Source: the human T2T-CHM13v2.0 reference genome, Homo sapiens. Taken from it: DNA of 64,000 nt. Below the pieces are notes generated by a model. It did not search any database, was not told where the DNA came from, and worked only from the letters and a program-made list of their open reading frames with translations. The DNA lies in assembly GCF_009914755.1 (NCBI RefSeq), contig NC_060938.1; one strand, given 5' to 3'. The position numbers and the translations under genes were made by a program. This document shows, one piece after another, positions 1-64,000 of the stretch; the first letter of the stretch is position 1; the number at the start of each line of letters is the position of its first letter.

Positions 1-69
1 ATAAAATTAGAGAATTAAGATGAGGTCATCTCTGAGGTCCTTTCATATTCAGTGTCCTAAAAGGCTGTA

Positions 70-316
70 TTGTATAGTGAAAAAAGGTACAGACTTGGGA
101 ACCAGATTGTGAGGGTTGAAATCCCAGCTCTGTCACCTACCAGCTATGTGACTAAGTACATTTCTTAACTTCTCTGTGCCTCCCGTTCCAAAACTGTAAG
201 ATGGGAGATAAGATAGTATGCACCGCATAGTGTTGTGAGAATTCAGTGAATTAATCTAGTAAAGTACTTAGGGCCTGCATTATGGTATGTAAGAAGTGTT
301 AACTGCTATTACTATT
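70..316 (+). mobile_element. MIR SINE
   Basis: gggttgaaatcccagctctgtcacctaccagctatgtgac...cttaacttctctgtgcctc...gttgtgagaatt MIR core. Confidence 0.8.
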
Positions 317-2394
317 CCCTGAAAGAAGGTCACCTCTTCTAAAGCCTGGACTCCAGAAGAGGCAGAATACTCGAGACCCTGGAGTGAACATATAAACAAA
401 ATAGTGTTTGGGAACCAATAATTGACATTTCCACAATTCTTACCAAACCTGCTTTGTGTTAGGCATGTTTTAAAGCACAACTTTTTATTGTTGGAAGAAG
501 GCCCAAACCATAGAATGCTTTATTTCATGCCCACAGGGACTCTCTTCTTCCTTGGGACACAGGCAGGTAATTAAGCCCCTGAGGATGGGGTGCACACAGG
601 ATATTGAACTAGTGCTTACTTCATAATGCTTTCACACCTGCGGCCAGGACAACAAAGCAGGAGAAATCAATGCCATTACTTCAGAGGCTGAGAGGTGGAT
701 GCTCTTATGCCAATGGGTTTTTGCTCTACTTAAGCAACATGAGACCTCATAAATTAAACTTGAAAAGGATTTTTCAAATTATGAAAAAATTCATTAAAAA
801 TGTATAAGCATTAACTTCAGCTGACTTAGTGTATCACAGAGATTCTGTTTTAATTAAACCCATACAGATTTGCAATAAACAGCATCATTTTCTCTTCATT
901 TCTTAATACACCCAAATCTCTGAAACTATCATTTTGTTCCTTTGCACTATTTTCTTTAGCATTTTCTTCATAAATGATACCACCTGGACTCTGTTATATT
1001 ATAAGTGGTTATTAAATGTTTAATAAAGAATGAACTAATAAGACTTTTACATTTCTTCCACTTTCTGTGTGTATATGCGTGTTTGTGTAATCTTCTGACA
1101 GCTAAAACTCTGACAATTCAGACTATTGTGATTTGGGGATGTCTGAAATAATGGAGATTATGCTTTCTTATAAAAGAGAGAGAAACTACTTTTTCTGTGA
1201 GAAACTAGGATGCTATCATGGGAAAGAAATTGCTTGTGGATCTTGTAAAACAGAAAATGTAGCTTTTTAGATAAAAGGAAAAGGAGAAGAAGAAGACAAG
1301 AAATTAAGTTTACTTAGCAAAAATCTAGTTTCCTGAAACTTTTCTGGAGACCAGAGCACTAGAGTCTCTCAGTGTTTTTTGCTATGGATGACTCCCTCTT
1401 TTGGGGATGGTGGTAGTTGGCGAGGGGGAAGACTCCAAGGGGTAGTAGCAGCCAACTCCCCTCTTAGCCCTGACAACCACACCCTGACCCCTACCCCTAC
1501 CAGAGGCTATCCAACACTGTCGCTTTTACCTTAGAAAAGTAGAGTTCAACCTCTCTGACAATTTCCATTGCCCCTCCTTTGTCCCTAGCCTATCTTCCTC
1601 CCTTGAGCCTTCTCCCTGTCTTCGGTTTCTTCTCTCTCTCCAAAGACTTTTCAGAAGGAGCTCAGTTTTTCCTAAAGAGTAAGAAACAAAAAAGCCTTTC
1701 TGTGGGAGTCTGTTTAAGACATAACGGACTCGTGCTTATAAAAGGCCCTTTCATTCTGTTTGCTGGTATGTGTTTCCTGAGCAGCCGGGGGTGGAAAGTC
1801 TCAATAGAGTCCAGTCAAAGATTGCAACTGCAAATTTCCAAGGCTGCAGGGTGGGGGCAGAGGAGAAGGGAAAGCCTTGTGTATAATGCCATGCAGACAC
1901 TTTCAGCAAGACTTACTCAAGGCAGCCCCAGGAGCTCTGTCTTTAAACGTGCCAACATACGTTTTGTTAGCAAGGCAGTTCTTTCTAGCAAATAACTTTC
2001 TTTATGGTTTCCCACGTACAGGGTGGTTTTGTTTTTCACAAAATACCGTTATTTAAAAATGACAACTGAGCAGAGAAAATAGGCATTAAGCAGGAAATGC
2101 TTGGAGCCTGTCTAAGGCTTTTTTCTGTTGTGGACTGGCGAATTGCTGCCATGATAAGCTGATGTGTTGCCCTTTCTGTTGGAACCTTCAGGATGGTGCC
2201 CAGAGTGAGAGGGAGCATTTCAAAGAGGATTCCCTTTTGGTCTTAGGTCTTAAGTTAGAATTACATAGGGATAAGCAAATTCAAATCAGAAAGTTTGAGA
2301 TTTGGATTTGAACTGTAGAGGTTAAGAGAGGGTTGGTGTAGAGATTCACATTTTTTGAAACTGTGAAATTGGATGGTTAGTGTTCACTTTTCCC

Positions 2395-2553
2395 CATACA
2401 TACACAAATATATATATATATACATGTTTACATTTTATATTCTGTATTGGCAAATATATGTATGTGTGTGTGTATGTGTATATATATGTGTATATATATA
2501 CACATATACACATATATATACAAACACACAATACACACACACACACACACACA
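2395..2553. repeat. Compound (TA)n/(TG)n/(CA)n microsatellite
   Basis: Alternating purine-pyrimidine dinucleotide runs. Confidence 0.9.
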
Positions 2554-3974
2554 GACATATGTTCTTCATTTGATTTAATGAATAAATATTTGTTTGGCTG
2601 ACCTTAAATGGATTTCATGCTATCTTAGCACTTTCTTAAATGGAGAAATTGCAACCATGTGCCAAGATTAATATGGTAAAAGTTTCACTTTATTTTATTT
2701 AAAACTATGTATATAGACATGGAATAGAATGTAAAATGTATATGAATTTAAGATACAAATGGAATACAACCCTTGCTTGTGACAGGAAAGGATCCCAGAT
2801 TCCCTGGGGTAGGGGTGGACTCAGCTTTAGCTTCAACAGACTCTGGGACACCTCTGCCTAGGGCTGATCATGCGGGTCAGCAGGAACGGGCAACAAAACT
2901 CAGAAAGATTCTCTGCTCAGAGATGTTGGAATTTGTACTTCCTACCCCAGTCTTCATTCTGTAGTTATAAAATTATGATCCTTTTCAGGTCTCTCTTTAA
3001 ATGTGCATATTTATTGATAGGCTTAAGCTATTGGTCATTCATACCTTATAAATTAAGCCACTAACATCATATTGAGATTGGCTTCACAGACCACAGAAGC
3101 AGCTTTGGGTTCCTAACTGAGGTCCCTTAACAGTTTTGTAGACTAGAGCAAGCCAGCTAATTCACTTGAGCCCGGTTTCTTAATCTGAAAATAGGAATGA
3201 TAACACCCACCTAAATATCACAGAATAGCTATGAAGTCAAAATGGCATACTATACATGGAAGACCCCTATTAAATTGTGAAGTACTATTTATATATCAGT
3301 CATCACTACCAATCATTTTACCTGAAATTAGTAGTACATCATCAGGCTTATTCATTTGAGTTGAGATTAGTTAATAGAGAAGAATGGGATGGGAGAGGTA
3401 GTTTTGAAATATAAAACATTTAGGAAGATTGGGCCAATATGTGTTACCTCAGTGAGAGTCTTTGCTATTTGAAGGTATAATACAGCAGGTCAGAGGCAAG
3501 AAGGAAGAGGAAGAGAGTCAATGCCACAACAAACTTCTGCTCTGAGATTCAGCAGAGGAACCTTGAGGAAGAAACAGCCCTTGACAAGCTAAGTTGCTCT
3601 AAGGAGAAAATTCCATGATGAGATTCATCTTAACTTGTTAGGCAAGCCGCAATACATAGACTGAGACACAGTACTACTATATTACAGTTCTGAGCATGGT
3701 ATTTTCCAAAGCCAGGACCTACTGAAAGTGTAAATAATTGGAGGTAAACACTGGTCTCACTTAGCATCTAGAAAACATCCTGTCCTCGTGCACGTCTGAC
3801 AATGCTGCCTGTCATCTCTGCTCTTGTGTTCATCATCCTAATAACACACAGCAGTTGTTAAGCTTGCGCTGTGTACAGGGCACTATTCTAAGCACTGGAC
3901 ATGAACCATCTTCTTTTATCCCCACAGTAACCCTAAGAAGTATATTCTTTAACTCTCATTTTATAAAGGATTCA

Positions 3975-4275
3975 AAATCACAGCTACATAGGAGGGATAA
4001 GTTCCAGTGTTCCATAGCACTGTAGGGTAACTAAAGTTCACAATGATTGATTTTGTATTTTCAAACAGCTACAAGAGAGGATTTTTGAATGTTCACAATG
4101 CAAAGAAATGATAAACGTTTGAGGTGATGGATATGCTAATTACCTTGATTTGATCATTGCATGTTGTATACATGTATGAAAATATCACTGTGTACCCCAT
4201 GAATTATTATATCCAATCATGTAATTAATAATATAACACATAATACAATTAACATATACAATATAACATATATGT
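3975..4275 (+). mobile_element. L1MA 3'-end fragment inserted in a MIR (-) spanning ~3840-4400
   Basis: gaaatgataaacgtttgaggtgatggatatgctaattaccttgatttgatcatt is the L1MA 3'UTR signature; MIR halves lie on both sides. Confidence 0.8.
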
Positions 4276-4577
4276 CAGTTAAAATTTTTCAAAAATGTTC
4301 CCATTTTACAGTTGAAAAACTGAGACTGGATGTTTAAGTAACTTGACCACTTAGTATATGGCAGAGGATTCAGGTGACAATAGACCTGAATAGATTCTGG
4401 GCCTCTTTGAGGCCAACCTCTTCCCAACCCATGGTATAGCCATTGTAGGTAAAGATAATTAAAATGTGCACAAATTAGGAAGCGCTCAGAATCTGCTCCT
4501 CTGAAAATCGGAGGATACTGCCTTCTTGAGGGCCTGCTCCTCAAATTCTCTTATGCAAGACCTGACATTGAAGTCTT

Positions 4578-4888
<311 letters not shown>

Positions 4889-5529
4889 TGAAGTCTTAAA
4901 TATACTTGGAGAGGTGAGGATGAAGTAGGGCCAAAGAGAAAAAGGCTCCAAGGAAGTGATCAGTTGTTTTTGTGTTTAATTTGTTTTCTTTTCTTTCTTT
5001 CTTTTTTCTTTTTTTTTTAAGCTGAGCAAATGACTGAGAAAACAGAGTTCTAGAGACATTGAGACGGTAAAGTGTCCAATTTTTAAAAAAATTGTCCACT
5101 TTAATTTTTAAAGAAACAGTATTTAATAAGTTCTCAATCTGATGATGTCATTTTTCTGTCTTCCGAAGTCTTCTGAAATCATCAGTTTGACTTTATGTTT
5201 GCTTCTAACACCAAGCTTCACCAAGGCACATTTAAGCTTATTTAGGGAAAAAAAGTCATGAAGAACAAAGCAAAAAGCAGATTTTAGATCTTAACTTTCA
5301 CAAATATTCCATCTCTTCCCTTCTAAACAAGTCATAGAAACTATGGACAAAAGTAGACTCGTGTGTAAGAAAAAACAAAGAGTTTATATCTGACTGTAGA
5401 ATGAGTTTTGGACTAATTTTTTTCAGGAGTCAGAGTAGGAAGGCCAGGAACCTAGGCCACCTTTTTGGTGCTCAGCACGTGGTGAGAAACCCAAAATGAC
5501 CACTGATACATGCACTTGCCTTCTCATGT

Positions 5530-5860
5530 TGAGACAGCCAAGCATAAAGAGACTCCCTACCGGCCTGCGCACTGGGCAGAGTGCACGCTGGGGTGGAGCC
5601 TCAGGAAGTTGGCGCCATTTTGCAGAGGGGAGGAGCCTGGCCTCTTCCTTTTCCGGTGTGGAACCTGGGATTCAGTCTGTGAGAATGGAAGCGTCTTAGC
5701 AGGACTGTGGCTTTGCTAAGGGTCCCTGTTTCCCTTTTTTTTCTTTCCACCCAACACACCCTGTCCTTCTCACCCTTCAAAGTGTCTGCAAGCCTAATTT
5801 TTCATGGTTGTGTGACAAGGACCCCGTTTTTAGCTGAACTAAGGAGAAAGCCCTACAACA
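5530..5860 (+). mobile_element. ERV1 solo LTR (MER61-like)
   Basis: TG...CA ends (tgagacagcc...cctacaaca), 4-bp TSD atgt (5526-5529 / 5861-5864); resembles the MER61 consensus as recalled. Confidence 0.8.
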
Positions 5861-6131
5861 ATGTTTTGTCTTTCCTCGCCATTAGCAGTTCCATTTGGTA
5901 AGATAATTTCATTTAAGTGGACAGTCAGTCCAGCAACATGATAAATAGTTTTGTCTGGGATCAAATTTCTATTACTTATCCGAAGCTGATGTCATTTTGA
6001 ATTACAGTCATCACACTTCTTTACTCTGATCCCATTCTCTCATTTAGTAGTACTAAAATTCTTCCAATTCACGTTTTCTTTTGTAAGTCAAGATCTCATG
6101 TTATTTACTGTTATTTACTCAAAAGTCAGGT

Positions 6132-6231
6132 CTTTTGAGGTCTCCTGTTATTTACTGTTATTTGGCCAGTGGGTCTACTTCAATTAAGACTCATTGGGTG
6201 AATAACAGTAAATAACAGGAGACCTCAAAAG
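6132..6231. repeat. Perfect 31-bp inverted repeat with a further imperfect inner stem
   Basis: 6132-6162 cttttgaggtctcctgttatttactgttatt is the exact reverse complement of 6201-6231. Confidence 0.95.
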
Positions 6232-6983
6232 TCAGGCAGGTCTGGTTCTTGATGTCATTGCTTCAAATTCTGATTCCCGTTTATCTTCATCAGATTGCCA
6301 AGGATCGAAAATCAATTTATATCACTTCCTTGCTAACTGAGGGAGTGCACTGAGCTTTGTATTTATTAGCTGGAGAAAAATTCTTATTCAATATAACAGA
6401 TTGCTATATTTCACATTAGTACTATAAACTAAAATTTTCTTTCTCTCTGAAAAACAAAAAAATGCCTCTTCTAGGTGTTTCCACCATACCCTGGGCTTTC
6501 TCCTATCTTAGTACAAATCACACCATGTTGAAATTCCCTATTTATGGGTCTGTTTTTACCTTTGGAGTGTAAGCTTCCTAAAAATAGGGGCTGTGCCTGG
6601 TTCCCTGTTTTATCCCTAGCTCCAAGCACTGCCTGGTACATTAAATAGGCAAGCCTGAAATCGTTTGATGACACTGAGATTTGAAAAGAAAGTAGGCCCA
6701 GAGGGCTGGCAGGATTTCTGTTCAATTGCCCAGTTAGATTAAATAAGGCTACCTAGATGTTTAGAAACAGTGCTCTGTTATGTAAAGGAAGGCTGAAAAT
6801 TTTTAAAATAAAGTCTTCTGGTGGTTTGTTGTTGTTGTTGTTGTTGTTGTTTGGCAAATGAGAAGAAAACATGAGCTGATCCCCTTGTGTACTTAGAATC
6901 CTGAGGTTTTTGTCATGACCCCAAAACACTTCCTAGAAATACCAAGTCTCCTCTGAAGTCTCAATTGGGTATTTGCCTTTCTC

Positions 6984-7839
6984 TCTCTCTCTCTTTTTTT
7001 TTTTTTTTTTTTTTGGAGACTGAGTCTCGCTCCGTCATCCAGGCTCGACTGCAGTGGCAAGATCGTGGCTCACTGCAACCTCCACCTCCTGGAATCAAGC
7101 AATTCTCCTGCCTCAGCCTCTCAATAGCTGGGATTACAGGCGTGCAACACCACGCCCGGCTAATTTTTTTGTATTTTTAGTAGAGACGGGGTTTCACCAT
7201 GCTGGCCAAGCTGGTCTCGAACTCCTGACCTCGTGATCCACCCACCTGGTCTCCCAAAGTGCTGGAAATTACAGGCGCGGTGGCTCACGCCTGTAATTTC
7301 ATGTTTTTATTACCGGTGAACTTAAAATTAAGGTGATATATTTTCTTCTGGCTGACAAGAACAGATAATATCATCCCAGCAAATAGTTTTCTAGAGGCAC
7401 TGAGCCTCCTATAAACATTTTCATTTATCTAACTGGCATCAGAGCAGCCTGCGCCACAACTGTTGCCAGCCTCTTCTCTCAACACCAACCTCATATCGTC
7501 CTTGTGTGTTCCACCCTACCAAGGATAGAGGGATCAAGGAAGCTCCTGTGGCAAACGGATTCAGTTTTATCTCATCCTAAAAAAACACTGTAATGTCATG
7601 AAAAATCAAGCCAAAACTGAGGAGGAAGGAGAGAGAGACGTGACTTTTAGTTTTAACACTTGTCTATTCATTAACCCCACCCACCTCCAATCACTTTTGG
7701 CTCCGGGTACATACGGCTTATATTTATGACTAATGCCTGGTATTCTTTCTTTACCTTGGGCCTTCCTTGGAGGAGCAAATCCTGCTGGAGCTGCCTAGAG
7801 GGTTCTGTGATTTACAGGCGTGAGCCACCGCGCCTGGCC
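6984..7839 (-). mobile_element. AluS interrupted near its 5' end by a templated insertion (Alu parts 6984-7277 and 7815-7839)
   Basis: Alu body up to ...gaaattacaggcg, resuming ttacaggcgtgagccaccgcgcctggcc; TSD-like gggt(a/g)tttgcc at 6967 and 7840. Confidence 0.95.
7301..7814 (-). repeat. Inverted duplicate of 8431-8948 inserted inside an Alu
   Basis: Hand alignment to the reverse complement of 8431-8948 gives ~17 substitutions and 3 small indels (~96% identity). Confidence 0.97.
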
Positions 7840-8430
7840 GGGTGTTTGCCATTTTCTAGCCTCCATACCATCACAAGAACTAGTGAGAACTAAGCCGTAG
7901 TCTATAATAAATGATGTGCTTTCGTTGTTCTCACCAAACTATAACTTTAAGCATTTTTAAAGACTTTTATTAAAGATTCTGTTCTGTCGTTTATCTATAT
8001 GTGAAGCTCAGGAATAAGAAGTATTTCCCAAGCAACCGAGGTTACTGATCTTTGGGTTTGTAGGACCAAATCCTGGGAATTTGAAGTGACTCTCTAATGG
8101 TAAAGTATTAATTAGACCTCTGTAAAATGAATCAGACTCATTTGCTTAATCAGGAGTCACCTCAGTTAAAGGGCCAGCCAGCAAGTAACCTGGCTTAGAT
8201 ACAGTGCTGCTTGTTGTTTCCTTTCCAGCTATTTTAAATAGCTGCTGAAATGGGGCCACGGACTGTTTCTGTTCATCCCATTCCTATCTACCCCCGATGG
8301 TGGATGCAGTTCATATCTGCATGACTCATCTAACATTTGCTGCAGAAGTGAAAAGAATGCGAGGATGCTGAGAATCAAGAGGCACTAAGCAGCCTTTCAG
8401 GACACACAGGGTTTCTGAAATGGGTATCCA

Positions 8431-8948
8431 TAAATCACAGAACCCTCTAGCAGCTCCAGCAGGATTTGCTCCTCCAAGCAAGGCCCAAGGTAAAGAAAGA
8501 ATACCAGGCATTAGTCATAAATATAAGCCGTATGTACCCAGAGCCAAAAGTGATTGGAGGTGGGTGGGGTTAATGAATAGACAAGTGTTAAAACTAAAAG
8601 TCATGCCTATCTCTCCTTCCTCCTCAGTTTTGGCTTGATTTTTCATGACATTACAGTATTTTTTTAAGGATGAAATAAAACTGAATCCGTTTGCCACAGG
8701 AGCTTTCTTGATCCCTCTACCCTTGGTAGGGTGGAACACACAAGGACAATATGAGGCTGGCGTCGAGAGAAGAGGCTGGCAACAGTTGTGGCGCAGGCTG
8801 CTCTGATGCCAGTTAGACAGATAAATGAAAATGTTTATAGGAGGCTCAGTGCCTCTAGAAAACTATTTGCTAGGATGATATTATCTGTCCCTGTCAGCCA
8901 AAAGAAAATATATCACCTTAATTTTAAGTTCACCGGTAATAAAAACAT
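8431..8948 (+). repeat. Donor arm of the ~515-bp inverted repeat
   Basis: taaatcacagaaccctc...ccggtaataaaaacat is the reverse complement of 7301-7814; the spacer between arms is 616 bp. Confidence 0.97.
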
Positions 8949-9609
8949 CTATCTCTAGAAATTCCATAATGTTTCTATGCAGAGTACCAATCACCACTCC
9001 CTCTCTGTAAGGTGGCCCATTCATGTTAGCCTCAAGCCATGTGACACTGAATAACTCTCAGCCAAGCAAACGATGCCCTAAGCAGGCATGAGCTGGTCTT
9101 CCAATTCCTTTGTGTGTGCTGCTTTTGGCATATTTGGTTAATGCACTGTGCAAATATAGTCTGAACATGCTAATTTCTCTTAGTAGCATCAGCTTTGCTT
9201 TATTCCAGTGACAAAAAAGCCTTGTCCGGCCCATCCACATTTCTTGGTGAGGAGGGACATAGTAACCAGCAGCCTGACTAATCCATACTCACTATCAAAG
9301 CAAAATGATTTCAGATGAGAGCTCTATCCTTGGCCCTACTTTACAGAGGAAACTAGTCATTTTCACAGGAAATAACTAGCGTGAAAAAGGACTTTGTTTC
9401 CTAGGGTTTCTTAGTGCAAGCTCTTGTTCTCAGAGACACAAAACTCGGCTTCCTGGTCATCATCTTTGACCTTGGTCACGTCACCTGATCTCTCTATTGT
9501 CTCTTCATCTGCAAAATCGGTTTCTTGTTTGCCTTAGAAGTGTCTCTCCAAAACAGAAAGATACAATATGAGTCCTTGAAGGCGACCTTTCACTATTAAA
9601 TGTATCACT

Positions 9610-9918
9610 TGTGTTGTTCCATTCTTGCATTGCTGTAAAGAAGTACATGAGTGGGGGTGATTTATACAGAGAAGAGGTTTAATTGGCTTATGGTTCTGCA
9701 GGCTGTAAGGAAGCATGGTGCCAGTATCTGCTTCTTGTGAGGGGCTCAGGAAGCTTCCAATCATGGTGGAAGGTGAAGGGGGAGCAGGCCCATCAGAGAG
9801 AGAGAGAGAAAGAGGAGAAGAGAGAAGACAGAGAGGAGGCCCCACACTCTTTTAAACAACCAGATCTCACCTGAACTCAGAGTGAGAACTTACTCATTAG
9901 TGCGAGGATGGCACCAAC
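9610..9918 (-). mobile_element. MaLR LTR (MSTB-like), partial
   Basis: aagaggtttaattggcttatggttctgcaggctgtaaggaagcatggtgccag...ttttaaacaaccagatctc. Confidence 0.85.
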
Positions 9919-10085
9919 CCATGGTGGTGGCATGCGCCTATAGTCCCACCTGCTAGAGAGGCTGAGGTGGGAGGATTGCTTGAGCCCGGGATCCCAGGAG
10001 GTTTCAGTGAGCTGAGATCATGCCAGTGCACTCCAACCTGGGTGATAGAGCAAGACTCTGTCTCAAAAACAAAAACAAAAGAACA
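9919..10085 (+). mobile_element. Alu right arm / FRAM-AluJ fragment
   Basis: ggtggcatgcgcctatagtccc...gcaagactctgtctcaaaa. Confidence 0.85.
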
Positions 10086-10649
10086 GGAAAGAGAGAGAAA
10101 AAGAAATACAGAAATATAGGTGGCCAGGCTAGTGTGATAGCAGTAGAACGAGGATAAGGGGTTGGATTCTGATTATATTTTGAAGGAAGAGTCCAGGGGT
10201 TTGCTGGTAGGTTGGAGGTGAGATGTGAAGCAAAAGGAAGCAGTAAGAAGACTGTCAAAGTTTTTAATCTGAGCAATCAGAAGAAATTGAGCTGCCATTG
10301 ACTGCTATATGGGAAAGACTGTAAGAAGAGCAGGTCTGGAAAAGAAGAGTTTGGTTTGGGACATGTCAAGTGAGAGGCGCTCATTCACATAGAGAGGGTG
10401 AGTAGGCAGTGGATATATGGGCCTAGAGGTGAGAGCCAGGATGTGTAACTAAGATACAAAATCGGGAGATGTAAGCAAGGAAAGAGTGTTTACAGCAATG
10501 AGAGTGAATGAGATCACTGAGGTGGGTGAGTGTCAACATACAAGAATAAAGTGCAAACACTCTGAGACCTGGGGATCAGGGAGATGAATCAAACCAAGAA
10601 GAGAGACTGAGAAAGAAATGACAGGAAAGCAAGACAAGAATCCAAAAAC

Positions 10650-11445
<796 letters not shown>

Positions 11446-11447
11446 AC

Positions 11448-11615
11448 TGGGCTGGGTGTAGTGGCTTTCACCTGTGGTCCCCGCTACTTGGGAGGTGGGA
11501 GGATCACTTGAGCCCAGTAGGTCAAGGCTGCAGTTAGCCATAATTGTACCACTGCACTCCAGCCTGGGGGACAGAGGGAGACTCTGTCTCTAAAATAAAT
11601 TAATAAAATAAAAAT
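11448..11615 (+). mobile_element. Monomeric Alu (FRAM/FAM-like)
   Basis: Single arm ggctgggtgtagtggct...gactctgtctctaaaat. Confidence 0.8.
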
Positions 11616-11718
11616 AATTGTGGTTGGTAAAATAAGAAAGAGCAGATCACCGAAGTCAAGTGAAGAAATTGTTTAAGAGAAAGGAAGCCATCCATTGTGT
11701 TAAATACTGCTGGGAGGT

Positions 11719-12204
11719 TGTAGTGGCCTGAATAAATCTCTAAAGTATCGGGTCCTAATCCTTAGAATCCATAAATGTTAATTATAAGGAAAAAGGATGT
11801 TTGCAGATGTGATTAAGTTAAAGCTCTGGATATGGAACAGTTATTCTAGATTATCCTGGGGGGTGGGGTGGGGGCGCCTAAATCCAGTCCTAAGTATCCT
11901 CATAAGAGAGGACAGAGGGAGATGACAAAAGGCAAGGAAAAGGCCACGTGACCACAGAAGCAGAGATTGGAGTGAATTGGCCAGAAGTCAAAGAATGCCA
12001 GTAGCCATCAGAAGCTGGAAGAGGCAAGAAATGGACTCTTCCCTAGAGCCTCTGGCAGGAGCATGGCTCTGCTGGCACCTTGATTTTGGCTCAGTGAAGC
12101 TGATTTCAAACTCTAGCTTCTAGAACTGTTATAGAATAAACTTACATTGTTTGAAGCCATCAGCTTGTGGGAATTTGTTACAGCAGCCACAGCAAACCAA
12201 GACA
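11719..12204 (+). mobile_element. MLT1 (C/D-like) solo LTR
   Basis: TG...CA ends; gatgtgattaagttaa, agaagctggaagaggcaag, gttacagcagccacagcaaac. Confidence 0.85.
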
Positions 12205-13635
12205 GGGGTCAAATAAGATTAGGACTGAGAAGTGATCATTGGATTTGGCCAACTGGAAGTTGGATTTGCTGGTGACTTGGACAAATGTCGTTGCAGGAAA
12301 GGCGCTGGGGGAAACTATTTATAGTGGATATAAGAAAAATTGAAGAAGAGGAAGTGGACACAGCAACGATAGGCAACTCTTTCAAGTTGTCTATAAAGGA
12401 AAGCAGAAAAATAGGATACTGGCCAGGACAGGGAAGCAGAATCAAGGGACAGGTTTTATTTTTGTTGTTGTTGCTTTTTATTTTTTTAAGATGGGAGATA
12501 TTTTAGTTGTTTATATGCCAATGGCATTGCTTTAGTAAGGTGGAGACAAAATTAATGATGCCAGAAAGGACCAGGAAAAAACTGCAAGAATCGAGTCCTT
12601 TGGTGAGTGAAAGAAAATGAGAGCCGCTGCTCGAGTGAAGGGGCTGCCCTAAGACAGGGGCAGGAGTGTTCATTTACCACAAGGGAAGAGAAGGCAGAGC
12701 TTATGCAGACAGAAATGCAGATGCAGGTAAGTTGGTCATGGGAGAATATGGGCGTTCTCTTCTTGTTGCTGCCATTTTTATAGTGAAAGAAGCAGCGAGC
12801 TCACCAGCTGAGAATGAGGATGAGGAGAAAGGAGGTATCAGAGGTCTGAGAAGGGAAGGTGTGAAAATCATGAGAAGGTGACTCAGGAAATGTGGAAGGA
12901 AAGCTGGATAGCACTGAGGATCCACTTGAAGTTAATATCTGTGAATTTTAAATGAGACCAGCTTTCATGATGTGTGTTTATTTTGCACTGTAGTTGCTCC
13001 GGAATAGGTTTAGAGTTGGATCCGACCAGGATTGGGGATTTTATCAGCCAGTATGATGGAGAAAGAGGCAGGATTGCTGAGTTTAAAGGGAGTGGTTCCA
13101 TGATAGGCCACGGACTCCAGGCCTGGTAAAGCAGCACGTGAGGGCATGAGGGTTTTGAGGGCCGGAGAAAAGGCAGTAAGCTCCGTAGATGGAAGTCCTG
13201 CTAGAGTCAAAGAATCACTAGTGTCAGGTCACAGTGAGAGTGATCCTGAAAGCCAGGAAATGGACACCCAAGAATGAAAAGCTTAAAATCCCCTTTCCAA
13301 CCAACTGGGGTCTTCGGGCTTTTCTGCATATTCATCCACTTTCCTTGTACATTTCATTTTGGAATATGGGCTGAAACTTCACTCTACTGAGAGAGTCCCA
13401 GAGCTGTGGAACTCACTGATGCAGTGATAGGAATAAAACTACAATCGGCCTCTTGAACTGGCACAAAGAACTAGAAAGGAATCAAGCAGTCATTTATCTC
13501 AGCACTCTCACTTTACAGAGGGGGAAACTGAGGCCCGGGGGGAAATGACTCATCCGTGATCACTCAGCAAAGTTGAAAGTCAAAGCCAGACCTTCAGCCT
13601 CAGCATTCAGTACCCTCCATGTTACCCCACACTGA

Positions 13636-14291
<656 letters not shown>

Positions 14292-14659
14292 CAGCCCAGT
14301 TTCTTTAAGCTTACTGCATCAGAATGCCTCATCAGTAGTGATCACCATAGGGAGGGGAGGGGTCAACAGGGACAGTAGGATATTACTTTTATTTCACACA
14401 CTCCCACCCATCCATTCTCCTAACAGAGTTTCTCTAGTAGTGACCCTACATTTGGAAGGGAAGAAAAGCAACTTAGTGAGAAACCTAAACCTTAATAATG
14501 CTCCCAATTTGGGGGGATGGCAAAATGTTAGAAACATTCAAGACGGTGAAAAGTGCATCTAGCCAGGTGTCTTAAACCTGGGTTTAAGTCCTTTGTTCTG
14601 ACACTGTGTTATGGCTATGTTTTCTTTCTCCTTTCTTTTCTTTTTCTTTCTTTTCTTTT

Positions 14660-14820
14660 CTTTGAGGTTTAATTGGCTCACAGTTCTGCAGGCCGTTGTA
14701 GGAAGCCTGGCACCGGCATCTGCTCGGTTTTTGGGGAGGTTGCAGGGAGCTTTTACTCATGGCGGAAGGTGAAGTGGGAGCAGGCAAGTCACATGGCCAG
14801 AGAGAGAGCAGGAGAGAGAG
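14660..14820 (-). mobile_element. MST LTR fragment
   Basis: gaggtttaattggctcacagttctgcagg...atggcggaaggtgaagtgggagcagg. Confidence 0.8.
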
Positions 14821-15481
14821 AGCGATGTTTTCTGAGGCAATTCATATAATCACTCTGTCCCTTAAGTTTTTTATTTGCAAAATCAGAGTCATGGTTCAGT
14901 GGGTTTTTAAATGCCTCATATTTAATCTCTCCTTAAGGCTCAGTGGCATAAATTTGCAGAGGAGCCATTTTTCTAACTTGCTAATTCCTAGAAAAATCAT
15001 CAAGCCCCATCCTGGAGAGTCCTTCCTCTCATGAGTCTCCAGGGACCGCCAGAACTGGACCAAACTTGTTAAATAAAACACAGTGCCACTCTGGGCTCCA
15101 TGCTTTGGGAGGAATTTTCTAAACCTGTATCACAAGTGATTAAAGTGTATTAAATCAGTGGTTATAAAAGGGATTTCTGTTTTGGATAGATGGTTCTGCA
15201 AGATACTTCTGGGTCCTGCTAAACACTTAGATTTAAGAACTCTGTGTACTCCATGGTATACATTAAGTAAGGTCAGTCAAGTTCACAGCCTTTCCTTTCT
15301 TGGAAGTGCTCTTGGTACCTGGGGACCGGTCTCAAAAATGTTCATTCTATGAGGGTACGCTAGAAAAGGAAGAAGGTGAGCAGCAGAGGTGGCTAAATAG
15401 CTTCTTAAAATAGCTTCTGCAATCATGGTAGCTTAGGAACTATATATACACAGTTGTCAACCTCTTCCATTGGCACACTAA

Positions 15482-15809
15482 CTTTTTTTTTTTTTTTACT
15501 CCATTGATTTTTTTTTTTTAGTTCTTATTTTTTTAGAGATAGTGCCTCACTCTGTGGCCCAGGCTGGAGCACAGTGGCATGATCACAGCTCATTGCAGCC
15601 TCAGACTTCTGGCTCCAGCGATCCTTCTGTCTCAGCCTCTGGAGTAGCTGGGACTATAGGGTGCATGCCACCATGCCTGGCTAATTTTTTTTGTAGAGAC
15701 AGGTTGGTCTTTTTGCCCAGGCTGGTCTTGAACACCTGGCTACAAGGGATCCTCTCATCTCAGCCTCCCAAAGTGCTGGGATTGTAGGCGTGAGTCACCA
15801 CACCTAGCT
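15482..15809 (-). mobile_element. AluJ
   Basis: gatcacagctcattgcagcctcagacttctggctccagcgatcct J-type features; two arms. Confidence 0.9.
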
Positions 15810-16594
15810 GTGAATTTTAATGTATATAAATTATATCTTGATAAAACTGACTTTAAAAAATAATATCTGTAAGATAAACTCCTGGTCATCAAGTCAACTT
15901 TTCAAACAAGCTCCTTTCACCCAAATAAACAGCCATTCTGTAAAAAGGGCCCTTTTCTTGGTTCTCCTCCCCACAACCCAGGGTATTTCTCTATCAGCAT
16001 GGGCAATAGCTGTCTATGCCCTTGGTGAGCAAGTAAAAGGAAAGGTTGCTTGTCCCTTTATCTTTAATGTCTTACATTTTCCCTCTACTCCTTATTGTCA
16101 AAGGGATATTGGCATAGCAATTTATTTTAAGTACCTAGAGAAGTCATTTTAAAAACAGTATTGATTGAAAGACTAAAAAGTGGCTCTGTGCTATACATTA
16201 TCAGAGATGTATAATAGCCTTAAAAGATGGAAAATAAAGTTTGACACTTGAATAATGAGGAAAAATTAAAATAACTTCATTCTCTAAAGGAAATGGAGCA
16301 GGATGGTAAATCTTGCAGTGTAGATCATGAGAAATCTTCCCAAAAGGTCAGCATTTATGCAGGGCCCCACAGATGATTATGTATATTAGTTAATATTTCC
16401 TTCCCTGCATGATATCAGACACAAAAATGTAAGCACTCCAAGGTGGGAAAAAGCACTTGAAAAATGGTTGCAAAGATTAACTGGGTTGTCTATAGGTGCT
16501 AGGGTTGTAGAAGATTTCTGTTTTCTGAATCTCTATGCTTTTCAGTTTTCCGAAAATGGCTATGTATTTCTTTACAAAAGAAATACATAATTTT

Positions 16595-16705
16595 TTTTTT
16601 TTTTATTATACTCTAAGTTTTAGGGTACATGTGCACATTGTGCAGGTTAGTTACATATGTATACATGTGCCATGCTGGTGCGCTGCACCCACTAATGTGT
16701 CATCT
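16595..16705 (-). mobile_element. L1HS-Ta, extremely 5'-truncated (3'UTR end + polyA)
   Basis: Reverse complement reads agatgacACAttagtgggtgcagcgcaccagcatggcac...cttaGagtataat-polyA, with the Ta diagnostic ACA and G. TSD aatacataatttt at 16582-16594 and 16706-16718; endonuclease site TTTT/AA. Confidence 0.93.
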
Positions 16706-19700
16706 AATACATAATTTTAAAAAGTGAATTGGGAAATAATATTTTTTAAAAGTGAATTGGGAAACAAGTGTGTTACCAGCCCTCCTTGTACTAAGCTGAT
16801 AAAAGGAGACAGGTGCTCTGCTGAGTCTTTCCATATAAGATACAGGCCTGAAGGGGAGAAGGGAGCAGCCAATTATGGAAGCCTCAGGTGCTAGGCTTGC
16901 AAGTTTATTCTGTGGCCACAGGAAGCCTTAACGAACAACGAAAAGTGTCTTCCAGAATTAGTGAGGTAACGCACAGGCTCTCACATTCGTTCAGTGGCTG
17001 GTTTCTTTAGAAACTTATTGTAACATGTGCATGCACTTCTGGGTCACACACATTAAGCACGCAGTAAATCCTTGTTAATGAATTTTAAACCGCAATTTAG
17101 AATAGTCACCATCTCTTTAATAGGTTCTTCATGAAAGTTAGAAATTCCAAAAAAGGATTCACCAACCCTCCCTCAAAAAATTTCCCCCGCTTAGGATTGC
17201 TCATGAAGTTCTTGCTTAATAGAGTCACAGTTGGTTGTATCCAGAGATTTTTCCCTTTGCCATTCTTATTTCATGATTCTTTCTTCATGTTCTTTGTTAT
17301 GAGGAATGGAGATTATGCATGTAATGTTTTAGGTCACAGTGTTTAGTAGTTGCTCAATAAACAGTGGTGGTCATTGTTTTCTGTTCATTCCCACTCCTTG
17401 TATAGCACTCCATAATTAACAATGTGCTGTCACAAACATTAGGCATGCATGTACAATCCAATAGTTGTTATCCCCACTTTAAGGCTGAGCAACTGAGGCC
17501 CAAAAAGATGAAATCATTTTCTCACTGTAAAACAGCTGGGAGTTTCAGAGCAGACTAGAATCCAGCTCTTCTGTCTCCTGGCACATGTTTTCTCACTATT
17601 ATACCTAGTGTCATTTGTACCACTAGAAATATCCCCAGATAACACAGTGATGGCAAACAGTGAATTTCACACAAGGGGGTGGAAGAGGTCCAGTTCCTAT
17701 TTGGGGAACTCAGCATCCTTTGTTCACCAAAGGATTTCTCATGTTATGATTTTGGAAGCCTAAGAGACCATCTAAGCAATGGCAAGGAAGCTCCACCAGG
17801 GTAGTCTCCCTGAACTACAGGGGTTGCCTGAGGTTTGAGAGACACTGAGGATTTAGGATGGAAGCAGTGTGAGTGGTTCGTTTTAATAAAGAAATTAATT
17901 AACCAATAGATAATTTCCTGCAAGGAGGCAGAAGGCTGCTGCCTTTCAGATCCCCCTTGCCTGCTGTTGCAGAGTATTAGGCATCCATAGGTTAAGAGAG
18001 CTATTTTTATGGAAACTAGTTCATTATTTCTCTTTTGTTGGAACCCTACTGGTTCATGGTCTGGGCTTCTGTATTAAAAAAAAAATCCAACATCCACAGT
18101 TCAAAGTATTAATCTTTTTTCCGTGGAGTGAACAAAGCCCACCTAGCGTCTAAGAATGCCAGCTCCCATTTATAGATACAAGCTGTTTCCTTATCCAAGT
18201 CTCAGATAAAAACTAAAAGCTTACATGTCATTTTAAAGTTGCAACATGGCCTATTCGTTTCATTTTACAAAATTTGTGAAATCCATGACTTTGAAGTCAT
18301 TTTTCGAGGACTCTGTTTTTTGTCAGGGTTGTTAGAAACAGCTAACCAATGACCCTCTTTCCCAGAGGAAGGCTGCATCTTGTAAAGTTAATGTTTTCAA
18401 AACCAGCAGTTTACTGGAAAGCAGAGAGCTGTCATTTCAAATGATGGCTTCTGGCACCTGCGTGAGACAGGGAAGCCATGTTGCGTCTTACTCTCCACCC
18501 ACACAGCATAGACGGCTCCCATGCTGATTTGAGGGAAGAAATACGTTGTTTTGTCTCTCTCCCACTTGGTAAGTGGCAACTTCCCAGTGAAACCGCATGG
18601 AAATAGTCCAGAGTGGATTTTAGGTTGCTCTGTCAATATGTTGCTCCCTTGGGTTATTTTCTTCCTTCTTGACCCCCACAGCAAGTTTGGTTGTTGGGGT
18701 TTCCACACTGGTCCTCATTTGCATTTGCTCTCCCTGTGCCATACAGGTCATAAAATTGCTGTTATGTATGTGAAAACGGCCAAATATACCATAGACCCCA
18801 GATTAGGATCAGTCTGGTGCCTCTGAAAATGTGAATTGAGAAGAACTGAAAGAAAATCTTTCCCTGGGGAGACTGCAGCCGAAACACCCTTCTGACGAAT
18901 GTGCTGACCTAATCTAAGCCTCAATTTCCTTCAACAAGGGATGCATCGCTCACTTCCCTTGAGTTGTGAGAATGAAACAAGATAATGCGTTAAAGCCCTT
19001 GGCCCAGTTCCTGGCATGTGGCGAGCTCTTGGTCCATAAGCAAATCTTCGTATTAGTGTGAGTTCCTGGTCCTCCATGAAAGAACAAAGCTTTTGGCCTG
19101 TAAAATCTAATCTCTGGAAATGAGAAGCACTAAAAAGAAGAGGAGTGGGGACGGAGTGGGGAGGCACTTGGAAGGCTCCTGTTTTGTTTTGTTTTGTTGA
19201 CAAATTCATTCTTCATCTTAGCCAGCGCCATGGAGTGAGTCCAGCTCTCTGTGTCTGGCCCCGCTGTGAACCCCCTGAGGCTATCCACAGTTGGATATCT
19301 TCCTGTTCCTTCCCTGCCCTACCCTCTTCAAATGCAAACTTGGGGGGGCTCAAGATTATTCCATACCCTTTATCTCCAAGCTAGTCCATGCCTGTTGGTA
19401 TAGACATCTACCCTACACACACCTGCCCGCACCCTCTCTATTCTCATCTCCTTTTTTGTTCTTCATCTCAAACCTCCACACTGCTGCTCAAAAATGAACA
19501 AAGGTGAATGAGGAAACCAGGGCATCATGACACCTAAAAGATCTTTGTGACTTCCCAGTTGTTGAAAGACATGATTGGGAAAGAGTGGCTGAGTGTGCAA
19601 GGTGGATTCCAACCCAGATCCTCCGGGGCTTGTAAGAGTTGAGAGAAAAGCAGTAAGTGTCCCAATAAATCTTTATTGATTTAAAATCTGCTTAGTGACT

Positions 19701-21535
19701 GAGAAGCCAAAAGAAATTAGTGTTTGCTGATTAGTAGAGATTGAAATGTGCTATTTTAGTATTTTCAGGTCAAAGTGATGAACTGGCAATAGAAAAAGGT
19801 GCCTGACAAACAACGACCCTGAAACCTGGCAGGCCGATATTTTGCAATTATTACTTGATTCACAATTCACATTGCAGCCACTATTGATAAGTTCACTAGA
19901 GTTCTGTTTGTGAAAGCCCTTTAGAGGAATGGATATTAACAGTATTTTAGTATATATTATCTAATATTAGTATATATACCAATCTAATTAATGTATATAA
20001 ATATCAATTTTATGTTGTGTGTATATATACATCATTTAGTAGTATATAATATAGCATATGTTAGTATATATAATATCAATTTGATGATGGATTACTTACT
20101 TGCTGCAGAATAAATTAGAGTAAGGATCAAAAAAAGTGAGTGGCAAAAATGACCAAACTAAACATGGGTTATGGTATGAGCAATTAACAAAGACATTTAT
20201 CCAGATGACTAATTGCAAAAGCTCTGACAAATTCTAAATTGGAACATCGTGAAATTAGTCTGCTAATTCAAAAGCAACTTATAAACAATCACCAAAGATG
20301 TGGCTGACTGACAAACAAGAATAATAAAAATATTAAGTGACTGAGAGACTATAAACCTCCAATTTGTATTCTAGACAGAAAAATTGTTTTATTGCCAATG
20401 TAATCCTAACTTGTAAATACACAAAACAAAATCTCTCAGCACCTACTGCAAATACCAAAACACAGTCCTGAGAAACATACAGTTGTAATTGAAATTACAG
20501 GCCTTAGGGAAGTCTGTCTGGATGCCACCCTTGAAAAACACCATTGAAGTATGAAAAGGATGGAATCCTCCACAATTAACCTACACACTCTCCACCCATT
20601 AACAAACCATTTATTTATCTTTGTGCCACAGAAATAAGGGGTTGTGTGTTTATTACTAAGCCTAAATGACAAGAAAATGTATGGTTTCTTAACAGAAAAG
20701 TTCCTTCTGAAAGAAATTAAAGTGCTGAATGTGTTTTTAGAAAATGAAATCTCCTCTAATGGTTATTGTTCCATAACAGGCCTATTTTTCATGTTTCTTG
20801 TTGGTTGGGTGGGACGGGGACTATAATCCTCTCATCAGTTGAAAAGAATAAAATTTCTTCTGTATTATTCTTCAGTCTGGAATTCAGGTGGGATAATTAG
20901 GGCATTCTTTCAGAATTCTATCAATCTCTTATACACAATTCCTATAATTGTTCCAGGGATTTTTGCTATTTGTATCTTTTTTGCTTACTGGCAAATATAA
21001 CCCGGAATAATCTCATTCTGTCAGTAGACTGCATAAAAGAGACTCTGCTCTGTTTTAGATAAGCCGGGACCAGATATCGATAAAGCATATTGCTGAGAAT
21101 TATGAATGCTTAACACTTATTCATCATCAGTGAGAAAATAATAGGGATTATAAGACATAAGAATATAAAAACCCAGTTAGTTGAAAGTTTGCACATGGAG
21201 TGCTTTCTTTGAGCAGATTTTTCATGATGGCTTTGTGGCTATTTTTTTAGGTATCCTTTCATTTTTCTCACTGGGGGTACTATGGGCCTTTGAGCAGCAC
21301 AATTCATTGTTGACTGGCCTACTACAAGGCGTTAGAGTCTCCACTTCTGCACACTAACTGCCAGTAGCACCCCCAGTTATTGTCATAGCCCTAACCAACC
21401 CCACACATTTCCAAAAGCCTCATAAGAGGCAGTACCTTCCTGGTTGGTTACCACTGCCAGTGAGTCCAGTATGGGACCTTGAGAAAAGATTGAGTCCCAT
21501 TAGAATTTCTGATTATTAGAATTTTATTTATTTTT

Positions 21536-21537
21536 TC

Positions 21538-21609
<72 letters not shown>

Positions 21610-21740
21610 TTTTTTTTTTTTTTTAGAGACAGGGACTCACTGTGTTGCCCAGGCTGGATTCAAACTCCTGGACTCAAACAATCCTCCCTTCTCAGCGCCC
21701 CCAAGTAGCTGGGATACAGGCATGTGCCACCAGACCCGGT
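21536..21740 (-). mobile_element. FLAM-type monomeric Alu whose tail expanded into a (CTTT)n microsatellite
   Basis: About 17 CTTT units at 21536-21610, then a single arm; TSD gattattagaa on both sides. Confidence 0.88.
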
Positions 21741-22649
21741 TAGATTATTAGAAGTTTTAAAAGACATTTTGGCTATAGAATTCTTAAAGAATCAACCTTT
21801 GGTGTGAAAATTTTCCCATTCAAATTTAAAGAAGTGTAACCACATGTATTCCATGCTATACCATGGTTGCCATGTGACCCAGTACTTGGCAGGTGCTGGC
21901 AACTACTGGGCTCACAACAGCTTGTTGTACCAAAGAATGTCACTCTAGCACTATCCAACCTTTGATCATCACCCCAGCTGATTTCCAGAAATGTTCTGAG
22001 ATGCCAGAAGTGATTTCAGGAATCGATTTTCCCCAAGAGAACCTACCCTGACTCCATTTACCTCTGCCCCATCAACTCCTAGAAAAAGTGAAGTCTACTG
22101 CTGGGCATGCCTCTGGGGTGGTCCTCTGGCAGCCCCAAAGCCAGTGTGGGCCCTACAAAGGTAAATTCCAGGGCATCACAAGTCACAGTGCATCACCAAA
22201 GACTAGGCCGATGGGGTGAGGGGGAGTAGTGTGTAGAAATGAATCACCCTCTTTTTAACCAAAAGGTTTTTTGTTGTTGTTGTCATTTGTCTTTAAGAGG
22301 TATGTATGTTTTGAAGCTTTGTCTACATGATTTTCTCAGCATATTTGTTTTAAAGCCATTTCAGTGGTTAATGAATTCAAACCTTTATTCTCTCTTAAAA
22401 AAACTTCCGCACAATTTGGGTTACATGTAAAATGAAAAAGGGACACTAGCAAAGAATATATGATGTGTGTCTGTGCTTCCCTGTTGAAACTGCCTAAGCA
22501 TCTAATGGGACTCTGTCAACCCTTTTTATTGACCCCATTATGTTCACAAGGTGCAACATCCTTTCCTCAAGAAGACTTCTTTTTGTATGCAGTTACTTTA
22601 AAACTCATGTGAAGGTAGAAGACAAAAGCATTCTTCTCCAGTAAGAATC

Positions 22650-24128
22650 AGTGAATGTAGTATGTTTATTCACTAACAATGAATAATCTGAAAAGGAAAT
22701 TAAGAAAAAATTCCATTAACAGTAGCATCAAAAAGAATAAAATAGTTAAGAACTAACCAGGAAGGTAAAAGACTTATTCAACAAAAATTTTTAAAAAATT
22801 ACTGAAAGAACACATAAATAAATGGAAAAAGACATCTCATGTTCATGGATTAGAAGACAATAGTGTTAAAATGTCAATGCTAGCCAAAGCAATGGACAAA
22901 TTCACTGCAATCCATTTCAAAATCCCAATAATATTTTTGTAAGAATAGAAAAATCTGTCTTAAAATTCATATAGATTCTCAAAGAACCCCAAATAGCCAA
23001 AGCATTCTTGAAACAGAACAAGTTGGAAGACTCAACACTTTCTGATTTCACAATTTACTACAAAGCCATGGTAGTCAAAACTGTAGCACTGGCATAAAGA
23101 CAGACAATCCATATATAGAGACCAATGGAATAGCATAAAGAGCACAGAAATAAACCCTTACATATATGGTCAAATGATTTTTGAGAAGGGTGCCAAGACA
23201 ATTTGTCTGACTCAATTTGGGCTGCTATCAAAAAAAAAATGCAATTGACAAGGTGGCTTAAAGAATAAGCATTTCTCTCTCACAGTTCTAAAGGCTAAAT
23301 GTGCAAGATCAAGATGTCAGCATGATAAGGTCCTGGTGAGGGTTCTCTTCCTAATTTGGAAACGGCTGTTTTTTTGCTGTTTACTCACATGGCTGAGAGG
23401 AAGAAATCATTTCTCTTTTTATAAGAGTACTAATATAATTTATGCAGACTCCACCTTCATGACCTAATTACTTCCCAAGGGCTCCACCTCCAAATACCAT
23501 TATATTGAGGGTTAAGCTTTCACATGTGAATGTGGGAAAGGACACAAACATCCAGGCCATAATTCAGTGGATAAAGGCCAACCTTTTCAACAAATCATGA
23601 TGGAAAAACTGGATATCCACAGGCAAAAGAATGAAGTTGGCCGTAACACTGTGAACAAAAATGAACTTAAAATGGATCAAACGCCTAAACATAAGAGCTA
23701 AAAACTATAAAACTCTTAAAAGAAAACATAGGGCAAAAGCTTCATGACATTGAATTTGTATATAACACCAGAGACATGGGTAACAAAAGCAAAAATAGAC
23801 AAATTGGACTCCATAAAATGTAAAACTTTTGTGCTTCAAAGGACAGTTCAACGGAGTGAAAAGACAGTCCACAGAATAAGAGTAAATATTTGTAAACCAC
23901 TTATATGATACAGAATTAATATCCTAAATATGAGACACTTAAAACTCAACAACAATAACAACAAAAACCAATGCAAAAATGGGCAACAGAGTTGAATAGG
24001 TATCTCCGCAAAGAAATATGAATGGCCAATAAACACATGAAAAGATGCTCAATTCATTAATCATTAGGGAAATGCAAATAAAAACCAAAGTGAGATACTA
24101 TCTCACACCCATTAGGATGGCTACTATG

Positions 24129-24159
<31 letters not shown>

Positions 24160-24735
24160 CGGAAAATAACAAGTGTTACCATATGATCCAGCAATTTAAC
24201 TTCTGGGTATAACCCCCCAAAATTGGAAGCAGGGTCTTTAAAAGATGTTTGGACTACCTTATTCACAGTAGTCATAGTAGCTAAAACATGGAACCAACCA
24301 AAGTGTTCATCAAGAGGTGAATGGATAAAGAAAATGTGGTATATACATACAATGGAATATTATTCAGCCTTAAAAAGGAAGGACATTCTGATAGGCTCAA
24401 GTGTGGATGAACCTTAGAGACATTATGCTAAGTGAAATAAGCCAGTCACAAAAAGATGAATACTATATGATTCCACTTCTATGAGATACCTAAAGTAGTC
24501 AAATTTATAGAGACAGAAAGTAGAATGGTGGCTGCCAGGGGTTGAGGGGAGAATTGGAAGTTATTGTTTGATGGGTATAGAGTTTCAGTTTTGCAAGGTA
24601 AAAAGAGTTCTGGAGATGGATGGTGGTGATGATTGCACAACAGTATACGTGTATTTAATACCACTGAACTATATGCTTAAAAATGGTTAAGATAGTAATT
24701 TTATATTGTGCATTTTATCACAATTTTTTAAAAAA
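22650..24735 (+). mobile_element. L1MB-like ORF2/3'UTR remnant
   Basis: Degenerate ORF2 motifs (gttcatggattagaagac, ttactacaaagc, gagatactatctcacacccattaggatggctac) and a 3' A-rich end. Confidence 0.9.
23204..23561 (-). mobile_element. MaLR LTR (MSTD/MLT1A-like) inserted in L1
   Basis: ctcacagttctaaaggcta...ccttcatgacctaattacttcccaagggctccacctccaaataccat. Confidence 0.8.
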
Positions 24736-26225
24736 GAAAAATGAATCAGTGTAGAGGTCTTCTTTTAGCATAAATGGAGGGGTGTGTGCATGTATGTGTA
24801 TGTGTATGTGTGTGTGTGTGTGATGCAGGGTCCAAATACCTCAAGCTTAGAAGACAAACTCTTATTTGCACAGGTAAACATCGGAATGGGTTTTCTCCTC
24901 TTCCTCTCACGTTGCGTTGTTTGTTTGTTTGTTTGTTTAAGATTCTTTGTTTTGTTTGCAATAGTTGGCTTTATAAGGTTTGAACAAATTCAGATAAACC
25001 AGGAATAGAGGTACATCACTTGGCGTTTCAGGAAACAGCTAGAAAGCATGGATGCACATGTGTTGTCTTTTTTAACATATACAAAGCCAATACTTGTTCT
25101 AGAACAGCATGCATTTAACGTCTTGGGGTGTAATGTTTCGTTTGCTTGACCCTCAAATTCTGCAGAAGTCACAACATGAGCAAAAAGTCTACAAGGAAAT
25201 GAGCTTCAGAAAATTATGATCCAGCAACATAGTATTCAAAATTGGAATTTTGTGATTCACGGTAGAGGTGGGGAAGATTGTCTATTGTGGACCACGGTCA
25301 TGGATTGAAAAATAGATGTGGGCAAATCAAAAGCAACTAACAACTAATATTCAGATGTTGTCTGATGTATGAAGAAAGTGGAAGAAAGAGAATATCTTAA
25401 GAACATAGGAGGTAATTCAGCAAATTCCAATGAATATATAGATGTACATTCTACATTGCGGTCAGTTTAAAAGAGAAAGAAAAAGGAAGAGACTGATCAC
25501 AAAGAATAAAAAACCATTGGGTGGAAAGGAATGAAGCATCAAAATGTGTACAGTTTCAGAGACGGGTGTAAATGGCTTAATTCACAATCTCACGCTGCTC
25601 CAGCTCCACCCCAGTGTTTCCAGTTGCGGTCATCTTCCTCTCTCCTCCTCACCAACACTAGATGCCATTGTGTCTCCTCCAGCCCTACTCCCTCACCAGT
25701 TGATTCGACTCTCTGGTGTCCTTCTTTTGCTCCTATTTTAGCTTCTGGCCTGTGGAGATCCCCCACTACGTGACTCTAAACCCAAAATGGATCCAGTATC
25801 CATTTTACATGAATCTCACCCTTCACCCAAATGCCACTGTCACCTCTTAGGAAAATAAACACTTCTTTGGAATGCTGGCCTAGTACTTTACAATTCTTTC
25901 AGTCTTCAGGAGGGGATTTTTTCATTGCTTTTACGAGAAATCAGCTGGATGTGAAAAAAAAGGGAAAAATGCACTAATTGATTCTAAAAGTGGTGCTCGA
26001 CTCTGCCTGGTTCATACAGTTAAACAAGAACATTCAGGGTGTAGCTGCCTAAAACTAGGAGCACAAAACAAAGCCTAGGTTTACTTTTTCTCTTAAGTCC
26101 ATTGAGGTTTCAAATGTGTTTTCCCCTCCTGCATTTCTAGACTACTGCCCCATGCCTCTTCTTTCCCCATCTCAATTTCCCACCTCCCTACTTCCCTTCC
26201 CTGCCTATACAGAGGACTTCTTCCA

Positions 26226-26751
26226 TGATAGGCAGAATAACAACCCCCCAAAGATGTTCATGTCCCAATTCCCAGAACCTAGAAATACATTATGTCACAT
26301 GGCAGAGAAGAATTAAAGTTGCAGATGGAATTAAGGTTGTTAATCAGCTGACTTAAAAATAGATTATCCTGGATTATCTGTGTGGGCGCAATGTAGTTAC
26401 AAGGGTCCTTAAAAGTGGAAGGGGTGGGCAGAAGTCAGTCAGAGGAAGATGTGACTTCAGAGGAGGTCAGAGTGATGTGACATGAGAAGGGCTCCACTCA
26501 CCTTTGCCAGCTTTAAAGATGGAGGAAAGGGCCAAGAGCCAAGAAAAGTTGACAGCCTCCAGAAGCTAGAAAATGAAAGAAAGTGAACTCTCAGAGCCTC
26601 AAAAAGGAACACAGCCCTGCTTGTACCTTGACTTTAGCCCAGTGAGACCCATTTGAGACTAATGCTCTCCAGAATTATAAGATAATAAATTTCTATTGTT
26701 TAAGCCCCTAAACTTGTAGTAATATATTACAGCAGCAATAGAACAAATATA
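26226..26751 (+). mobile_element. MLT1D-like solo LTR
   Basis: tgataggcagaataac...agattatcctggattatc...acagcagcaatagaacaaata. Confidence 0.85.
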
Positions 26752-27857
26752 TTCTCTATCTCAGCCTCCTCAAGCCACTCACAGCTTTTCCCAGGGAGCA
26801 TGAAAAGGCATTGAGACACAGACTTTCCTTGATGCTTGAATGACAATAATGGGTCATTTACTCAGTTAATAGCAGGTCTGTTGGCTAATGACAGAGAACC
26901 CCTCAATAATGGTGGCATCAATAAGATAGGCACTTATTTCTCTGTCACATCAAAGGTAACCATCTCACAGTTGGCATGGTGGCTCCACAAAATCAGTAAG
27001 GACCCAGATCCTTCCTGTTCACCCTAGTGTAGCAGTCATGCTAGAGGTTCAAGAGGGACTTCTGTGATCAATGCAGATGCCTCCCAGGCCAGTAGCAGGA
27101 GGAAGGAGAGACAAGGCGTATACCTCTTCCCTTCAAGAACATTTCTGCTTATATCTCATTGGCCAAAACTTAGTCATGTAACTATACCTAGCTGCAAGAG
27201 AGGCTTGGAATGTATCTTTCGGCTAAATACACCTAGCTAAAATTCAGGGTTCTTGTGGTCTCCACTAAGAAAAAAAGTGTCGTTACTAATGAAGAAGAAA
27301 GGAAGAGGGATTAGAAGGCAAGTTGTGATCTCTGCCACAGGTCACCCTGTAATCTGGTGTAGATTCAGGGCAGAAGAGTCACTGGCCAGAATCTCAAATG
27401 TCCCAATAAGAATTTGGTAATTCTGTGATAGTCTGCATTCCAGCCAGATGAATGAATTCCAGTTTGGCAGAAACATTCGCTTCACAGAACAGCATCCAGG
27501 GGCTTGTAGATTGTGGCTGCATCCAATATTGGATGAATAGAAGAGTTAGGCTACCCTTCTGAATAAGTCAATGCTCTATCTTGGCCCTATGAAGTCTTCC
27601 TAGGCTGTTAGATGTTTGTTTAATTGTGGAGCATGTAATTTCCCTGTGAGGCTGCGATGATTGGGTCTCTAACCATGCTAATGAAATAATACTTGTTAAA
27701 GTCTCCTTTTATTATTTTGTTTTTCCATGCAATTCTCCTTCCTTTGATCTCCAAATGTGTAAAAGTAGAGTTCAGAGATCTCTGTGACTTCAAAAATTCC
27801 TTCAATCTTCCCTCTCATTTTATTGTCTCCAAACTCTTTGAAAATAAATTGAGGGAT

Positions 27858-28179
<322 letters not shown>

Positions 28180-28974
28180 TTATGCTCCAATTTATTCTGT
28201 AAATGATGTTGGGTGGCTTATTTTGTAGTATTCTTCAACATAATATTCTCCATGAAGGGATTTGTATGTTACAGAGAGTTATACCTAATTTCTTCTTTTG
28301 TCTTGAAGAACTGGATATCAAGAAATAACTACCAAAAGAGATAATTTATAGACTTTTGCTTTTTGGTCATTAAGACAATAATTATTTGTTGATTTTAGTT
28401 GGTAGGTTAAAAAAAATCTATGTACAGAATTTGTTACGGGTTATTCTTCATTTTCCAGGTTTTCTGTGTGTTCTTTTTCTTTTTAAGATAAGTAACCTGA
28501 TCTTACTTCATCCTTTGGTAAAAAGATTGTCCAAAGCTAGCAGAAGTCATTATTTTTTATATAATATCTTCAGAACAAGATTCCATTAGTGTTGACGAGG
28601 CAGTGTTTAATGTTTCTGTTTCATGGGTCATGCACTCTAGTCAAATCAAAGCACTTAGGTTTTGCTTTATCCAATAGGATATCAGTGATCTCAAGGAGCA
28701 TATTTACACAGGTAGTCCTAAAATTGCATATGACACCTTGACACAAAGTAAGATTTGTTCAGAATGTGGGGGAAGTGGGCATCAGCAACGGGAATAAAAT
28801 AAGGTATTTTCCAAGATGAACAATAATAATAAAGTGAGATGGTATGTCAAGAAAGGATAAGAAGAGAAATGAATGTGGGATAGGATTTGAAGGGGGAGGG
28901 GAGCACACATGGAGAAAGAGGTATGGCAGAGACAAAGAAACCATCTCGCAATCTGCCTAGGAACAGAACTCTAC

Positions 28975-29057
28975 TCTCAAACCCTGGCCTCAAGGGATCC
29001 TCCCACCTTGACCTTTCAGAGTGCTGGGATTACAGATGTGGGCCACCATGCCCAGCC
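28975..29057 (-). mobile_element. Tailless Alu 5' fragment (J-like, ~83 nt)
   Basis: Only the first ~83 nt of Alu, no polyA, flanked by a 17-bp direct repeat agaactctactctcaaa. Confidence 0.85.
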
Positions 29058-29378
29058 AAGAACTCTACTCTCAAAATGTTTATGTTCCAGATTTATAAAA
29101 GAAATCAGTTAATAAGTTTGTTGTACTTCATTTAGAATAACACTGGTGAACTAATTGTCATATTTAGAGATTAGGCATGGCAATCCCTCCCATTTGGCAT
29201 GATAGATGTGTCCCTGAGGAATTATGAGTAAAGTAGATCGTTGTGACTCAAACTTTAATTTCAAATAGAGTGGGGAGGAATGGCTATTTACAGCAATGCT
29301 GGATTAAGTGACACTGAAAAGCCAAGCCTCCCACTATAGTGTCTCTGTAGTATAATACGCTGAGGTGGTCACAGTTAA

Positions 29379-29795
<417 letters not shown>

Positions 29796-30712
29796 TAACC
29801 CCACACTTCATCTAGCGTGAGTCTAAGGCGCATGTCATGTGACCACTCTTTCCTAGAGAGGGATAAAACCAGTAATGACAGGAGAGCATCTTAAAGATTA
29901 GGCAGAAGTTCATTTCTAACGTGTCTTTCCCTTCTCCAGCATAAAATAATAGAATGAATTAGATCCTCTTTCCCATGTAGAATTAAAACCTAACAACACA
30001 ACACAAAAAAAAAAGCAAAACAGGCTCATGGTTAAATTCCAGTGAGAGAAATTAGAGAACACATAAAATATATCAGCGCACTAGTTCCCCTCCCTGTCCT
30101 CATGGAAACGTTTTTCTTATTTGGTTTTTAATTTTTTCTGTCCTGGTTCAGGTTCTAAGGCTAAATGTCCGTATTTTGGGTCTAACACTTCTAGTTATCC
30201 TTGCACGTTATAAGTTTTTTCTTCTTTATACTTTATTGAATTTTTTTCCTGCAAACACAAAAGTCACACCTTGCCTCCCTAAGAAGTCAAACAACAAAGA
30301 GGTTTAATGAAAGTTCATAGTCTATGTGTTTCTTTTTTTCCTCTCCCTCCCCAGACCTAACCTGACAGCTTTGCTGTAAGCTGGGGCTAATTCATCTGGA
30401 ACCAAGACTTTAAATTCAAACCCTTCGTTGGTAGTTTTCAGATGAAAACCTTGGCCAATATGCTGTCGTTATTAATAGATAGCTATGGCACGGTGGCAAA
30501 GTAAATTTCTGTTAACCATCAAAACTTTACTGCCCCAGAAGTAAAATGCCTTACCCAAGAATTCTATGAAATGCAGCTCAGACACATATCTCATTGTACT
30601 AAGCTAAAACTACAACCTTCTTCCAAATGCCCTTTTAAAACTAGAATATTTTTCCTATTTTCTCCATACCTAATTCAGCACCTGGGCAATCCAGCTGTCC
30701 TTTGGAGTCTGA

Positions 30713-30922
30713 CAGGGTCAATAAAATTTGGCTCATGGGCCAAAGCCAGCCCACTGCCTATGTTTATAAAGAAAGTTTTATTAGAACACACTCATTTACA
30801 TATTGTCTATGGCTGCTTTCACTCTAAAACAGCAGAGTAGGGTGGTTGTAACAGAGACCATATGGCCCACAAAGCTAAAATATTTATTCTCTGGTGTTTC
30901 ACAGGAAGTTCACTGACCCCTG
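30713..30922 (+). mobile_element. MER58A (hAT-Charlie MITE)
   Basis: cagggtca...tgacccctg termini; aaagttttattagaacac...acagagaccatatggcccacaaagc. Confidence 0.85.
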
Positions 30923-30927
30923 GTCTA

Positions 30928-31111
30928 CAGCGATGGTTCTCAGCTCATCTGTGCGTTCCCAACACCCAGAGAGCTCTATAAAAGGACCAATTACCGAACC
31001 ACACCCAAACCAATTAAATTAGAATCTCCTGGGGTATGATTCAGGCATCAGTATTTTTTAAAAAGAATTTTTCAGTTCATTCCGATGTATAGCCAAGGTT
31101 GAGAACCACTG
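30928..31111. mobile_element. MER5-family MITE
   Basis: ...ggttctca / ttgagaaccactg termini, aaattagaatctc core. Confidence 0.75.
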
Positions 31112-34100
31112 TCCTATGGGAAGGAGTTTACTTCTGCTAAGTCTCATCAGGTATGTGCTAGAGAGTGAAGAGAGAGCTCTTCTTTCTCTACAAGTAAGAT
31201 GAGCAAATACCCATGGACATTTTCCCATTATCCTAAATCTCCTTTGTAAAATTTGATGCCTAGTAATGGACCACAGGATTTAATCAGCTCCTGCTCTTCT
31301 TTCAACAGCCTTAATTCTTCTTCTTTCTTCATGACTGAGATCACTAAAGCGACCTTACCGTGCTCCTTTGCCATCTTCCTCTTCTCCTCTTTTCTTGCTT
31401 CTTCTTTTTCACTCTCTTGCTGAAAAAGCACAAAGCAACAGGTGGGCACAATACCTGCTGAGAGAAGTAAGGTGGCCCATGGATTGTCAAATCAGAAAGG
31501 GTCATTCAGTTCTTTTTGAGGGAGAGGAGGTTCTGCCCATGGGCCTTCTGGAAAATACCACTTTGACTTTTGAGGTGGTCCAACTATGATAAAAGTCTGT
31601 GAAGCTTTACTGTGGTTGATGTTTTCTGTTAATATTCAGCATCCCCAGTTACTGTTCCTGAAGGAGGATATGATGTGCTCATGGGTGATGAAAACTGACA
31701 GCAGAAGAAAGATAATAGAAATAGAGCTTTTCAGAAATAGTTTAGACTTTTATCATCCCTCACCTGAATTACTGACTGCAAGGGGCTCCTATTTGCTGTC
31801 TGCAATTCCATCTCAACACATCTCCATCCCGCCATCAATTACCTTCCATATTCCTTCCAAATATAATGTTCTAAAAGAAAATCTAATTACATTCCTCTTT
31901 ATTGAAAATCAGCTCATGATTCCCCATCACCAGTAAAATAAAATTCAGGCCCTTTAGCAGTGTATACAAAGTTCCTGTGACCCCTGTCATCTCTTCAGCT
32001 TCATTCCTGCTCTCTTTTCTGCATGCCATATAGAACAACTTTTAATTCTTTTGATGGGAATTTCAAATGCCTAGAACATCCAGTCTCCTTTGCCCCTCTA
32101 CCTTGCTGCTTTACTTACCTTACTTTACTTAACACTTGACTGCATTGACTCATTAAAGATTCAGATCAAATTATTAGGTCCTTTAAAAAGTTTTCCTAGA
32201 CCCGCATCATAAGGTTGGATTTTTGCTGTTTGTTCAGTTGTTCATTCATTTACTTATATAATAAATACTTTACTGAGAGCTTTCTAAATTGCAAGGGCTT
32301 GTTAGGTTCTAAAGAGATGGAGATAGACAAAAACATGATTCTTGCTCTCAAAAATCCCTGACCTAGTTGAAGACTACAAAAAAATTGAACAAGGCCTATT
32401 ATTGACGCAAACAAGGTATCCAAGAAGCATAGTTACCAAATGTGATCAGAAAGAAGCCAATACCACACTCTGATTGCCCTTTGAAGAGACACAAATAAAT
32501 CAATACTAAAAAAGAAGCAAAGCATGAACCTGATAAACTGGGTGTGAGTAGTTGCCTTCCTAGGTGATCTTCACATTCAAATCTCTGAATCCCACTTGAT
32601 GTCATTGGACCTTACATTGTTAGAAATACAGCAGCATCCTGTATTTCAGCATTTGTTCTGTACCTCAGAGCCAGGCAGGCTTGCTGTGGTGAAGTGACAG
32701 ATTATTTTTAGTTGAGCAGTTGGATAAAGTGTTGACTGTGTTGACACGGTTGTCAGCTAGCTGGTTTAGGGCTTGGTTATCTGCCTTTAGAAGTCTTTTC
32801 AAGGCTTTTGAGCATTCAGGCTTCCCCACCTACTTTCCATACATGATCCTTCAGCAGGAAGGGGCTTCTCTCTGAAGATCCCAGGCTTGTGATTTTCCAG
32901 TGAGAGTAGTGACCTCTTCAAGCTATAAAGGATAGAAATGGCTTTATATACGTCTGGCAGAACCTACTGCAACTGAGGTGGCAAAGAATAGGACTCTTAA
33001 GAGGAGGATTTGGGGACACAGCTGGAATTGAAGTTGTTGAGGGTCCCTTAAGCAGGCGGTGGCCTTATCCCTCATGTGACCCCCAGAATAAATTATGCTG
33101 CATAGAGTAGCCCTACTCTATGAATAACATAGTTACATGAATAGCATGTTTGTTTTTTAAGCCTTCTTGTTTTCTATCCCTTTACATCACAGACCCTGGG
33201 AGATTTGGGCTAAGTGAACCAATTATCTGTTCATAAGCCTCGGGCATATATAAATTATACTCTCAGCCTCTTTGTATTTCTTTGTTAGGATTTCATTCAA
33301 GGACAGAGGGTAAAGAGAAATAAAAGGAAATTGGGAAGAGAGTTAGGGGAAGGGGGAGAGAGGGGCTGTGGACTGTGACACCTGGATGAATGAAACAGCA
33401 ATAGACTCACACTAACACTGACCAAAGACAAAATGAAAGAAACCTTGTCCTTAGAGCACAAGAGGAGGGAACATGCACAAAAGTAAAGGACAGCAGGGCT
33501 TCAGTAAATCTGTTTATTCATCATTGTATTAGGACTCTTTGAGTTTCTAATAATAGGAATCTCAACCAAGCTAGCTTAAGCAGAAAGAGGTACTGATTAT
33601 AAAAGATACAGGATGTCTCAATCCAAGAGCAGAAATGTGGCTAGATAGGCAGTGGAAGTGAGAACTGGAAGGCCATTGAGAACTGCGAGTGCTCCGTCAC
33701 CTGTCTCTGCTCCTCTCTCTGTGTCTGCCTCTTCCTTTTCCTGGGAAGAAGGGATTTTTAGCTGCCAGGTCCATATAGCAGGCACAAGATGGCTGCCCAT
33801 GGTTCCCAGGATCACAACTCATAGTTCCAGCTCCATGAAAAAAGAGATGGCTTGATTCAATCCTTTTCAGTCTCCATAGCACGTAGTCCTAGAGCGCCAT
33901 CTCTGTTCCAGCAAGAATGAGCCCTCTCCAGCTTCAATCAACTGACATTCAAATTGAACTCCATTATACAGACATAGCCCCTAGGAATTAACCTGCCCAT
34001 GTAGAGGAATGGGAATGGGAATGGGAATCATTGTAAGCTGGAAAGATGCTCTTTGGCAGGAGATGCTATTAATATTATGAAAAATAATGTAAATTTAAGA

Positions 34101-35149
34101 GTAAAAGATATAAGATGCAAGGCAAGAGCATGGGTAAAATGATTGCTTCTTAACTAATTGGCTGCTCCATAAATTGACCCCACAGAAAAATGTCTCATTT
34201 CTCCCATATACTCCCAACAGACCTTTCCAAGTGATTCCTTTTATCGTTCTAAAAGTGTGCTATGCAAAGTGTCACCTCTCTGGTTATTCTGGGTTTCTGA
34301 CTGAGAATACCCTTCCCTCTTATTTCTTTGCCTCTCCCAATCTTATTCCTCCTTTAGGGGTCAGCTCAAGTTCCTACTTGTTCATGAATCTCTTTTTCTA
34401 TTCTGACCATATTTACTAATCAATTTACTAATTAGTTTCATCTTCATCAAATCAATTTTTCCACCTAGACTACATAGTCCTTTTCAAAGACCATGTTGTC
34501 TACTTGTTTGCATCTTTCATGGTACTGGGGTACACAAGCATTTTGTAAAAGCTTTTTTCAGTAGACAGCTTTAAATTTGTGTATTAAGAGTGTCATATAA
34601 CAAAACATTACTATATTCCCCATGACATTCCCAGTTACATTTATGGACTTGGAGATTCCAAGCATGAATGTAACTGGACAAATAAAGCTGTGGTAATGGG
34701 GAAGTCAAATTAAATATTTTTTAAAAGGATGGAATTAGTCATTTTAAAGAAAGATAAATTGTTTCATATCATTGTATGATCATAAATATCTAGCATTTAT
34801 AGTGTGCCTTCTGTTTAAAACACTTTAACATATAAAAAGAACAGACTGACTTTCACAACGAGGACAAATATGTATAAATTAGTGAGCCAAATATGGACAT
34901 TTCTAATGATTAAGTCATCTTTATGATGATTATGATAATAGATTGAAATTGAACTTCATGGAACCCTGTAGTGAGAAATGGTCCAGTTAGACGCCATCCT
35001 TGGAACTAGAGAGAGGACATATATTCTAGGTTTAGGACATTTTAAGTATTTTTCCAGCATTTGAGCTGAGAGTATCCCTTCCCTAAAATGCTTGTGTTCA
35101 ATTTTATTAGGAAAAATGGAATACAATCCTCCTTCTAGGCCAATTCCAA

Positions 35150-35593
35150 CCTCACCCTATATATCTCTTTATCCAACTCTTCATTTATATCCTTTAAAAT
35201 ATCCTTTGCAATAAGTTGGAAATAGCAAGTAAACTGTTTTCTTGGGTTCTGTGAGCTACTCTAGCAAATTATCCAACCTGAAGAGGTAGTCATGGGAACC
35301 TCTGATTTGTAGCCAAGTTGGACAGAACTTGTGAGTAACCTGGGGGCCTACTGCTTGCTATTGGCATTTGAAATGGGGCAGGGGCAGCCTTGTGAGACTA
35401 AGCTCTTACCTGTGGGATCTGTTTCTGTCTCCACATAGATAGTATCAGAATTGAATTAAATTGTAGGACACACAGGTGGGCCAGAGAATTGCTTGGTGTG
35501 GGAAAACCTACACATCTGGTATCATAAAAGAAGTATGTAGAGTGGTGTGAGTATAGATTAGGAGGAAACAGTTGGATTGTTTTTCTATACACA
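35150..35593 (+). mobile_element. MER21-like LTR, 3' part
   Basis: gggttctgtgagctactctagcaaatt...gatagtatcagaattgaattaaattgtaggacac...gaattgcttggtgtgggaaaacc. Confidence 0.8.
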
Positions 35594-36439
35594 CTTCCCA
35601 TCTCAAGCCTCCATCCAGTATAATCTTTGAAATCCTTTCAAAACACAAATTAAAGTTAAGTCAACCTTAGATGGCTCCATTAATGCGGGCAACCCAACTA
35701 AAGCCATGATTTTATGACTGATACCCTTAATACACAGGCAATTTCCCGTGTGTATAGGCAATGACAGCCTGTGCTTATTTTTTGCCTGATGGCTTGCAAG
35801 CATTTTGCAACATCGATTTTAAGATGTGTCTCAATTTCAGATGTAATGAAGATGGATTATATCTCTACCTTCTGTTTAAATTTGGGGATCTGGTTTTTAT
35901 CCTTACTGACAACTGCTTCATCTTGGCATTGTCAAGCAGTCTTTCTAGAGTAATTCTCCTGTTTTTTTGGAGCCTAGACTCACAGTCCGGTAGCCTTCAT
36001 TGAAGCTGTCTAGAGTACCACCTGCCCCGCCCCGCCACCCCCACAACTCCTTACTTCCCGGTTCTCAGTCCCGGTCTGGTTTGGTGAGGATGCTGGATAG
36101 TAGGATTTCAGCAATTGCTAATCTGGGGAGATCCTTGCTGTGATCAAAAGTGAAGTCCTTCACTTGTGCAGTAGATCCCACCTCTCTAACCAAGAAACCT
36201 CCTCCAGCAGTTTATTCTTCCACCTTCTGTCTATCCTGCATCATCAGTTTTTGATTCTCTACATCATTTCCATTATCATACAAACATGGTGTTATTTCTC
36301 CATCTTAAATAAAATTTGATTTTTTTCTCAATCCCTCCACTTCCCCTTCTAGCAACGGCCTCAATTGTTTACATTTTTTGCAGTATGACTTTGAAAAAAG
36401 TATCTATATCCACCATCTCTAATTTCTCTTTTCCTTTTC

Positions 36440-37860
36440 TTTTGCAAAGTCATTTTTATTCTGGAAATAATCTCAAAGTTACAGAAGAGTTGCATGTGTG
36501 GTGCAAACAATTTTGTTTTCTCCTGAGCCAGTTGAGAATAAGTTGTCAAAAGATGTCCTGTCACCTCTGAATACTGTAATGTGTGTTTTCTACAAGTAAG
36601 GACATTCTTCTACATACTCATAATACAATCATCAGAATCAGGAAATTAACACTGACCCATTACTACCTTCTAACCCTGAGATCCCATTTAAGTATGCAAA
36701 TCATCCCAGTAATGTCCCTTTTAGCGAGAGGACCAAGTTCAGAATCATTTATTGCATTGAGTTGTCCTGTCTGGCACAGTTCTTTAGACTTCCGTGACCT
36801 TCATGACCTTGACACTTTTGGAGATTATAGGCCATTTATTTTTTAGAATGTCACTCAGTTTGGGTTTTTCAGATAATTATAATTAAATTCAGGTAACAAA
36901 ACTTTGGCATTAATATCATAGAACTAATGGAGTATTCATTTCATTGTATTCTATTGGTGGGACATTATCTCAAATTGTTACTGACTGGTAATGTTAAGTT
37001 TCACTACCTGACTAATGTGTTTTCCAGATTTCTCCACACAAACCTATTTGTTTTCTTTTTGAAGTTAAAAAGTATTTGGAATTTGGGAAGGAATTTCCTC
37101 TTTTATTCAGTGGTGTACAGTCTGCTACTATCATCATGTATTTTGATGTTTCCGTTGGCACAGACTGAAAGTGGTTATTGCGTCCTTTTGGCATGCTGCC
37201 CTCATTCTTTGAGCTCTTTCTCAGTTTTTGGCACAGAAAGATGTTCTAAGCTCCCCTTGTTTTCCCTGCCCCAGTCCTGGAATCATCCTTTTTTCCAAAG
37301 AGCACTGGTTCCTGGTTCCTTTGAGAATGGTATTTAGAAACCAAGATCTAGATGCCAAATGTGCTCACTGCTGAAGTGTTGCTGCCCCCCAGGACCTCTC
37401 AGTGGATAGAGCTAGATAATACAGTCATACAATCAGTCTGTCTCTCTCTCTTCCGTTCCCCCCCCCCCATTTATATTTCTTTCTATATCTGTATGTATGT
37501 GTATATGTAACCATAAGTTCTCACTGACACCACCAATTCCTACCCTACACTGCAGGGTTCATTCCAGTTTTCTACTTTCCGTATTTGTAACTCCCTTCAC
37601 CTGCAGTGAGACACCTGGCTCCCCTTATCCTTGTTTGGTCACTGTCTTGTAGGGAACCAAGCTTCCACTCCATGGCCTCCTCTCCCCACATGGATGCCTT
37701 GCACATTCATTCAGGTTCCTATACTCCTTACCAGGTTGGACCTTGCGTAGATGTTCTCCTTATCCTACTTCAGCTCTGATATCCCATCATGAGTCCCTGA
37801 GCTAATATAAAATCCTAACTTGCTTGGTCCTACCTAATCATTTTAAGATTGAATTGTCCA
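36440..37860 (-). mobile_element. L1MC-like 3' region, flanked by L2 (+) pieces at ~36130-36440 and ~37880-38950
   Basis: aaggacattcttctacatactcataatacaatcatcagaatcaggaaattaacactga; gtatttagaaaccaagatct. Confidence 0.75.
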
Positions 37861-38949
37861 GGAAGAAGAAGGAGCAGAAGGCCCATTTACTCTTACACCC
37901 ATTCCAATGAGGCTTTCACACCCACCATTCCACTGAAGCTTCTCTCATCAAGATCACCAATGACTCCAGACGGCTAAATTTAATAGTTACTAGTTTTCAT
38001 CTTATTTGATGTCTTGGCAGCATTTGACATGATTGATGACTCATTGTGCCTTGAAACACTTTCTTTATTTGCCTCTTAGTAATGCCTACTTTCACAGGCT
38101 ACTCCTTTTAATTCTCCTCTAGTTTGTCTTAGGCTCTCCAACTTATTACATTCAAGGGTCCTAGGGTTCATTCATTACTCAGCTCTACTTTCTTGGTGAT
38201 CTTGTTAGTTCCCAAGGCTTAGTGTACCATCTCTAGGACCTTGATTACCAAATTTATAGCTCTAGCCCGATTATTTATCTCAAACTCCAGCATCATACAT
38301 CTCACTAATAGACATTTCAATTTCAATCTGTCTAAAACTGCATTCTTGATCTTCACCCCCAAAAGTCTGTTGCCATAGCCCTACCCAGCTCAACTGACAG
38401 CAAGTTCGTTTTTCATTTGCTTGGTCCAAAAACTTAGAGTTATCCTTAATTTTCCTTTTTTATTCATACTGTGCATCTAATCCATTAGAAAATCCTGGTG
38501 ATTCTACATTCAAATGCTATTTATCCAGAATTAGACTACTTTGTCCCACCTCCACTGCTATTACTCTATTCTGAATCCCTGTTGCCCTTCACTTTGATAA
38601 AGCAGTAGCCTCCAGGGTAGTCTCTGCTTCTACCCTTGACTCCCATAGAGTACTGTTCACAGCACAGCATTCTGAGTGCTTCGTTAGAATTAAGTCAATG
38701 GGTCACCATTTATTTTATTGTAACTTTCATTTTGTAAGTTTCTACCAAAAGATTGATTATTTTCTTAATTAAGCTGAACTATTGCAACCTGTTCCCCAGA
38801 CCCCTCCCTACCATCACCAACACACTCTCTCAATCCCCTTTACCCTGATCTACTTTTTTATTTTCTTATGAACTTACTACCTTCCAACATTCTCTATATA
38901 ACCACTATGTTTCATTGCCTATTCTCACCATTCTCCCACTCAAATACCA

Positions 38950-40280
38950 TATAAGCAATTTGATTATGCTGTGCCTTGGTGTCGTTTGATTTATGTTTCT
39001 TCATTTGGGGTTTCTTGAGTTACTTGAACCTGTGGATTTGCAGTTTTCATTAAATTTGGAAATTTTTCAGCCATTATATCTTCAATTATTTCTTCTTTAT
39101 CTTTCACTCCCCATATCTCTCTGCTTCTTTAGGGACTCCAATTATATGTGTATTAAGTCATTTGAAGTTGTCTCCTATCTCAGTGTGTTTTGTTCATTTT
39201 TTTTTTCAGTCTATTTTCTCTCTGCACTTCATTTTGGATAGTTTCTATTGCTATCTTCAAGTTCACTAATCTTTCTTCTACAGTGGCTAATCTGCTAATT
39301 TTATTCATTGTATTTTTCACCTCATTGTATTTTTTCATCTCTACATATTTGATTTGTGCCTTTTTATATCTTCCATATGTCTTTTTATCATGTGTTGATT
39401 TATTCTACCTTCTTGATCATGTGGACAATATTAACAATTGTTATTTTAACAATATTCATGTCTATAAATCTGCTAATTCTATTCATTGTATTTTTCATCT
39501 CATTGTATTTTTTCATGTCTACATATTTGATTTGTGCCTTTTTATATCTTCTGTATGTCTTTTTATCTTGTGTTGATTTATTCTACCTTCTTGATCATGT
39601 GGACGATATTAACAATTGTTAAAATAACAATTGTTTAAAAATAACAATTGTTACTTTTGTTAAAGTATTTAACAATAGTTAAAATAACAGTTAAGTTACT
39701 TGGAAACATTTTGATCTATTCAAGACTTACTTTTCAACTTTTCAACTTTGATAGGTGGGTCCACAACATTTAACCTGGGGCTATGTGGCATCACTAATGA
39801 AGTAATAACCTTGTTAGGACTCTACTCAATGTCTTGTGTGCTGGGAAGCCTTTCTACTCTGGCCCTATGTGATCTCCAGGATTGTTTTACTTGCTCCTTC
39901 CTGATATTCTTTGCATAGCCTCAAGTGGTTTTCCCCTATGCATGTGCCAATCAGTATTCAGCTAAAGACTCAAGACGAATCCTCCAGAGGCCTTAAGAGC
40001 TTTCTCTCCCCTAGTGTAATTCTTTCTTCTCTGCTATTCTCTCCTCAACTCAGGGAGATTGCTGAACTCTGTCTGGGTACTCCCTCCCTGTGCAGTGGCA
40101 GGCAGTAAGCTGGGGCAACTGTAGAATTTATCTTATCTCTCTTCTCTCAGGGATCACTCCTCTGTGCTGCCTATTGTCTAAAAGTTAAAAATTATTTCTT
40201 CATATATTCTGCCCAGTTTTTAATTTAAGGCAGGAGAGTTTAGTTGGCCCTTATTACTCCATCATAGCCAAAATTGGAAG
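38950..40280 (-). mobile_element. Old L1M antisense fragment containing the tandem duplication
   Basis: tttgattatgctgtgccttggtgt...aatttggaaatttttcagccattatatcttcaa; T-rich antisense L1. Confidence 0.75.
39289..39621. repeat. Tandem duplication (155 bp, period 178) within an old L1
   Basis: 39289-39443 matches 39467-39621 with ~7 mismatches. Confidence 0.95.
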
Positions 40281-41079
40281 TATAGAATGCTGTATAAACT
40301 CTACAGGGACAAGCATCTTTGTATATTTTGTTCCCTGATTATTGCAAGTATCCAGACTACACCTGGCATATTTGATGCTCAGTAAATATTCGTTGCATGA
40401 AATATCTGTCAAAGAAGATTGTGTTTGAGAACTCCTTCATCAATTACTATGAGTGTTGAATATGTGTCAGGCACTGATTATACGGTAGTAAATAACACAG
40501 GTGTGGTTCCTGCCTTTGTGGAGCCCAGAGCCTAAAGGGAAAGGCAAATATTAAATGGCAAATAAACAAACGATGTCCGTAATTATAAACTGTGACAGCA
40601 ATTTATAATTTCTGTGAAAGAGAAGAATGTGAGAAAGTACTCTGAGAGAAAATAATCAGGAAAGTCACTGTGGATGAGGCGATCAGTGAAGGTTCTGCAA
40701 GGAGGTGGTATTTCTGCTGACTTCTGAAGGAAGACGATAAGCCAACCCATTGAGGAGATGAAGAGAACAATATTCTAGGATACTGAATATGTGACACTCT
40801 GAGGCAAAAAAGAACTTGGAGCTTTCAAAAAGTAAAGGAGATATTTGAGAGGGAAGAATGCTACAACATGAAATTGGAGAGAGGGGGAGGCCCAAAACAT
40901 GCAATACCCACAGGCTGTTTTACAAAGTTTTGGTTTTCTACTAATTACAATGAGAAGTTATTGAAGGTTTTAAATAGGAGAATGATAGGAATCCACTTGT
41001 ATTTTAAAAATATCTTTCTAGCTACAGTATGGAGAATACTACTCCTGCATAGTTATGAACACAGGAAGTCATTTAAAAC

Positions 41080-41590
41080 TGAGATAATTAAACATTTTTG
41101 TGCTCTTGACTCATTTGTCTGTCTGCTCAAGCCTATGGTCTCCTACTTAGAATCATGTTTTTAAATTACAAAAGAAACTAATTATATTGACATGAGGGTC
41201 ATTAGAATATTTTTGTAAAACATTTTAAATAATATTCTTTAAAATATTTAAAATATCAATTTTTAAAAATATATGTGATGTAGTTATACATAGGTACTCC
41301 TTTGTTAACTGATTATGTAAGATCTAATAGGTCTACAATCATAAGGTGGATGAACAGAAATGCAATGTTGAGGTGTCTGCAATGAATATAATGTGATTGA
41401 AAGTATCTGGTATCTATCAGTGGCCAAGTCACATGTACTGCTAGGGCTACTGCAGTGTGTTGTCTATATTTATAATGAGAGGAAATGTTAAATTTCCATT
41501 TGAGGTTAGTGAAAAATAAAGATGTAAATTTTTTGTATTATTTGAAGTTCACATACCACCCCCCGAATTTGATCTGTGGAACCCTGGGGT
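41080..41590. mobile_element. hAT-Charlie DNA transposon remnant (family uncertain)
   Basis: aagcctatggtctcctacttagaatcatgttttt...gttagtgaaaaataaagatgtaa resemble Charlie non-autonomous elements. Confidence 0.55.
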
Positions 41591-42970
41591 AATCCAAATT
41601 AATTGCCTTTATTTACAAAGTTATTTTAGTAATCACAAAGAGAGAAGACTGCAGTATGAACTGGGGTAGCTGCAATAGATATAACAGGAAGGGAGCCAAA
41701 TTTGAGATATCTTTGGAGGAAGAATCAACAGGACAGAAAAGGGAGAGATTTTCTGGAGTTATTGGGGAAATCTTCATGGAAGAAGTAGGCATAGGAATGT
41801 AGAAGAAGCTGTGTGCAAAATGTTAGCAGGGATTGTCAGAAAGCAGAAAGATCTGCTAGGCACACGATTGCTGTGACTCATTATAAGGCAAAGGACAAGG
41901 AAGACAGCCACAGGTTAGAAAGGAGGAATGTTCATGGAGATTAAGTCAGGGACATTGAGACTCACAACTCAGTAGCTCAGGAGCTGTGGGACCTGGGGCA
42001 AACACTTAATGAAGCCTCCACTTCACATATTTAAGATGAGAATGATAATAGCTTGTGACCCATAATGTTGTTGTAAGGATTAAATAAGATACCGTATGTA
42101 AAGTGGTTAGCACAGTTCTGACACATAGCAAGGGCTGATAAATATTAGCAATTATTCTAATTACTGCTGGGATTCTGACACTGTTGGAGCATTGCCCACA
42201 GGAGATTGCAATCTTGTTGAGGAAACAAGATAAAACACATAATATATTTTAAGAAGGAAACCATTCAGAATCAAATGTTCAAATATAAAGATATGAGCAG
42301 CTCTAAGTTATTAAATTTTCCTAGTATAGTACTTCCTGTATCATAAAAAGATTTTGAATATTCATGCTACATAGTTGTATGTGAGTGTTGCAAACGGGTA
42401 GGGATGAACGGTGCTGCTTCTCTTCGTAACAAATGAGTTTTAGATATCACTGATTTACTGTCTCCACTGCCTAACAGCTAAGCTCCTGTTTGGTGTAACA
42501 ATGACTATCGCTCAAACAAGAAGAAAGAACGAAGAAAAAAAGTGATCTCAATTCAGTCTGAAAGTCTGTCCTTTGTTTTCATGTGGGAGAGCTAAGACAT
42601 AAACAGGCTGTTTCCTTTCATTTTGTCATAGAAGCATTTCATAAAGAATTTCAATTTCAACCTTTGGAACAAAGCCCACATTTGAGTAGTTTATATGCAG
42701 ATGGCTGTGGCTTAATGGCAACACATTCGAGTTCAAGTTCTTTTTCTGCTGTGTGCTTTGCTCTATGATATTGAACAACTTATATAATCTGCTGAGCCTC
42801 AATTTTTCATCTATAAAAAGAGGATAATAATTCTTACCTCAGGATTACTGTGAAGATCAAAAGAGGAAATTTAACTCAATGTCTGGAACAAAACAAGGAT
42901 AAAATAAAAATATTTTTGTAAGTACTGTAATGTCTATTAAAAAGTGAGACTGATTTTTACATACATATCA

Positions 42971-43422
42971 TGTATTGGGTTGACTAGTGTCCCCTAAAAT
43001 TTATGCCCACCTGGAATCTTAGAATGTGACCTTACTTGGAAATAGGGTATTTGTAGATGTAATCAAATTAAGAGGAATCATACTGGATTAGGGTAACTCT
43101 AACTGGTGAGATGGGAAATTTGGACACACAGAGAGGAGAATGCCACATAAAGACACAGACACTCAGGAGAGAATTCCATGTGAAAACAGAGACAGAGATT
43201 GGAGTGATATGTCTATAAGCCAAGGGATACCAAAGATTGCCAGCAACCACCAGGCACTAGGAGAGAAGCATGGAACAGATTCTCGCTCAGACCCTCCAGA
43301 AGGGACCAACCAAGCTGATGCCTTGATTTCAAACTGCTAGTCTCTAACAGAATAAATTTCTGTTGTTTTAAGTTACCCAGTTTGTGAGGACTTGTTCAAG
43401 ACAGCCAGAGGAAACAAATACA
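42971..43422 (+). mobile_element. MLT1B/C solo LTR
   Basis: tgtattgggttgactagtgtcccc...agaatgtgaccttacttggaaataggg...gaaacaaataca. Confidence 0.85.
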
Positions 43423-43444
43423 CAAACCAATACCTGTACCTCTT

Positions 43445-44270
43445 TGTGTCAATTAGGGTTGGCTAGATGTTGTGGTAGTAACAGAAGGTGCCCTACCCTT
43501 CATTCTTAGGGGTTTGCAATAGCACAGTCACACTTCTCACTCCTACCATATGTCAATCATAAATCAGCTGCCACTCCACACCATGTCACCTTCATCAGGG
43601 ATGCTGGCAGATGGAGCAGCCTCTGTCCAGAATGTTGCTTCTATCTGTTCTGTGGCAAAGGGAACAGAGACCCCAAAAATTCAACGGTTTATGGGATGAG
43701 AAGAGGAAACTGATTTCTCTACCCAACCAGTAAATCATAAAGTTGAAGTAGCCTTAAGTAAAAAAGGCCAGGCACAGTGACTTACACCTGTAATCCCAGG
43801 ACTCCGGAAGGTGAGGCGGGAGGATGGCTTGAGGTCAGGCGTTCAAGACCAGCATGGGCAAAATAGCAAGAAAATTTTTGAAAAACCAGCTAGGCATGGT
43901 GGCATGCACCTGTAGTCCCAGCTACTCAGGAGGCTGAGGCAGGAGTGACAAAGCTTTAATCAACTCAGCCCTGGGACAAGAAACAAATCAAGGATATTGC
44001 CACTATGCCATTTGTTAAAACCTCTGCATCAATTAAGAGGGTTCCTCATAAATTATTTCAGTCGGACGAAGTGGTATAGAGGAAGGGACATGGCAAACTG
44101 TGCATTGGCTCCTAAAGTTTCTGCCCATAATTGATCCACATAAATTCTGCTCACATCTCTCTGGCCAGAGCAAGCTTATGTCACTGGGCAAGTCTGATGT
44201 CATCATGTGGGCATGTATGTCCCACTTGTAGGAAGGGGCAGTGACTATCTTTAGTAATAATATAATTCAC
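43445..44270. mobile_element. MLT1K-like LTR interrupted by a ~400-bp insert (43672-44070) containing an Alu fragment (43766-43945, +)
   Basis: gatggagcagcctctgtc...ggcaaagggaacagaga resumes as catggcaaactgtgcattggctcctaaagtttctgccc. Confidence 0.6.
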
Positions 44271-44908
44271 CCAAATCTTAAATTAGATTATCCTTTCAGT
44301 AGTTGCTTTGATATCCTTTCAGTAGTTACTTGACAGGCGTTCGTAGTAGTACAGTGGTGTTGCTTTCATGTGGAAATGTGTTATTTTATGTAAAAATTTG
44401 ACCCCAAATGGCATTCCCCAGGTTGATCATTTACCTAGTCCCCAGATGTAGCTATAGATGACTTTTAGTTTATTTCCTGAAACTAAATCCACGCTCTAAT
44501 GTAGTAAAAATTTCCTCTGGTGAAGATGGTTGAAGGAAGGTACTACAGGGAACTCATAACAAGCAGCTACAAATATGTTGTAAGAAATGACAGCATCGCC
44601 AGAATCAGTGACGACCTCCCAGTGAAATATCACTAAAGGGCACAATGCTTGGTTAAAGTCACAGGTATAAATTTTAATATATATGAAGTATAAAAATATG
44701 TTCTATATAGTGTGTGTATACATAGATATATCTCCTGATGCATCTGCTTAAAAAGGGAAATTGACATGGTTTTAGGCATCCCTAGCACAATTCCTGAAGC
44801 AGAGAGTCACGACTACAAAATGATAATAATGGCTAGCCTGTGTGGAAAGCTTGCTATGTGCCAGACACTAAATGATTTACAGGGATTTTTTCATTTAACC
44901 CTTGTTAC

Positions 44909-45730
<822 letters not shown>

Positions 45731-45967
45731 GTCTTTGAGAGGGGCCTGAAGAGCCTCCGGGCTCCTGGGACATTGATGTAGAGTTTTTAGTGAAGTGGGC
45801 ACCTTTCTAGTCCACGGCATTTGAAGAGAGCGAGGAGAACCATTCTGGAAACTCTAGGCTATGCATGTTTAAAGATCTGGTCCCCTTTATGAGAATGCAA
45901 GCCGATCCACATCCTGACTTAAGAGATCTGATTCTGACGAACTGCCTGGAGGAGGGGAATATATAAA

Positions 45968-45973
45968 AATAAA
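45968..45973 (+). terminator. Candidate proximal poly(A) signal (AATAAA)
   Basis: AATAAA ~240 nt after the stop, followed by ggtgtcacttcttttct. A second candidate, ATTAAA, lies at 46057-46062. Confidence 0.45.
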
Positions 45974-48816
45974 ATTGGTGTCACTTCTTTTCTGCTATCC
46001 CCCAGCCCCCCCCCCCAAAATCCTCATGTTTCTGCTTCATATTTTGAAAAATAACAATTAAAACAGACAGCTGTACTGAGGTAAGATATGTGTGACCTTC
46101 TTGGAATGAATATTGTCTTTAGAATACCCTTTGATAAGCTGAGCTGTCCCGTGTAGATGCAATTCGGTTTAATGGCATTGATGTATAGTCACTGTGCCTT
46201 TCTTTTTCTTTCTTCCTTCTCCTCTACCCCTCCTTCCACCCCTCCCCATTAGAGTAGTGTGGAGATAAGGCTGGACTGGTCTATCAGATTGAACTCCAAG
46301 AATGATCACACAAAATGTTTAGGGAGATGTTCCCCGTGGTGTATCCTCATGGTAACAACGACAAAAAATGCCGGTTGTCTGTGTTCTCTTTTCACTATTC
46401 CTAACATGTGTACATGATAGCTTTGATTCTGCAAGTAAAAGTAAATCCTGTGTTGTGACTGGTGCTTTCATATATTTGTGACAATTTTTGAGTAATATTG
46501 CATGAAAATGTCCCTATGTTACATCCATTCAGAAGTTTTGTTGTTTTACTCTAAAGCTGGGAAAGGAAATGAGAGGGAAAAGACCCCGGAGAGGGAAGAA
46601 AATCTCAGTATTTTGAAAATTGAGATTACTTCAGAGCCTTAGCCACACCTAAAATACCTCCTAGTTAATAGTGGTATAAATGCCTCTTCAATACGTTTTC
46701 CAGAATCCAAAGCATTTTGGTTTATCCAGGACCCAGGGCAGCACAGCTGTCACCAAGCAGGAGAGTTAAGGATTCACCATGAGCTGGGAAATGCTTTTGC
46801 CATGAGTATGAGCAAATTCCCTCTTTCCCTGAATCATGGACATTCTAGATTAAAAGAACATTTTTTTGTGCTCTTAACAAGAAAACCATGGCCCTCCTTT
46901 GTTCAAGTATCAGAAGAAATAAACCCACAGCTCCAGAGAAGGTGACCATTCTCAGAACTCCAGCTATTCACTCTCCAGGGAGAAGGACCTCAAATCGCCA
47001 CTCTTTGGGCGGCAGGTGCGGTCCCCACGGCCGGCTCTACGAGGAAGAGTTCTGGCTCTTTTGTCCACTGAGATGGTCTTGGTTTTTCACTTAACAAATT
47101 TTTTAATGGAATCTTTGTTTTTGTTCTCCATCTTGTTTGTTAGAGTCTCTCGGCCTTTATTTACAAATTCCTTGCAACTAGAGCGCTCCTTCCCCAAGAT
47201 ATGGTAGTGAGAGTAATTTTTCATTGTAGCTGTAGTCTCCATCAGTAACAGCAGGCCCTGGAAGACTTGATCACCTTTTTCTGTGTCATTTTCAGTCAAA
47301 GAGGGCCTCTCTTACATCTTGTTTGCTTTCAAATCCCCAAATATCATCTCCATCTCCCAATTAATTTTATTGTCTCTTTCCTCTCTATTCGCTTTCTCCT
47401 GTTTTTTTTTTTAAAAAAAAGCATGAAAAAGGAAGAGAAAAAGTTTGATATGCCAAGGACAGATTTTGAAACAGACTTGGTAAATGTTTTCCTTAGCTCC
47501 TTCATGGGCATGCTGGTGAAAGAATAAATACATCCAATTAAAGCTCATGCTGGGGTCGGGGAGAAGAGGATACTGAAACATTTGTGAAATGTATGAATGC
47601 ACTTCTGTAACCAGATACTTCTGTTCTTCTGTTCAAATTGTGGGGTTTTTGTTACAGTTAGGACGCCCATGAAGATTTAGGGGTGAAAAAAACAGCAGAG
47701 TATTTATTAAACTACAGCATTGTACAATTAGCTTAGTAACACTATGGAATAAGCTAAAACATATCACAGTTTTTACATGGGCCAAAACATGAATTGAGTA
47801 TGTGGTCACATGAAAACACGGATGAATGAATAAAACACTCTTTGGTGGTGACTGAGGCATCATTAGAAGGCCCAGACGATTTCCACTATTCACAGCATTT
47901 CCTTTTCTCAGAAGGACTCTTTATATTTCCATGTAAATCTAGATCTTTGGAGCAATTAAGATGGAATTACAATTTCTAGGGAGCATTTTAAGGAAAATGT
48001 TTTGGCTTTTTCATAATTTTATGTCTTACAGTATGGAATTATAATACGAAAATCTTTATATGAGTTTTGGCTTCTTGGTATTTGTACTTATTCAGGGGAA
48101 AAAGTCTTTCGATTACTTATGCCTCTATAGAGCTTAATTTCTTGAGAAATTCAACAGTCATTTTCACCAGCATAATTTTATCTTAAGGAATAACTAATAG
48201 GAAAAGTCAGCTTAATTATTTAAGGCCCTAGTTTCTACATATAATATATTCGATAGAAATGAAAATCTGCCGTGGAATTAACTAATAAGTAGTAACAATA
48301 AACTTCATATTTAGAATGCAAAGTCTATAAAGAATAATTTTACATGATCCTCAATATCAACTCCAGTTTAAAAAGTGTTATTTTTAAAACATTTGAAACC
48401 AAGTACTGTTTAATTTCAATCAGAAGATGCAAATACATACTTTGATCTATGTTTGATTTTGCTAATAATATTTGAAGGAGATTGCCTACCAAGGACAAAA
48501 CAATAAATTTAAAAATCAAACGATTTCTCCATACGCTCATAGTCACATATGGAATTTTGAGAAAATAAAGCATGCTGTCTTTAGGAATTTTTATACTTCT
48601 TTGTCTTTCTTCCTTAATATTTGCTTCTAGCTGCTCTTGGCAATGATGAATTGTTATGTATGCATTAATGTTTTGCAGCCCAAAAGTTGTTCACATTTTT
48701 CCTATATAAGATCTGTGGAGTGTGTGTTTCAAAGAGAGAACTACAGAAATGTTAAAGCAGGAAAACCTGAATGTGATGTGCACATTTTCATCCCACATGG
48801 ACAATGTATGTGTTTT

Positions 48817-48822
48817 AATAAA
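48817..48822 (+). terminator. Likely distal poly(A) signal (AATAAA)
   Basis: AATAAA preceded by TGTA (48805) and followed by U/GU-rich sequence; sits at the end of the repeat-free UTR. Confidence 0.75.
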
Positions 48823-49457
48823 TGGAATTTTCAGATTCATTTCATATGCAGTCAATTTCATTGTGACGGCCACTGATTCTGTGGTCAATTTGAGAAGGAT
48901 CTGATGGTATGAATGGATGAGGAAATAGGAATCCATTGATTTTCTTTAGGATTTTGTTAATAGAGATGTCCGAAAGAAGAAAAAACTCACTTGACACTCT
49001 AAAAGCATTTCTTACTAGGTCTGTACATCTTGGGTACAGCCTTTGGGGACAGAGAAAGGTGGGGGCTGTGAGGAGAGCCCAGGGCTCTGATAGGGTGGAG
49101 TATGCAGACAGAGGAGCTGTATTTACACTTTCACTTGCTGCAGGTATGCCACAGTGGGCTTTTTCCCTTATGAAAAATAAAGACTGAACAACAGAAGTGC
49201 TGTTCTCTGTAGCTATCTGTGATTTAAAAGGAGTACAGGAGAAGCTAAGTCCTTAGAACTCTAGATGCAGCTGCTCCTTGGAGATCTTCTTAGTCGAGAA
49301 AGACTTCTGAATGTTCCTCAGATTATGCCAGTAACAGACCCTGTTAGTAAAGAAGGAAACACTGGATCTCCTGGGACTTGTGCCAGCAACAGCAGCATCT
49401 TTAAACCACGGATGAAGGGGGCCACTTGGAGTTTGCACACTAGTGCTCCACTGACAT

Positions 49458-49619
49458 CAGTGTTTCTCAGACTGTGGTCCATGGACCACTTGCTCCAGGA
49501 GTATTAATACCTGGAATGCCTCTTTACAAAGCGGATCCTGAGCTACCCACGAACTCAGAATCCCTGGCAGTGACTCAAGAACGTGCATTCTGTTACATGC
49601 TATAGTCTGAGGACCACTA
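49458..49619. mobile_element. MER5A-like MITE
   Basis: cagtgtttctcagactgtggtccatggacc...gtctgaggaccact. Confidence 0.75.
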
Positions 49620-50339
49620 CAGTATTTATGACAGCTAGCTTTTCATACTGCCAAAGGAAAGGCACAAACAACTCATAAATATTCTCGCTCTTCTTCCCAC
49701 AGCCCCCAGAAGTGGCTGCCTAGGCATGAACATGTAACTGAAGGGTGAGAATCTAGCCAGCAACTAGACATGCTACACTGAGGAAGACGCAGCTGGGCTG
49801 TGACTCTGCTCCTGTTTTGTTGAGCCCCTGTGGGAGGACTGCCTCCAGTTCTCATTCTTTAATAAGCTGGTCACATTGTAGATGGCACTTAGAATGACAG
49901 AGGGAATTGGAGCTGGGTCAGCTCCAATCCACAAATTGCAAATAATTTGCCAAGGGAAATCCCTTTCCCTTCGGTTCTGCCCCAAATCTACATTTTCTTC
50001 TATTTAGAACCAGGAGACTCAGGCAGAATTTATTTTAATGAAGAAGGCCATGGGCTCCTGGGCCTTTCCTCAGCAAGAACTACTGCTGTTTCTCTCTGGA
50101 AGTCATAAGAAAAGCCGGGAGCCGGGTATTGCATCTCCACAATGAAGCAACAGAAAGACGGGGCCTGGGGAGCTCAGTCCACACTGTGCTCGAGCATTAG
50201 CATGCACTAGAGAACCAGAACTAGGCTCCAGCGCTCCCATGCGACCTTGGGCAAGTCCTTTGACCTCTCCTGCTTTAAAGTGGGTACAAGAATGCCTGAT
50301 TCATTTATCTCACAAAATGGTTAAAAACAAATGAAAGAG

Positions 50340-50694
<355 letters not shown>

Positions 50695-51559
50695 CTACTT
50701 GACGGCAACCTTCGAAGAAAGGAAACCGCTAGATAGCTCCTGCTCACCTCTTAACTCACCTCCTTTCTCTCTAGCCCCCAAATGCCCTGGTTGAGACCCT
50801 CAGTGTCTCATGTCTGAATTCCCATCACACCAGCTGGTATGGGCATTCTGATGCTCATCTCCTCCCACTTTCACCCAGTTGACCCTGAGTATTCATTAGT
50901 CAGGACTTCTTTGATTGCAAGTGACAGAAACCTAATGCCCCAAAATAGGTCCCACTTCAAGCCCAGCTGGATCCAGATGCTTAGAGGATGTCATGGAATG
51001 TCCCTGTCATCCCTTGGCTAGGCTATTCTCTGTGCTGGTTTAATTCTCAGACTCTTGCCCCGCAGCATCAAGATGGTGTCAGCAGGCCCAGGTTTATATC
51101 TCAACAGTTTAGTAATCAAGGAAGAAAGATAACAACAGCTCTAGCAGAAGCCTCTGGCTATATCCCTGGAACCCTTCCTAAGACACTATTGGCTAGATCT
51201 GGTTCCTGTGCTCGCCCACCCCTGGACCTAGGGATAGAGGTAGAGTCACTGGGCCATGTGGGCAGAACAGTGGTTCTAAGGAAATTGAAGTCCTTTTGCT
51301 ACAGGAGGCAGGATTGAAAGTTAAAGGCAAAAAACAACTGATGCCAACCACATCTTAACAGATTTATTGATGTTACCTCATCTTTCACCATGTTCAGAAA
51401 CCCAAGGTTCTCTGGTTCATGGTGCTCTTTGTCAACCACATCATGTCCAATCTCAACTACCTGGCTCTCAAGGCCCTTGAGAGGCCCCACTTGGCTAATC
51501 CCATCTTGCCATCCAAACCCTCTTTTCCAGTTCATCCTGTCTCCTTCAGTGTGCTGTGA

Positions 51560-51811
<252 letters not shown>

Positions 51812-52115
51812 TAAACTTGCTTTTCTGTCAAGGTTTAGCTTGAATTCCACGAGGTCTATGAATGACTTCAGGAAATATGAACCTTTCTCCTCTCTCCACT
51901 CCTGTTGCCCTTGCTGTCAGTATTGTTGAGTATTTGACTGTGTTTGAGGCGTTGTGCTAGGGTAGAAGGCATGGCACCTGCCTTCCGGAGCTTGCGGTTT
52001 AATGGAGAAAATAGACAAGTGAATAGTCAGTTACCAAAGTGGTCAATTCTAGGACACAGAAGCTAAAGGGAGGGTAGAAGTGATGACCAGCCAGAGGAGG
52101 TGATGCTGGAGTTAA

Positions 52116-52433
<318 letters not shown>

Positions 52434-52689
52434 AAGAATCTTGTCTCTAGGGTAGTGTAACCTTTAGGAAGTAGACAACACTAGGTGGATGGGCTTCTCT
52501 TTAATCTTTCCCTCATTGTAGGGCAGCTGAGAATGAAGCTCTCCCCTGCAAAGGGGTGGGCGATTGGCTCTGCACACAAAACAATGGGCCAAAGCTGAGT
52601 GGAGGTCGTCACCTCTCCCCCTCCAACCTCTACTGGCTCCGTGTCTTCACAACATCATGGGGACATTGTCTTCAGCCAGCAGCCCTTTG

Positions 52690-52810
52690 GCCTGGGTGAT
52701 ACCACCATGCACCAACCTGGAAGTCAGATCTCGTGGGCTTCAGGCCCAGGGGCTGCAGGAAATACATTGCTGGCTGTATCACCTTAATTTTAGCCCCAGG
52801 GGAAGGGGCC
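52690..52810 (+). pseudogene. Highly degenerate 5S rRNA-derived sequence (5S pseudogene or AmnSINE1-like head)
   Basis: ataccaccatgcac...gtcagatctcg...gct resembles the 5S 5' half (ataccaccctgaac...gtctgatctcggaagct) with similar spacing; the rest is weak. Confidence 0.4.
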
Positions 52811-52859
52811 CTTCCACTATCTACTGGGAACACTATCTCTAATTGCCCTTCCCTGTGTG

Positions 52860-53055
52860 TGCATTTGGCGATTTACATTTAGATATAAATTAACTACAAC
52901 TTTCAATAAAATTAAAAATTTGGTTCCTCAGCTGAACCAGCCATGTTTTAAGTGCCCAAAGCCACATGCAGCTAATGGCTATTGTCTTTGGACAGCACAG
53001 ATATAGAGAACAGTTCCATCACCGTGGAAGGTTCTATTAGACAGCGCTGCTCTAG
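52860..53055. mobile_element. MER3/MER33-like hAT MITE fragment
   Basis: gccacatgcagctaatggctattgtctttggacagcacagatatag...ttctattagacagcgctg. Confidence 0.75.
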
Positions 53056-53469
53056 CATAATGGCAACCTTTTTTCCATCACAAACAACTGACTGAATATG
53101 CCTTCTCCTTGAGCCCAAATTTTGACAAAACATCAAAAAGAGGGTGAGAAAGTAAAAGTAGTGTAATGACCCCTAATAATCACAACAATTGGCCATTGGT
53201 CCTGGTAAATCATCATACAGGCTTTGGCATAGAAGAGATAGACTGCAGATTACATGTCATTCTTGGAACCCTCTAAGTCATATATTCACTCATCTCTCTC
53301 ACTCATGAACATACAATGATAATAATCATAATGATCACATCAGCCGCAACAATAAAGTGAATGCTTACTTAGTACTTACCTTTGAGCAAGGCACAATGCT
53401 AGACATTTTATAGACAGCACTTCATCTAATTTTCACACTAACTCTAGGACACGGTCATTATTTATCTCC

Positions 53470-53897
53470 TGTAGCAGATAGCTTTGTGCCTCATGACACA
53501 TCCACGATCCACTGCTGATTTCAGCCACAGCGGCAGTGGAGAGTTCTCTGCAAGCTCATTCTTCCCAGTGAAAATTGGTGCCCCTGGGGCAATCCTCAGC
53601 CAATGAGGGACGAGTCTGGAGAAAAGTCTCAGGCTCCCACCCTTTCAGAGGGACATCTCTGGATGCATTTTATATGATTTCTCTGAGCATCCCTAAGAGG
53701 ATGCCCAGTCCTCAATCAGCCACAAGAGTAACCAGCCCAATAATATGCCATATTGTTTTTCTCACTTAAATCTGCCTCATTTTCTCTCTTCCTACATTGC
53801 TTCTTTCTGGGATCACCCTCAACACTACCTTTAATAAACTACCTGCATCCAGGTCCTTGACTCAGGCTCTGCTTTGCAGGGATCTCAAAGTAACTCA
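53470..53897 (+). mobile_element. LTR16-like (ERVL) solo LTR inserted in a MIR (-)
   Basis: tgtagcagat...aataaactacctgcatccaggtccttgactcaggctctgctttgcaggga; MIR halves at ~53340-53469 and ~53898-54040. Confidence 0.75.
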
Positions 53898-54878
53898 CCC
53901 CTACTTTATAGATGAGGAATTTAGGGTTTAGAACGGTTGACATTTCTCTAAATTCCCATTGCCATGAAGTGGCAGACCAAGGATATAAACCTAGGTTTGT
54001 CCCGATTCCAAAGATTTAATTCTTAACCATTATCTTATGGTGTAAATTGGAATGTAAGTACATAAAAGGGAGGTGATAATAAAAGCTCTGAGTCTGTTCT
54101 TATTTATAGAATAAGCGGATTATTTATAAACTTCAAATCTCTGAGTTACTTCTCTAAAAGGAAGAAATCAGTGAGCTCATGTCAATATTTACATTTTCTT
54201 CACAGTGGTCATTTGGTACCTAGAAAGTATCAGCAGTAGCTTCCAGGTTCATCTTGCACTGAAAATATTTCCTGGTATCAAGGAGCCTGTGCAAGGAAGA
54301 ACAAGAAGAGTGATTCTAACAGGGAAGGCACAGAGTGTTTTTTTTTCTTCAGGACTTTCAGGAAGGAAAACTCTCTTCCTTTACTGACTACTCTTCCAAT
54401 ACCTGCTTTTCTGTCATCTTAGAGCCCAGTGACCCTCCAAGGGTCAGAAGCAGGGTCATCTGAGTAAGAGTAGAAGCTTCCAGAGACTTCACTCTCCAAG
54501 CCGTGATTTGAGAAAAGGATCAAGAACGAATTCTAGGACAAAGGCCCTTGCAAATGCAGTTTCAGGGACTCACTCAGAGCTTCTTTGGGAAAAAAGAATG
54601 GAGCTTATCTCCTTCCCCCACCGTCAATCTACTTCCTGTTCCTACTCCAGGGATATACGATGTCCCACTCAAGCTTGTAACACAGAATCCCAGCACAGAT
54701 CAACAGATGCTGCTACACATGCACACACTTGCGTATGTGTGCGCCCAAGGAAAGGCTGTTCCGGAATGCTTAGGAAAGCCAATTGTCACTCTAAGAAGGG
54801 ACCAGCATGATGTACTGGCATGCCCATCATAAAAAAATCACTACTCCCACCTCTAGGTTGTCTTGGTTTACTTTATAA

Positions 54879-55700
<822 letters not shown>

Positions 55701-56307
55701 TCTTATAGAATGCCTTTGAGTTCCACTCCCTACTTTCCAGATGGGAAAGTTGAAGTGCCATTCAAAATTATATAGAAATGTAGTGGCAGAGTCATGAGTA
55801 GACCGTAAATGGAAAGAGGAGATGATTCAAAAAGGCAGCATAGAAGTGTTTTAGGTCATTCCCTAGGACCACGTTCGAATGTTTTCTAGGAAAACGTTCC
55901 TGAATTCAATTTCATAATTAAACAGCATATTGAAAGACAATTTTCCACAAAAACAAAAGCGAAATCATGACTCTCACATAGGTATTAAATGAACACGTCA
56001 AAGATTTTCTCTAACTCATTATTAATAAGGAAACAAGGCAGATGTTACCAGTGGCCAAAGCAAAAATAAATAAAAGAGATTTAAAGATCAGGAATACTGA
56101 AATGAATTTGCAAATGGGTGCAAAATTGGCCTCTTTCACAAAGGAGGAGACAAGTCAGTTAGGCCTCCACTAGACATGATTCAGTTGCATGTCTAAAACA
56201 AGGATTCTTTTGCATTGCTATCAGTTATCTACAATTTACAGTTACGAAATAGCTCAAAGGCAAGGAAAGGCACTGAGCTCCCACAGAATCAGAATTAGAT
56301 AATTCCG

Positions 56308-56459
56308 AGTCAAGTGCTGAGGCTCATGCCTGTAGTCCCAGCTACTCAGAAGGCTGAGGCAGGAAGATCGGGCTGAGGCGGGAGGATCGCTTGAGCCCAG
56401 TCCAGCCTGGGAAACATAGCAAGACCCTGTTTCTAAAAACAAAAAAGAGAAAGAAAAAA
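56308..56459 (+). mobile_element. FLAM-type monomeric Alu with an internal 19-bp tandem duplication
   Basis: TSD agaattagataa(t/c)t at 56291 and 56460; ggctgaggc(a/g)gga(a/g)gatcg occurs twice. Confidence 0.85.
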
Positions 56460-57257
56460 AGAATTAGATAACTTGGAAGAGTAATACTATAAACAATGCA
56501 TTGTTTTCTATTGAAGTACCGGTTTTTCCTTACTTTTGAGACCACTTCAGGTGCCAGGCACTGAGTTAAGCTAAGTAATTCAGAAAAAAGAAGAACTTAG
56601 TTTGTATCCTGTTCTCCAAGATCTTACAATCCATTCCTATTACATCCCATCACTAACACTAAAGAGCACCTCTTTTCTCACAGAAAGACATGGCATTTCT
56701 TAGGGCTTATCTCTATCTGTTGGGTAATAAAAGCTAACATCAATTTAGTGCCTACCGTGTTTTGGCTCTTAACACCCTCCCAAAAGCCTTATCAGATAAT
56801 AATATCCCCTCACATTACAGAATAGGAAACAGAAGCTAGAGAGTTAAGTCCCATGTCCAGAATCTCAACCGGTAAGGTTGTTTTGAGGGCCCAAACCTCA
56901 GAAGATCCAGCTCCACCTTCACGCTCTCCCTTAATCTGGTGCGAAGTCAGCAAAGGGACTCCTCGTTGGCAAGAAACGCATGATGCAGTTAGTATTCACA
57001 CCAGAAAGGGCAGTCATTTTGACCCTTGAGAATCATGTGTTTTTATTAAACCCCTTAACTCAGTCAGAATTTTTAACAGCACTTTGCTTAGTAATAGACA
57101 TGGTAGGACCTGAAAGAGATGTTTTGGTTCCTTCATCTTTCTTGGTGGATAACTATTTCTAGACGGTCTAGGAAGAAGAATTTATAAAGGTATTCTCTCA
57201 GAGAGACATGGGCATTACAGATGGAGTTGAGAAGTTGTGCCGAGGGTTGGCTCAGAG

Positions 57258-57937
57258 CAGGAACTGGCAAACCACAGCCTATGGGCCAAATTTGGCTGGT
57301 TTTTAGATGGCCTATTAGCTAATAATGGTTTTACTGTTTTAATCATGGAAAATTGTTTAAAAATATTTTGTGACATGAAAATTATAGGAAATTCAAATTT
57401 CAGTGTCTATAAATTTTCATTAGAATACAGTCACACCCATTAGTTTCATGTTTTCTGTGCCTGCTTTTAAGCTACAAGGTTCATGCCGCAAGACAGCTTT
57501 CTAAAACAGATTTGGAAACCAGGGTGATGTTACAATTGGTCAAAGCAAAAATTTAAAAAGAGACATTTAAAGATCAGGAATACTGAAATGAATTTCCAAA
57601 TGGATGCAAAACTGGCTTCTTTACTGAAGGGCAGACAAGTCAGTTGAGCTTCCACTAGACAGGATTCAGTTGCATGTCTAAAACAAGAATTCTGTTCCAT
57701 TGCTATCAGTTATCTACAATTTACAGTTACAAAATAGCTCAAAGACAAGGAAAGGCACTGAGTTCCCACAGAATCAGAATGAGATAACTCAGAGCCAAGT
57801 GAAATGGCACGTCTGCAGTTCCAGCTACTCAGCCAAATAGTTCTTCTATTTGCAAGATTGTCATAGATACTGTATGGCCTACAAAAGTGAAAATATCTAT
57901 TATCTGGCCTTCTACAGAAAAAGTTTGCCAATTCTGG
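57258..57937 (+). mobile_element. MER58B interrupted by a templated duplication
   Basis: Left part ggcaaaccacagcctatgggccaaattt...ctgcttttaagctacaa; right part gatactgtatggcctacaaaag...gaaaaagtttgccaattctg. Confidence 0.8.
57514..57832 (+). repeat. Dispersed direct copy of 56029-56349
   Basis: Collinear match of ~85% by eye, including the start of the FLAM at 56308. Confidence 0.92.
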
Positions 57938-58316
57938 CTTAGAGTGACCTTCTGTTTCAGAATAATTTCTCAGAAACACCAGAGTAAGTAGCTCAGAACG
58001 ACTTCAAGATGGCATGTCCTAAAGGCCACAGGGCTCAGAATTACTGGGGGAAATTCTGTTATTTCAGGAGACTTGGTAAAAAGGCCAAACCCCACTAGAG
58101 GCTTGAAATCCTAGCCTGAATACCACTTTGGGAAGGTTCTCCGCTAGGTTTCCCGCAATTGGCACCGCTATCACTCCATGGCTGTTCTGGTTCATGTTCT
58201 GTGGAAATCCACTTGCCTTTACCATTCTTTACAATAATTACAGCTAAGTGGTGCCTCCTGTGTGGAATTTGCCATCCCTGACCGGAACAATCTTGCACAT
58301 CGTTCTTCTTTCTCAA

Positions 58317-58335
58317 GAGCGCCCTCTGCTGGTCA
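58317..58335 (-). promoter_or_regulatory. CTCF binding motif
   Basis: Reverse complement TGACCAGCAGAGGGCGCTC matches the CTCF core CCASYAGRKGGCRS at every position, inside a repeat-free, locally CpG-retaining stretch. Confidence 0.75.
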
Positions 58336-60304
58336 GTTCTCAGAAGGCGCCACATCATCGCGTCTTTCGTCTGCAGATGCTCTTTGCAGCCAGAAGCCGA
58401 AGGTCATTTTGATCTAGAGAAGAAAGCATTTTGGCTATTGTCTCCATGGCTGTTCGAATTTTCATTCGAGTACATAGGCATTACTGCGTCAAGATGTAGA
58501 ACTTCTTCACTGTAGAAGACGCTGAGAGAACAAAACTCCCTTTGAACGCAAACCTTTGAATGCAAAGTAATAATCCCTTAGGTAAGCAGGAAAGGCCTAG
58601 GTAAGCAATGCCCTGCTGCATGCTGGATCCCCAAATTACTTGATAATAAGGCAAAGCTGAGTGCATAGTTTCCACCATAAGGAAGTCTCAATAGGAGGAA
58701 AACAGGGTCTTATTTATGAAGACTCTGACGTCTGGTTTAAGGGAGATCTTTTAATGTAGGAGAGGGAGGTTGGATTAGAATTGGGTAAGGATTGTGACAT
58801 AATAGTTTAGGATTGGTGGACACATCAAGGGAATGTGAATCTAGGAATGTAAACTGTCTGTTGATGACTTGAGACTTTCCAGAAAGTTCTCCCATGAAGC
58901 ATAAAGATTTGCAACTTGGCTCTTCCAGGGCAAGAGTCTCTGGACTAGTAAAGTTATGGTCTTCAGTGTGATGAAATAGTAAATAGCTGGTTAGGGTTCT
59001 CAGCCTCATAAGATGGTGAATGTCATCGAGGAGGCCAATTGTGAATAGGATGTGAGTGTAGCCATTGCCCTGGTGACTTAGTACAAAATGTTGGGCCCGC
59101 TCTGGGCTTCCAGCTTTGTTAGGGGTGACTGGAAGTGTGTTTATACCTCTTTCAGTATGTTTGGACATGGCAGCTCTGCAGCTATAAGGTAGTCCACTAG
59201 GAAAAGGGATGATCTTTCTAGGCTGCTACGATACTGGTTTGACATGAGCATCTATGTTAGGCTGGAAGGTGCAAAGTGAATGAGAGACAGACCCTTGGGA
59301 TCCTGCCCCAGCTGGGGAGGAGCTCTGCAGAGGCCCACATTAAAAAGCTACTGAAGGTGCACAGTGGACAGTGCCCAGGCTTGGTTGGATGTGGGGAAAA
59401 GTCAGGGAAACCTGCACATGGTTGAAGTCAAAACTGAGATTCAAAGGGTGATGGGAACTCACTAGGCTGGGAAAGGATCAAGGGAAATGCAAGAGAACAA
59501 GGGGGTTTATTGTGGAGGGTGAAATATTGACTTTTAGCCATGTTGGCTGTGAGGTAGAGAATGGGGCTAGCCCAAGAAATGCAAAATTGGAGCTTCTCTG
59601 AGAGGTGGGGATTGAACAAGTGGGTTTATACTCATGTTTAGGCAGGGAGAAAGAGGAAGGCATGGAAAATCCCTGGAAAAGCTAAAATAACCAAAGGAAA
59701 GAGCATAAATCAAGAGTAGAGGTACACACCCCCAAGGGAAAACTGTGATGCTTATGCTGCAGCATCAGTGGCTGATGAAAGCTGGCCAGCTTCAATGTTC
59801 CTATGCTTCTCTCTCTAGGGCCAGAGATTGTCAGAGGAGCCAGAAAACTATCTTGGGACATGAGCTTGTCCCAACGTCTCGGGGCCACCTGCCCAGTGGA
59901 GAGGGCCATGGACAACACAGAGGAATGTGCTTGAGAAAGGAAGGAAAAGAACTCCCCCACCTCACAGAGTAGGACCGAGGAGGACAGAGAAGGTAATTAG
60001 TTTTTGTGGAACAGAGGATTTGGCCTATTTCTTACTCCGAATTTAGTCAACTCAATGCCCGAAAGGTTGGGAAACAGGAGTGGGAAAGAAATTGTTCCAA
60101 ATGAAGGCTGCCTCTCGGGGGATCCTGCTGTGCAGGCTGCAGAAGCAGGGGTCTGCCTGGGCTGTTGCTAAGGTCTCAGGGGTTGAGCAGAAACAAATGA
60201 ATGGTCCTGAAGGGAGGAAGGACAGAGCAGTGGCCCAGGAATGGGCCCAAGTTAGGAATTCGTGTGTAGAAGTCAGCACAATGAAACCCACAAAGTTCTC
60301 TGCG

Positions 60305-60490
60305 ACAGCTGTTCTCAATCTTGAGCACATCAGAGTCACCTGTAGGGCTTGTTAAAACACAGATTGCTGGCCCAACCCTATGGCTTCAGATTCAGTAAGC
60401 CTGGGCTGGGGCTGGAGAATGTGCAATTCTAACAAGTTTCAGGTGATGCTGTTGCTGCCACTCAAGGGACCAGCACTGAGAACCATTGGT
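60305..60490. mobile_element. MER5A MITE
   Basis: cagctgttctcaatcttgagcacatcagagtcacctgtagggcttgttaaaacacagattgctgg...tgagaaccattg. Confidence 0.85.
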
Positions 60491-62019
60491 CTATGAGATC
60501 CCCAAAAGGAGTTGCTGTGGTTTGAACATCCTCCAGAAGTTCATGTGTTGAAAGCATGCTGCAGTGCAGAGAGGTGGGTCCATGTTTGCCATCCTTTAGG
60601 TAAGCAGATGAGGCTGAGCTGCCCAGCTTCACAGGCCACACTGTGGCAGAGGATCAGTGTCCCCCGGGCTCCTGAGGCGATGGAGCTCTTGTCACTTGGA
60701 TAGTGTGGGAGCAGTGGGAGTTTCCTGTATGACTAAGAGCAGTACAGCCCTGACACAGAGAACCTGTAAACCTGTGCACCAAGAACCAAAGAGTGGATAG
60801 AGATGAGAATGGCCCAGGGGACACCAATGTGGGTCTACAAGGACGTGGAAGTGATCTGCTAACTACCACTCATTCCTTGGCATGTCAGAAGTACCCCCAA
60901 ATTTAGGCACAACTCCTGAAAAAGGAGATCATAATGGATTCATCACAGATTGACGGTGATTTAACTTATAAATTGTGTGGAAAAGAAGTTCAAATCAGAA
61001 ATTAGGTTCCCATGTGTGGTCTGTTTTGTATTACTTCCCTTAGCAATGCCTGGAATGAATGAACAGCCTAGGACAGACTTTACTTCCCAGGGTGCTATCA
61101 AAGACTGCCCATCTCCAGGAGATCCATACTTTTTTTAAAAACCAAATTCCAACTATTTCCTAACTGTGAGGAAAGGGTGTGAAAATGGCAGCAGCTTTAG
61201 AAACATACTCCACTGAGCTCTAAAGTCTGAGGCTGCCGGAAAGTTGGGCTCATTGGGGAAATAGCTCAAACCCTCATTAACAATCTAAATTATTTATTCC
61301 TACCTAGTCATTAGTGGGACCAATGAGGTCAGGTCTCAGGTTCCACCAATGCCACTAGGGAAACTCTACGTGATTACAGCTGGAAAGGGAAGGATGACAG
61401 AGATTTCTTTTCCCTAGCATTTGCTAACACCCACACCCAGCACTGAATATTAGATACCGAGCACTAAATTCCCAGGAGGCTGCTGCTCTTACTCGCCAAC
61501 GCTAAAGTAGGAATGACCCAGCAAACATGAGAAATAAAGAGAAACAAGGTGTTCAAGTAGAAATGGGTATAAAGAGCAAAATTTTTCCCTTTATTATCAA
61601 ACCTCAATATAGTAGCATATTTACAATATTTTCCAGGGAGCTTTTTAAAAGAAAAGATGTATAAAGAAACTATTGTGCTTTTTCTGAGCCTAGGACAGGA
61701 ATTGAGGCCAGAATCTCACTGGAAAATTGAAAAATCTCTTTGAATTAAAAGAGTCACAGTGGTGGAGCTGGGAAGTATATGTCTTGTCTGCTAGCAGCTA
61801 TATTCCTCCCTTTCTTTCTCATGCACTTTTTCTCTCAGGCTTAGAATTTGTTTTTCTATAATTGAAAAATGATCCATGCGGCTGTTCAGCTCTTCCAGCA
61901 ATGCTGAGTTGTAAACGGGAGGTACGAAGGTGAATAGTTCATACGGATGAGTCTCAATCACCCACAATAATGGCTGAAAAGAGAGTAAAGTGTAATTTGC
62001 AAAGGATAATCCCCCCAAT

Positions 62020-62650
62020 CCATTATGCTACACCAGACAATGCAACAGCTTCTGACATTCACCGTTCCCACTCACCTCACCACTGCGATGGCTTCCTAAA
62101 CTGGTCTCCCAGCTTCTCACTCTCCACCAGCTCCCTTGTATTCTCCACACAGTACCCAGAAAGATCTTACAACCCAAGCCACAGCTTGTCACTCCTGCTT
62201 AAAACCTTCAGTGGCTTTCTGATGCACATGGAATAAAGTCCATACTCCACACCATGGCCTCCCTCCTCACTTAACAACAGTACACCCAACCCCCGGCTCA
62301 CCACCCTCCTACCTCCCTGATCTTCCTTCAGTTTCACAGAAGCAAACCCTTGCTGACAAGGGGCCTTTGTGCTCATGCTTTTGTTCATGCTCTGCCCTTT
62401 CCCCATTGGGAAATCCGGTAATAGCTCATATTTGATAGCTGGCTTAGATGTAACCTCCTCCATGAGGCCTCCTCTGACCACCCTATCTAACGTAGGTCCC
62501 TTTCTGTTTACCTCCATCTCCTTTGCCTTGCTGTTTCCTGCCTCCCTGTTGGGCTGTAACCTCCATGAAGGGGAGGATCATGTCTGTCTTCATCATTATA
62601 TCCTGAGTGTCCACCATGGTACATAGCACATGCTGAATGAATGAATGAAT
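62020..62650 (+). mobile_element. L2 3' fragment
   Basis: cactcctgcttaaaaccttcagtggcttt...ctgtaacctccatgaaggg...tgaatgaatgaatgaat tail. Confidence 0.75.
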
Positions 62651-62729
62651 GTTCTCCACCCTCGCTCTTTACCCAGGTCGGACATCCTCCTTAACTGACT
62701 CATTGTGAGCTACCTAGGCCTTTAGATGT

Positions 62730-63153
62730 TGATATAGTTTGGATGTTGTCCCCGCCCAAGTTTCACGTTGAATTGTAATCCTCAGTGTTGGAGGTGGGGT
62801 CTGATAGGAGGCCACTGAATCATAAGGGCAAATTTCTCATGGATGCTTTAGCACTATCTCCTTGGTACCGTCCTCATGACAGTGGAGTGAGTTCTCACGA
62901 GATCAGGTCATTTAAGTGTGTTCCACCTCCCCACTCTCTCTCTTTCTTGCTCCTGTTCTGGCCATGGGACACGCCTGCTCCCACTTCCCCTTCTGCCATG
63001 ATTGTAAGTTTCCTGAGGCCTCTCCAGAAGCCTAGCAGATGCCAGCACCATGCTTCCTGTACATGCAGAACCGTGAGCTAATTAAACCTTCTTTTTTTTA
63101 TAAATTACCCAATCTCAACTATTTTTATAGCAATGTGTGAGTGGCCTAATACG
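62730..63153 (+). mobile_element. MSTA-like solo LTR, complete
   Basis: tgatatagtttggatgttgtcccc...gcctaatacg; 5-bp TSD gatgt/tatgt. Confidence 0.9.
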
Positions 63154-64000
63154 TATGTCATGAACACACAATAGTTGTGTCAGACTTTGAAGTAGAAGAT
63201 AGAATATCTTGTATTCTTCATCAAAAGAGACTTTTACTTAAAATGTTCACAGGTCTGAGAGCCATGGCAGGATCAGGGCAAATCTGTAGGAGTTCACCAT
63301 CCCCTGCCCCTTCTTCAGCTGGCAGGCTGAACTCAGTGCTGTGGTTTTGGAACCCTGGCAAGTCTGAACCTAAAGTAAAGCGTGCTGTTTGGCACTCAGC
63401 TGTCAAGACAATACCTTCTACAAGTTGGTCAAAGGATTTCTGAGGAATGAGATTTCCCAGCCCTCTAAGGTCCCTGCAGTAGCAGCCCCTAATTCCTAGC
63501 ATCTTGGAGAAAGACTAGTTCTCAAGAATTTGAAACAAAGGGAAAGGTCAGGCCTTTGCAGGCATCTCAGTTAGCAGCTCTGCCTGGTGGGGGTCACTGA
63601 GGTACTAGGGAAAGGGAAGAGAGAACAGGAATATGCATGGGAGATCTGTAAAGTAGGTGATCTAAATTTGACTGTATGCTGGTCAATATCATATGACACC
63701 ATAACCTCTGCCTTATTCATTACCGGCTTTCAAGCATTCAGAGGTGGCTTTTCTGTCACTTTTGGGGGAAGAATCCACATAATCCTATCACCCAAATGTT
63801 GATCCCTGTTACTCTGCCCCCAACCCTGCCTCCCTAAACCCCTTCCTCTCCACGTTTTAGGACGCTGTATATTCCTTGTTCTCTTAGTCCTTCCAACCAC
63901 TTTTCCCATATTCCATGACTCTTCCTCCTACTCCTTAAATATGAATACTGGGTTTTCCTAGGATGAAGTCTTCAGTCCTCTTTTCTTTCCCCGTCTCCTC

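What the first reader, a model, noticed from the sequence alone, without database searches (positions are those of the whole stretch)
6132..6231. Pre-miRNA-like 45-bp hairpin whose imperfections are G-U wobbles only on the GNG2 sense strand
Seen: 31 perfect pairs (6132-6162 / 6201-6231) continue inward for 14 more positions (6163-6176 / 6187-6200): 9 Watson-Crick, 4 G-U and 1 G-G mismatch, closing a 10-nt loop acttcaatta. All four transitions are G-U on the + strand and would be A-C mismatches on the - strand; with n=4 this is only suggestive. Inference: the geometry resembles a Microprocessor substrate and fits de novo miRNA birth by template switching. I do not recall an annotated miRNA here.
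Basis: partly seen in the sequence, partly recalled or inferred. Interest (0 to 1): 0.7.

Follow-up and report, generated by a model that had tools for sequence, protein, structure and literature searches.

The report
Single-copy intronic hairpin, probably neutral
A real, one-of-a-kind 100-base inverted repeat sits in a GNG2 intron and was most likely made by local copying errors during DNA replication; it is an ordinary by-product, not a demonstrated microRNA gene.

Summary
Arms 6132-6176 and 6187-6231 form 45 positions (40 Watson-Crick, 4 G-U, 1 G-G) around a 10-nt loop. The fold is far beyond chance: RNA + strand -76.1 kcal/mol, z -10.5.

It is single-copy in the T2T genome, so it is not a recognisable MITE. 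It matches no Rfam family at threshold.

All 5 imperfections lie in the inner 14 positions (p = 0.0016). A third, diverged direct copy lies just upstream at 6091-6133. Together these point to at least two local copy events. The last was a 31-nt template-switch or fold-back copy laid onto an older quasi-palindrome.

As a Microprocessor substrate it is sub-optimal:
- The stem is 45 bp, against an optimum of 36 +/- 3.
- There is no basal UG, no CNNC and no apical UGU at the expected places.
- The loop length fits.

The "G-U only on the sense strand" pattern is 4 of 4 (one-sided p = 0.06). Three of the four polarise as A>G on the sense strand, the known direction of transcription-linked mutation bias.

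Only 57 of 6,054 comparable template-switch hairpins are annotated miRNAs. Verdict: a neutral passenger hairpin. A miRNA role has about 5% odds and cannot be tested here.

The parts
6132..6162 (+). Outer 31 nt of the left arm, perfectly complementary to 6201-6231. Either the young copied block or its template.
   Evidence: Exact 31-nt inverted match. With up to 3 mismatches the whole T2T genome holds only these two occurrences, 1 forward and 1 reverse.
6163..6176 (+). Inner 14 nt of the left arm, the older quasi-palindrome. Against 6187-6200 it forms 9 Watson-Crick, 4 G-U and 1 G-G.
   Evidence: P(>=9 of 14 Watson-Crick by chance) = 0.002. All 5 non-Watson-Crick positions of the 45 lie here (hypergeometric p = 0.0016).
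6177..6186 (+). 10-nt loop or spacer, ACTTCAATTA.
6187..6200 (+). Inner 14 nt of the right arm.
6201..6231 (+). Outer 31 nt of the right arm, the perfect reverse complement of 6132-6162.
6091..6133 (+). Third, diverged copy (U) of the arm unit, in direct orientation to the left arm (offset 47 nt) and inverted relative to the right arm.
   Evidence: pair I2: 6091-6122 against 6194-6225, 32 nt, 88% complementary. 18-nt exact direct match 6099-6116 = 6146-6163 and 17-nt exact inverted match to 6201-6217. Three-way alignment A1.
6118..6130 (+). First copy of the 13-nt direct repeat CTCAAAAGTCAGG. Its first 8 nt also pair with 6132-6139 as a mini-hairpin.
   Evidence: direct 6118-6130 = 6224-6236; inverted 6118-6125 / 6132-6139.
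6224..6236 (+). Second copy of the 13-nt direct repeat. It overlaps the last 8 nt of the right arm and runs 5 nt beyond it.

Best explanation
This is a locally generated quasi-palindrome in a GNG2 intron, with no demonstrated function.

Proposed history (inferred): a short imperfect inverted repeat (6163-6176 / 6187-6200, around the 10-nt spacer) already existed, next to a duplicated AT-rich unit (TGTTATTTAC x2). During DNA replication the nascent strand switched template, either by an intrastrand fold-back primed on the inner quasi-palindrome or by a jump to the opposite strand. It copied 31 nt in reverse complement and then returned. This produced the perfect outer block in one step.

An earlier copy event left the diverged third copy at 6091-6133 and the 13-nt direct repeat.

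Because GNG2 is on the + strand, the element is transcribed passively inside the pre-mRNA. There it would fold into a very stable 45-bp hairpin that is removed and degraded with the intron.

Shown: the anatomy, single-copy status, two-layer divergence, stability of the fold, and lack of a match to any known RNA family. Inferred: the template-switch mechanism, the order of events, and the absence of function.
For: (1) The structure is real and far from chance.
(2) It is single-copy. BLAST of 6085-6245 and of 5880-6500 against the whole T2T assembly finds only the locus itself and its own reverse-strand self-matches (3 of 3 matches in each). The 31-nt arm with up to 3 mismatches occurs only at the two arms.
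(3) Divergence is in two layers: 0 of 31 outer against 5 of 14 inner positions differ (p = 0.0016). Three consecutive differences (6163-6165) sit exactly at the edge of the perfect block. That sharp boundary is what a copied segment leaves.
(4) A third copy and a 13-nt direct repeat show repeated local copying. Each copy carries the same 10-nt tandem.
(5) Template switching is documented to turn near-palindromes into perfect ones and to create whole hairpins in one event, for example a 28-base event at hsa-mir-4713 (PMC10710096, passages read). In genic regions of the primate-to-human lineage it is credited with 31,007 new stems, 6,054 of them of miRNA size, of which only 57 (0.9%) are annotated miRNAs (section 9).
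(6) Evidence against a known RNA gene: no Rfam family reaches its gathering score. The best is mir-4880 at 36.7 bits against 100, and weak generic hairpin matches fall on both strands. The hub's RefSeq table lists no MIR gene in the window.
(7) Features are sub-optimal for Microprocessor.
Against: No outgroup genome could be consulted, so no ancestral state without the repeat has been seen. The template-switch origin rests on internal anatomy alone.

A single switch does not explain everything. The third copy, the 13-nt direct repeat that overlaps the right arm, and the mini-hairpin 6118-6139 need at least one more event, and I could not reconstruct a unique path.

The locus is absent from the great-ape template-switch lists of PMC7954356. 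This is weak, because I searched by recalled hg38/hg19 coordinates and one file was too large to read. It would fit an event older than the human-chimpanzee split, or one their method could not align.

Absence of function is not shown. No small-RNA, CLIP or editing data are reachable here. A perfect 31-bp block could in principle also be held by selection. G-U-only imperfections are what RNA-level constraint would leave.
Confidence: 0.66

Rival explanations
1. It is a young, unannotated intronic miRNA (or hairpin-derived siRNA) gene. The GNG2 pre-mRNA hairpin is cut by Drosha/DGCR8 and Dicer into ~22-nt RNAs, the gene having been born by template switching.
For: [quoted passage not shown] The fold is very stable. 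The 10-nt loop falls within the enriched 8-16 nt range. Imperfections are G-U only on the sense strand. Template switching contributed to at least 18 human miRNA genes (abstract).
Against: The base rate is 57 of 6,054 (0.9%) for such hairpins. The stem is 45 bp against an optimum of 33-39 nt, and lengthening a stem reduced processing strongly in the reporter tests of PMC5340965. The positions expected for a basal UG read TC, no CNNC lies 16-18 nt past either modelled 3p end (the nearest CNNC 3' of the stem is at 6261, 30 nt from the base), and there is no UGU/GUG in the loop. The basal and apical 'rulers' disagree by 10 nt. No Rfam miRNA family reaches threshold and the hub's RefSeq table has no MIR gene. 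No arm substring occurs in the 8 supplementary files of the 2,469-candidate survey PMC4054668. 0 papers hold the arm strings in full text.
Confidence: 0.05
2. The intronic 45-bp duplex acts as double-stranded RNA without being diced. It could be an ADAR editing substrate or a binding site for dsRNA-binding proteins, with a possible modest effect on GNG2 pre-mRNA processing.
For: There are 44 predicted pairs, 31 of them perfect, kept in longer context folds. The arms are A/U-rich (outer block 32% G+C). That long duplexes attract ADAR is my own recalled knowledge; it comes from no call.
Against: No editing or binding data could be consulted. The hairpin lies more than 12 kb from the nearest annotated exon in the window (18747, hub table), so a splicing effect is not expected. 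Binding would not by itself mean function.
Confidence: 0.08
3. It is the remnant of a palindromic DNA transposon (MITE) or another inserted mobile element, with the 13-nt direct repeat as its target-site duplication.
For: It has inverted terminal-repeat-like arms. A 13-nt direct repeat (6118-6130 / 6224-6236) brackets most of the element. An interspersed repeat lies about 270 bp upstream (5520-5864).
Against: There is no other copy anywhere in the 3.1-Gb assembly by BLAST or by pattern with up to 3 mismatches. The second 'duplication' copy overlaps the right arm by 8 nt instead of flanking it, and the left arm's outer 8 nt pair with the first copy. That is the mark of local copying, not of insertion. 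The upstream repeat's matches end near 5864 and do not reach the hairpin. No Dfam library was available, so very old, highly diverged families are not excluded.
Confidence: 0.03
4. An old 45-bp palindrome decayed by point mutation, and RNA- or DNA-level selection kept the outer 31 bp intact. No recent copy event occurred.
For: The non-uniform distribution of differences would also arise if the outer stem were constrained. The surviving inner differences are mostly wobble-compatible.
Against: The perfect block runs to the very base of the stem and ends in three adjacent differences, a pattern more typical of a copy boundary than of graded constraint. There is no known functional class for such an element, and no support from family searches.
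Confidence: 0.1

Closest known systems
Template-switch-mutation (TSM) hairpins of the primate lineage (Monttinen, Frilander and Loytynoja 2023, PMC10710096; four-point model of Loytynoja and Goldman 2017, PMC5453318, seen in the search listing only)
   Same: A perfect reverse-complement block lies next to its template and forms a new or longer stem in one step. It is in a gene intron on the sense strand. The copied length (31 nt) resembles the 28-base event described for hsa-mir-4713.
   Different: No ancestral sequence is available here, so the defining before/after comparison is missing. Extra features (third direct copy, 13-nt direct repeat) imply a multi-step history. [quoted passage not shown]
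Quasi-palindrome correction by strand switching (cited in PMC10710096 as its refs 16 and 17; the attribution to Ripley is recalled)
   Same: An imperfect inverted repeat is made perfect or extended by copying one arm from the other. Here the inner 14 positions are the imperfect core and the outer 31 are perfect.
   Different: The classic cases correct mismatches inside an existing palindrome. Here the perfect part lies outside the imperfect core, that is, extension rather than correction.
Canonical animal pri-miRNA hairpins
   Same: A stable stem-loop with a 10-nt apical loop in an intron, in sense orientation.
   Different: The stem is 45 bp against 36 +/- 3 nt. It lacks a basal UG, CNNC and apical UGU/GUG at the expected places. 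The outer 31 bp have no bulges. There is no family match and no expression evidence.
MITE-derived miRNA hairpins (MADE1 / miR-548 family; recalled, from no call)
   Same: A near-perfect palindromic hairpin of about 80-100 nt in introns.
   Different: Those are multicopy transposon families. This sequence is unique in the genome.

Membership tests
Canonical pri-miRNA (Microprocessor substrate) | Stem length about 35-36 nt (optimal 33-39) | tested here: not met
   The stem has 45 positions (44 pairs plus 1 G-G). The optimum of 36 +/- 3 nt and the loss of processing on lengthening are from PMC5340965.
Canonical pri-miRNA (Microprocessor substrate) | Unstructured apical loop of about 10 nt or more (enriched range 8-16 nt) | tested here: met
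   10-nt loop at 6177-6186. The range is from PMC5340965 and PMC10710096.
Canonical pri-miRNA (Microprocessor substrate) | Primary-sequence motifs: basal UG, CNNC a few nt 3' of the stem base, apical UGU/GUG | tested here: not met
   the expected basal UG positions read TC under both ruler models; no CNNC 16-18 nt past either modelled 3p end (CNNC starts at 6142, 6175, 6178, 6223, 6261 only); no TGT or GTG in the loop (GTG at 6169 lies inside the stem). These motifs are helpful but not obligatory; the UG and UGU/GUG motifs occur only in a minor subset of miRNAs.
Canonical pri-miRNA (Microprocessor substrate) | Discrete 5p/3p small RNAs with 2-nt 3' overhangs, dependent on DROSHA/DGCR8 | not testable with these tools
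   No small-RNA-seq or CLIP data are reachable. Indirect checks found nothing: no arm substring in 8 supplementary files of PMC4054668 and 0 papers with the arm strings.
Known miRNA families (Rfam 15) | Covariance-model score at or above the family's gathering score | tested here: not met
   best scores are mir-4880 36.7 against 100 and mir-582 33.1 against 84. Weak hits fall on both strands. 0 of 21 listed matches reach gathering.
Template-switch-mutation hairpin | A block that is the exact reverse complement of nearby sequence, with sharp boundaries | tested here: met
   31-nt exact inverted match. 0 of 31 against 5 of 14 differences, p = 0.0016, with three adjacent differences at the boundary.
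Template-switch-mutation hairpin | Ancestral or outgroup sequence lacks the block, and the change is explained by one four-point switch better than by substitutions and indels | not testable with these tools
   No primate genome is held. A scan of genome contigs with a flanking 20-mer gave only 2 chance bacterial matches of 20-21 nt. The locus is not in the event lists of PMC7954356 (recalled coordinates).
MITE / palindromic DNA transposon | Many dispersed copies sharing the terminal inverted repeats | tested here: not met
   Only self-matches in the 3.1-Gb assembly. The arm pattern with up to 3 mismatches occurs 1 forward and 1 reverse, both at this locus.
MITE / palindromic DNA transposon | Target-site duplication immediately flanking the inverted repeats | tested here: not met
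   The 13-nt direct repeat overlaps the right arm by 8 nt (6224-6231) instead of flanking it.

The most novel reading that the evidence does not exclude
The hairpin is a very young, possibly human- or ape-specific (even polymorphic) template-switch product that GNG2-expressing cells already process into small RNAs. It would then be a miRNA or hairpin-siRNA gene caught at birth, with G-U-only decay reflecting early RNA-level constraint.
Probability: 0.04. Interest if true: 0.5.

Novelty: new member of a known kind. Interest (0 to 1): 0.18.

Why it matters
As it stands it matters little. Hairpins made by local template switching are frequent raw material in primate genes: 31,007 new stems, 6,054 of them of miRNA size (PMC10710096). 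Under 1% are annotated as miRNAs.

The locus is a clean textbook example of a layered quasi-palindrome: an old imperfect core, a young perfect extension and a third diverged copy. It could serve as a test case for dating such events.

If small RNAs were found, it would add one more case of de novo miRNA birth. It also shows that G-U-only decay on the sense strand should not be read as selection without allowing for the A>G transcription-strand mutation bias.

Tried and rejected

2. Known RNA family: Rfam with permissive E-values on 5000-7500 gave only sub-threshold generic hairpin matches.

3. Multicopy element: three whole-genome searches found only the locus itself. A viral-contig scan with a 21-nt arm string gave 0 matches.

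These share only 20-21 nt with the window, so they are chance matches.

5. Published template-switch lists:
- The 3 supplementary files of PMC10710096 that could be read hold no GNG2 or chr14 entry (one further file was too large to read).
- The 6 readable files of PMC7954356 hold no GNG2 and no coordinate beginning 5192 or 5239 (table format checked).
- Those coordinate prefixes rest on hg38/hg19 positions I recalled, and one file was too large to read.

6. Published novel-miRNA candidates:
- PMC4054668, 8 files: no match.
- PMC6468295: supplement unreadable.
- Londin et al. 2015: not held under the DOI or under a PMC id I recalled.
- Full-text search for four arm strings: 0 papers.
- GNG2 combined with intronic or novel miRNA terms: nothing specific in the 15 listed of 182 papers (listing only).
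These candidate lists may still hold the locus where I could not read them.

7. A unique step-by-step reconstruction of the rearrangement from the three copies and the 13-nt direct repeat was not possible. I considered several paths (a 106-nt insertion bounded by the direct repeat; a tandem duplication followed by a switch; fold-back on the mini-hairpin 6118-6139). None can be chosen without an outgroup.

8. Uniform decay of a single 45-bp palindrome is rejected at p = 0.0016.

Full report
**Observation**

- The repeat finder gives arms 6132-6176 and 6187-6231, 45 nt, 89% complementary, 10 nt apart.
- A position-by-position count gives 40 Watson-Crick pairs, 4 G-U (6163/6200, 6164/6199, 6169/6194, 6172/6191) and one G-G (6165/6198).
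- The outer 31 positions are an exact inverted match.
- As RNA, the + strand (6085-6245) folds to -76.1 kcal/mol, z = -10.45, with 0 of 200 shuffles as good.
- The - strand reaches -59.3, z = -8.83, and its inner stem opens, because the four wobbles become A-C there.
- The hairpin keeps 44 of 45 pairs in 401-nt and 601-nt context folds.
- As single-stranded DNA it folds to -41.4 kcal/mol, z = -13.3.
- Of 7 inverted repeats of 22 nt or more within 300 nt in the whole window, 2 are at this locus. The other 5 lie in a TG/TA microsatellite or an Alu-like element.

**What it is not**

It is not a recognisable multicopy element.
- BLAST of 6085-6245 and of 5880-6500 against the 3.1-Gb assembly returns only the locus and its own reverse-strand self-matches (3 matches each).
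- The 31-nt arm with up to 3 mismatches occurs once forward and once reverse, both here, and 0 times in the reversed-pattern control.
- A wider query (5600-6800) picks up an interspersed repeat, but its matches cover only query 1-271. A second query places that repeat at about 5520-5864, about 270 nt short of the hairpin.

It is not a known RNA family. With permissive thresholds Rfam lists only sub-threshold, generic hairpin matches on both strands. The best is mir-4880 at 36.7 bits against a gathering score of 100, and 0 of 21 matches reach gathering. The hub's RefSeq table lists no MIR gene in the window.

**Anatomy that bears on origin**

1. The imperfections are not spread evenly. All 5 lie in the inner 14 of 45 positions (hypergeometric p = 0.0016). 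Three of them (6163-6165) are adjacent, exactly at the end of the perfect block.
2. The inner 14 positions are still paired above chance: 9 of 14 Watson-Crick, p = 0.002. So there is an older, diverged core and a younger, perfect extension.
3. A third copy of the arm unit (U, 6091-6133) lies directly upstream, in direct orientation to the left arm.
   - It is 88% complementary to 6194-6225 over 32 nt.
   - It shares an 18-nt exact direct match with the left arm and a 17-nt exact inverted match with the right arm.
   - In the three-way alignment it differs from both arms at two positions of the shared core, where the arms are identical to each other.
4. A 13-nt direct repeat, CTCAAAAGTCAGG, occurs at 6118-6130 and 6224-6236. 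The second copy overlaps the right arm by 8 nt. The first copy pairs with the start of the left arm as a mini-hairpin.
5. U and the left arm each carry a TGTTATTTAC tandem, and the right arm carries its reverse complement.

Together these show repeated local copying in both orientations, with the left/right outer block as the latest event.

The 62 nt of the two outer blocks show no difference between the arms. At 1e-9 substitutions per site per year, the chance of that falls to 0.5 at about 11 My and to 0.05 at about 48 My (22 and 97 My at 0.5e-9). These rates are my assumption. The block is therefore young on a mammalian scale, but it need not be human-specific.

**Mechanism (inferred)**

The simplest account is template switching during replication. 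The pre-existing inner quasi-palindrome lets the nascent strand fold back, or lets it pair with the opposite strand. Thirty-one nucleotides are then copied in reverse complement, and synthesis returns to the original template.

This process is described in print (PMC10710096, passages):
- It converts near-palindromes into perfect ones.
- It creates whole stems in one step.
- One example is a 28-base event at hsa-mir-4713.

I could not decide which arm is the copy, nor fit the third copy and the 13-nt repeat into a single event. At least two events are needed.

No outgroup sequence is available in these tools.
- An attempt to find primate DNA among prokaryote assemblies gave only two chance 20-21-nt matches.
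- The great-ape event lists of PMC7954356 do not contain the locus. I searched those by recalled coordinates, and one file was unreadable.

**The G-U asymmetry**

Four of four transitions giving G-U on the sense strand is p = 0.0625 by a one-sided sign test.

Using U as a paralogous outgroup (alignment A1):
- 6164 and 6169 polarise as A>G in the left arm.
- 6200 polarises as A>G in the right arm.
- 6172/6191 is unpolarised.
- The G-G polarises as C>G in the left arm.

All polarised transitions are thus A>G on the + strand, which is the non-transcribed (sense) strand of GNG2. [quoted passage not shown] 2003, as cited in the introduction of PMC12458470; passages read). An A>G change in an A-U pair always yields G-U. 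Mutation bias plus small numbers therefore suffices.

One caveat applies. U is a paralogue whose inner alignment is uncertain, so the polarisation is tentative.

**Is it miRNA-like?**

Only in part.
- The loop (10 nt) fits the enriched range of 8-16 nt.
- The stem (45) lies outside the optimal 33-39 nt. Extending a stem strongly reduced processing in PMC5340965 (passages).
- With a 13-bp basal ruler the 5p arm would start at 6145, leaving 32 bp above the cut. With a 22-bp apical ruler it would start at 6155. The two disagree by 10 nt.
- The expected basal UG positions read TC.
- No CNNC lies at the expected distance. The nearest one 3' of the stem is at 6261.
- The loop has no UGU or GUG.
- These motifs are not obligatory, so this lowers the miRNA reading but does not exclude it.

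The base rate is low: 57 of 6,054 template-switch hairpins of miRNA size in human genes are annotated miRNAs (PMC10710096, section 9).

Literature checks found nothing for this locus:
- 0 papers hold the arm strings.
- No arm substring or GNG2 entry occurs in the 8 supplementary files of PMC4054668.
- Two other candidate catalogues could not be read.

**Verdict**

This is a real, single-copy, layered quasi-palindrome. It was most likely produced by local template switching and is carried passively in a GNG2 intron (confidence about 0.66).

Rivals:
- An old palindrome held by selection: 0.10.
- A dsRNA-binding or ADAR substrate with some effect: 0.08.
- An unannotated young miRNA: 0.05.
- A transposon remnant: 0.03.
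- The remainder is left for an assembly artefact or something not considered.

It is an unreported instance of a well-described and frequent kind of mutation product. Interest is low unless small-RNA data show processing.

Noticed in passing
window 5520-5864: Interspersed repeat of about 345 nt with more than 1,300 first-look candidates genome-wide. The 39-40 scored copies are 77-86% identical. The size suggests a solitary LTR-like element. The family could not be named, since no Dfam library is available.
   Followed up: partly
window 7014-7160 (-) and 7133-7156 / 7274-7297: Alu-like sequence. It matches Metazoa_SRP at 65.2 bits, just under the gathering score of 70, together with sub-threshold Alu-derived miRNA family hits (mir-1268, mir-1972, mir-3135). 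It also contains a 24-nt inverted repeat, and it coincides with the masked stretch 7059-7314.
   Followed up: no
window 2408-2530: TG/TA-rich microsatellite that forms several overlapping low-complexity palindromes (4 of the 7 inverted repeats).
   Followed up: no
window 6099-6119, 6145-6163, 6201-6218: The copied unit carries the tandem TGTTATTTAC. TATTTAC / GTAAATA fits the forkhead core RYAAAYA as I recall it (from memory, from no call), so the triplicated unit places several forkhead-like cores within about 130 nt. These may well be chance occurrences in AT-rich sequence.
   Followed up: no
window 6118-6139: Mini-hairpin CTCAAAAG / TCAGGT / CTTTTGAG at the base of the large hairpin. Its 5' half is also the first copy of the 13-nt direct repeat. 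This may mark a switch point of an earlier copy event.
   Followed up: partly

What the first reader, a model, noticed from the sequence alone, without database searches (positions are those of the whole stretch)
7265..7839. Three-step template-switch insertion inside an Alu (FoSTeS/MMBIR-like scar, resolvable to the base)
Seen: the minus-strand Alu runs to gaaattacaggcg (7277). (1) It then folds back onto its own opposite strand via a 6-bp microhomology, caggcg, copying 23 nt (7278-7300) and leaving a 13-bp perfect hairpin (7265-7277 / 7288-7300). (2) It jumps ~1.6 kb downstream and copies 8948 back to 8431 in reverse (7301-7814). (3) It returns to the Alu via the microhomology tta, so ttacaggcg flanks the insert on both sides. 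The insert has no polyA or TSD, so it is not retrotransposition. Inference: replication-based serial template switching or pol-theta templated insertion. About 3-4% divergence between the copies suggests roughly great-ape age, unless gene conversion has homogenised them.
Basis: partly seen in the sequence, partly recalled or inferred. Interest (0 to 1): 0.8.

Follow-up and report, generated by a model that had tools for sequence, protein, structure and literature searches.

The report
Old template-switch insertion inside an Alu
An Alu repeat in an intron of the human GNG2 gene was split millions of years ago by a 543-base patch copied backwards from the Alu itself and from unique DNA about 1 kb away, a clean but ordinary example of a known copying error.

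Summary

- **Host Alu.** A minus-strand Alu (6994-7277 plus 7821-7839) rebuilds to a full 301 nt and has its own target-site duplication. It was therefore once intact.
- **Added sequence.** It now carries 543 extra bases:
  - 23 nt copied from its own opposite strand, entered through the 6-bp microhomology caggcg;
  - a 514-nt reverse-complement copy of 8431-8948;
  - a return through tta that leaves ttacaggcg on both sides.
- **Donor.** It is unique sequence, with only these two copies in the whole T2T genome.
- **Divergence.** The copies differ by 17 substitutions in 513 sites (3.3%) and 3 indels. This rules out an assembly artefact and fits an age near the orangutan split, with a wide error.
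- **Junction microhomology.** 6, 0 and 3 bp.

The best reading is one DNA-templated event of serial template switching (FoSTeS/MMBIR type). Pol theta alone is unlikely for the 514-nt piece. RNA-templated repair, fragment capture at a staggered break, and two separate events are not excluded.

No primate genomes were available, so the outgroup test was not run. Small inverted duplications with microhomology are a common, described class. This is a new member of a known kind, of low to moderate interest. The two arms are also predicted to form about 500 bp of double-stranded RNA in GNG2 pre-mRNA.

The parts
6967..6982 (.). Left copy of the host Alu's target-site duplication
   Evidence: Local alignment with 7840-7863 gives GGGT[A/G]TTTGCC..TTTCT, with one mismatch and a 2-nt indel.
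6994..7277 (-). Host Alu, poly(A) tail (read as T on the + strand, 6994-7014) and body up to the departure point
   Evidence: Sequence. With 7821-7839 it rebuilds a 301-nt full-length Alu that matches 9 other window Alus over essentially its whole length at 71-85% identity. Sub-threshold 7SL match in Rfam.
7269..7277 (.). Left copy of the 9-bp flanking direct repeat ttacaggcg. Its last 6 bases (7272-7277) are the junction-1 microhomology caggcg.
   Evidence: D5; junction 1 microhomology = 6; P(>=6) about 0.002 for random local junctions.
7278..7300 (+). 23-nt fold-back copy: the reverse complement of the Alu's own 7265-7277 plus 7821-7830. It forms a 13-bp perfect hairpin with 7265-7277.
   Evidence: observed 7269-7300 equals the reverse complement of the rebuilt Alu end from caggcg onwards. 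(I10, I4). Predicted hairpin of -22.6 kcal/mol for 7260-7305.
7301..7814 (+). Inverted copy of the donor 8431-8948
   Evidence: 496 of 513 aligned bases identical, plus 3 indels of 4, 1 and 1 nt. It is the only other copy in the genome.
7812..7820 (.). Right copy of ttacaggcg. 7812-7814 (tta) is the junction-3 microhomology shared by the donor end and the Alu.
   Evidence: junction 3 microhomology = 3, P(>=3) about 0.059; 9 of 13 bases upstream also match the return site, conditional P about 0.038.
7821..7839 (-). Head (5' end) of the host Alu, separated from its body by the insert
7840..7857 (.). Right copy of the host Alu's target-site duplication
8431..8948 (+). Donor: unique intronic sequence that is still in place
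   Evidence: No Rfam family hit of note.

Best explanation
This is a single, ancient, DNA-templated complex insertion made by serial template switching of one growing 3' end. It is of FoSTeS/MMBIR type, arising at a stalled or broken fork or as break-primed synthesis.

Read on the + strand, the steps are:
1. Synthesis through the antisense Alu stopped after caggcg (7277).
2. The end re-annealed by those 6 bases to cgcctg on the opposite-sense template 16 nt ahead. It copied 23 nt backwards, creating the hairpin.
3. It moved without microhomology to the same-sense template 1.1 kb further on. There it copied 8948 down to 8431.
4. It returned to the original template by tta, 9 nt behind where it had left. 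This duplicated ttacaggcg.

The mirror order on the minus strand is equally possible.

What is shown: the structure, the derived state of the insert, the donor identity and the microhomologies.
What is inferred: one event, a DNA template, a replicative setting and the date.
For: - **Ancestral Alu intact.** Deleting 7278-7820 gives a 301-nt Alu with its own target-site duplication.
- **Two non-contiguous templates.** Both are copied in reverse complement. They lie in an order that a single inverted block plus deletion cannot give: the 23-mer lies left of the donor copy.
- **Self-templating.** The 23-mer carries the host Alu's AATTTC variant. That variant occurs at only 1 other window site, against 8 sites with the usual form.
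- **Donor retained and unique.** There are 2 matches in the genome.
- **Junction 1.** It has 6 bp of microhomology, P about 0.002.
- **Junction 3.** It has 3 bp, plus 9 of 13 homeology.
- **Independent decay since the event.** There are 17 substitutions, of which 5 are at CpGs. Three of those have the CG kept in the insert and two in the donor. There are also 3 indels. This excludes a recent artefact.
- **Literature, long-read survey.** In 1,019 long-read human genomes, inverted duplications were the commonest inversion class outside mobile-element insertions: 277 events, median 284 bp. Most had 1-15 bp microhomology and were read as replicative (PMC12350158, passages).
- **Literature, MMBIR.** Unwinding with further rounds of template switching is part of the MMBIR model (PMC11724301, passages).
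Against: - Junction 2 (7300|7301) has 0 bp of microhomology in today's sequence. A polymerase switch should need some pairing. The matching hexamer AATTTC lies 9 nt off the entry point (P about 0.044), which is unexplained.
- The return point lies behind the departure point. Switch orderings in which the return precedes the departure were not seen among short-range template switches (PMC5453318, passage).
- Nothing in the sequence shows that the three junctions arose in one cell cycle, or that the template was DNA.
- No outgroup or population data could be consulted.
Confidence: 0.7

Rival explanations
1. Staggered double-strand break in the Alu, filled in to give the 9-bp duplication. It was repaired by end joining that captured a pre-formed DNA fragment, or by a hybrid of one end priming synthesis and the other end capturing the product.
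For: - The 9-bp flanking direct repeat looks like a filled-in stagger.
- Junction 2 is blunt and junction 3 has only 3 bp, both typical of end joining.
- Yeast work describes short fold-back inversions. They are primed at inverted microhomology next to a break. Their product is captured by the other end with 0-5 bp microhomology (PMC11724301, abstract and passages).
Against: - A plain fold-back of either broken end does not give the observed loop orientation, nor the retained 25 nt on the right side. This is my own derivation. A second molecule or strand is still needed as template.
- The chimeric 23 + 514 nt fragment still needs a template switch to be made.
Confidence: 0.12
2. RNA-templated repair. 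GNG2 pre-mRNA, which contains both the antisense Alu and the donor, served as template for reverse transcription at a break. This would resemble a class 2 templated sequence insertion.
For: - Both copied pieces are antisense to the GNG2 transcript when read on the + strand. One pre-mRNA could therefore have templated both (gene strand from the annotation supplied with the finding).
- The donor ends 5 nt after an AATAAA hexamer at 8938-8943.
- Templated insertions from transcribed and intronic sequence are described (PMC5110952, passages).
Against: - There is no poly(A) tract at either end of the insert.
- The site lacks the L1 endonuclease preference quoted in PMC5110952.
- Class 2 insertions are described there as lacking target-site duplications and coming from distant loci. 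Here there is a 9-bp duplication and a donor 1.1 kb away.
- Strand compatibility had an even chance of occurring anyway.
Confidence: 0.08
3. Two or more separate events. A short template-switch mutation first made the 23-nt hairpin. Later, the 514-nt copy was inserted at the foot of that hairpin.
For: - Short switch-and-return events that create hairpins are frequent in ape genomes (PMC5453318, passages; PMC7954356, abstract only).
- The blunt junction 2 sits exactly at the end of the hairpin arm.
Against: - It needs two independent events at the same phosphodiester bond.
- The hypothetical intermediate would itself have a return junction without microhomology. This is derived.
Confidence: 0.07
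4. Assembly artefact or chimeric join in the reference.
For: None found.
Against: - The two copies differ at 17 sites and 3 indels. A mis-join would copy the donor exactly.
- The junctions carry ordered microhomology.
Confidence: 0.01

Closest known systems
FoSTeS/MMBIR complex rearrangements (serial replicative template switching)
   Same: - Several junctions in cis.
- Nearby templates.
- The donor is retained.
- Orientation flips.
- Microhomology at 2 of 3 junctions.
   Different: - It is much smaller (0.5 kb) than the disease-locus cases in the papers listed.
- It appears fixed and is millions of years old.
- One junction is blunt.
Small polymorphic inverted duplications in human long-read surveys (PMC12350158, passages)
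   Same: - The size class matches: median 284 bp there, 514 bp here.
- Inserted inverted copies with 1-15 bp microhomology, read as replicative.
   Different: This one is old (3.3% diverged). It also carries an extra 23-nt self-templated piece, and so a third junction.
Short-range template switch mutations, four-point model (PMC5453318, passages)
   Same: The 23-nt step is a reverse-complement copy from within about 30 nt that creates a perfect hairpin.
   Different: - The strand did not return after that copy but switched again to a site 1.1 kb away.
- The final return lies behind the departure point. Such switch orderings were not observed in that study.
Microhomology-primed fold-back and templated insertions at double-strand breaks (PMC11724301, abstract and passages)
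   Same: - A short inverted copy primed at an inverted microhomology.
- Complex insertions with a longer microhomology at the inversion junction (median 6 bp there, 6 bp here).
   Different: - Those are yeast experiments.
- A simple intramolecular fold-back does not reproduce the loop orientation seen here.
Long inverted duplicated sequences in human pre-mRNAs (PMC7006430, passages and supplementary table)
   Same: Arms of about 500 bp in one intron, predicted to pair into long double-stranded RNA.
   Different: - BLAST identity here is 95.6%, just under that study's 96% cut-off.
[quoted passage not shown]
- 9 of its 10 chr14 rows were seen. Against GNG2's position as I recall it, none looks like this locus.

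Membership tests
FoSTeS/MMBIR-type serial template switching | Two or more breakpoint junctions in cis joining non-contiguous templates | tested here: met
   Three junctions, at 7277|7278, 7300|7301 and 7811-7814|7815.
FoSTeS/MMBIR-type serial template switching | Copied segments come from nearby sequence and the donor stays in place (a copy gain, not a move) | tested here: met
   The donor 8431-8948 is intact, and there are exactly 2 matches in the genome. The second template is the Alu itself.
FoSTeS/MMBIR-type serial template switching | Microhomology at the junctions | tested here: inconclusive
   6 bp (P about 0.002), 0 bp and 3 bp (P about 0.059). Two of three junctions have microhomology, and only one is clearly beyond chance.
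FoSTeS/MMBIR-type serial template switching | All junctions formed in one replication or repair episode, dependent on break-induced-replication polymerase functions | not testable with these tools
   Needs intermediate alleles in other primates, or experiments.
Short-range template switch mutation (four-point model) | One reverse-complement fragment copied from close by, followed by direct return to the original template | tested here: not met
   The 23-nt fragment fits. It is followed by a second switch to 8948 rather than a return. The model's authors state that they do not cover multiple successive rounds (PMC5453318).
L1-mediated insertion (retrotransposition, class 1 templated sequence insertion) | Target-site duplication of 5 bp or more | tested here: met
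   The 9-bp ttacaggcg lies on both sides. It is equally explained by the return point of a template switch.
L1-mediated insertion (retrotransposition, class 1 templated sequence insertion) | Poly(A) tract at the 3' end of the insert, 10-30 nt after a polyadenylation signal | tested here: not met
   There is no A or T run at either insert end. An AATAAA lies at 8938-8943, but the copy ends 5 nt later and has no tail. The criteria are from PMC5110952.
L1-mediated insertion (retrotransposition, class 1 templated sequence insertion) | Insertion at a TTTT/A-like endonuclease site | tested here: not met
   The site reads ggaaattacaggcg on the + strand. Neither strand has a TTTT/A motif at the junctions. 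The criterion is from PMC5110952.
Class 2 templated sequence insertion (patch at a double-strand break) | No target-site duplication; donor from a distant region; end-joining features at junctions | tested here: not met
   A 9-bp duplication is present and the donor is 1.1 kb away. Only the blunt or short-microhomology junctions fit.
Pol theta templated insertion | Short templated insert, typically up to about 30 nt, copied from the break's flanks | tested here: not met
   The 23-nt piece fits and the 514-nt piece does not. The size limit is as quoted in PMC11724301.

The most novel reading that the evidence does not exclude
The insertion gave GNG2 pre-mRNA a non-repeat hairpin of about 500 bp, with helices of up to 65 uninterrupted pairs. 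That hairpin may be a real substrate for A-to-I editing or small-RNA production, or a sensor ligand if the intron is retained. Alternatively, the patch itself was reverse-transcribed from GNG2 pre-mRNA. That would make it a fossil of RNA-templated break repair in the ape germ line.
Probability: 0.1. Interest if true: 0.5.

Novelty: new member of a known kind. Interest (0 to 1): 0.25.

Why it matters
This is a clean fossil of a complex template-switch event whose every junction can still be read to the base. The interrupted Alu acts as an internal control, showing which copy is derived without needing an outgroup. The locus could serve as a teaching case, or as a benchmark for tools that detect multi-step templated insertions in ape genome alignments.

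It changes no current view. Small inverted duplications with microhomology are already known to be common in human genomes (PMC12350158). Serial switching is the standard model for them.

The only possible functional consequence is a long intronic double-stranded RNA in a gene I recall, without having checked, as brain-expressed.

Tried and rejected
- **Repeat family or transposon.** Rejected. The donor has only two matches in the whole genome and only the pair within the window. No terminal inverted repeats are visible at the insert ends.
- **One contiguous inverted block followed by a deletion.** Rejected. The 23-mer lies on the wrong side of the donor copy for that.
- **Simple intramolecular fold-back of one broken end.** Rejected. 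It would give the opposite loop orientation, and it would not leave 25 nt of Alu head on the right (derived).
- **Recurrent hotspot at the Alu head's own inverted microhomology.** Not supported.
  - The 28-nt fold-back junction (7269-7296) was searched genome-wide with up to 1 mismatch.
  - It has 21 places, and the backward control has 0.
  - In the 20 places other than this locus, the match is the 5' end of an ordinary sense-strand Alu, and no antisense Alu runs into it.
  - Three of those have a separate antisense Alu head 40-50 nt upstream.
  - The tool's counts are lower bounds.
- **Gene conversion between the arms.** No sign. The differences are spread along the arms, and the longest difference-free stretches are 47-65 bp.
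- **Known RNA families.** Only sub-threshold Alu/7SL-type hits in 6800-9200.
- **Prior description of the locus.**
  - None of the 12 papers listed holds 'GNG2'.
  - GNG2 is absent from the main text and from the 3 held supplementary files of PMC7006430.
  - I read parts 4 and 5 of 6 of its supplementary table.
  - Together with the two passages, that showed 9 of the 10 chr14 rows. Against GNG2's position as I recall it, none looks like this locus.
  - Parts 1-3 and 6 were not read in full.
- **Primate orthologues.** No tool holds them, so the outgroup test was not run.

Full report
**1. What is in the sequence**

The + strand reads as follows:
- A T-run at 6994-7014.
- An antisense Alu body running to gaaattacaggcg at 7277.
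- cggtggctcacgcctgtaatttc at 7278-7300.
- 514 bases of non-Alu sequence at 7301-7814.
- ttacaggcgtgagccaccgcgcctggcc ending at 7839.

The repeat finder reports these features:
- The 13-bp perfect inverted repeat 7265-7277 / 7288-7300, with a 10-nt loop.
- A 25-nt perfect inverted match, 7272-7296 / 7812-7836.
- Four collinear inverted segments that together cover 7301-7814 against 8431-8948.

A global alignment of 7301-7814 with the reverse complement of 8431-8948 gives 496 matches, 17 mismatches and 6 gap columns in 519 columns. Homology ends abruptly at both ends.

**2. Which copy is derived**

Joining 6996-7277 to 7821-7839 gives a 301-nt Alu. It matches nine other window Alus over essentially its full length at 71-85% identity.

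The composite is flanked by a target-site duplication, 6967-6982 against 7840-7857, with one mismatch and a 2-nt indel. So one Alu inserted at one site, and everything between 7277 and 7821 came later.

The host Alu differs from a crude consensus of the nine other window Alus at 34 of 276 sites (12.3%). The other copies range from 7.9 to 18.5%. From recalled diagnostic sites it looks like an AluS-type element, but no tool tested that. Its divergence is about four times that between the two donor copies, so the order of events is consistent.

**3. Where the inserted pieces came from**

The 23-mer, together with the preceding caggcg, equals the reverse complement of the rebuilt Alu end. It carries the host's AATTTC variant. 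In the window, that 11-mer occurs only in the two hairpin arms and at one other place. The usual form occurs 8 times. The Alu itself was therefore the template.

The 514-nt piece comes from unique sequence. A search of the whole 3.1-Gb assembly with 8431-8948 finds only the donor (100%) and the insert (96%). A BLAST of 7200-9000 against the window finds nothing else except Alu matches. Rfam gives only sub-threshold Alu/7SL-type hits in 6800-9200.

The order of the pieces matters. The 23-mer lies to the left of the donor copy, so a single inverted duplication of one contiguous block followed by a deletion cannot produce it. Two separate template stretches are needed.

**4. The junctions**

I used the rebuilt ancestral sequence and a null made from 200,000 random local junctions.

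| Junction | Position | Microhomology | Chance |
|---|---|---|---|
| 1 | 7277\|7278 | 6 bp (caggcg) | P(>=6) about 0.002 |
| 2 | 7300\|7301 | 0 bp | P(0) about 0.56 |
| 3 | 7814\|7815 | 3 bp (tta) | P(>=3) about 0.059 |

- At junction 3, 9 of the 13 bases upstream also match the return site. The conditional P is about 0.038.
- At junction 2, the last six bases of the growing strand (AATTTC) recur in the second template, ending 9 nt before the entry point. The chance of that within 40 nt either way is about 0.044. I cannot tell whether this is chance or the trace of a later 9-bp indel.
- The return point lies 6-9 nt behind the departure point, and this is what leaves ttacaggcg on both sides.
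- The net gain is 543 nt: 23 + 514 + 6.

**5. Age and reality**

- The copies differ at 17 of 513 aligned sites (3.3%), as 15 transitions and 2 transversions.
- Five differences are at CpGs. The CG is kept three times in the insert and twice in the donor.
- Outside CpGs the divergence is 12 of 495 (2.4%).
- There are three indels, of 4, 1 and 1 nt.
- The differences are spread along the arms, and the longest perfect helices are 47-65 bp. I see no gene-conversion tract.

Such independent decay excludes an assembly mis-join.

Against recalled genome-wide divergences (human-gorilla about 1.6%, human-orangutan a little over 3%, human-macaque about 6.5%), 3.3% places the event near the orangutan split. 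The Poisson range for 17 differences is about 1.9-5.3%. This is an inference and was not tested, because no primate genome is available to these tools.

**6. Mechanism**

Both copied pieces use the same-sense strand as template. That is what a switch between leading-strand and lagging-strand templates at one fork would give. The donor lies 0.6-1.1 kb from the site of insertion.

- The MMBIR model explicitly allows unwinding and repeated switching (PMC11724301, passages).
- In 1,019 long-read human genomes, inverted duplications were the commonest inversion class outside mobile-element insertions. There were 277 events with a median of 284 bp. Most had 1-15 bp microhomology and were read as replicative (PMC12350158, passages).
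- Pol theta alone is a poor candidate for the 514-nt copy. The same yeast paper quotes templated inserts of up to about 30 nt for it.
- A plain fold-back of a single broken end, as described there, would give the opposite loop orientation. It would also not leave the Alu head intact on the right. A second strand or molecule is therefore required.

Three points count against a neat replicative story:
- Junction 2 is blunt.
- The return lies behind the departure. Such orderings were not observed among short-range switches (PMC5453318, passage).
- Nothing proves that this was a single event.

**7. Rivals**

- **Staggered break with fill-in and end capture.** This would explain the 9-bp duplication and the blunt junction. 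It still needs a template switch to build the chimeric patch.
- **RNA-templated repair.** Both pieces are antisense to GNG2, and the donor ends 5 nt after an AATAAA at 8938-8943. However, there is no poly(A), there is no L1 endonuclease site, and the donor is local. All three are unlike the two classes described in PMC5110952 (passages).
- **Two separate events at the same bond.** Possible but unparsimonious.

**8. Is the Alu head a hotspot?**

The Alu head contains the inverted pair that served as microhomology. I therefore searched the genome for the 28-nt fold-back junction, allowing one mismatch. There were 21 places, 5 of them exact, and 0 for the backward control.

In the 20 places other than this locus, the match is the 5' end of an ordinary sense-strand Alu, and no antisense Alu runs into it. 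Three of them have a separate antisense Alu head 40-50 nt upstream. The event is therefore a one-off, within the limits of a tool whose counts are lower bounds.

**9. Consequence**

Folding 7255-8960 as RNA gives -1106 kcal/mol. There are 497 arm-to-arm pairs, with uninterrupted helices of up to 65 bp. GNG2 pre-mRNA should therefore carry a long, nearly perfect duplex.

A survey of such structures lists 197 human cases longer than 300 bp and above 96% identity. It reports that they are depleted and that some are heavily edited (PMC7006430, passages). This locus, at 95.6% BLAST identity, falls just under that cut-off.

GNG2 is absent from the main text and from the held supplements. Of the 10 chr14 rows, I saw 9. 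Against GNG2's position as I recall it, none looks like this locus. Parts 1-3 and 6 of the table were not read in full. Any function is speculation.

**10. Verdict**

This is a well-preserved, apparently undescribed example of a well-described mutational process: a new member of a known kind, of low to moderate interest.

Noticed in passing
window 8938-8948: An AATAAA hexamer on the GNG2 sense strand lies 5 nt before the exact end of the copied donor segment. The insert has no poly(A) tract, so I gave this little weight.
   Followed up: partly
window 8949-8963 and 7295-7300: The last six bases made before junction 2 (AATTTC) are complementary to 8958-8963, 9 nt beyond the donor boundary. The chance is about 0.044. 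This could be a lost 6-bp microhomology if a 9-bp indel followed the event.
   Followed up: partly
window 7301-7814 versus 8431-8948: The differences between the copies are 15 transitions to 2 transversions (10 to 2 outside CpGs). This is higher than the roughly 2 to 1 I recall for human substitutions, but by my hand estimate it is not significant with so few sites.
   Followed up: partly
window 6980-6993: A short (TC)n run sits between the left target-site duplication and the Alu's T-run. It may have grown out of the end of the duplication.
   Followed up: no
window 20491-20501: This is the only other window site with the CCTGTAATTTC variant. I did not check whether it lies in an Alu.
   Followed up: no
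L010 (G000:C7:68194117-68197144) and L011 (G000:C7:74068852-74071879): Two places on contig 7, about 5.9 Mb apart and in opposite orientation, share nearly identical sequence around a truncated Alu. The shared part covers the flank, the Alu head and the downstream sequence. This looks like a segmental duplication.
   Followed up: no
L019 (G000:C19:6137139-6140166): About 60 nt into an Alu, the Alu head sequence starts again, so the Alu has a restarted or nested head.
   Followed up: no

What the first reader, a model, noticed from the sequence alone, without database searches (positions are those of the whole stretch)
7301..8948. ~515-bp, ~96%-identical non-Alu inverted repeat: predicted long dsRNA in GNG2 pre-mRNA and a micro-inversion substrate
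Seen: two arms in opposite orientation only 616 bp apart, in sequence I do not recognise as a repeat, inside the inferred GNG2 upstream intron. Established: long intramolecular duplexes are ADAR substrates and can engage Dicer, PKR or MDA5, and close inverted repeats promote NAHR inversions and gene conversion. Inference: the duplex is longer and better paired than typical inverted Alu pairs. It may be a hyper-edited or endo-siRNA-producing lineage-specific structure, and the 7815-8430 spacer may be orientation-polymorphic.
Basis: partly seen in the sequence, partly recalled or inferred. Interest (0 to 1): 0.75.

Follow-up and report, generated by a model that had tools for sequence, protein, structure and literature searches.

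The report
Inverted duplication hairpin in GNG2 intron
A 0.5-kb piece of unique DNA in a GNG2 intron was copied backwards into a neighbouring Alu by a replication template-switch error, leaving a long predicted RNA hairpin that is most likely a harmless by-product.

Summary
The arms are 7301-7814 and 8431-8948. They match in 496 of 519 aligned columns (95.6%) and lie 616 nt apart. The human assembly holds only these two copies of the arm.

New here is the origin. The left arm is the derived copy. It sits inside the head of a minus-strand Alu, whose body ends at 7277 and whose head resumes at 7812. Beside it lies a 23-nt inverted copy of that same Alu (7278-7300), and 9 nt of the target are duplicated. 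This is the signature of a multi-step replication template switch that post-dates the Alu.

The sense RNA folds into a ~500-bp duplex with MFE -1084.5 kcal/mol, broken at least every 65 bp. It is intronic, so nuclear ADAR editing is plausible but MDA5 or PKR sensing is unlikely. The longest identical tract is 63 bp, which argues against frequent inversion. Editing, small RNAs and haplotype orientation could not be tested.

One oddity is unexplained. Thirteen of the 15 transitions between the arms give A·C mismatches in the sense RNA, and the same 13 would be G·U pairs in an antisense RNA (post hoc p≈0.009).

Verdict: real, ordinary in kind, probably neutral.

The parts
6994..7277 (-). Body of the host Alu (minus orientation), cut off at 7277
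   Evidence: BLAST against other Alus of the window: 6994-7277 matches reference Alu positions 383 to 99. An Rfam SRP-like hit lies at 7014-7160 on the minus strand.
7278..7300 (+). 23-nt inverted copy of the host Alu's own sequence. With 7265-7277 it forms a 13-bp stem and 10-nt loop palindrome (junction J1 at 7277|7278, junction J2 at 7300|7301).
   Evidence: The reverse complement of 7278-7300 equals 7265-7277 followed by 7821-7830, 23 of 23. The DNA fold of 7260-7305 is -13.7 kcal/mol, z = -5.25, and 0 of 200 shuffles fold as well. In one search, 7274-7297 matches the reference Alu in the opposite orientation to the Alu body.
7301..7814 (+). Left arm: the derived, inverted copy of 8431-8948, inserted into the Alu
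   Evidence: Alignment. Alu sequence flanks it on both sides.
7812..7842 (-). Head of the host Alu, resuming after the insertion. 7812-7820 (TTACAGGCG) duplicates 7269-7277. TTA at 7812-7814 is shared with the end of the arm (junction J3).
   Evidence: both 9-mers printed and identical. In one search, 7805-7839 matches reference Alu positions 113 to 80.
7815..8430 (+). Spacer, which is the hairpin loop (616 nt). 7844-8430 is single-copy DNA.
   Evidence: for the coordinates. In one search, 1 of 1 candidates in the genome was the query itself.
8431..8948 (+). Right arm: the source copy, contiguous with unique DNA on both sides
   Evidence: In one search the right flank is unique for about 655 nt, to about window 9604, where an interspersed repeat begins.

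Best explanation
The locus is an inverted duplication of 518 nt of unique intronic DNA, made in one complex replication or repair error of the template-switching kind (FoSTeS/MMBIR, serial replication slippage, a large 'template-switch mutation').

A growing DNA strand left its template inside the head of an Alu. It copied the segment 8431-8948 from the opposite strand 616 nt away, then copied 23 nt of the Alu itself from the opposite strand. It then returned to its original template 9 nt behind the point where it had left.

The event post-dates the Alu, so it is primate-specific. Arm divergence suggests roughly 8-34 million years, depending on the assumed rate.

The consequence is a ~500-bp hairpin with a 616-nt loop in intron 2 of the GNG2 pre-mRNA. 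I infer three things. The hairpin forms co-transcriptionally. It is a nuclear ADAR substrate, best at the 13 adenosines that sit opposite C. It is discarded with the intron, with no selected function and no access to cytosolic dsRNA sensors.

Shown here: the anatomy, the copy number, the direction of copying, the junction microhomologies and the predicted fold. Inferred: the mechanism class, the age, the editing and neutrality.
For: 1. The arms match in 496 of 519 columns. Only two copies exist in the 3.1-Gb assembly, and the spacer is single-copy.
2. The left arm interrupts an Alu. The body 6994-7277 and the head 7805-7839 match one reference Alu at positions 383 to 99 and 113 to 80 in the same orientation. 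7274-7297 matches it in the opposite orientation.
3. The 23-nt piece 7278-7300 is an exact inverted copy of this Alu's own sequence (23 of 23). It forms a palindrome with z = -5.25.
4. The 9-nt TTACAGGCG is present at both 7269-7277 and 7812-7820.
5. Junction homologies, read. J1 has a 5-nt inverted microhomology, AGGCG/CGCCT. J2 is blunt. J3 has a 3-nt TTA at the end of a 7-of-10 match (CTGTGATTTA against CTGGAAATTA). J3 meets the published definition of microhomeology: at least 5 bp at 70% or more, with observed sizes of 7-14 bp (PMC6902434 passages).
6. Published precedents:
   - Fold-back inverted duplications have an unduplicated spacer (766 bp-70 kb) and 2-8 bp of inverted microhomology (PMC3907307 passages).
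   - Fold-back insertions can be primed at short inverted microhomologies (PMC11724301 passages).
   - Template-switch mutations create hairpins in a single event in primates (PMC10710096 passages).
7. The host Alu is 10.8% (30 of 279) from the window's Alu majority consensus. The arms differ by 3.3% (17 of 513).
8. The sense-RNA fold has MFE -1084.5 kcal/mol, and 497 of 514 left-arm nt pair with the right arm.
9. Intronic dsRNA is described as not sensed by MDA5.
Against: - No outgroup genome was available. The age and the claim that the event is fixed and old rest only on arm divergence and an assumed rate.
- The direction of strand travel and the exact enzymology cannot be read from the product. 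A double-strand-break repair route with templated synthesis fits the same junctions.
- One junction (J2) has no microhomology.
- The neutral reading does not explain the strand asymmetry of the differences. There are 13 A·C-type against 2 G·U-type transitions in the sense RNA. The local control gives 122 against 110, so p = 0.0085. The test is post hoc.
- The differences are mildly clustered: 5 of 16 gaps are 4 nt or less, simulation p = 0.033.
- No RNA data were seen, so folding in vivo, editing and expression of this intron stretch are untested.
Confidence: 0.75

Rival explanations
1. The hairpin has been shaped by selection on RNA pairing. Either an antisense (minus-strand) hairpin RNA is maintained, in the manner of hpRNA or endo-siRNA precursors, or mutations that break the sense-strand duplex in GNG2 pre-mRNA were favoured.
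For: 13 of 15 transitions are A·C mismatches in the sense RNA and G·U wobbles in a minus-strand RNA. The antisense fold has MFE -1128.3 kcal/mol with helices of 125, 124 and 113 bp. The sense fold has -1084.5 kcal/mol with a longest helix of 65 bp. The 10 Alus of the window show no such strand bias, 122 against 110. 13 of 17 substitutions are antisense-pairing-compatible; if the neutral fraction is taken as 1/3 (an assumed 2:1 transition:transversion ratio, half of transitions on each strand), p = 3e-4. That test is post hoc, and either strand could have been chosen. Long near-perfect dsRNA is reported as depleted even in pre-mRNA (PMC7006430 passages).
Against: The sample is 15 sites and the test was chosen after seeing the data. 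No antisense gene is annotated over the locus in the hub table. There is no Rfam match in the arms except one chance-level hit (sR60, E = 0.99). Three indels and 2 transversions break pairing on both strands. No RNA data were available. An error-prone polymerase at the birth of the copy could give the same bias, because G·T mispairs on one nascent strand would produce it.
Confidence: 0.06
2. The arms mediate non-allelic homologous recombination, so the 616-nt spacer is orientation-polymorphic in humans.
For: There are two inverted arms of about 515 nt only 616 nt apart. A review notes NAHR between repeats 5 kb apart through matching stretches under 50 bp, with proximity lowering the demand (PMC2583991).
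Against: The longest identical tract is 63 bp, against a quoted 300-500 bp for meiotic and 134-232 bp for cell-culture recombination. The differences are spread along the whole arm with no long converted tract. In this haplotype the spacer has the original orientation, because the Alu head at 7812-7842 continues the Alu body. No paper held the terms GNG2, inversion and inverted repeats together (0 papers).
Confidence: 0.1
3. The duplex acts as an immunogenic or Dicer-processed dsRNA, engaging MDA5, PKR or the endo-siRNA pathway.
For: The length of about 500 bp exceeds the 300 bp said to favour MDA5 (PMC11838218 section 10). Pairing of 95.6-97% is near the 96% cut-off used for 'long, highly paired' dsRNAs.
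Against: The duplex is intronic, and both arms lie in one intron. Intronic dsRNAs are described as removed by splicing and not sensed. The sense duplex is broken at least every 65 bp. It is not among the 197 human long near-perfect structures of PMC7006430 Table S8: there are 10 chr14 rows, the nearest at 50.2 and 58.1 Mb and none near GNG2 by my recalled coordinates. This is consistent with its 95.6% lying below their cut-off of more than 96%.
Confidence: 0.03
4. The unit is a mobile element with long terminal inverted repeats (a foldback-type transposon), or an assembly artefact.
For: The shape, two long inverted arms around a spacer, resembles such elements.
Against: There is only one locus in the genome. 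There is no target duplication outside the unit; the outer flanks differ. The Alu continues on the inner side of the left arm, which a transposon insertion cannot give. The longest stop-to-stop frame is 115 aa. The arms differ at 23 columns with a CpG-rich transition spectrum, which an assembly duplication would not show.
Confidence: 0.01

Closest known systems
Template-switch mutations (TSMs) that create hairpins in primate genomes (Löytynoja and Goldman; Mönttinen et al., PMC10710096)
   Same: [quoted passage not shown]
   Different: Those events were detected as inverted fragments of 15 nt or more, and the miRNA-like stems are 30-55 nt. Here the copied tract is 518 nt plus a second 23-nt tract, taken from 616 nt away, with three junctions.
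Fold-back inverted duplications and MMBIR/FoSTeS complex rearrangements (PMC3907307, PMC2621351, PMC11724301, PMC6902434)
   Same: An unduplicated spacer lies between the inverted and direct copies. Short inverted microhomology sits at the junction. Microhomeology and local fold-back pieces are present.
   Different: The Hermetz cases are megabase-scale, pathogenic and joined to terminal deletions. The yeast fold-backs are mostly under 14 bp. This one is 0.5 kb, interstitial and carried in a reference human haplotype. PMC2621351 was seen only as a search listing and the start of its abstract.
Inverted-repeat Alu pairs in introns (the bulk ADAR substrates)
   Same: An intramolecular duplex between two inverted copies within one pre-mRNA intron, expected to be edited in the nucleus and discarded.
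   Different: The arms are unique DNA, not Alu. They are 514 nt at 95.6%, against at most 309 nt at 87% for the Alu pairs of this window.
hpRNA or endo-siRNA hairpin loci of flies and mouse oocytes (recalled, not looked up here)
   Same: A long hairpin born from an inverted duplication of non-repeat sequence.
   Different: There is no evidence of small RNAs here. The locus is intronic in a somatic, neuronally expressed gene.
Inversions flanked by inverted repeats (NAHR)
   Same: Inverted arms around a short spacer.
   Different: The arms are short and diverged, with a maximum identical tract of 63 bp. No alternative orientation is known.

Membership tests
Templated inverted insertion by template switching or fold-back (replicative rearrangement) | Donor sequence nearby on the same chromosome, copied in the opposite orientation | tested here: met
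   The donor 8431-8948 lies 616 nt from the copy 7301-7814. There is no other copy in the genome.
Templated inverted insertion by template switching or fold-back (replicative rearrangement) | Micro-homology or microhomeology at the switch points | tested here: met
   J1 has 5 nt (AGGCG/CGCCT). J3 has 3 nt within a 7-of-10 match. J2 has none. That is 2 of 3 junctions.
Templated inverted insertion by template switching or fold-back (replicative rearrangement) | Interrupted target whose two halves are recognisable, with a short duplication or deletion at the return point | tested here: met
   The Alu body and head are split. A 9-nt duplication is present.
Templated inverted insertion by template switching or fold-back (replicative rearrangement) | Absence of the insertion in an outgroup or ancestral allele | not testable with these tools
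   No primate genome or pangenome is held. The search tool states that the assembly has no relatives here.
ADAR-edited long dsRNA (editing-enriched region) | Stable intramolecular duplex in a transcribed region | tested here: met
   The location within the GNG2 span comes from the hub table, not from RNA data.
ADAR-edited long dsRNA (editing-enriched region) | Clusters of A-to-G mismatches in RNA on both arms | not testable with these tools
   No RNA-seq or editing database is held. The text searches 'GNG2 + RNA editing + ADAR' (6 papers held the terms, 5 listed, none on this by title) and 'GNG2 + A-to-I' (1 paper, unrelated) gave nothing.
Inverted-repeat Alu pair | Both arms are Alu elements | tested here: not met
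   The arms have 2 genomic copies only. There are no SRP or Alu hits within the arms.
Transposon with long terminal inverted repeats | Several copies in the genome and a target-site duplication outside the arms | tested here: not met
   Searches show a single locus. The outer flanks differ.
NAHR-mediated polymorphic inversion | Identity tracts at or above the minimal efficient processing segment | tested here: not met
   The longest tract is 63 bp, against 300-500 bp meiotic and 134-232 bp in culture. The review lists exceptions for close repeats.
NAHR-mediated polymorphic inversion | Both orientations observed among haplotypes | not testable with these tools
   No pangenome is held. The one haplotype seen has the original orientation.
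hpRNA / endo-siRNA locus | 21-23-nt reads mapping to both arms | not testable with these tools
   No small-RNA data are held.

The most novel reading that the evidence does not exclude
The differences between the arms may not be neutral decay. Thirteen of 15 transitions break pairing in the GNG2 sense RNA, as A·C mismatches. The same 13 keep pairing in a minus-strand RNA, as G·U wobbles. This could be a footprint of selection acting on a young long dsRNA. Either it is being disarmed in the pre-mRNA of a strongly expressed gene, or it is kept as an antisense hairpin precursor. A third non-neutral reading is a mutational scar: the copy was made by an error-prone polymerase that left G·T mispairs on one strand. 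That would give a rare direct view of the fidelity of template-switch synthesis in the primate germline.
Probability: 0.08. Interest if true: 0.65.

Novelty: new member of a known kind. Interest (0 to 1): 0.3.

Why it matters
In itself the locus is an ordinary structural mutation with no shown function. Its value is as a clean, fully readable example. All three junctions of a half-kilobase template-switch event are preserved, and the event created a long non-repeat RNA hairpin inside a gene.

Genome-wide surveys count only about 2,000 long, highly paired dsRNAs in the human genome. Of these, 88% are intergenic and most lie between LINEs (PMC11838218). A genic, non-repeat example just under the 96% threshold is therefore uncommon.

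If the strand bias of its mismatches proved real across many such loci, it would bear on how genomes neutralise newborn dsRNA. This single locus cannot show that.

Tried and rejected
- Rfam scan of 6900-9300 at E ≤ 1: only Alu-related hits and one chance-level snoRNA hit (E = 0.99) in the left arm. No miRNA or other family in the arms or spacer.
- Stop-to-stop frames over 7250-9000: 14 of 50 aa or more, the longest 115 aa. They were not followed further because nothing suggested coding.
- Transposon reading: rejected.
- Barak et al. Table S8, 197 human long near-perfect inverted duplicates: 10 chr14 rows, none near GNG2 by my recalled coordinates of the gene.
- dsRNAscan tables S1, S2 and S5, which might list this hairpin, are not held. 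Only an 11-kb PDF text is held, with no mention of GNG2 or chr14.
- Text searches: GNG2 + inversion + inverted repeats gave 0 papers. GNG2 + RNA editing + ADAR found 6 papers (5 listed), none relevant by title. GNG2 + A-to-I gave 1 paper, unrelated. Supplementary tables of editing atlases are not searched by these calls, so the site may still be listed there.
- A local strand-biased mutation process as the cause of the 13:2 asymmetry: not supported by the 10 Alus of the window, 122 against 110. Window-wide GC and AT skews are small and change sign.
- An APOBEC-type context at the G/A differences: reading the alignment by eye, the bases following the seven sites are G, A, A, C, C, T and C. There is no pattern.
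- An intrastrand hairpin fold-back as the origin of the 23-nt piece: rejected. The 10-nt loop has the reverse-complement orientation of the Alu sequence, which needs a switch to the opposite strand.
Full report
**1. The observation**

A gapped local alignment of 7250-7860 with the reverse complement of 8400-9000 gives arms 7301-7814 and 8431-8948. 496 of 519 aligned columns are identical (95.6%), with 17 substitutions and three indels of 4, 1 and 1 nt. The spacer is 616 nt. The gapless repeat finder reports the same repeat as three segments.

**2. It is not an interspersed repeat**

The window's own assembly is held: 3.1 Gb in 24 contigs, with the window at C14:46128001-46192000.
- A search with the left arm returned two places, the two arms, from 2 candidates, both scored.
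- The spacer part 7844-8430 returned only itself.
- The right flank is unique for about 655 nt, until an abundant repeat starts near 9605-9610.
- The tool warns that very common words are skipped and that counts are lower bounds. A very old, highly diverged repeat family cannot be excluded.
- Rfam gives only Alu/SRP-related hits in 7014-7295 and one chance-level hit in the left arm.
- No long open frame is present.

**3.

The sequence left of the left arm is a minus-strand Alu. BLAST against the other Alus of the window shows three pieces:
- 6994-7277 matches a reference Alu from its position 383 down to 99.
- 7805-7839 matches positions 113 down to 80 in the same orientation.
- 7274-7297 matches positions 85 to 108 in the opposite orientation.

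So the Alu is split, and its head resumes directly after the left arm. The reverse complement of 7278-7300 is identical, 23 of 23, to 7265-7277 followed by 7821-7830. That is the uninterrupted reading of this very Alu. Together with 7265-7277 it makes a 13-bp stem and 10-nt loop palindrome: DNA fold -13.7 kcal/mol, z = -5.25, and 0 of 200 shuffles fold as well. The nonamer TTACAGGCG occurs at both 7269-7277 and 7812-7820.

The derived structure therefore reads:
- Alu body
- J1
- inverted 23 nt of the Alu
- J2
- inverted copy of 8431-8948
- J3
- 9-nt duplicated Alu sequence, then the Alu head
- unique spacer
- source segment

The right arm is contiguous with unique DNA on both sides, whereas the left arm is embedded in an Alu. 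The left arm is therefore the copy, and the event is younger than the Alu.

**4. Junctions**

- J1 (7277|7278). The 3' end AGGCG is the reverse complement of CGCCT, which follows the copied 23 nt in the uninterrupted Alu. This is a 5-nt inverted microhomology.
- J2 (7300|7301). No shared base; a blunt switch.
- J3 (7812-7814). TTA is shared by the end of the arm copy and by the Alu. It lies at the end of a 7-of-10 match, CTGTGATTTA against CTGGAAATTA.

J3 fits the published definition of microhomeology: at least 5 bp at 70% identity or more, with observed sizes of 7-14 bp and a microhomology often at one end (PMC6902434, passages).

The 10-nt loop of the small palindrome has the reverse-complement orientation of the Alu sequence. 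The 23-nt piece was therefore copied from the opposite strand and was not made by a simple intrastrand hairpin.

The whole product is explained by three switches of one growing strand:
- out of the Alu,
- onto the opposite strand of a segment 616 nt away, then onto the opposite strand of the Alu,
- back to the original template 9 nt behind the point of departure.

Read in the other direction, the first switch is a fold-back of the strand on itself, with the 616-nt spacer as the loop.

Published parallels:
- Human fold-back inverted duplications have an unduplicated spacer (766 bp-70 kb) and 2-8 bp of inverted microhomology (PMC3907307, passages).
- Fold-back insertions in yeast are primed at short inverted microhomologies next to a break, with MMBIR-like features (PMC11724301, passages).
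- Template-switch mutations create whole hairpins in one event in primates (PMC10710096, passages).

I cannot tell a stalled fork from a break-repair route, nor the direction of synthesis.

**5. Age**

The arms differ at 17 of 513 ungapped sites (3.3%; Jukes-Cantor 0.034). With assumed rates of 2.2e-9 to 0.5e-9 per site per year (my assumption, recalled), this gives 8-34 million years, or about 14-17 at 1.0-1.2e-9.

The host Alu is 10.8% (30 of 279) from the majority consensus of the window's ten Alus. It is therefore several times older than the duplication.

If part of the differences arose during the copying itself, the event is younger than these figures. Gene conversion would make it older. 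No outgroup was available.

**6. The RNA**

The plus-strand (GNG2 sense) RNA 7301-8948 folds with MFE -1084.5 kcal/mol. 497 of 514 left-arm nucleotides pair with the right arm, in 19 uninterrupted runs, the longest 65 bp. Only 2 pairs are G·U.

Every other inverted pair within 10 kb in the window lies at Alu coordinates and is at most 309 nt and 87% complementary.

By the hub table the locus lies in the intron between exon 2 (left of the window) and exon 29668-29783 of NM_053064.5. No exon lies between the arms, so the hairpin loops out only 616 nt and cannot bring exons together.

**7. What it most likely does**

Intron-intron duplexes are the bulk of ADAR substrates and never reach the cytoplasm (PMC7006430 discussion passage; PMC12695637 passages). 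I therefore expect nuclear editing and disposal with the intron, and no MDA5 or PKR engagement. An exception would be rare intron-retaining transcripts.

ADAR is known to prefer adenosines opposite cytidine (recalled). The 13 A·C mismatch adenosines listed are specific predicted sites. Editing there would repair the helix rather than loosen it.

The hairpin is not among the 197 long near-perfect human structures of PMC7006430 Table S8. There are 10 chr14 rows, none near GNG2 by my recalled coordinates. This agrees with its 95.6% lying under their cut-off of more than 96%.

In the dsRNAscan survey only 2,018 predicted dsRNAs are longer than 300 bp and more than 96% paired. Of these, 88% are intergenic and most lie between LINEs (PMC11838218 section 10). 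Its tables are not held.

**8. Inversion**

The longest identical tract between the arms is 63 bp, followed by 60, 53, 50, 48 and 47. A review gives 300-500 bp for human meiotic NAHR, and a 20-fold drop in cell culture when uninterrupted homology falls from 232 to 134 bp. It also reports NAHR through matches under 50 bp between repeats 5 kb apart (PMC2583991 section 7).

The haplotype in hand has the original spacer orientation, because the Alu head continues the Alu body across the insertion. I rate a polymorphic inversion as possible but unlikely, at about 0.1.

**9. An unexplained asymmetry**

Of the 17 substitutions, 15 are transitions. Thirteen put A opposite C in the sense RNA, with 7 adenosines in the left arm and 6 in the right. 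Only 2 give G·U.

Equivalently, every one of the 13 is a G>A or T>C change on the plus strand, whichever arm changed. In a minus-strand RNA the same 13 would be G·U wobbles. The antisense fold has MFE -1128.3 kcal/mol with helices of 125, 124 and 113 bp.

As a local control, the ten Alus of the window were compared with their majority consensus. They show 122 against 110 transitions in the two classes, or 52.6%. Against that rate, 13 of 15 has p = 0.0085. The test is post hoc.

The differences are also mildly clustered: 5 of 16 gaps are 4 nt or less, p = 0.033 by simulation.

Five of the 15 transitions involve CpG sites, as ordinary germline decay would give (my reading).

Candidate causes are:
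- chance,
- G·T mispairs by an error-prone polymerase, if the bottom strand of the left arm was the nascent strand,
- selection against the sense duplex,
- selection for an antisense hairpin.

Polarising the changes with outgroups would separate these.

**10. Verdict**

The feature is real. Its origin can be read base by base as a multi-step template-switch inverted duplication into an Alu. It is a new instance of known kinds: a template-switch or fold-back rearrangement, and an intronic long dsRNA. Nothing points to a function. Editing, small RNAs and orientation polymorphism remain untested.

Noticed in passing
window 7301-7814 vs 8431-8948: 13 of 15 transition differences between the arms are A·C mismatches in the plus-strand RNA and would be G·U pairs in a minus-strand RNA. 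The Alus of the window show no such strand bias, 122 against 110. Post hoc p = 0.0085.
   Followed up: partly
window 8958-8963: The hexamer GAAATT, which is the first six bases of the 23-nt Alu piece joined to the arm at the blunt junction J2, also lies 9 nt beyond the end of the right arm. It may be a nearby annealing site for the switch, or it may be chance.
   Followed up: no
window 10930-11238 and 13985-14293: This is the best inverted Alu pair of the window: 309 nt, 87% complementary, 2746 nt apart, also inside the GNG2 intron. It is an ordinary candidate ADAR substrate.
   Followed up: no
window about 9605-9700: An abundant interspersed repeat starts here. The genome search gave 2114 first-look candidates, 40 of them scored, at 83-89% identity. 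The family was not identified.
   Followed up: no
window 7831-7835 and 7273-7277: The host Alu reads CGCCT where the window's Alu majority consensus, in this orientation, has CGCCC. This private change lengthens the Alu's internal inverted microhomology used at junction J1 from 4 to 5 nt.
   Followed up: partly
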